Shown: positions 1 to 30,829 of the stretch, piece after piece | Position numbering within the stretch: position 1 is the stretch's first letter | Layout: each line of letters opens with the position of its first letter | DNA from: Anaerolineaceae bacterium | Lineage (GTDB): Bacteria > Chloroflexota > Anaerolineae > Anaerolineales > Anaerolineaceae | Direction of reading: 5' to 3' | DNA length: 30,829 nt | NCBI GenBank assembly: GCA_039680295.1 | Contig: JBDKTF010000538.1 | Coordinates: 1-30,829 of the forward strand | Made by a program: the position numbers and the translations under genes | The notes under the pieces: generated by a model | Seen by the model: only the letters and a program-made list of their open reading frames with translations | What the model was told of the DNA's origin: nothing | Databases searched by the model: none

Positions 1-215
1 ACCGGCAATTTCTCTTCTGGATATTGAACGGTAAATACACCCTTCTGGGAAGCGCTGGAACGGTACGCCACGCCTTCCGGGTTGTAATATCGCTTCCCCA
101 GCCAACGGATATCATCGATATAGGTACTGATGAGATGCCGGAAGGTCACCCCAAGCCCCTGGATAATTCCCCATCCCGCGATCTGCTTTTTGGGATGTTT
201 TGTTTGTTGTGTCAT
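1..215 (-). CDS. nuoI: NADH-quinone oxidoreductase subunit I, 5' part only (runs off the window edge; absent from the ORF track)
   Basis: ATG at 215 (minus strand), 8 nt after the nuoCD stop. Hand translation gives MTQQTKHPKKQIAGWGIIQGLGVTFRHL...GVFTVQYPEEKLP, with the NuoI N-terminal TxxYPEE motif; open to the edge. Confidence 0.85.
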   Translation of the reverse strand, partial: MTQQTKHPKKQIAGWGIIQGLGVTFRHLISTYIDDIRWLGKRYYNPEGVAYRSSASQKGVFTVQYPEEKLP

Positions 216-223
216 GCTACACC

Positions 224-1966
224 TCACCGATCCACTTCGCCCAGAACAATATCAATCGATCCAAGTACGGTCACCACATCCGCAATTTTGATACCCTGCG
301 ACATGGTAGACAACCCGGTCAGATTTATAAAAGATGGGGCTCGAACATGGTAGCGCGCCGGATTGGGCTTGCCGTTGGAAACGACGTAGAAACCCAGCTC
401 GCCTTTCGGGCTCTCCACTCTGCCGTAGGATTCACCCGCAGGGACCCGTACCTGGTATGCCGGTTTTCCATTCATGATCGGACCTTCTGGAATGTCACGC
501 ACAACCTGCTTCAAAATGCGAATACTCTGACGCATTTCATCAATGCGCTGCACGAAACGATCGTAAATATCACCGTTCGACTGCACCGGGATATCGAATT
601 CAAAACGGTCGTAGATGCTGTATGGTTCTGCCCGGCGAACGTCATAGGGAATACCCGTAGCCCTCAGGAGAGGTCCTGTGACCGATAATGACAGCGCCTG
701 TTCCGCAGTCAGCGCTCCCACACCCTCGGTTCTACCTTTAACAATTTCATTATCTGCCAGATAACGCGCCAGATCATCAATTTTCCGGGGTAAACGATCG
801 TAAACCAGATCGTGTACTTTTTCCAGAACACCCTCTGGTAAATCATGGGCGACGCCCCCAAAGCGGAAATAATTACACATCATACGCGAGCCAGAGGCGG
901 CTTCAAAAATATCCAGGATCAATTCACGTTCTTCCAACGCGAAAAGGGACGGGGTGTAATACGCGCCCAGATCATTCAGCAGGAACCCGGTAGCAACCAG
1001 ATGACTTGCAATACGCGTGAGTTCTGCCATCATGACACGCAGATATTCTGCCCGTTCTGGGGGAGTAATGCCCATCAGTTTTTCCACAGTGATCGCGTAC
1101 CCGAAGTTATTGCTCATGGAGCAGATATAGTCCAGGCGGTCGGTATACGGCATGTTCTGTAAGAAGGTGTTCCGTTCACCGATTTTTTCGTGGTTCCGGT
1201 GCAGATAACCCATCACTGGTTTCAACGCCCGAACCGTTTCACCTTCAAGCGACACTACCATGCGAAAAACACCATGCGTGGAAGGATGTTGCGGACCAAA
1301 ATTCACGACCAGCTGATCGGTCTTCAATTCCGACCCGCTGGATTCCACCATCTTCTGCAGGTTGCTGTAGAGCAATTCGTCTTTTTCGGGGACCCATTGT
1401 TCGGGGTCAAATCCTTTCGGATATGCCACATTGTCACGAAGCGGCGCCGTGTCCTCGCTGCGGTGAACCTTTCCTTCAGGGTATCGCGCCTTGAACGGTT
1501 TGACATCGTCTTCATAGTAAGGTTCGTGCCAGTCTTTGCGCAGAGGGTACCCCTCAAAACCTTCCCATAACAGGATACGCCGCAGATCGGGGTGACCTTC
1601 AAACCGAATCCCCAGCAGATCCCAGGCTTCTCGTTCCTGAAATTCAGTGCCCGGATAAATTCCTGTCAATGTCGGCACGAGGGCTGAATCGCGCGGGGTG
1701 AAAACCTTAAATTCCAAAGCCGGTCCACCAATTGTTTTAAAAGCATGGTAAACCACCTCCATGCGGTCCTGGGGATAATCATCCACCCCGGTAAGCGATG
1801 AAAGGTAATCGTACCCAAGCTCATCCCGTAAGATCCGGGCAAATTCCTGAACGCGGTCGGTTTGCACCACATAACCCTGGTATCCAGGGCGATCGTCCTT
1901 TGTTACCCATTCCGAAAAACGTTCTGACAGGTCCTGCACGCCAGTTTCGACGGCTGCGTCACTCAT
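224..1966 (-). CDS. nuoCD: Fused NADH-quinone oxidoreductase subunit C/D (~580 aa)
   Basis: NuoC motifs [22 protein letters not shown] and YPLRKD. NuoD motifs [32 protein letters not shown] and a [10 protein letters not shown]-terminus. Start moved from 2050 to ATG 1966 (AGGAGG RBS; ATGAGTGA overlap with the nuoB stop). Confidence 0.93.
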
Positions 1967-2633
1967 GCGATTCCTCCTGACTGGATTGTCCATCCGCTGT
2001 TTCGAGGGCACCCTGTTCGACGCGATGAGTCTCCGCGGTAATTTCCGCATACCGACGTGGATCCATCAAATCGGGTCCCAGAACTGGAACCGGTATTTCT
2101 GGAATCGCTTCCTTGCCGTACCAGCGCACCGTCTTCAACGATTCGTGATCGATCTTCTTCTGCAGGCTTATCAATCCGTTCATCAGCGCCTGAGGGGTGG
2201 GAGGGCAGCCGGGAATATATACATCCACCGGAATAAATTTATCCACACCAGATACCACGTTATACCCCTCTTTAAAGGGTCCTCCTCCAGATGCGCATGC
2301 GCCCATGGCAATGACGTATTTGGGTTCTGGCATCTGGTTATATAGGCGAACGATTTGTGGGATCATCTTCTTGGTAACTGTACCCGCGACAATCATCACA
2401 TCGCTCTGCCGTGGAGAAGGTCGCATCACTTCCATGCCAAATCTGGCGAGGTCGTAGCGGCTGGCAGCGGCGGCGATCATCTCAAACGCGCAGCATGCCA
2501 ATCCGAACAGCATCGGCCAGAGAGATGACCGCCGACTCCAGTTATAGATTTCATCCAATTTTGTAATCGTGATCTGGTTTTGTAACTCAGGGGGGATATC
2601 ATATCCAAGGGTATTCAACTCGTTAACACTCAT
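1959..2633 (-). CDS. nuoB: NADH-quinone oxidoreductase subunit B (~224 aa)
   Basis: [23 protein letters not shown] and IPGCPP motifs (N2 cluster ligands). Start moved to ATG 2633, which has a purine-rich RBS (GGAGAGAGG). Confidence 0.95.
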
Positions 2634-2720
2634 CCTTTGCCTCTCTCCATAATGTTGCTTCTTAAGGCAGGGACAACCCGGTAAAATATACATAATTGGA
2701 CCCGGGTGCTCTACATTGGA

Positions 2721-2749
2721 ATTGTATCTTTGGACGCGCCGGCTGTCAA
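2721..2749 (-). promoter_or_regulatory. Sigma70-type promoter for the nuoB operon
   Basis: The minus strand reads TTGACA-17 nt-TACAAT, about 90 nt upstream of the nuoB ATG. Confidence 0.8.
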
Positions 2750-2806
2750 GCCTTATTTTTGTGAATATATATTGTCTTTATTCGATTTTTATGGTAGGAT
2801 ATTTCT

Positions 2807-3397
2807 ATGAACCAGACGCAACGGGCAATTATTCATGAGATGAAAAAGCATCCGTCGATCACCAGCGCCGAACTTGCCCGGATTCTGGAACTTACGCCTT
2901 CTGATATTCGCCACCACCTGGCAGGGCTGCTGGCAGAGGGCTGGGTGGTCATGACAGACGAACAACCCGCGAAAGGGCGTGGTCGTCCGGCGCACCGTTA
3001 CCAGTTGGGCAGCCGCGCAAAATCCGAGGCAATATCTTCTCTGCTTCAAGCCGTGATGAAAGCAACCATTCTGACGCTGCCTGAAAACGAACAAACCGCC
3101 GCACTCCATCGCGTAGCAGAATCGCTGGCTGGATCAACACCTCCCTCACCCTCAATGAGCATATCGCTGACCCGAACCGTCAATCGACTGAATGAATTGG
3201 GATATCGGGCACGTTGGGAAGCACGCGCCGGAGCGCCAAGGATCTACCTGGATTATTCCCCCTACGAAAACATTGCGAAACAGATCCCGCTTCTACAAAC
3301 TTTCGATGCCATTCTCCTTGAAAATCTGTTGCAACGTCCGGTACGCCAGGATTCGACCGAAATAAACCAAAAATATCATTCATTTCTGGTGGGTTAA
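2807..3397 (+). CDS. Winged-helix transcriptional regulator, COG2345/SufR-like
   Basis: N-terminal HTH (TSAELARILELTPSDIRHHLAGL) followed by GRGRPAHRY. The C-terminal LNELGY...SPY...LLENLL pattern matches this family. Confidence 0.75.
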   Translation: MNQTQRAIIHEMKKHPSITSAELARILELTPSDIRHHLAGLLAEGWVVMTDEQPAKGRGRPAHRYQLGSRAKSEAISSLLQAVMKATILTLPENEQTAALHRVAESLAGSTPPSPSMSISLTRTVNRLNELGYRARWEARAGAPRIYLDYSPYENIAKQIPLLQTFDAILLENLLQRPVRQDSTEINQKYHSFLVG

Positions 3398-3432
3398 CGT
3401 GATAGAATACCGCCGGAAAGGATCAATCCCCC

Positions 3433-3810
3433 ATGTGGATCACCTTATTACGTGCAAAACTTCACCGCGCCACCGTTACAGACGCGAATATTCAATACAC
3501 AGGCAGCATTTCCATCGATACCAATTTATTGGAAACTTCCGGGATGATGGCTTATGAAAAAGTGCTGGTCGTCGACGTAGAGAACGGACAACGCTTTGAA
3601 ACTTATATCATCCCCGCCAAGGCTGGGTCTGGAGCAATCCAGGTGAATGGAGCCGCAGCCCGTCTGGTGAGCATCGGCGATCATGTCATCATCATGGCAT
3701 TTGCTGGGGTTGAATTGCCCGCGCCGTCAGATTGGAAACCGCGTGTGGTATTGTTGGATGCCGCCAACCACCCCACCGGTCTGGCAGCAGAAGACCCGGG
3801 TGAAGACTAG
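3433..3810 (+). CDS. panD: Aspartate 1-decarboxylase
   Basis: AKLHRATVT, YTG|SISID self-cleavage site, NGQRFETY, NGAAARL. Confidence 0.97.
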   Translation: MWITLLRAKLHRATVTDANIQYTGSISIDTNLLETSGMMAYEKVLVVDVENGQRFETYIIPAKAGSGAIQVNGAAARLVSIGDHVIIMAFAGVELPAPSDWKPRVVLLDAANHPTGLAAEDPGED

Positions 3811-5147
3811 TACTTGTAGCTGCTTCCGCCAATAAACTCCCGGATCACTGAAGTGGATGGAATGATTGAGTCATCCATCACGGGCGCAACGGTTCGCAAC
3901 AAAGCATTCACCCGGATGGCGCGTTCGAATGCGTCTTGCCGCAAGGGGTCCTTTGCCAGTTCCACAGACCACTGCTCAAAATGTGTTGACAGACGTGGTT
4001 GATAAAGCGATAACTCATAAGGCATGGCGGAATTAATAATGTAATCCACGCTGTTATTCTGGGGAATGATATTCCGCATTTCACTGCTGCGCACATAATG
4101 CCAGTGTTCCAATGTTTGAAGGGGTTCATAAGCACGATGAGCAGCGTCTCGCAACATGCGGCGCATCATACGAATATCCGCCCAACGCACATACTTACCA
4201 TCGCTGCCTTTCATTTGCAGCAACGGTTCCAGATATAACTTGAATTTTTGTTCCGGCGGGATGGAGCGCGTCATCGGCGGGTATAAACCATGCAGGCTGT
4301 CAATCAGTAGAATTTCATTCTTTTTCAAACGCATCGGAGTCTGATTGTCAAAACGATGTCCGGTTTTGAAATCATAATAAGGGATCAGCACTTCCTCGCC
4401 CGACACCAACCGCTTGAAATGCTGATCGATTAACTCCAGATCCAACGCCTGCGGCGTTTCAAAATCATAATCGCCAAATTCATCCTTTGGGTGCATTTCC
4501 AGATCGAAGAAATAGTTATCAACATTAATCGCCACCAGCTTCAATTTTATCTTCCGCAGCCGCTCACCCAGTTTGATGGTCGTGGTGGTTTTTCCCGAAG
4601 ATGAAGGTCCGCTGATAAAGACCATCCGCACATCCTTCCGCCGGGCGTCAATCATCTCAACCGCATTTTCGACATCCTCTTCATACGCTGCTTCGGATAT
4701 GCGCACTATTTCTGGCAGCTCACCCCGCACAAGCCGTTGATTGTAACTATCCACCGTGTGCACGCCGTTGCTCACTGCCCAGTCCAGGATGTGCCAGATC
4801 TTCGCCCATGGGATGTTTCCTGATGGGCTGGAAGCTCGATCTGCGCGCTCGCGTCGCCGGCGGGCGCGTTCATCCCGATAGAGGATGTACGCCTTCGCCA
4901 CTTTGGCGTGTCCATTTTCGATTAATACTTTTTCAACAATATCCTGGATTTCTTCGATATCTGGAATGTGCCCTTCAGGCGTTGTCGCTTCCAGAATACG
5001 CACCACTTCCTGACTGAGTGCTTCCGCCGTCTGGCGATCCCGTCCACCGACCGCCACCGCTGCCCGATAGATGGCATTGGTGATCCGCTCCGGAGTAAAC
5101 GGTACCACAGCGCCTGTTCGCTTGACAACCTGCTGAATTTTTGCCAT
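3807..5147 (-). CDS. ATP-cone domain plus uridine-kinase-like (PRK/UK family) P-loop kinase
   Basis: N-terminal VVKRTG...EEIQDIVEKVL...AKAYILYR (ATP cone). Walker A SGPSSSGKTT, then DNYF, DFETPQALD and RRMLRD, typical of uridine-kinase-like proteins. Confidence 0.8.
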   Translation of the reverse strand: MAKIQQVVKRTGAVVPFTPERITNAIYRAAVAVGGRDRQTAEALSQEVVRILEATTPEGHIPDIEEIQDIVEKVLIENGHAKVAKAYILYRDERARRRRERADRASSPSGNIPWAKIWHILDWAVSNGVHTVDSYNQRLVRGELPEIVRISEAAYEEDVENAVEMIDARRKDVRMVFISGPSSSGKTTTTIKLGERLRKIKLKLVAINVDNYFFDLEMHPKDEFGDYDFETPQALDLELIDQHFKRLVSGEEVLIPYYDFKTGHRFDNQTPMRLKKNEILLIDSLHGLYPPMTRSIPPEQKFKLYLEPLLQMKGSDGKYVRWADIRMMRRMLRDAAHRAYEPLQTLEHWHYVRSSEMRNIIPQNNSVDYIINSAMPYELSLYQPRLSTHFEQWSVELAKDPLRQDAFERAIRVNALLRTVAPVMDDSIIPSTSVIREFIGGSSYKY

Positions 5148-5240
5148 ACATCCTCCAGAACATTCGGGAAGCGATCACCATTTTCCTACACGCATATTAT
5201 ACAATAGCGGTCCGTCACCTGGTTCAGTAATTTGAATCAA

Positions 5241-5271
5241 ACACAGGGATGCCGCCGGGACATCCCTGTGT
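5241..5271 (-). terminator. Probable intrinsic terminator after the DUF4342 gene
   Basis: Perfect 11-bp inverted repeat ACACAGGGATG/CATCCCTGTGT, 24 nt past the stop, with a short T-rich tail on the minus strand. Confidence 0.65.
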
Positions 5272-5294
5272 ATCGCAGATCAGATTGTTTCAGT

Positions 5295-5582
5295 TCATGA
5301 AGGATCGACGGTTTGATCTTTCGCCGGTGCTGCATCCACCCGTTCCACACCAATGGTCAGATTGACCGCCAGCGCAGCGATGGCGCCAATGGCAGCCCAG
5401 ACCGGCAGCAGCACAGCGCCCACGACGCCAATCGTGAGTGGAACCTCAATCAGGGTTTCTCCCTGTTCGTTCTTGATCACCAGACGACGCACATTGCCTT
5501 CGTGGAGCAGTTCTTTTACCGTCGCAATGACTGCATCACCATCCACCTTGAATTCTTCGTAACGAACTTTTTCATCCGCCAT
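5295..5582 (-). CDS. DUF4342 family small protein
   Basis: VKELLHEGNVRRLVIK..GETLIEVPLTIGV..AVLLPVWAAIGAIAAL pattern; GGAGGT RBS. Confidence 0.85.
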   Translation of the reverse strand: MADEKVRYEEFKVDGDAVIATVKELLHEGNVRRLVIKNEQGETLIEVPLTIGVVGAVLLPVWAAIGAIAALAVNLTIGVERVDAAPAKDQTVDPS

Positions 5583-5591
5583 TTCTACCTC

Positions 5592-6341
5592 CTATTCAGT
5601 CATACTTTGATCATCCAGCTCGGTTGGTGCTGTTTCAGTTTGTGAAGCGTTGGCATTCACTGAAGGTTGATCCGTTGCAGGTGTTCCGGGAACTACCGCC
5701 GGGGGTTGGGTCTGCACATTGGAGGCGCTGCTTCCGAGCAATACCCGCGCCAACTGCCCGGAAATGTACGCCAACCCATTGAAGACATGCAGCGAAGCAA
5801 ACAAAATCAACATTCCCAACAGGCTCACGCCCACGGCTTCAGTCATACTCCCCAGTTCCCACCCGCCGAATTGAACATATCCATACGGGTATAAAACCGG
5901 GGTCAGAATGAGACCGCCCGAAAGCGAGATCAACGTCACCACGACCACAAAGGAAACGATGCCCATGGGAAACTTGAGGAAAAGATACAACAAACCCTTC
6001 CAGGTGCCTGAATCAGAAATATAGGTTTTGAATTTCTCCCATAGATTCATCGAATGGGTGGATTTATGCATCATGGGGGGAATATCCACATGCAGCAGCT
6101 TGATTGCCTGCCAGCGTTCGAAATACGCCAGACCCACCCAGGCTGCGAACATACCCACCAGGATCAAAATTCCGATCCAGAGAATGAATAAGCCCACGCC
6201 CAAAGAGAGCCCGGTCACCAGGAAGATAAAATAGAACAAACCGAGGGGAAATGCCAGAAGCAAATAGATCAGATTTAGATAGGTCTGTCCTTGGGCAATC
6301 ACCCCAAAGAATCGCTCCCAGCCGCTTTTTTCAGAATTCAT
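5592..6341 (-). CDS. Stand-alone 'putative sensor' domain membrane protein (PF13796-like, about 4 TM segments)
   Basis: YLLLAFPLG, ERWQAIKLL and WKGLLYLFLKFPMGI motifs with hydrophobic helices; low-complexity P/T/Q tail. Start moved to ATG 6341 (AAGGAG RBS). Confidence 0.75.
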   Translation of the reverse strand: MNSEKSGWERFFGVIAQGQTYLNLIYLLLAFPLGLFYFIFLVTGLSLGVGLFILWIGILILVGMFAAWVGLAYFERWQAIKLLHVDIPPMMHKSTHSMNLWEKFKTYISDSGTWKGLLYLFLKFPMGIVSFVVVVTLISLSGGLILTPVLYPYGYVQFGGWELGSMTEAVGVSLLGMLILFASLHVFNGLAYISGQLARVLLGSSASNVQTQPPAVVPGTPATDQPSVNANASQTETAPTELDDQSMTE

Positions 6342-6426
6342 TTCAAACACTCCTTGCCTTTTTGCATCTTCAACGTACATTGTTCTATGAAGATTTACGC
6401 AGAAAAGCGCAAGAAGTTGCACACTT

Positions 6427-6969
6427 TTATTGGCTCTGTCGTTCGCGCCACTCGTCTTCCAGAATGCTCATCAGGTAGCTGCTCCAATACTGTTCCCCCA
6501 CACGCCGATAATCGCGCAAATGTCCTTCAATGACAAATCCAACCTTTTGATAAGCATGGATGGCAGGCTCGTTGAAATCAAATACTTTCAGTTCCATGCG
6601 ATGCAGGTGAAGTTCATCGAATGCGATTTTCAATAACGCATCCACCATCTGCACCCCATACCCCTTGCCCAAATACTGCCGTTCACCGATCAATACTTTG
6701 GAAACCGCCCCGGCGCGGTTGCGCCAATCAATATTATTTAATTCAATATGTCCGATCACTTTGGGTTCGGGGTCGGTGATGGACACCCGATAGATGCGGC
6801 GGATCGCATTTTCCCCCTGTCCGCTCTCCCAATATTTCAACAATTGGATTTCATCAAGTGGGTGAATAAAAAAGGGTCCCGCCCATTGAATGAGAAACTC
6901 TTCTGACCGAACCCAGCTCAATAGCCGTGGTATATCTGTCCTTTGAAATGGTTCCAGTCGAATTTCCAT
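6427..6969 (-). CDS. GNAT N-acetyltransferase, RimJ/RimL family
   Basis: GKGYG acetyl-CoA loop, FNEPAIHAYQKVGF, EGHLR. Confidence 0.9.
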   Translation of the reverse strand: MEIRLEPFQRTDIPRLLSWVRSEEFLIQWAGPFFIHPLDEIQLLKYWESGQGENAIRRIYRVSITDPEPKVIGHIELNNIDWRNRAGAVSKVLIGERQYLGKGYGVQMVDALLKIAFDELHLHRMELKVFDFNEPAIHAYQKVGFVIEGHLRDYRRVGEQYWSSYLMSILEDEWRERQSQ

Positions 6970-7017
6970 ACCGACCCCTTTCCATTTTGTCTGCTAAACG
7001 AAGCCCTGTGTTTGACC

Positions 7018-7551
7018 TCAAGGCTGCTGGTACGATCGCAACCATTGAATGGTAGCTTCCACCTGCCCGGCGCGAAATGAAAACACCTGACGATCAAATT
7101 CGGTTTCAGATTGGTTTTCCTGCCCGTGCAGCGATTCCAACCACTTTTGGGCGGTTTTCTCCTGGGCAAGTAAAAGCGAAGCGAGCTCTTCCTTTCCTTC
7201 CTGTCTGGCGAAATATAGCTTCGCCATAAACTCCATTCGAATGGAACGAGTTTCTTCAACTGGAGAGCGCATCCATCTTAAAAACGTTTCTTCGCCCTGT
7301 GGGGTAAGGTGGTATACTTTGCGCTGTGGATGAGTTACCTGCGCTTCAATATATGCGACTTCAACCAGTCCATCATTCTCCAGCTTGTCAATCAGAGCGT
7401 AGAGTTGACTCTGTTTGATCCGCCATATCAATCCAATACCATGCGGCTGGTTGATATGCTGATAAAGTTCATATCCGTGCATCGGCTGGCGGTGCAGGCA
7501 TCCCAGCAATGCAAACTCAATGGAATATGGAATACGCACCATTGGACTCAT
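7018..7551 (-). CDS. PadR-family transcriptional regulator with C-terminal dimerisation domain
   Basis: LLGCL...MHGYEL, SQLYALIDKLENDG, RKVYHLTPQG. Start moved to ATG 7551 (GGAG RBS). Confidence 0.9.
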   Translation of the reverse strand: MSPMVRIPYSIEFALLGCLHRQPMHGYELYQHINQPHGIGLIWRIKQSQLYALIDKLENDGLVEVAYIEAQVTHPQRKVYHLTPQGEETFLRWMRSPVEETRSIRMEFMAKLYFARQEGKEELASLLLAQEKTAQKWLESLHGQENQSETEFDRQVFSFRAGQVEATIQWLRSYQQP

Positions 7552-7593
7552 AAAAACTCCTTTGCTGTTCTCAAACCCCAACTCACCATCAGA

Positions 7594-7622
7594 ATTATAG
7601 GTTCCACCCAGCCTGTTGTCAA
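7594..7622 (-). promoter_or_regulatory. Consensus sigma70 promoter for padR-GNAT
   Basis: The minus strand reads TTGACA-17 nt-TATAAT exactly. Confidence 0.85.
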
Positions 7623-7672
7623 TTACACCGGTATCTGTGGATATTCAGTTTGTTCGAATAAAAGGTGATCTT

Positions 7673-8551
7673 ATGTCTACAACTTCTCCCACTTCAAATC
7701 CGAAGCGCAAATCGATCACAACGCAGACGTTTTTACAGAAAAAACAACGCGGTGAACGTATATCCATGTTGACGGCTTATGATTATCAGACGGCAATGGC
7801 GGTAGATGAAAGTGGTGTTGATTCGATACTGGTGGGTGATTCGCTCGGTATGGTTGTATTGGGATACGAAAACACGCTTTCGGTTACGATGGAAGATATG
7901 CTGCACCATTGCAAAGCTGTGGCGCGCGGCGCAAAACATGCCCTGCTGGTCGGTGACATGCCCTTTATGACTTATCAGGTCAGTATTCCTGAAGCCGTTC
8001 GCAATGCGGGTGCTTTCTTGCAGCAAGCGAATATGCACGCCGTTAAACTCGAAGGCGGCGTGGAACGCATTCCCACGATTCAAGCCATTCTTTCTGCAGG
8101 CATCCCGGTGATGGGGCACCTGGGTCTGACCCCTCAAAGCGTGCACCGGTTCGGCGGTTTTCGACCGCAGGGAATGAATGTTACGGCAGCGCATCAAATA
8201 CTGGAAGATGCGCTCCGTCTGCAGGATGCCGGTGTTTTCAGCATTGTTCTGGAATCTGTTCCGGCGCGTCTGGCAGCAATGATTTCCAGCCGACTGGAAA
8301 TCCCCACCATTGGGATCGGCGCCGGAGCAGGCTGCGATGGTCAGGTTTTGGTGGTTCATGACATGTTGGGGTTATTCGAACGATTCACTCCCCGCTTTGT
8401 CAAGAAATACGCCAACCTCTACCCCGAAATGATCCAGGCATTCGAAGAATACAAACGTGAAGTAGAAAGTGGTGCTTTCCCCGCCACTGAACATACCGTC
8501 GATCTGCCCGACGACGAGTGGCAGGAATTTTTGAAGACGATTGATGCCTGA
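7673..8551 (+). CDS. panB: 3-methyl-2-oxobutanoate hydroxymethyltransferase
   Basis: MLTAYD, ILVGDSLG, VGDMPF, VKLEGG, GHLGLTPQ, GCDGQVLV. Start placed at ATG 7673 (AAGGTG RBS). Confidence 0.97.
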   Translation: MSTTSPTSNPKRKSITTQTFLQKKQRGERISMLTAYDYQTAMAVDESGVDSILVGDSLGMVVLGYENTLSVTMEDMLHHCKAVARGAKHALLVGDMPFMTYQVSIPEAVRNAGAFLQQANMHAVKLEGGVERIPTIQAILSAGIPVMGHLGLTPQSVHRFGGFRPQGMNVTAAHQILEDALRLQDAGVFSIVLESVPARLAAMISSRLEIPTIGIGAGAGCDGQVLVVHDMLGLFERFTPRFVKKYANLYPEMIQAFEEYKREVESGAFPATEHTVDLPDDEWQEFLKTIDA

Positions 8552-8554
8552 TTC

Positions 8555-9478
8555 ATGGACTCTTCTATTCTGATTTACGGTTCCGGCGCGATGGCTTGCC
8601 TGGCTGCCGCCCGACTATCCGCTGCGGGTGCGGATGTGGTCATGCTGGACGCCTGGGAGGACGGCATCAGAGCGCTTGCAAACGGTGTGGCGCTCACGAC
8701 ACCTGACGGGGAAACGCATATCCACCCCGTTCGAGCAGCCACATCACCGTCGCCAGAATTTCACCCATCCTTCGCATTGGTTCTGGTTAAATCCTGGCAA
8801 ACAGCGCAGGCTGCCAGCGTTCTAGCGAACTGTCTGTCACCTACAGGCATGGCAGTCACACTGCAAAACGGTCTTGGAAACCTGGAAATTCTCATCGCCG
8901 CGTTGGGGAAAGACCGCGCCCGGGCTGGAAGCGCCACCTTTGGCGCCACATTGCTTGCCCCCGGGCACGTCCGCGCCTCTGGATCTGGTGTTCTGACCCT
9001 CGATTCCGACCCCCGATTGGACCCACTGGCTGCCCTCTTTCATAACGCAGATATACCCATCATGCGCAGCGCGGAGATGCAAACCGTTTTGTGGCGAAAA
9101 GTGCTGATCAATGCCGCCATTAACCCCTTGACAGCACTGATGGGCATCCCCAATGGTCGCCTGATTCAAAATTCTCCCCTCTTCTCGCTGGTGCAAAATA
9201 TCCTGACGGAAGGCGTATGCGTAGCCGCTTCCGAAGGATTCAGTTTCTCTGAATCCGAATTATTCCAACAGGTGATGGCGGTTTGCGCAGACACCGCCGA
9301 CAACCGCTCCTCCATGCTCCAGGATATCCAGCGTGGTGCGCCAACCGAAATTGATGCCATATGCGGTGCCATCCAGACAGCTGGGAATCGTCATGGAATC
9401 ATGACCCCCGTTTTGAATACGCTCATCCAACTCATTCATGCCCGAACAGCCCTCATATCGAACGGGCATGGAATTTAA
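8555..9478 (+). CDS. panE: 2-dehydropantoate 2-reductase
   Basis: GSGAMA Rossmann-like start, LVKSWQT, LQNGLGN, WRKVLINAAINPLTAL, NRSSMLQD, TEIDAICG. Confidence 0.93.
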   Translation: MDSSILIYGSGAMACLAAARLSAAGADVVMLDAWEDGIRALANGVALTTPDGETHIHPVRAATSPSPEFHPSFALVLVKSWQTAQAASVLANCLSPTGMAVTLQNGLGNLEILIAALGKDRARAGSATFGATLLAPGHVRASGSGVLTLDSDPRLDPLAALFHNADIPIMRSAEMQTVLWRKVLINAAINPLTALMGIPNGRLIQNSPLFSLVQNILTEGVCVAASEGFSFSESELFQQVMAVCADTADNRSSMLQDIQRGAPTEIDAICGAIQTAGNRHGIMTPVLNTLIQLIHARTALISNGHGI

Positions 9479-9499
9479 TTAACAAAAGGAGAATAGACT

Positions 9500-10339
9500 A
9501 TGGTTAAAGTCGTTACCACTTTTGAAGAATTACGCGCTGCGCGGAAGGCGCTGCCGGAACCTGTTGGGCTGGTTCCAACAATGGGTTTCCTGCATGAAGG
9601 TCACCTTTCACTGGTTCGCCGCGCGAAAGAGAAATGCGCTTCAGTCGTGGTCAGTATCTTTGTCAACCCCACACAATTCGGTCCCACAGAAGACCTCGCC
9701 GCCTACCCCAGAGATCTCGACCATGATGTAGCGTTGCTGGAATCTGCAGGGGTGGATGTGGTCTGGGCGCCAACCCCTGAAGGCATGTACCCGCCCGATT
9801 ATCAAACCTGGGTCACTGTTGATAACGTCACAAAGCCATTGGAAGGTGCCCGACGCCCCACGCACTTCCGCGGCGTCACCACAGTGGTTGCCAAGCTTTT
9901 TATTGGCGTACAACCGCAAATGGCATTCTTTGGTCAAAAAGACGCGCAGCAAGTGGTGGTTCTGAAACAAATGGCGCGCGATTTGAATTTCCCGATTGAA
10001 TTGGAAGTATGCCCAATTGTTCGGGAATCGGATGGATTGGCACGCTCCAGCCGTAACACATATCTAAATCCTCAGGAACGGCAGGCGGCGTTATGTCTGA
10101 GTAAATCACTGGCTGCCGCACGCCAGGCGTATGCAGACGGTGAACGGGACGCTCACCGTTTGATCGAGACAGTGATGGGTGTATTGAACCGCGAACCGCT
10201 GGCAAAAGTTCATTATGTTTCCTGCGCAGACACGAACACGTTGGAAGAACTGGACACCATTAAAGAAAAAGCTCTGATTTCAATGGCAGTTTATATTGGC
10301 AAGACGCGTTTGATCGATAATCTCATTTTGGGAGATTAA
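9500..10339 (+). CDS. panC: Pantoate--beta-alanine ligase
   Basis: PTMGFLHEGH, SIFVNPTQF, RPTHFRGV, FGQKDAQQ, RLIDN; AAGGAG RBS. Confidence 0.97.
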   Translation: MVKVVTTFEELRAARKALPEPVGLVPTMGFLHEGHLSLVRRAKEKCASVVVSIFVNPTQFGPTEDLAAYPRDLDHDVALLESAGVDVVWAPTPEGMYPPDYQTWVTVDNVTKPLEGARRPTHFRGVTTVVAKLFIGVQPQMAFFGQKDAQQVVVLKQMARDLNFPIELEVCPIVRESDGLARSSRNTYLNPQERQAALCLSKSLAAARQAYADGERDAHRLIETVMGVLNREPLAKVHYVSCADTNTLEELDTIKEKALISMAVYIGKTRLIDNLILGD

Positions 10340-10353
10340 TGATCTTTCTCCAG

Positions 10354-10390
10354 CACTGACCGGTAGCGACGAATTCACTGCCGGTCAGTG
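10354..10390 (+). terminator. Probable terminator after panC
   Basis: CACTGACCGGTAG / CTGCCGGTCAGTG stem with one G-U pair, followed by T-rich sequence. Confidence 0.6.
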
Positions 10391-10432
10391 TTTGCAGTAT
10401 TTTTATATTTTCAAAATGCTATCAAATGATCA

Positions 10433-10441
10433 TGATATAAT
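10433..10441 (+). promoter_or_regulatory. Extended -10 promoter element for the partner-switching operon
   Basis: TGaTATAAT, 55 nt upstream of the STAS gene ATG; no clear -35. Confidence 0.55.
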
Positions 10442-10496
10442 AATTTGTCGTTTGTAATTCCCATTTCCTTCACAACCCTAACATTGGAGGCAAATC

Positions 10497-10832
10497 ATGG
10501 AAATTAGCACCTCTCAGTTCAAACGCTGCGATCTGGTCAAAGTAACCGGACGGATCGACAGCTTCACAGCGCCGACACTCGCCGAAACCTTTAATACCAT
10601 TCAAGAATCGGGTCAATTTAAAATCGTTTTTGATATGAGCGGTGTCGAATATGTTTCCAGCTCGGGGTTGCGGGTGATGATTAACACCCAAAAAGCTTGC
10701 AAGCGTTACAACCGCGGTGAGCTGGTTCTGGCAGGCGTCCCTGAACGGGTGATGTCATCGCTCAATCTGGCAGGCTTTGTCCCCATTTTCACAATCTATG
10801 ACGATGCCACAACCGCTGTTGGAAATTTCTAA
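10497..10832 (+). CDS. STAS-domain anti-sigma-factor antagonist (RsbV/SpoIIAA-like)
   Basis: GRIDSFTAP and FDMSGVEYVSSSGLRV (phosphorylatable Ser region); GGAGG RBS. Confidence 0.92.
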   Translation: MEISTSQFKRCDLVKVTGRIDSFTAPTLAETFNTIQESGQFKIVFDMSGVEYVSSSGLRVMINTQKACKRYNRGELVLAGVPERVMSSLNLAGFVPIFTIYDDATTAVGNF

Positions 10833-10849
10833 AACAGATAACGGCTCGG

Positions 10850-11269
10850 ATGATAACCGCTCGATTTCCAGGTCGTTATGATAGTCTGTCTGCGATCAAC
10901 GGCTTCTATTCTTCAGCAGTAAATGAAGCCGGCTTTGATCAGGATGCATCTTACGCGATTCTCATGGCAGTAGATGAAGCCTGTTCAAATATCATCGATC
11001 ACGCCTATGGTGGGGAAAACATCGGCGAGATCATTTGCTCCTACGAATTAACCCCGGATGAGATTCTCATTGTCCTGCAGGATTTTGGGCAGCCCTTCGA
11101 TCCCGCGGATGTGCCACCTCCGGATTTGGAATCTGCTTTGGAATCCCGTCCAGAACGTGGGCTGGGATTATATTTCATGCGCAAACTGATGGATTGCGTT
11201 ACCTTCCGTTTTTCTCCCGAACAGGGAAATATTCTCACCATGACCAAACGCAAGGAGAACCGCTCTTGA
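10850..11269 (+). CDS. Anti-sigma-factor-type Ser/Thr kinase (RsbW/SpoIIAB-like GHKL ATPase)
   Basis: EACSNIIDHAY (N box), DFGQPFD (G1), RGLGLYFM (G2). Confidence 0.92.
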   Translation: MITARFPGRYDSLSAINGFYSSAVNEAGFDQDASYAILMAVDEACSNIIDHAYGGENIGEIICSYELTPDEILIVLQDFGQPFDPADVPPPDLESALESRPERGLGLYFMRKLMDCVTFRFSPEQGNILTMTKRKENRS

Positions 11270-14200
11270 CGCCAGTCAGTTCGATGGGATGGAAACAATT
11301 CCTCGATCTTGGCGAATCTCTCCTCCAACAGACCAGTCTGGCTGCACAACGGGATTTGATCCTGAAAACAGTCTCTGCTCTGTTGGAGGGGACGGTTCAT
11401 CTCTGGCTGGCTGAGCCACACCATCACTTACCCGGCGCGCCTGAACTCCCGCCCACCCCTCAGAGCCAGATGACTGAACTCATGCACGCTGCTTGTGATC
11501 AGCGGCAGGTTCTGTGCATCTCAGCTCAAAATCCATCCTTTTTTACTCCCCTTCCCTGTCAACAGGTTATTTCTGTGGCGATCCCGCTGATCACGCAGGA
11601 TACATTATTGGGTGTCTTGCAGGTAGATCAAAAAAATGGAAACTTTATTTCTCCACAGGAACTGGATTACCTGGAGGGATTTTCCTCCCACGCTGCCGTT
11701 GCTCTGATGGTAAATCGCCAGGTGGCTGTGAAAAACTGGCGGTTTGAGCAGTTGATGTTGGTTCGCAAAGTTGGCGCGCAGATCGCCAATATGTTGGACG
11801 TGGATGAACTGGCGAACCGCGTTACCGGGCTGATACAGAACACCTTCAGGTACTATTATGTTTCCATATATACGCTCGAAATCGGAAGCGAATATCTGCG
11901 CTTTCGAGCCTGCGCCGGTCCGCGCGCAGATCTGATCCGCCAGAAACCACCCACACCCCGCATGGGAGAAGGCATGGTGGGATTCTGCGCTCAATCCGGG
12001 AAAGAGATCATTGCGGCGAATGTGTCACAGGAACCGCGTTACCGTTACGTCGATTCACTTCCCGAGACCTTATCAGAAGCATCTTTCCCACTCAAGATTG
12101 AGAACCGCGTACTGGGCGTTCTGGATGTGCAAAGCAACCTGCCAGACAATTTCCACGAAATGGATATTATGGTCTTGCAGGCGCTGGCAAACAATATCGC
12201 GATTGCTTTGGAAGAAGCCAGTCTCTATGACGATTTATTGAAACGGGCTGACCAACTGGCAGCTGTATCTGAAGTCGGTCGGGCGCTTACCTCCATCCTT
12301 GATCTGGATGCGCTGCTGGAAGAAGTGGTCACGCTTCTTCAAAAACGCTTTGGCTATCCATTTGTACATGTCTTTACCGTGCACCCCGGGCGGAGAAAAG
12401 TGGTTTACCGTGCAGGTAGCGGTCACCGGTCAGACGAATACAAAAACCGCGAAATCGAATATGACCTCGACTCTCCCCGCGGGATGATTTGCTGGGTGGC
12501 GCGTGAAGGAAAAACGCTGGTCGCCAATGACGTCAAGGTGGAACCCCTTTACCTGCCCTCGGAACTCCCCCCCGATGAAACCCGTTCTGAAATGGCTGTG
12601 CCGTTTGTGTTCGGCGGTGATGTTCTCGGTGTGTTGGATGTTCAGAGCGACCGTCTGAATGCATTTGAACCCCACGACGTCGATCTATTTGAAGCGCTGG
12701 CAGATAATGTTTCCATCGCCATCCGGAATGCTTCGGTGTTCCAATCTGAAAAATGGCGGCGGCGGGTAGCAGAAAGCCTGCGGGATGTCGCCGGATTACT
12801 CTCTGAAGAAGTGGCATTGGATCAGGTCCTGAATGCCATCTTGAATGAACTTAACCGCAATCTGCCTTGTGACGCCACTGCCATCTGGCTCATCGATAGT
12901 TCCGCTCCAAACCCGGCAGTGGAAGGTGAACCGCAGAAACCCCGTCTGCATCTTGCGGCTACCAGTGGCGCCGATAATGAAAAGATGCTCGCGGCTCTGG
13001 ATGCCAACCCGGAAACGTACAATTGGTTGTTAAATTCCATTGATCAGATGGAACCTGTTGTGCGAAAGCCGCAGGATCCGTATGGACCCTTGGGGGCGTC
13101 AATGGGGTTCCCGCCAGATTATTCCTCCATCGCAGCGCCTTTACGGTCTGGTGATCATTCGCTGGGAGTTTTAACTCTGGCGCACCACACCCCCGGGCGC
13201 TACGGGCTTGAATCACGCGCCATGACCGCCACTTTTGGCAGTTACGCTTCGATCGCGATTGAGAACAACCAGCTTTATGCTTCCTCACAGGAACAGGCGT
13301 GGGTGGCAACCGTGATGCTCCAGGTGGCGGAAGCCTCGCAAAGCATCACCAATACAGAGGAGCTGTTATCCACCATCGTGCGCCTGACACCCCTTTTGGT
13401 TGGGATCAAAGGCTGTGCAATGTTCTCGTGGGATGAGAATAACGAAACATTTCATCTGGCAGATGCGTATGGCATTCATCCACGGCATGAGGATGAATTT
13501 GCCAGTTCCATCATCCTTCCCGGAACGGCGCCGGCTTTCGATGAACTACGGTTTGGCAAAGCCCCGGTTTACATACAGGATGTTCAGCACGATTTGCATC
13601 TTTCTGCCGAAGCTGCCGCCGAACTGGATATCGATTCGTTCATTTTGCTTCCCCTGCTGGCGCGCGGTGAGATTATGGGCGCCTTTCTGGTGGAATATCG
13701 ACCCCGTACGCACTACGGCGCGCACGCAGAGAACGGAGATGACCAGCGTCTGGCGATTCTGCAGGGGATCGCACAGCAGACTTCTGTGGCGCTCGAAAAC
13801 ATTCGTCTGCTGGAAGCCAAACAGGAAGAAGCCTATGTTACGGCTGTTTTGCTGCAAGTGGCGCAAGCGGTGGTTGGCTATAACAATCTGGATGATATTT
13901 TGGAAACCATCATCCACATCCTGCCGATCCTTGTTGGCATCGATAGTGCCGTATTTTATCTCTGGGATGCCAGCCGGTTGTTGTTCAAGCCTTCTCATGC
14001 CTATACCGGGCATCATGCCGCCGAAAAGAATCTTCAGAATCATCTTTACGAACCCGGCGATTTTCCGATTCTGGATGTGGTGCGAAATAAAGATAAACCA
14101 TTGGTCCTGCCGGTGCCTGAAAAGATTACTGCGCCCGAACAATGGTCTGAAATTATCATTCCCAAAGGGCTGCCTGGCTCTGACGAAACGATCAAAAGCT

Positions 14201-15120
14201 CCAATCCCCTGCTGATGGCATTTCCTCTTTCGGTGAAGGGGGATGTTTTCGGGGTGATGATTGCAGCGGAAGACAGCGGCGCGCAGCATTTTCGTGAGCG
14301 GCGCATGGAAATTTTGACCGGCATCGCCCAGCAAGTGGCGCTGGCTATTCAAAATGATCGCCTGCGGCATGAGATGGTCGGACGAGAACGCCTGGAACGG
14401 GAATTCCAACTGGCGCGCGAGATTCAACAAACGTTCCTGCCCAATGAACTCCCGTCCATAGACGGTTGGGATATGGATGTACGCTGGCGCCCTGCCCGCC
14501 AGGTGGGTGGTGATTTTTATGATCTCTTCGAACTGCCCAATGGAAAGCTGGGCGTGGTGATCGCGGATGTTTCAGATAAAGGGATGCCCGCAGCGCTGTA
14601 CATGACAGTGACCCGCACGCTTGTACGCGCCACTGCCCAGGAAGGCAATTCACCGGCGCAGACTCTGACAAGTGTAAATGAATTGCTGCTCACCGAAACA
14701 CAAAACGGGATGTTTATTACCACGTTTTATGCCATCCTTGATCCGCAGACCGGAAGCGTTACCTATGCGAATGCCGGGCATAATATCCCCTTTATTTTGC
14801 GCTTCGAACAGACCTGTGTCGAAAAACTGGAACGCGGCGGCGTGGCGCTCGGCGCCATGGAAGATATTCACCTGGAAGACAGGCACGTTCAACTCTATCC
14901 GGGTGATTGTATGTTGATGTACACCGATGGAATCACAGAAGCCTTTGCCCCCGACGGTTCGATTTTCGGCGAAGAACGTCTGGAGCAGATCCTCGCCTAC
15001 ACCTGCTGCCGAAGCGCCGAGACCCTACTGAACGAAGTCGACACCGCGCTTGTAGAATTCCAGGGAAATTTACCCCCCTCCGACGATGTCACGATGCTGG
15101 CATTGCGCCGCACCAATTAG
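11266..15120 (+). CDS. Multi-GAF (six) PP2C/SpoIIE-family phosphatase (RsbU-like), ~1284 aa
   Basis: Six GAF-sized blocks, each ending in an A(I/V)A(I/L)xN-type helix. C-terminal AREIQ..FLP, VGGDFYD, IADVSDKG, YTDGITE and DDVTML (metal-binding Asp residues intact). Start placed at TTG 11266 (AAGGAG RBS; TTGA overlap with the kinase stop). Confidence 0.9.
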   Translation: MTPVSSMGWKQFLDLGESLLQQTSLAAQRDLILKTVSALLEGTVHLWLAEPHHHLPGAPELPPTPQSQMTELMHAACDQRQVLCISAQNPSFFTPLPCQQVISVAIPLITQDTLLGVLQVDQKNGNFISPQELDYLEGFSSHAAVALMVNRQVAVKNWRFEQLMLVRKVGAQIANMLDVDELANRVTGLIQNTFRYYYVSIYTLEIGSEYLRFRACAGPRADLIRQKPPTPRMGEGMVGFCAQSGKEIIAANVSQEPRYRYVDSLPETLSEASFPLKIENRVLGVLDVQSNLPDNFHEMDIMVLQALANNIAIALEEASLYDDLLKRADQLAAVSEVGRALTSILDLDALLEEVVTLLQKRFGYPFVHVFTVHPGRRKVVYRAGSGHRSDEYKNREIEYDLDSPRGMICWVAREGKTLVANDVKVEPLYLPSELPPDETRSEMAVPFVFGGDVLGVLDVQSDRLNAFEPHDVDLFEALADNVSIAIRNASVFQSEKWRRRVAESLRDVAGLLSEEVALDQVLNAILNELNRNLPCDATAIWLIDSSAPNPAVEGEPQKPRLHLAATSGADNEKMLAALDANPETYNWLLNSIDQMEPVVRKPQDPYGPLGASMGFPPDYSSIAAPLRSGDHSLGVLTLAHHTPGRYGLESRAMTATFGSYASIAIENNQLYASSQEQAWVATVMLQVAEASQSITNTEELLSTIVRLTPLLVGIKGCAMFSWDENNETFHLADAYGIHPRHEDEFASSIILPGTAPAFDELRFGKAPVYIQDVQHDLHLSAEAAAELDIDSFILLPLLARGEIMGAFLVEYRPRTHYGAHAENGDDQRLAILQGIAQQTSVALENIRLLEAKQEEAYVTAVLLQVAQAVVGYNNLDDILETIIHILPILVGIDSAVFYLWDASRLLFKPSHAYTGHHAAEKNLQNHLYEPGDFPILDVVRNKDKPLVLPVPEKITAPEQWSEIIIPKGLPGSDETIKSSNPLLMAFPLSVKGDVFGVMIAAEDSGAQHFRERRMEILTGIAQQVALAIQNDRLRHEMVGRERLEREFQLAREIQQTFLPNELPSIDGWDMDVRWRPARQVGGDFYDLFELPNGKLGVVIADVSDKGMPAALYMTVTRTLVRATAQEGNSPAQTLTSVNELLLTETQNGMFITTFYAILDPQTGSVTYANAGHNIPFILRFEQTCVEKLERGGVALGAMEDIHLEDRHVQLYPGDCMLMYTDGITEAFAPDGSIFGEERLEQILAYTCCRSAETLLNEVDTALVEFQGNLPPSDDVTMLALRRTN

Positions 15121-15126
15121 AAAATC

Positions 15127-16872
15127 TCACGACTGGCAAATCAATACCGGAACCCGCGTCTCACGCAGCACTCGATCAACCGTGCTGTCGACAAACATTT
15201 CCACGACCGGTCCCGATCCATATCCACCCATCAAAATCATGTTGCTGCCCTGCTCTTTTGCGGTTTGAATGATCACCTGCTGGGTGTTCCCGGTTCGCGC
15301 CAGATATCTTGCTTCTGTACGATGTTTCTTAAGATATCGTTCAGCCTGCGCCAGTATTTTGCGAGCCTTTTGCTCGGTATCCATCACCGTGAGAACGCAT
15401 AAATCGTAATGATATTTGCGCGCATAATATACTGAGACAAATAATGCTTCGCGTGATTTCTCGCTGCCGTCAAAAGCCAACAGCAGGCGATCGACGGTTG
15501 TGCAGACATCGGGAACTGCCAGCACCGGGCATGGGCAGCGGCGTAAAATGGTATGAAAACCGGAGGTCATCTTGGCAATCATCTGCTGCGCGGGTGGATA
15601 AGTCATATTGAGAATCACCAGATCATTGAACACTGCCCGTTCGCACACAACCCTGGCAACTTCACCACTGGCAACCGCCAGCGAACCTTCCACACCGCCG
15701 TCCCGGCACATGGCGTCAAAATGCTCCCGAACGGCTGCTTCGTCCTGGGGTTCAACATCCTCGTCGCTCATATGTAGCCCATGGATCTGTCCATGTTCGC
15801 GCTGCGCCAGGACGATCGCCTGTTCGACCGCCGACCAACCCGAATCACCCCCACGGACACCCACCAACAAATCGACGAACAAGGTATCACGGTGTTTTCT
15901 TTTCTCTTTGACCCATTCGCCGCTCTGAAAACTGGGTTCCAGCGCATCAGGAATGAGCCGGTCCAGCAAATTTGAAGTGATCCGTCGTAGTTCCCAGATC
16001 AGACGTGGGCTCATTTCACGCACAAAATTCTTCGCCGCCATTTCAGGACGAATCTGCCATCCCAATTCATGCTGGATATACTCGCGATGTTCTGATATCC
16101 ATAAATACAAATCGGCTTCGGTTCTTCCGGGGAATTCACGCAGCACGCCCCGCTCACGGATAATATTGACCACCGGCAAATATACCGTTTCGTACCAGTG
16201 AAGCACAGCCTCATCCATCGTCACATCGCGTTTAAGATCAATGCCCATGAAATAGTGATGCACCCGAATATGCTCATACAAACGTGGGTAACCTCCCGGA
16301 ACGGTCACCTCAATCTTTACATCAGGCAGAATTTCATCCAGATGCGTTTCATTCAGAAGATCCGCCTGTTCTGCTTTAATGATCAGCTCATCGGGAGTTA
16401 CATCTGCCGTCAACGGAACTTTTGTTTTCACCTCGATGACATATGCCTGAATATATTTTGCCCCCAAACGTCTCGCCACCGAAACCCGGTGATGCCCATC
16501 GCGCACAAAATATGCTTCCCCGATTTTGTATACCTGGATCGGTTCCAACCCCGGGGCGCCTGGTTTGACAATGATCGATTTCACCCTTGCCCAACGTTCT
16601 GCATCGCTCTGATGCCGCGGTAAAAAACTGCGGGTGAAATCGGTATAGCGACCCACACTGCCGACAATTGATTTAATGGGAATATCCTGCAAACCGCGGT
16701 CAGAGCCCCCGCTGATGTGCAGTTTGTGGACGACATCGTCAAACGAGAGGAGATCGGCAGATTTCCCCCTCAGGTGGGAGGAAATCTGCTCCAACGCAGC
16801 CAGATCACGGGCGTGATGAAAATCATTGACTGCCTGTGAATAATCAGATTGAGTAACAGAATCAAAAGTCAT
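15127..16872 (-). CDS. ParB/sulfiredoxin-like N-terminal domain (DUF4032-like) fused to two universal stress protein (USP) domains
   Basis: IVGSVGRY.DF.R.FLP, PIQVYKIG.AYFVRDGHHRVSVA and RTEADLYLW, then two USP repeats (LLVGV..G...DLVIL...PCPVLAV; LLLAFDGS...MILMGGYG...VLRETRVPVLI). Confidence 0.8.
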   Translation of the reverse strand: MTFDSVTQSDYSQAVNDFHHARDLAALEQISSHLRGKSADLLSFDDVVHKLHISGGSDRGLQDIPIKSIVGSVGRYTDFTRSFLPRHQSDAERWARVKSIIVKPGAPGLEPIQVYKIGEAYFVRDGHHRVSVARRLGAKYIQAYVIEVKTKVPLTADVTPDELIIKAEQADLLNETHLDEILPDVKIEVTVPGGYPRLYEHIRVHHYFMGIDLKRDVTMDEAVLHWYETVYLPVVNIIRERGVLREFPGRTEADLYLWISEHREYIQHELGWQIRPEMAAKNFVREMSPRLIWELRRITSNLLDRLIPDALEPSFQSGEWVKEKRKHRDTLFVDLLVGVRGGDSGWSAVEQAIVLAQREHGQIHGLHMSDEDVEPQDEAAVREHFDAMCRDGGVEGSLAVASGEVARVVCERAVFNDLVILNMTYPPAQQMIAKMTSGFHTILRRCPCPVLAVPDVCTTVDRLLLAFDGSEKSREALFVSVYYARKYHYDLCVLTVMDTEQKARKILAQAERYLKKHRTEARYLARTGNTQQVIIQTAKEQGSNMILMGGYGSGPVVEMFVDSTVDRVLRETRVPVLICQS

Positions 16873-16884
16873 TGAAAACCATAT

Positions 16885-19227
16885 TTATTCATCGCCAACC
16901 AGCGATTGCCGGTTGCGGCTGATGACCATAACCACCCGAGGATCAGATGTGCGGAATGATCTCGGTTCTTCTTCAACGAACAGGAACGGTTCTCTCTCCC
17001 GGACAGCGCGAACCGCGTCATTGAATTTATATTTTCCAATAATAAATTCCACACCCCGCAGACCCTCCACCACAATGTCGCAGCGCAACGCATTGCTTCC
17101 GACCTTAAGATTACTGATATGTTTATTCTGACCAAGAGTAAACAGGTCTACAGGTTCAGAGAGCGGTTTTCCATCATGAAGGATCAACAGGAATGCATGG
17201 GGCGGCTGCACCACCGAACGGACTTTAAACCGCGGCCAGAACACCCATCGAATTGCGATCAAAAGGGCAATTCCCAGGAAGATCAAGATCACCTTCCACG
17301 CCTTCGGACAACCTGTTGGCGCTCCCAACCCCGGGATATTGGGACATTGATCGACCGGATTATCGACACCATCATGATCCGAATCGGGCACTGCCGTTGG
17401 GACAGAAGATACGATGGGCGTCGCCGAAGGAATGGGTGTTGGCGTACAAACAGCCGGATTAATTTGAACTTTCGCGTCTTTGCTGATGTCTGGCAATGAA
17501 AGATTATCCAACCCCTGACCCAACATCTGGACCGAGATTTCCACCGTTTGTGAGGCGGTACAGGTTGCTTCGGTTAACAACGTCTGGCAAATCGCGGTGA
17601 TATCCCCAGAATAAGCGCCTTCATCCCGCTTGTCCAGTTCAATCACATGGTCACCCGAAACCACCTGAACTCTCAATTCGCTTTCCGCCTGGATCGCATC
17701 ATAATCGCCCACACCCACCCGAATATTTGTTTTCCAGTTTGGCTCACAAATCAATGGAGAAGGCGCAATCGATCGAATATACGGAATGCGTCCCATATTA
17801 AGGATCAATCGCGAACTGGCAATCGGGGCGCTGTTCGGGTTTTCCAGATCCGATAATCCGGCTTTTAGAATAACAACAAACCGTCCCGGCAGATCGGCAA
17901 TATCTGGATAGATCTGCGTGGGATCAAAACGCAAATTATAGACGCCGTCAGGACCCGGCAGTAGATTGGTTGCACCGCTCAATGGGGATTGTTTTCCGGT
18001 GGGGTCGATGATTTCAGCCCGGATCACTTGCGGATCAGTGATCACTCTCATTTCGTCATCAACCAGGCTGAAACGAATATTTACCCCCAGAGTTGGATTC
18101 AATCGCTCCACGACCTGAGACACATTCAACACATCCGTGGGCGCAGCAGCCGGATCGATAAAGGAAATCTGGTAGGACCCTTCCCGATCAACCAGGACGG
18201 TCACATCACTATCTGTCATTAATGTCCAATTTTGACCCTTTAAATCTTCTGCAAGCCGCGGAGCGGTAATTGAGATCACATCCACCGGGTTCTGTTCACC
18301 GTGAAAAACATTGACCCCTTCTTCGTCAGTCTTTACCTGATTCTCCTTTGGATCCATGATGGATGTTTCAACGCCGCTTTGCCCACTCTTCCGAATGACC
18401 GTAATAATGACTTTTTGTACATAATCGCTGACGAAAAAGGTAAATTTCTTCCCCGCCTTCAAACTGCTGCCGCTTGACGGCACCGTATTCTGCAATTGGG
18501 CAATGATGGTGTTGTAGGTCTCTTCAATTTGATTCGCAGATTGAATGGAGTAAACAAAGAGATTATTGTTTCGCGCCTGAAGCTTTTTCCAAAAATCAAT
18601 ATACTCCGCGTAATCACTGGTGGGCGATTGCGGATTTTGCAATAGCATCATGAACAATGGGATATCCGAATGAGCATCGATCAGTTTCTCAATATCCGTC
18701 TGACTCTGTCCCTCCGCAGGCCAGGGAACACCATCCGTAATCACCACCATTGCAGGCAGGTTATTTTTCCGTCGATTGGGTGAATCCGCGAATTGCTGAT
18801 ATGCGAATTCCAGAGCCGGTACAATTTGGGTGGCGCTTTCTGGGTTGGGATCGGCAATCTTTTTTGCGATTTCATCGCGAATACCCATCAGAGGTTGCAG
18901 CGGAATGATCTCGGTGGTTTTTGCGCCAAATCCGATCACCCCCACCTGGTACTCAGCCTCATTCTCCGCTCCAAAGCCCAAACGCGCCGCGAAAAGATCC
19001 ACACCGGTAATGCGCAAGTAATCAGGATCGCTGCCATAAGAATCGCAGGACGGCAGCAATCGATTGGCAGGGAACATACTACAGGAGTTATCAATTAACA
19101 GCATTAAATCGATCGCCCGGTTGGTTTCTCCGGACTGTGCAGACACATCTTGTACCGGTGCAGAAGAAATAAATACGGTACAAATTAAAATGATCGACAG
19201 CCAGCGTAAAAGGTTATTCTTGTGCAT
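16885..19227 (-). CDS. Single-pass membrane protein: signal peptide, VWA domain, Ig-like region, PT linker, TSP3-like Ca-binding motif, TM helix and short cytoplasmic domain
   Basis: LLIDNSCSM (MIDAS DxSxS), T in ATQIVPAL, VITDG; CTPTPIPSATP linker; DSDHDGVDNPVDQCP; hydrophobic VILIFLGIALLIAI. Confidence 0.8.
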   Translation of the reverse strand: MHKNNLLRWLSIILICTVFISSAPVQDVSAQSGETNRAIDLMLLIDNSCSMFPANRLLPSCDSYGSDPDYLRITGVDLFAARLGFGAENEAEYQVGVIGFGAKTTEIIPLQPLMGIRDEIAKKIADPNPESATQIVPALEFAYQQFADSPNRRKNNLPAMVVITDGVPWPAEGQSQTDIEKLIDAHSDIPLFMMLLQNPQSPTSDYAEYIDFWKKLQARNNNLFVYSIQSANQIEETYNTIIAQLQNTVPSSGSSLKAGKKFTFFVSDYVQKVIITVIRKSGQSGVETSIMDPKENQVKTDEEGVNVFHGEQNPVDVISITAPRLAEDLKGQNWTLMTDSDVTVLVDREGSYQISFIDPAAAPTDVLNVSQVVERLNPTLGVNIRFSLVDDEMRVITDPQVIRAEIIDPTGKQSPLSGATNLLPGPDGVYNLRFDPTQIYPDIADLPGRFVVILKAGLSDLENPNSAPIASSRLILNMGRIPYIRSIAPSPLICEPNWKTNIRVGVGDYDAIQAESELRVQVVSGDHVIELDKRDEGAYSGDITAICQTLLTEATCTASQTVEISVQMLGQGLDNLSLPDISKDAKVQINPAVCTPTPIPSATPIVSSVPTAVPDSDHDGVDNPVDQCPNIPGLGAPTGCPKAWKVILIFLGIALLIAIRWVFWPRFKVRSVVQPPHAFLLILHDGKPLSEPVDLFTLGQNKHISNLKVGSNALRCDIVVEGLRGVEFIIGKYKFNDAVRAVREREPFLFVEEEPRSFRTSDPRVVMVISRNRQSLVGDE

Positions 19228-19416
19228 GAATGCGCCCCTGCATTCTCAAACCATCAGGATTGATTTTTGTTCGAACTGAATACTCTAAATAACCATTATA
19301 TATGAATATTCGAACAAACCATGTTGTTTTGATACCCAATCATTATAATTAAATTGGTTGATCGTGATCCCTTTGTATTTTTCGAATCGCATTGCGGCAT
19401 GACAGGAGACCAGCCA

Positions 19417-20922
19417 ATGAAAGGTCGCAATCCGTTTTTCCTGATCACCGGGATGATTTTGATGCTTGCCGGATGTTCCACGCCTGCGCCAACCATCTCC
19501 ACATCAACCCCGGCAGCGCTTTCGACCGTTCATCCGATGGAAGTTACAACCGCCTCGCAAATATTTCCCAATCCATTGCTGGATAAATTTGAAGAGGAGG
19601 GAAATTCTTACCCGCAAGCCACCCGTTATCAGCTCTCCTGGCAGGTTTCACCCGCAGAAAGTACGCTTCATGGAGAAGAATCCATCCAATATACCAATAC
19701 AGAAACAGTCTCCCTGACAGATTTTTACTTGCGGCTGTTCCCCAATACATCGTTCATGGGCGGGGAAATGATCGTAAGCGACCTCACAGTCAACAATATT
19801 CCCGTAGATGCCGAACTACGATTGGAAAACAGTGCGCTCTGGTTTCCTCTCGATCCTCCCCTCAAACCGGGTGAAACGCTCTCGATCACATTGACCTACG
19901 ATGTTTCCATTCCCACAGATAATTCCGCGGGATACGGCGAACTGGCAAATATGAATGGAATTCTCTCCCTTTCAAACACTTACGCATTCGTTCCGGTTTA
20001 CGATGATCAGGGATGGAATGTCGAAGTCGCACCGATGATTGGCGACCCGGTGTATGCAGACATTTCCTTCTTTCAGGTGGATATTCAGACCGATCCGCAG
20101 CAGCAGGTGGTCGCTTCTGGTTCATGTGAATTGCTTTCCAGGGGGCATTGGGGTTGTGCCGCGGGTCCGGTGCGAGATTTTATTGCCGTACTCAGCAATA
20201 AATTTGAGATGGAAACGGACCAGATCGACGACATAACCGTTCAAAGCAGTTTCCTGCCCGGTGAACGCGCCGGCGGTGAAACCGCATTGACCACCGCGCT
20301 TGCCGCAGTCGCAATCTTCAATGATCTTTTCGGAGAATATCCATTCCGTGAACTGGATGTGGTCGAGACCCCCAATCTCGCCAGCGGCATTGAATATCCC
20401 GGTATGGTGGTTCTGGCGGATCGGATATACACTGATGAAAATGTACTCGAAGCGGTGACCGTTCACGAAGTGGCGCACCAATGGTGGTATAACCTGGTCG
20501 GCAACGACCAGGTGGATCATCCCTGGCTGGATGAAGCGCTTGCGCAGTACACCACAATACTGTATTACGAAAAACGATACGGAGAGTCTGTTGCCTCAGA
20601 ACTGAAAGAGATCCTTCTCCAGAGCCGGTATCAAACTGTCCGAGGAACCGCTGACGATCTGCCGGCAGGTCTGCCTGTTCGAGCCTATTCTGAACGCCAA
20701 TACTCACCAAGTGTTTATGCCAGAGGTGGATTGTATTTTGACGCTCTCCGGAAAGAAATCGGAGATGCAGCTTTCTTCGATTTCCTGCGTGAATACTCCT
20801 CCCGCCACCGCTACGGAATCGCAACCCCCGAATCGTTTTTGGATACACTGGAAGATATCAGCGGCAGCCGTCATGAAAATCTTTACCGTCAATGGATCAC
20901 CGGCGAAGACACGCTTCCTTGA
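19417..20922 (+). CDS. M1-family zinc aminopeptidase, predicted lipoprotein
   Basis: Lipobox LAG-C, GIEYPG, HEVAHQWW plus WLDEA (HExxH-18x-E), VYARGG. Start placed at ATG 19417 (CAGGAG RBS). Confidence 0.9.
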   Translation: MKGRNPFFLITGMILMLAGCSTPAPTISTSTPAALSTVHPMEVTTASQIFPNPLLDKFEEEGNSYPQATRYQLSWQVSPAESTLHGEESIQYTNTETVSLTDFYLRLFPNTSFMGGEMIVSDLTVNNIPVDAELRLENSALWFPLDPPLKPGETLSITLTYDVSIPTDNSAGYGELANMNGILSLSNTYAFVPVYDDQGWNVEVAPMIGDPVYADISFFQVDIQTDPQQQVVASGSCELLSRGHWGCAAGPVRDFIAVLSNKFEMETDQIDDITVQSSFLPGERAGGETALTTALAAVAIFNDLFGEYPFRELDVVETPNLASGIEYPGMVVLADRIYTDENVLEAVTVHEVAHQWWYNLVGNDQVDHPWLDEALAQYTTILYYEKRYGESVASELKEILLQSRYQTVRGTADDLPAGLPVRAYSERQYSPSVYARGGLYFDALRKEIGDAAFFDFLREYSSRHRYGIATPESFLDTLEDISGSRHENLYRQWITGEDTLP

Positions 20923-20947
20923 CGAAAGCGGTGCCCTCAGATATACT
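20919..20947 (+). promoter_or_regulatory. Sigma70 promoter for rplY
   Basis: TTGACG-17 nt-TATACT; the -35 overlaps the peptidase stop codon. Confidence 0.8.
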
Positions 20948-20975
20948 AAACAGTCCGTCGGGTTTTGATACGTTT

Positions 20976-21105
20976 TAGGCTGTGTAGCGGATATCTACCT
21001 GCCTGATCATAAATGGATCACCCATCGGAAACAATATTCACCGGCGCAAGCCGATTTACACGCAAAAGAGCGAAGGTAACCCGATATCCGGGGTGAGAGG
21101 CGCTC
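20976..21105 (+). ncRNA. Candidate structured cis-regulatory 5' leader of rplY (5S loop E-like hairpin plus kissing loops)
   Basis: Hairpin 20976-21005 with loop CGGAUAU; GNRA hairpin CGGC-GCAA-GCCG at 21042-21053; hairpin 21068-21105 with a 6x6 purine-rich internal loop and a terminal loop containing AUAUCCG. Folded by eye. Confidence 0.55.
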
Positions 21106-21119
21106 GAAGGATGGATAAG

Positions 21120-21761
21120 ATGGAAAAAATTGTTCTTCATGCCACACACCGCTCCGTCACCGGTAAAAAAGTTGGCGTTTTACGCCGTGAAGGCAAGCTT
21201 CCGGGTGTGCTTTACGGTCACCACATTGACCCAACCCCCATCACGCTGAACCTGCGCGAAGCCACCAAAGTGCTGTCCTCCCTTACAGGATCCAGTCTGG
21301 TGACCGTTGACGTGGAAGGTAAAGAATTTGCCGCACTGGTGCGTGAAAAGCAGCGCAACTACATCAAGAACATTCTGCTGCATGTTGACTTCCAGGCAGT
21401 TTCACTGACCGAAAAGATCCGCACCGCCGTCAGCATCGAGATGGTAGGCAACTCTCCCGCAGTCAAGGATTACAACGGTATCATCGTCCAGAGCCTGTCC
21501 GAACTCGAAGTGGAATCCCTGCCGCAGGATCTGCCCGAACGCATCGTGGTGGATATCTCCTCCCTCAAGGAAATTGGTTCCAGCATTCTGGTGAAGGATA
21601 TTGTCTTTTCTGATAAAGTTCAGGTGCTCACCGATGGTGCTGAGGTGGTCGTTGTGATCACTGCCGCGAAGGAAGAAGCAGAGGTCGAAGCAGCCGCTGC
21701 CGCCGAACCCGAAGTGATCGAAAAAGGCAAGAAGGAAGAAGAAGAGGCACAAACCAAGTAA
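21120..21761 (+). CDS. rplY: 50S ribosomal protein bL25 / general stress protein Ctc (long form)
   Basis: LRREGKLPGVLYG, LHVDFQ and an acidic C-terminal tail. Start placed at ATG 21120 (AAGGA 8 nt upstream); ATG 21111 is an alternative. Confidence 0.95.
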   Translation: MEKIVLHATHRSVTGKKVGVLRREGKLPGVLYGHHIDPTPITLNLREATKVLSSLTGSSLVTVDVEGKEFAALVREKQRNYIKNILLHVDFQAVSLTEKIRTAVSIEMVGNSPAVKDYNGIIVQSLSELEVESLPQDLPERIVVDISSLKEIGSSILVKDIVFSDKVQVLTDGAEVVVVITAAKEEAEVEAAAAAEPEVIEKGKKEEEEAQTK

Positions 21762-21790
21762 TTGGTTTTTCTTCGATCCGAATGACGATC

Positions 21791-21820
21791 AAGCACCGCA
21801 GATTACAATCTGCGGTGCTT
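21791..21820. terminator. Bidirectional terminator between rplY and the Nudix gene
   Basis: 13-bp perfect stem AAGCACCGCAGAT/ATCTGCGGTGCTT between convergent genes. Confidence 0.85.
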
Positions 21821-21840
21821 TCGTTTAACCAGATTTATAT

Positions 21841-22440
21841 TTATTGCAGCAGGGCATCGATCAGGCGTACGGTCAATGCGGCGCTGGCGCCCCACAGTAC
21901 TTCACCGTCATAAGGCTGGTAGTAAATGACCTTATGCCATTTCTGATGATAGTGGTCCCGCACTTCGCGATTTGCGGGATTCGCCAGCCAGCGCAGAGGG
22001 ATGGTAAATATCCGCGAGACTTCCGCCGGTTCGGCTTTCAACGCCAATTGCGCGGGAATCGTACCCACATAAGCGTCAATTTGAAAGTGCGTGATCAATT
22101 TCATTTTTCCCAGGCTGCCCAGAATCCGAATTTCTGGAATGGGCGCCCCGATCTCTTCATGCGTCTCACGCAGTGCGGTCATCTCCAACGAGGCATCGGT
22201 TGCTTCCCAGCTTCCACCCGGAAAAGCCACCTGTCCTTTGTGGTCTTGAACGGTCTCAGTACGGCGAATGAATAACAACTGCCATTCGCCCTCCTGACGG
22301 AGAAGCGGCATCAGAACGGCTGCCGGTCGATAGGATTCTCCCTCCATCTCCAGAACCAGAGGATCAGGTTCCAGACTCCGCAGTCGATCGCGGATTTGCT
22401 CTTCTGAGAGGTCATCCAACCTATCGATCTGATATCCCAT
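21841..22440 (-). CDS. Nudix hydrolase, CoA pyrophosphatase subfamily
   Basis: AAVLMPL, H.GQVAFPGG (NuCoA motif), TALRETHEEIG Nudix box, LWGASA. Start placed at ATG 22440, directly after the trmI stop. Confidence 0.88.
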   Translation of the reverse strand: MGYQIDRLDDLSEEQIRDRLRSLEPDPLVLEMEGESYRPAAVLMPLLRQEGEWQLLFIRRTETVQDHKGQVAFPGGSWEATDASLEMTALRETHEEIGAPIPEIRILGSLGKMKLITHFQIDAYVGTIPAQLALKAEPAEVSRIFTIPLRWLANPANREVRDHYHQKWHKVIYYQPYDGEVLWGASAALTVRLIDALLQ

Positions 22441-22441
22441 T

Positions 22442-23296
22442 TCACCGTCCTGTATCATCCGGGTCCAAACCGCCTTCTTCATAAAGTGCTTCGGATTCTG
22501 GAGAATCCGCCAGAATCACCGGGCGCCCAAAGATGAGAAAACCCGTATGCGCCACCATGCGGTCTGCCGGGCGGAATCGTTCTGGTTCCGCCTTGTAATA
22601 CCGCAACAACACTTCCACCACATCGATAAAAGCGAATTGTTCACGCCGTAACGCGTGCAGCAGCAGTATGACCTGATTGGTCGTTGGAAGAATGCTCCCG
22701 AAAAAACCACCCGGCTTCAACGCAGCACGCACCTGCGCGGTGTAATCGTATGGATTGGGAACATCCAGAAAAAGCGCATCCACATTGGTCTCATCAAATC
22801 CATCTCCAATGTTCTTCAATTTAAATGTCACCCGATCAGCCAATCCCAATCGTTCGAGATTGGTCATCGCCAGTTTCTGAAATTCTGGTCGCTGCTCATA
22901 CGAAGTGACACGCCCTTCTGTTCCCACAGAAAACGCCAGCGCTGTCGTCATGGCGCCAGAGCCTGTACCTGCTTCCAACACATGCTGTCCCGGACCAACC
23001 CCGAGACGCAATAGAAGGTATCCAATGTCCTTGGGATAGAGAATCTGCGTATTCCGCGGTGTACTGCGCAGCACATCACCCAATGAGGGCTGCAGCAGGA
23101 AAAACGGGCTGCCCATGTGGCTGAACACCTGGCTACCCCAGGGCTTTCCGATCAGATCGTCATGTTTTAGTATTCCCCGGTGAGATTCAAACACTGCTCC
23201 GGGTTTAAGGGTAATAATAAAATGCTTATGGCGAAGTCCGACCAACTCCGCCAGATCGCCTGCCTGCGCGTTTGTTCCATGAAGATTCCAGGTCAA
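22442..23296 (-). CDS. trmI: tRNA (adenine(58)-N1)-methyltransferase
   Basis: LIGKPWG, TQILYPKD, VLEAGTGSG, FLDVPNP, HTGFL; TTG start with GGAG RBS. Confidence 0.93.
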   Translation of the reverse strand: MTWNLHGTNAQAGDLAELVGLRHKHFIITLKPGAVFESHRGILKHDDLIGKPWGSQVFSHMGSPFFLLQPSLGDVLRSTPRNTQILYPKDIGYLLLRLGVGPGQHVLEAGTGSGAMTTALAFSVGTEGRVTSYEQRPEFQKLAMTNLERLGLADRVTFKLKNIGDGFDETNVDALFLDVPNPYDYTAQVRAALKPGGFFGSILPTTNQVILLLHALRREQFAFIDVVEVLLRYYKAEPERFRPADRMVAHTGFLIFGRPVILADSPESEALYEEGGLDPDDTGR

Positions 23297-23416
23297 GGGT
23301 ATGCTCCAATCCGTTCAGATTGTTTGTATTTTACCCGGTTTGACGGATTTCCGGTAAAAATGGACGATGTATGGTTGAATAATCCATATCTGGAGAAAAA
23401 TTCAATAATTAAGGTC

Positions 23417-23446
23417 TTGACAAAAAATTGAAAGCCAGATTAAAAT
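23417..23446 (+). promoter_or_regulatory. Sigma70 promoter for the cold-shock gene
   Basis: TTGACA-18 nt-TAAAAT with an AT-rich upstream tract; implies a 5' UTR of about 170 nt. Confidence 0.7.
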
Positions 23447-23625
23447 ACGCTTCAGGCGTATGGCACGAGTGTTCTCCATATAAACAACGAAAAGGTCAAA
23501 CCAGGATACCAGGTTAAGACCTATTTTTGGTTGTCTCTCTGGGCAGTGTTGCACGGACCTTGCAGGATCACATCGATGCCATCCATTAAATCTCTCTTCT
23601 TTCTACATTCAGGAGTCAAAAAGAA

Positions 23626-23835
23626 ATGAACGAACGCGTTACTGGCACGGTTAAATGGTTCAATACCAGCAAGGGCTACGGATTCATTCAGCGCCCCGGT
23701 GGTCCGGATGTCTTTGTCCACTATTCCGCTATTCAGGCTGATGGTTTCCGCAATCTCACCGAAGGTCAGAAAGTGGAATTCACGATTGAAAAAGGTCCCA
23801 AAGGTTTGCAGGCTGCCCAGGTCACCCTTCTCTAA
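23626..23835 (+). CDS. cspA: Cold-shock protein (CspA family)
   Basis: GTVKWFN, KGYGFI (RNP-1), DVFVHYS (RNP-2); CAGGAG RBS. The symbol is family-level only. Confidence 0.96.
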
Positions 23836-23856
23836 TTATTATTCCTTGTGAATATC

Positions 23857-23894
23857 AAAAACGTCCCGGATGGTATCGCCGGGACGTTTTTTTT
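23857..23894. terminator. Bidirectional intrinsic terminator
   Basis: AAAAACGTCCCGG / CCGGGACGTTTTT stem followed by a T run; lies between convergent genes. Confidence 0.9.
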
Positions 23895-23909
23895 ATTAAA
23901 CAACAGGGT

Positions 23910-24179
23910 TCATTTTTGTTGAATCTGAACCAGACTCAACCAGTATCCCACCCCCAGGAACAATAAACTTCCCAGCACCCCCATACCTGCGTGCAGCGAG
24001 CCCAGACTTAAGAACGTCCAATTCAGCGCATTCGCCAAAAGTTGTCCGGCGATAAAACCAATCCAGCTCAGGAACAGATAAAAAAGCAGGCGGATCAGGC
24101 TGCCCCCCCGCCACATATGGAATAATCCACCCACGAATGTGGCAAGCACTGCACCAAATACCCAGGCTGTAAAATTCAT
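23910..24179 (-). CDS. Small hypothetical membrane protein (about 3 TM segments)
   Basis: Almost entirely hydrophobic and Gly-rich; GAGGGAG RBS; co-oriented 23 nt after mnmA. Confidence 0.75.
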   Translation of the reverse strand: MNFTAWVFGAVLATFVGGLFHMWRGGSLIRLLFYLFLSWIGFIAGQLLANALNWTFLSLGSLHAGMGVLGSLLFLGVGYWLSLVQIQQK

Positions 24180-24202
24180 TGATCTCTCCCTCTACGGATG
24201 TC

Positions 24203-25276
24203 TTATTCGATCGTTCCGCCGCCCAGGCAGACATCACCCTGATAAAAAACCGCACGTTGTCCGGGGGTAATATCCCGCGCCGGTGTATCCAATTCCACAC
24301 GTGCACGGTCTCCATCCATCAGATGAACCCATGCCGGTAATTCCACCGCTTTGTAGCGGATCTTCACCGTCACGCGCAGCGATACATCCGGGGTCTGACC
24401 GCTCACCCAATTCATCTGATTTGCGGTCAAAAACCTGCCGCCCAGATCGGTGACTGCGCCAACCCGCAGTGTATTGGTTGCAAGGTCCTTACCAATCACA
24501 TAAAGCGGCGTCAGAGAAGGTACACCCAACCCCTTGCGCTGACCAATTGTATAATTTGCCAGCCCTTGATGTTCGCCCAGCACAATTCCCTGCGCGTTGA
24601 CAATGGGTCCGGGCACGACCTGCCCGGGAGCCTGATCGCGCAAAAAACGCCGATAATCACCATCTGCGAGGAAACAAAGATCCTGACTTTCAGGGCGCTC
24701 AGCCACCGGCAGATTAAAATCGCGCGCAAGCTGCCGCACTTCGGGTTTGGTCATTTCACCCAATGGGTAAAGAGTGTGCCGAAGCTGATTCTGATTCAAC
24801 ACAGAGAGCACGTAAGATTGATCTTTGCGTTCGTCCAGCCCTTTAAGCAGCTCTACGGAGCCTTCCGTTGTGCGGCGGATCCGCGCATAATGACCGGTTG
24901 CCAGATAATCGGCGCCCATTGCCCTTGCATGATCCAATAAAAAGCCCCACCGTACCTTGCAGTTGCACAACAGGCAGGGATTGGGCGTCACCCCACGCAC
25001 ATACTCCTGAATGAAAGGGTCTACAACTTCATGCCGGAACAGATCGCGCGCATCCAGCGCATAGAAGGGAATACCGATCAGCGCGGCGATACGCCTCGCC
25101 TGTGCCATGGCATCAGGTGTACAGCAGCGGTTGTCACCCGCGGTGCCTTCTTCGCTCCACAAACGGAGCATCATGCCGGTCACATCATATCCTTGCTGAA
25201 CCAACAGCGCCGCTGCAACCGAACTATCCACACCACCGCTCATGGCGATGACGACCTTTCGACCGGTATCAGCCAT
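24203..25276 (-). CDS. mnmA: tRNA 2-thiouridine(34) synthase
   Basis: AMSGGVDSS, TPNPCLLCN, ATGHYAR, KDQSYVL, ESQDLCF, TIGQRKGLG, TPGQ. Start placed at ATG 25276 (ATGGCTGA overlap with the desulfurase stop). Confidence 0.96.
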   Translation of the reverse strand: MADTGRKVVIAMSGGVDSSVAAALLVQQGYDVTGMMLRLWSEEGTAGDNRCCTPDAMAQARRIAALIGIPFYALDARDLFRHEVVDPFIQEYVRGVTPNPCLLCNCKVRWGFLLDHARAMGADYLATGHYARIRRTTEGSVELLKGLDERKDQSYVLSVLNQNQLRHTLYPLGEMTKPEVRQLARDFNLPVAERPESQDLCFLADGDYRRFLRDQAPGQVVPGPIVNAQGIVLGEHQGLANYTIGQRKGLGVPSLTPLYVIGKDLATNTLRVGAVTDLGGRFLTANQMNWVSGQTPDVSLRVTVKIRYKAVELPAWVHLMDGDRARVELDTPARDITPGQRAVFYQGDVCLGGGTIE

Positions 25277-26447
25277 TCCGATTTCCCGCCAAAATACGTA
25301 CCTTCGCCACCAGATCGGGCAATACGTCAGCAAATCTCTCCACCTCATCCGGGGTGGAATCTTTACCCAGCGTCACCCGCAGCGATCCAAGCGCCAGTTG
25401 CGCGGATAAGCCCAGTGCCAGCAGCACATCTGAAGGCTCAGGCGAACCGGTTTTACATGCCGATCCCGACGAACAGGCAAATCCTGCTCCATCCAGCATC
25501 ATCAACAGCGTATTCCCATCGACACCGTCAAACACAAAACTGGCATGATTGGGTAACCGCTGCTCAGGATGACCGGTAAGAAACGTTCCTGGGATTTCTT
25601 CAAGCACACGCCCGACCAGACGGTCGCGTAAGATGCGCACCTTCTCAGTACGGGTCGACTGCTCCGACTGTGCCAGGCATAACGCTTCTGCCATACCAAC
25701 CAGATAGGGAACGTTTTGCGTCCCTGCCCGCAAACCATTTTCCTGTTTTCCGCCGGTCTGGGTCGGCAGTAAAGTTGTGCCGTGACGGACAAAAAGCGCG
25801 CCAACTCCCTTGGGTCCATAAAACTTATGCGCCCCAATGGACATCAAATTCACAGGCAGTCTTTCCGTATTCAAAGAGAGATATCCAGCCGCCTGAACAG
25901 CGTCTGTATGAAAGGGCACCTGCTTTTCACGGCATACCGCAGCCAGTTCTGCAATCGGGTTGACTGTGCCAATTTCATTATTCGCATAAATCACCGATAC
26001 CACAGCCGTGTCTTCGCGCAATCGACTTGCGAGCTTCTCTGGATCCACCCGCCCAAATGGATCCACGGGCAGCATTTCCACCTCAAAGCCATATGCGTCC
26101 GCAAGCTGACGCGCTGTGACGGATACAGCGTGGTGTTCTACGGGCGAGATGAGAATATGGTTGGCGCCGCGCTTGAGTCGAGCTGACATGGCTGCTCCGC
26201 GCAGTGCCAGATTATCGCTTTCGGTTCCATTGGCAGTAAAAATAATCTCATCCGGTCGGCAGTTTAAGCACTGCGCCAGATTCCGCCTTGCATCATCCAC
26301 CGCTGCTTCCGCGGCTTGCCCATAACGATGAATCGAGGATGGATTACCAAAATCTTCACGGAAATAAGGCATCATCGCCGCCAGTACGCGTTCATCCACC
26401 GGGGTCGTGGCAGCATAATCAAAATAAACAGGTTTTGTGAGATTCAT
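25269..26447 (-). CDS. iscS: Cysteine desulfurase (IscS/NifS group I)
   Basis: YFDYAATTP, NPSS, HTDAVQA, GAHKFYGPKG (PLP Lys), SSGSACK (catalytic Cys). Start moved to ATG 26447. Confidence 0.93.
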   Translation of the reverse strand: MNLTKPVYFDYAATTPVDERVLAAMMPYFREDFGNPSSIHRYGQAAEAAVDDARRNLAQCLNCRPDEIIFTANGTESDNLALRGAAMSARLKRGANHILISPVEHHAVSVTARQLADAYGFEVEMLPVDPFGRVDPEKLASRLREDTAVVSVIYANNEIGTVNPIAELAAVCREKQVPFHTDAVQAAGYLSLNTERLPVNLMSIGAHKFYGPKGVGALFVRHGTTLLPTQTGGKQENGLRAGTQNVPYLVGMAEALCLAQSEQSTRTEKVRILRDRLVGRVLEEIPGTFLTGHPEQRLPNHASFVFDGVDGNTLLMMLDGAGFACSSGSACKTGSPEPSDVLLALGLSAQLALGSLRVTLGKDSTPDEVERFADVLPDLVAKVRILAGNRNG

Positions 26448-26481
26448 AGCGCGTCGTTTCAAATCGGACAAGAGTGGATAG

Positions 26482-26490
26482 AGTATAGCA
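26482..26490 (-). promoter_or_regulatory. Extended -10 element for the iscS-mnmA operon
   Basis: The minus strand reads TGcTATACT, 35 nt upstream of the ATG. Confidence 0.5.
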
Positions 26491-26577
26491 CACGTTCTGA
26501 GGCAGAATGACCTTTCGCCAATATCCAAGGCTTGATATAATAAACGAACATTTATATTCTCACATTCTGGAGGCTTC

Positions 26578-27998
26578 ATGTCTCATTCGATTAAATTTGG
26601 CACAGACGGCTGGCGCGGCGTAATCGCGGAAGATTACACATTTGATAATGTTCGCCGCTGTGCCCAGGGTTTTGCATCTTACATGGCAAAAAAAGGCTAT
26701 ACAGGCGAATGGATCGTTATTGGTCATGACAAACGCTTCGATTCAGAACATTTTGCCGCAGCAGCAGCCGAAGTGCTGGCAGGCAATGGTTTTCACGTTC
26801 ATCTGACTGACGGCGCCACCCCCACCCCCGTAATCGCCTTTTCGGTGGTCAATCGAAAAGCCAAAGGCGCGATCAATATCACGGCTTCGCACAACCCTCC
26901 CACGGATAACGGATTCAAAGTACGTGATGAAAATGGCGGCGCCATTGACCCGCAAGGGCTGAAAGATATTGAAGCCCTGATTCCCGATGAGGTGGAAAAA
27001 GTTCGCCGCATGACGATTGATGAAGCTGTCAAGACGGGAATGGTGGTGTATTTCGATCCCGCTCCTGCATACATCGCCCACATTCAAAAACTGATCGACC
27101 TGCAACCCATCAAAGATGCCGGATTGAATGTGGTCGCCGATTGCATGTGGGGTAACGGCGCTGGTTGGTTCACCCGGTTGTTGGAAGGCGGGAAAACCAC
27201 CGTATATGAAATCCATAATTCCGCAATCCGATCTACCCCGAGATGAAACGCCCCGAACCCATTCCGCCGAACATCAATGTAGGTCTGCAAACTACTGTTG
27301 ACCGCGGCGCAGACGTGCTGCTGATCACAGACGGTGATGCTGACCGCGTTGGCGTGGGTGACGAAAACGGCGTCTTTGTCAATCAACTACAGGTGTATGC
27401 CCTGCTGGCATATTACCTGCTGGAAGTCCGTGGTGATCGCGGACCCATTGTAAAGACCCTGTCCACCACCAGCATGCTGGAACAATTAGGCAAGATGTAC
27501 AACGTGCCGGTTTATGAAACCGGTGTAGGTTTCAAATACATCGCACCCAAGATGCTCGAGACCGATGCCATGATCGGTGGTGAAGAATCTGGCGGTTATG
27601 CTTTCCGCGGCAACGTTCCCGAACGGGATGGAATTCTGGCGGGGTTGTACTTCCTGGATATGATGGTCAGGCTCAAACGCAAACCTTCTGAATTGTTGCA
27701 GCTGCTCTTCGAGAAGGTCGGTCCTCATTATTATGATCGGGTGGACACCCGTTTCTCTGGGGATCGTGCAGCCCGTGAGAAGGCAATCCTTTCTGCCAAA
27801 CCTCAAACCATCGGCGGATTCAAAGTGCTGGGATTGAACAACACAGACGGCTTTAAATTCCTGCTGGATGACGGCGGCTGGTTATTGATCCGCTTCTCAG
27901 GAACCGAACCGATCATGCGCGTCTATTGTGAAACGACAAAAAAGGATCAGGTTCAAGCGATTCTGGACGATGGTTTACGCATCGCAGGGTTGAAGTAA
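26578..27998 (+). pseudogene. Phosphoglucomutase/phosphomannomutase split by a 1-nt frameshift near 27221 (real lesion or consensus error)
   Basis: First ORF has FGTDGWRG and ITASHNP (phospho-Ser); second ORF has DGDADR, GGEESGG and RFSGTEP. Adding one C at AAT-TCC-[C]GC restores [16 protein letters not shown] and a single 473-aa frame. Confidence 0.88.
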
Positions 27999-28808
27999 TT
28001 GTCCAGCCTGACGGATACACATTGCCATCTGGACGTCAAGGAATTTGAAGCGGATTTCGAAGACGTGATCGGACGGGCGCGAAATGTGGGGATCACCCGC
28101 ATTCTCAACCCCGGAACGGATCTCAACTCGAGCGCGGCAGCGATTGAACTGGCAACCCGATGGCAGGAAATCTACGCTGCCGTGGGTGTTCATCCCAATG
28201 ATGGGATGATATGGGATGAAGATACGCTGGCGGAACTGCACGGGCTGGCAGAACAGCCTAAAGTGGTAGCCATTGGCGAAATCGGTCTGGATTTCTATCG
28301 AGACTATTGCCCGGCTGAGATTCAGTACAAAATACTGGACCTCCAGTTGGATCTGGCTGCGAAAATGGCTTTACCGGTGATCATTCACATTCGCCAAGCC
28401 ATGCAGCCAGCACTGGAACGTTTGAAAATCTGGACACAACGCCTTTCTGCGGCGGGTTCGCCCCTGGCAAATCGACCTGGCGTGCTGCATTCCTTTGATG
28501 GTTCGTTGGACCAGGCGCAAATGGCAGTTGAAATGGGTTTCTACCTGGGTATTGGCGGTCCGATAACCTATCGGAATTCCCAGGAACGGCAGGAGATTGT
28601 GCGTGCTTTACCGTTGGAAAATCTGCTCATCGAAACGGATGCGCCTTATCTTTCGCCGCACCCTTTCCGCGGGCAGCGGAATGAACCTGCCCGGGTAGAG
28701 CAAGTGATACAAAAAATTGCAGACCTTAAGAATTGCACGGCGGCTTCGGTGGCGGAAATTACCTCATCCAACGCAGACCGGCTTTTCGTTTGGGGAGATA
28801 GAAATTGA
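27999..28808 (+). CDS. tatD: TatD-family deoxyribonuclease
   Basis: DTHCH, AVGVHP, IGEIGLD, VLHSF, ETDAPYL; TTG start directly after the upstream stop. Confidence 0.93.
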   Translation: MSSLTDTHCHLDVKEFEADFEDVIGRARNVGITRILNPGTDLNSSAAAIELATRWQEIYAAVGVHPNDGMIWDEDTLAELHGLAEQPKVVAIGEIGLDFYRDYCPAEIQYKILDLQLDLAAKMALPVIIHIRQAMQPALERLKIWTQRLSAAGSPLANRPGVLHSFDGSLDQAQMAVEMGFYLGIGGPITYRNSQERQEIVRALPLENLLIETDAPYLSPHPFRGQRNEPARVEQVIQKIADLKNCTAASVAEITSSNADRLFVWGDRN

Positions 28809-29698
28809 CGACATCGACTCTGAATTTACCCGTAGTGGCAGAAATCGCACAGGTAGAAACCTTGATGCGCAAACAGGCGGAAAACCATCATCCCGACCTG
28901 CAATCTGCGCTTAATCTCTTGCTGGATTCGGGCGGAAAACGCATCCGCCCATCCATCACCATCCTCGTCGGCAGATTGCTGGGTGGAGATATTGATCGTC
29001 TGATAACGCTGGCAGCCGCCATTGAAATGCTGCACACCGCAACCCTGGTACACGATGACCTGATTGATGGAGCGCTGCTGCGGCGTGGTACCCCCACGTT
29101 GAATTCGCAGTGGTCTCCAGCCGCCACGGTTCTCACCGGAGACTTTCTTTTTGCCCGCGCAGCCATCCTGGCTGCCGAGACGAATGCGCCAAAAGTGATT
29201 CGGGTATTTGCCAATACACTTGGCATCATCGTGAATGGAGAAATCACGCAGCTTTTTTCCAGCCGGTGCAACCCCAGCCGCGAAGACTACTACCAGCGTA
29301 TTTATGCCAAAACCGCTTCGCTTTTTGAGACTTCCACCACCACTGCCGCGATGATTTCTGCAGCGGATGATATCGCCCGTGAACAGATGCGCCGTTATGG
29401 TTATGAAATTGGCATCGCATTTCAGATCATTGATGACATTTTGGATTTCACGGCAGATCAGAAAACTTTTGGGAAACCCGTGGGCGAGGATTTACGCCAG
29501 GGGCTGATCACATTGCCCGCGTTGTACTATTTTGAGAGAAATCCCAATGATCCTTCGGTTCGCGCTGTTCTGGACGGAAATTGTGAAATCATGAAAGCCC
29601 GGGTCAACGACCTGATCCAATCGATCCGTCAAAGCGATGCCATTCATCGAGCATATGAAGAAGCCACCCAACATGTACAGATTGCGTTGGAACAGTAG
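28805..29698 (+). CDS. Long-chain trans-polyprenyl diphosphate synthase; the ORF ends at an apparently premature TAG (natural end probably 29773)
   Basis: GGKRIRP, LVHDDLID..RRG (FARM, with Ala at -5, indicating long chain), KTA, FQIIDDILD (SARM), GKPVGEDL. The frame continues past the TAG as GNLPDNDDRRALESIAEYIVERKF*. Confidence 0.9.
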   Translation: MTTSTLNLPVVAEIAQVETLMRKQAENHHPDLQSALNLLLDSGGKRIRPSITILVGRLLGGDIDRLITLAAAIEMLHTATLVHDDLIDGALLRRGTPTLNSQWSPAATVLTGDFLFARAAILAAETNAPKVIRVFANTLGIIVNGEITQLFSSRCNPSREDYYQRIYAKTASLFETSTTTAAMISAADDIAREQMRRYGYEIGIAFQIIDDILDFTADQKTFGKPVGEDLRQGLITLPALYYFERNPNDPSVRAVLDGNCEIMKARVNDLIQSIRQSDAIHRAYEEATQHVQIALEQ

Positions 29699-29791
29699 GG
29701 CAATCTTCCTGACAACGATGACCGCCGCGCATTGGAAAGCATTGCCGAGTACATCGTTGAACGTAAATTCTAATCAGGGTTAAGCTGTCAG

Positions 29792-29820
29792 AAGGGATCA
29801 GAATCAATCTGGTCCTTTTT
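29792..29820 (+). terminator. Intrinsic terminator after the polyprenyl synthase gene
   Basis: AAGGGATCAGA / TCTGGTCCTTT stem (with G-U pairs) followed by T-rich sequence, 18 nt after the TAA at 29773. Confidence 0.65.
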
Positions 29821-29923
29821 ATTTAAATAAATACACGCCCTTTCGGCGGTTTCCATTAAGACAGTAATGCGGAATTACTGAACATCGGCTGCCATTTCAG
29901 CAAATAAAACTTTTTAAAGCCTC

Positions 29924-29972
29924 TTGACAAGTTCACTTGGCAGAACTATAATAATGCCAATAAAACTTGTCA
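29924..29972 (+). promoter_or_regulatory. Consensus sigma70 promoter with two overlapping quasi-palindromic operator boxes
   Basis: TTGACA(29924)-17 nt-TATAAT(29947); boxes TGACAAGTTCACTTGGCA (29925-29942) and TGCCAATAAAACTTGTCA (29955-29972). Confidence 0.85.
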
Positions 29973-29985
29973 GAGGTGTTATGCG

Positions 29986-30321
29986 ATGAAAAAAGAAGAG
30001 ATTTTAGAAAAAAGCAGAGAAGAAAACAAAAATCAGGATGTGTTTGAAAAGGAGGTAATGCGTGATGCTGGCAACATTGGTGCAGTTGTTGCCGTGATAT
30101 TAGCTACCATCTTTTTTGTGATACAAATTTTGCTTGGAGAAGGAATGAATTACGGGCTGTATGCCATCGTTTTTTCTGTTACTGCGACTGGTTTCATTTT
30201 TAAATCTATCCGCATGAAACGCAAGCATGAGATCGTGGTCGCGGTAATCTATACGATTGCGGTATTGGGCTTTTCTGCTGCGCATATATGCAATCTGTTT
30301 GCAGCTTCAACGATTCTGTAA
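29986..30321 (+). CDS. Small membrane protein, DUF6442-like
   Basis: MKKEEILEKSREENK N-terminus followed by three hydrophobic helices; GAGGTG RBS. Family recognised from memory, not searched. Confidence 0.75.
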   Translation: MKKEEILEKSREENKNQDVFEKEVMRDAGNIGAVVAVILATIFFVIQILLGEGMNYGLYAIVFSVTATGFIFKSIRMKRKHEIVVAVIYTIAVLGFSAAHICNLFAASTIL

Positions 30322-30330
30322 GGTGAGCGG

Positions 30331-30540
30331 ATGGATGATAAACTGGTTTTAAAAAACCATTTGAAAGAAGTGCGTGGTGAGAAAAATCTATCCCAAACGC
30401 AGCTTGCAGAGTTGGTCGGCGTATCCCGCAACACCATCAGTTCCATTGAAACCGGACAATTCAACCCCACAGCCAAGCTTGCTTTGGTCCTTTGCATCGC
30501 GCTGGATAAGAAATTTGAAGAATTGTTCTATTTTGACTGA
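30331..30540 (+). CDS. XRE/Cro-family helix-turn-helix regulator
   Basis: NHLKEVR...LSQTQLAELVGVSRNTISSIETGQFNPT...EELF. Confidence 0.93.
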   Translation: MDDKLVLKNHLKEVRGEKNLSQTQLAELVGVSRNTISSIETGQFNPTAKLALVLCIALDKKFEELFYFD

Positions 30541-30579
30541 CAAATTTCGATAGGGACTGCCGTGAGGTTTGCACATAAC

Positions 30580-30636
30580 AAAAGACGCCCTTTCGGACGT
30601 CTTTTCATTGGTGTGGATGATAGGGATCAAACCCAT
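30580..30636 (-). repeat. Decayed direct-repeat copy of the tRNA-His 3' half plus terminator
   Basis: Ungapped 57-nt alignment to 30687-30743 (offset 107): 48/57 identical by hand count, including 25 consecutive identical nt over the hairpin. Confidence 0.85.
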
Positions 30637-30681
30637 CATGACACCCCACGGAGGCAACCCCCGCATATAATACTCCGCATG

Positions 30682-30711
30682 TAACAAAAAGACGCCCTTT
30701 CGGACGTCTTT
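30682..30711 (-). terminator. tRNA-His intrinsic terminator
   Basis: The minus strand reads AAAGACGTCC-GAAA-GGGCGTCTTT then TTGTTA, 4 nt after the CCA. Confidence 0.88.
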
Positions 30712-30715
30712 GGGT

Positions 30716-30791
30716 TGGGGTGGGTGATGGGGGTCGAACCCACAACCCTCGCATCCACAGTGCGATGCTCTGCCATTGAGCTACACCCACC
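30716..30791 (-). tRNA. tRNA-His (GTG), including G-1 and an encoded CCA
   Basis: Cloverleaf: acceptor GTGGGTG/CACCCAC, D arm GCTC/GAGC, anticodon arm TCGCA-CTGTGGA-TGCGA, T arm GTGGG-TTCGACC-CCCAT, discriminator C pairing with G-1. Confidence 0.98.
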
Positions 30792-30806
30792 ATTTGAGCG
30801 GCAAAG

Positions 30807-30815
30807 ATTTTATCA
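30807..30815 (-). promoter_or_regulatory. Extended -10 promoter element for tRNA-His
   Basis: The minus strand reads TGaTAAAAT, about 16 nt upstream of the tRNA. Confidence 0.6.
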
Positions 30816-30829
30816 CACACCGCCCGGTT

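Follow-up and report, generated by a model that had tools for sequence, protein, structure and literature searches.

A conserved hairpin resembling 5S rRNA loop E precedes rplY in Anaerolineales and is a candidate operator for ribosomal protein bL25

How might a member of the Anaerolineaceae adjust its supply of ribosomal protein bL25, and does the leader of the bL25 gene take part? In Escherichia coli, bL25 acts as a repressor of the translation of its own mRNA, in which it probably competes with the 30S subunit (PMC4408793; PMC10931766), and no feedback control of bL25 is known outside E. coli and those near relatives whose bL25 is of the short form (PMC10931766). We addressed this question in the window—the whole 30,829-nt stretch of DNA analyzed here—in which rplY (21120..21761, + strand) is monocistronic, flanked upstream by a gene for an M1 peptidase and downstream by a NUDIX gene in convergent orientation. 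The encoded protein is a two-domain (CTC/TL5-type) bL25 of 213 aa (Pfam PF01386 and PF14693). It matches bL25 chains in the PDB (e.g., Thermus TL5, 1feu, E 3.7e-21), and its N terminus, MEK..., is in register with those of relatives in the alignment. An earlier note, made from the sequence alone, had described a consensus-like promoter before the gene; at 20919..20947 (+) there is indeed the promoter-like site TTGACG-17-TATACT, with 10 of 12 consensus matches (−35 element TTGACG at 20919–24, a spacer of 17 nt, and −10 element TATACT at 20942–47). Transcription would accordingly begin near 20954 and produce a leader of about 166 nt. Sites of the form TTGAC-N17-19-TAnnnT are present in the leaders of 82 of 135 relatives, where they end 21 to 133 nt 5' of the conserved hairpin described below. 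Metatranscriptome data contain two contigs of 151 nt, both on the rplY coding region, at a depth of 2, and none on the leader.

What does this leader contain? Its conserved core is a loop E-like hairpin at 21068..21105 (+), delimited by the sequence, an alignment of relatives, and a covariance model. A basal stem, GAGCG (21068–72) paired with CGCUC (21101–05), leads into a 6×6 internal loop in which AAGGUA (21073–78) lies opposite GAGAGG (21095–21100); an apical stem, ACCC (21079–82) paired with GGGU (21091–94), follows and is closed by the terminal loop GAUAUCCG (21083–90), which is variable among relatives. All of these parts are on the + strand. The Shine–Dalgarno sequence GAAGGA (21106..21111, +) begins 1 nt past the hairpin, and a gap of 8 nt separates it from the ATG at 21120. 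Every letter and coordinate that the earlier note had given for the two stems and the internal loop holds, as do those of the Shine–Dalgarno core AAGGA (21107–11) just past the hairpin. A transcription terminator was considered for 21068–21105 and rejected, since no U-tract follows the hairpin. Thermodynamic folding is by itself uninformative for this leader: folded alone, as a single sequence, the full leader is unexceptional (z = −1.23), and the conserved hairpin is absent from its minimum-energy structure and present in its centroid structure.

Is the hairpin maintained as an RNA structure among relatives? We gathered rplY loci through the protein rather than through the motif (40 relatives from the same family and order, with 30 loci fetched). 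The signature GARGGUA...GAGAGGC stands directly 5' of the Shine–Dalgarno sequence in 27 of these 30 loci, which come from both the family and the order. As for the other three, one (G015) has an intact motif whose apical stem is enlarged by an insertion of 45 nt, another is cut within the motif by a contig end and still shows the 3' half, and the third, from family f3, is without the motif. In alignment A2 (42 sequences, window included), 93.5% of cells are paired. The covariation score of A2 is 0.386 versus 0.177 when shuffled, a value reached by none of 500 shuffles, and it is at most 0.113 when the pairing partners are slid. Covariation in both stems, for which the earlier note had proposed a test, is thus present. 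Compensatory variants occur in the basal stem (GAGCG/CGCUC, GGGUG/CACCC, GAACG/CGUUC, and GAGUG/CACUC) and in the apical stem (CCC/GGG, CCU/AGG, CCA/UGG, and CCG/CGG), and several stem positions carry G–U pairs compatible with the + strand only. A leader peptide and a minus-strand element were both rejected, because the compensatory changes and G–U pairs fit a + strand RNA helix.

Variation is distributed unevenly along the hairpin. The internal-loop strands and the three adjoining pairs (ACC/GGU) are invariant or nearly so among relatives; the sequence of the terminal loop shows no such constraint, and the apical loop or insert ranges from 5 to 48 nt. This is the pattern of variation expected of a protein-binding RNA. 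The spacing to the ribosome binding site is also kept: an AGGA/GAGG-type core starts 0 to 2 nt past the basal stem in 130 of 142 distinct versions, a count biased by the fact that most versions were found through the motif itself. Overall, we regard it as almost certain that the hairpin is a real RNA motif.

How widespread is the motif, and how closely is it tied to rplY? An exact pattern comprising both loop strands was scanned over ∼185,000 prokaryotic species, with one genome each, and returned at least 119 matching stretches. In 118 of the at least 119 matches listed, the motif ends 14 to 29 nt before a same-strand bL25 start; at the remaining one, the fetched locus stops before the gene. 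All 80 record titles among the matches listed are from Chloroflexota, nearly all of them from Anaerolineae, Anaerolineales, or Anaerolineaceae, and named carriers among these matches are Leptolinea sp. HRD-7, Thermanaerothrix solaris, Brevefilum fermentans, and metagenome-assembled genomes (MAGs) of Bellilinea and Longilinea.

A covariance model, R1 (43 positions, 10 pairs, 42 training sequences), gives a consistent picture. Its sole match in the genome to which the window belongs lies at 21065–21108 (57.5 bits, E 1.6e-12), a score that is partly by construction, the window being among the training sequences. The window carries the features by which R1 is defined: GARGGUA-ACC / GGU-GAGAGGC, two covarying stems, and an end 0 to 2 nt before the rplY Shine–Dalgarno sequence. 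Searches of many genomes with R1, run with stricter filters under which part of the first-look candidates were scored and weak variants may escape, returned the motif in 102 of the 151 genomes sampled from the window's own order (Anaerolineales by record titles), always as one match per genome and in 13 of 18 families, and in 0 of 147 sampled genomes from the rest of the class and 0 of 138 from the phylum outside the order. Nor was any such hairpin seen when we looked directly at 28 regions upstream of rplY, taken from other orders of the class, and in none of the genomes searched does the motif precede a gene other than rplY. Within the order, 5 of the 18 families in the R1 sample are without the motif, and families f4, f13, f14, and f17 have no member with it. 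The loop itself also varies within the order: the closing pair is G–C in G033, and the loop strands read ACGGUA/AAGAGG in G031 and GGUG/UUGAGG in G025. Such altered letters in some members (G025 and G031), like the lack of the motif in five families, are observations that speak against a role as operator.

How faithfully does the internal loop reproduce the site that bL25 occupies on the ribosome? In E. coli 5S rRNA, we take this bL25/TL5 binding site to be G72–A78 / G98–A104, that is, loop E and the start of helix IV. The protein sits in the widened minor groove of loop E, touches the major groove of the adjacent helix IV, and mainly reads the shape of loop E. No 5S rRNA gene is assembled in the MAG that contains the window (621 contigs, 89% complete), and the 5S rRNAs of 20 relatives were used as reference. 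Loop E is CCGAUGGUACU / GGGAGAGUAGG (GAUGGUA / GAGAGUA) in 20 of 20, the 5' strand standing in the context ...CCGAUGGUACUUGG... opposite ...GGGAGAGUAGG..., and the E. coli strands in structure 1DFU form the same loop E (PMC1920249). Against both references, the matches of 6/7 and 5/7 that had been counted for the two leader strands hold.

The leader and 5S rRNA are alike in the equivalents of A78–G98, U77–A99, G76–G100, and G75–A101, which are identical, and in G102, which is kept. They also share their topology (5' strand, short helix with loop, 3' strand), with a Watson–Crick helix in the leader directly where helix IV would stand. They differ at three loop positions: the leader has A or G for U74, G for U103, and C for A104, and the last of these changes puts an ordinary G72–C104 pair in place of the G72–A104 of 5S rRNA. 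The adjoining helix differs as well (ACC/GGU in the leader versus CUU.../...GG, with G–U pairs, in helix IV). Four of the seven noncanonical loop E pairs are thus kept exactly and three differ, so that the helix-V-proximal half of loop E is not copied; this changed half may or may not be isosteric with its 5S counterpart. Read at the level of nucleotides, the helix-IV-side half of loop E is copied exactly, and the other half consists of purine–purine oppositions. Even at E values up to 10, the 5S rRNA model (RF00001) does not hit the leader; the element is a mimic rather than a 5S gene or fragment.

What could such a mimic do in front of rplY? We think it likely that the hairpin at 21068–21105 is a translational operator at which bL25 controls its own gene by 5S mimicry. 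The internal loop and the first three apical pairs would imitate the loop E/helix IV junction of 5S rRNA. Whenever bL25 is in excess over free 5S rRNA it would bind the leader hairpin, and the bound protein would hinder the binding or accommodation of the 30S subunit (or trap the subunit), so that less bL25 would be made. Since the hairpin ends 1 nt before the Shine–Dalgarno sequence and 14 nt before the AUG, bound bL25 would be well placed to hinder the 30S subunit. The Shine–Dalgarno sequence itself is unpaired and outside the hairpin; as it is not sequestered, we assume that repression must be steric. The three departures from loop E, at U74, U103, and A104, would probably lower the affinity of the site and so leave the advantage to 5S rRNA when the two RNAs compete for the protein. 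We infer bL25 binding, repression, and steric competition alike from sequence comparison. As a conserved, covarying RNA of the 5' UTR, the element has the comparative hallmark of autoregulatory ribosomal protein leaders, a functional class to which it would belong if bL25 binds it specifically and represses its own translation.

How does this leader relate to regulatory RNAs already described? A covariance search of the leader region (20850–21250) against Rfam 15, a check that the earlier note had proposed, found no family match, either at gathering thresholds or at E up to 10. The permissive search also returned a chance match to a snoRNA model (E 2.9), located downstream of the leader at the start of rplY. 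The one L25 leader known so far, L25-Gammaproteobacteria (RF03131), reaches at best 15.4 and 15.1 bits in the genome of the window, on other contigs, compared with a cut-off of 34.1. That leader accompanies a short, one-domain L25 and an atypical GAGA(G) Shine–Dalgarno-like element (PMC4408793; PMC10931766), and, according to a 2024 review, known bL25 leader features are confined to species with short bL25 (PMC10931766). Eckert and Weinberg only re-found the same L25-Gammaproteobacteria motif. The bL25 operator of E. coli and other Gammaproteobacteria is unlike loop E, according to Aseev, Bylinkina & Boni 2015 (PMC4408793), and mimicry is therefore no rule for bL25. The Anaerolineales element resembles RF03131 in being a hairpin operator in the 5' UTR of a monocistronic rplY, with a presumed logic of self-repression. 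It differs in that there is no match in sequence or structure, in that the Anaerolineales protein has two domains and 213 aa whereas RF03131 goes with a short one-domain L25, and in that the Shine–Dalgarno sequence is an ordinary AAGGA here and an atypical GAGA there. Our literature searches turned up no account of a bL25 leader from Chloroflexota, in keeping with what had been supposed for this lineage.

The principle at work may be more familiar than the motif. Imperfect rRNA mimics beside the ribosome binding site are known from the S8 site in spc mRNA and from the L1, L20, and S15 leaders, and an imperfect copy, which lets rRNA outcompete the mRNA, is usual for rRNA-mimic operators. The leader described here has the rRNA-mimic principle in common with the S8, L1, L20, and S15 operators and differs from them in protein, RNA motif, and lineage, with no Rfam match. 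That mRNA leaders may copy the rRNA site of a ribosomal protein is a principle discussed in PMC4408793, and the element is probably an rRNA-mimic autoregulatory ribosomal protein leader, a kind already well known.

The leader has further structure upstream of the conserved hairpin. In the minimum-energy fold, an upstream hairpin at 20976..21005 (+; upstream hairpin 1) presents the 7-nt loop CGGAUAU (20988–94). A second, accessory hairpin, CGGC-GCAA-GCCG, lies at 21042..21053 (+) and is followed by an A/U-rich linker at 21054–21067; the GNRA hairpin previously noticed at this place is thus confirmed, with GCAA as its cap. Across the relatives' leaders the linker is 73% A+U. In 42 of 135 relatives, the 45 nt upstream include a CGGY-loop-RCCG hairpin, and a stable fold (≤ −5 kcal/mol in the 45 nt upstream) forms in 87% of leaders versus 53% of shuffles. 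Five of the first 60 leaders listed are without an upstream hairpin, which makes this feature optional. A protein database search yielded two close relatives, at 95% (L289) and 80% (L290) identity, with the same gene neighborhood as the window, and a scan of metagenome contigs gave no relative above 65% identity. Upstream hairpin 1 is specific to the species-level clade of the window: it is found in L289 and not in L290, its absence there being due to a 185-aa ORF whose end lies 72 nt upstream of rplY.

Could the conserved hairpin aid rplY expression independently of bL25? It would then be a stabilizing or standby structure, or the site of another factor, and its likeness to loop E would stem from the general stability of purine-rich internal loops. 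Loop E/sarcin–ricin-like modules occur in many RNAs, the Shine–Dalgarno sequence is not occluded, and the distance between it and the hairpin is fixed in nearly all members, as for a standby or enhancer structure; the accessory hairpins upstream also suggest stabilization of the 5' end. A purely structural role, however, would not freeze 12 loop letters and three adjacent pairs throughout the order while leaving the remainder of the stem free to covary. Nor would it account for a motif that precedes no gene but rplY in the genomes searched, where the downstream gene encodes exactly the binder of the copied rRNA site, and we judge a role without bL25 to be unlikely. Chance resemblance or an annotation artifact, with no functional RNA involved, would agree with the unexceptional single-sequence fold of the whole leader (z = −1.23), but the motif is conserved and covaries across the order, is present in one copy per genome, and holds a fixed place before rplY. 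Such a reading is already refuted by these comparative data, and we accord it practically no weight.

A different mechanism had been put forward in the earlier note, namely, a leader with two states in which the terminal loop of the conserved hairpin (21083–90) and that of upstream hairpin 1 (20988–95) kiss, so that bL25 binding alternates with long-range pairing that propagates along UACCU/AGGUA and disrupts the bL25 site. The elements of this proposal exist. The loop CGGAUAU (20988–94) is the exact complement of AUAUCCG (21084–90), the full complement in fact being 8 nt rather than the 7 originally seen (20988–95 with 21083–90), and UACCU (20996–21000) is the complement of AGGUA (21074–78). 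The 8-nt perfect complement falls within two predicted hairpin loops, only 4 per 1,000 shuffles of the window leader contain a complement of at least 7 nt, the duplex extended through UACCU/AGGUA has an energy of −14.2 kcal/mol, and both loops are kept in the 95%-identical L289. Comparison with relatives, however, argues against the switch. In 26 relatives the longest complement is 3 to 5 nt, a length that at least 8 per 100 shuffles attain in every case, and none has a complement beyond chance. The 80%-identical L290 is without upstream hairpin 1, has the apical loop AAUCAAG, and contains no complement above 5 nt; the sole loop change in L289, from G21090 to A, breaks a pair and is uncompensated, contrary to the covariation that a conserved loop–loop pair should show. 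"Anti-loop-E" words (UACCY) occur in 4 of 82 leaders versus 7.4 expected, and in 5 of the first 60 relatives listed only ∼17 nt of leader precede the conserved hairpin. The forced alternative fold, at −44.7 kcal/mol, is 5 kcal/mol worse than the hairpin state at −49.8 kcal/mol, with loop E given no bonus, and the palindrome GATATC is present in both loops, so that the complement is partly one shared hexamer. We consider a two-state leader quite improbable. The earlier proposal of a candidate bL25 autoregulatory leader thus survives in the loop E mimic, which is conserved and tied to rplY, and fails in the kissing-loop switch.

What, then, is the status of the loop–loop complement? The upstream hairpins and this complement are, from their occurrence among relatives, lineage-specific additions that would lie outside the conserved device. 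The kissing loop is at most a very young lineage-specific addition. It is a rather remote prospect that the species-level lineage of the window recently gained a partner hairpin, and with it a kissing-loop layer of 8 nt (7 in L289) atop the rRNA-mimic operator; if it did, this layer would tune bL25 binding or ribosome access, as a tertiary contact or through an alternative state.

What would a bL25 operator of the kind favored here—a loop E mimic before the ribosome binding site of rplY—mean for the biology of bL25 and of these bacteria? If the reading is true, the widespread two-domain (CTC/TL5) bL25 would gain its first known operator and, with it, a clear case of rRNA mimicry. At ∼40 nt, the motif is also a compact natural RNA with which the recognition of loop E by bL25 could be studied, and its three natural departures from loop E make up a built-in mutational series. 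It may also serve as an annotation marker for Anaerolineales genomes and is a candidate for a new Rfam family. Members of the Anaerolineales populate sludge and digesters in large numbers and are mostly uncultured, so that each regulatory element discovered in this order is new information.

How are transcription and translation of rplY, the bL25 gene, set up in this lineage? A strong and well-conserved promoter of the form TTGAC-N17-19-TAnnnT lies 5' of the hairpins in 82 of 135 relatives' leaders (among loci L002-L149). Its -10 box is mostly TAAAAT, and it is followed by a short start region that often includes TCG. In the window's own promoter region (20919-20958, plus strand) the -10 box reads TATACT, and the leader that follows is much longer than those of most relatives. 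Gene callers applied to the close relatives place the bL25 start at an upstream in-frame ATG (window position 21111), giving 217-aa products (P0001 and P0002). When about 150 relatives are aligned, however, they favour the start at 21120 (MEK...), from which the Shine-Dalgarno sequence lies at the right distance.

The gene order around rplY—M1 peptidase, rplY, a convergent NUDIX gene and a TrmI-like methyltransferase gene (window 19354-23296)—is retained in the 95%- and 80%-identical relatives (L289 and L290). In the latter, rplY is separated from the M1 peptidase gene by an additional 185-aa ORF (L290:871-1428) that is absent from both the window and the 95% relative; its product is acidic, with a hydrophobic segment at the C-terminal end, and has no Pfam match on record. 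The sole Rfam family match at the gathering threshold across the window is a tRNA gene (30719-30790, minus strand; 66.8 bits).

Outside the order Anaerolineales, GGTGAGAGGCG directly adjoins the rplY ATG at one locus from another order of the class (L252, genome G053). No matching 5' strand, and no hairpin for this sequence, was found before that ATG. This sequence may be what is left of the candidate operator's 3' strand, now used as a ribosome binding site; alternatively, the resemblance may be coincidental.

Within the order, several motif matches span 55-62 nt; expanded apical domains are therefore recurrent. Locus L286 (minus strand of G015:C1:1434840-1435060) keeps an intact motif whose apical stem contains a 45-nt insertion resembling an additional hairpin. 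The loop letters themselves, AAGGUA opposite GAGAGG in the window hairpin (21068-21105), also vary: L282 (genome G025) has GGUG/UUGAGG, L284 (G031) has ACGGUA/AAGAGG, and L283 (G033) has a G-C closing pair instead of A-U. Two lineages, L014 and L284, combine the changes G98 to A and A79 to G (E. coli 5S rRNA numbering). Together, the variants in L282, L283, L284 and L014 constitute a natural mutational series.
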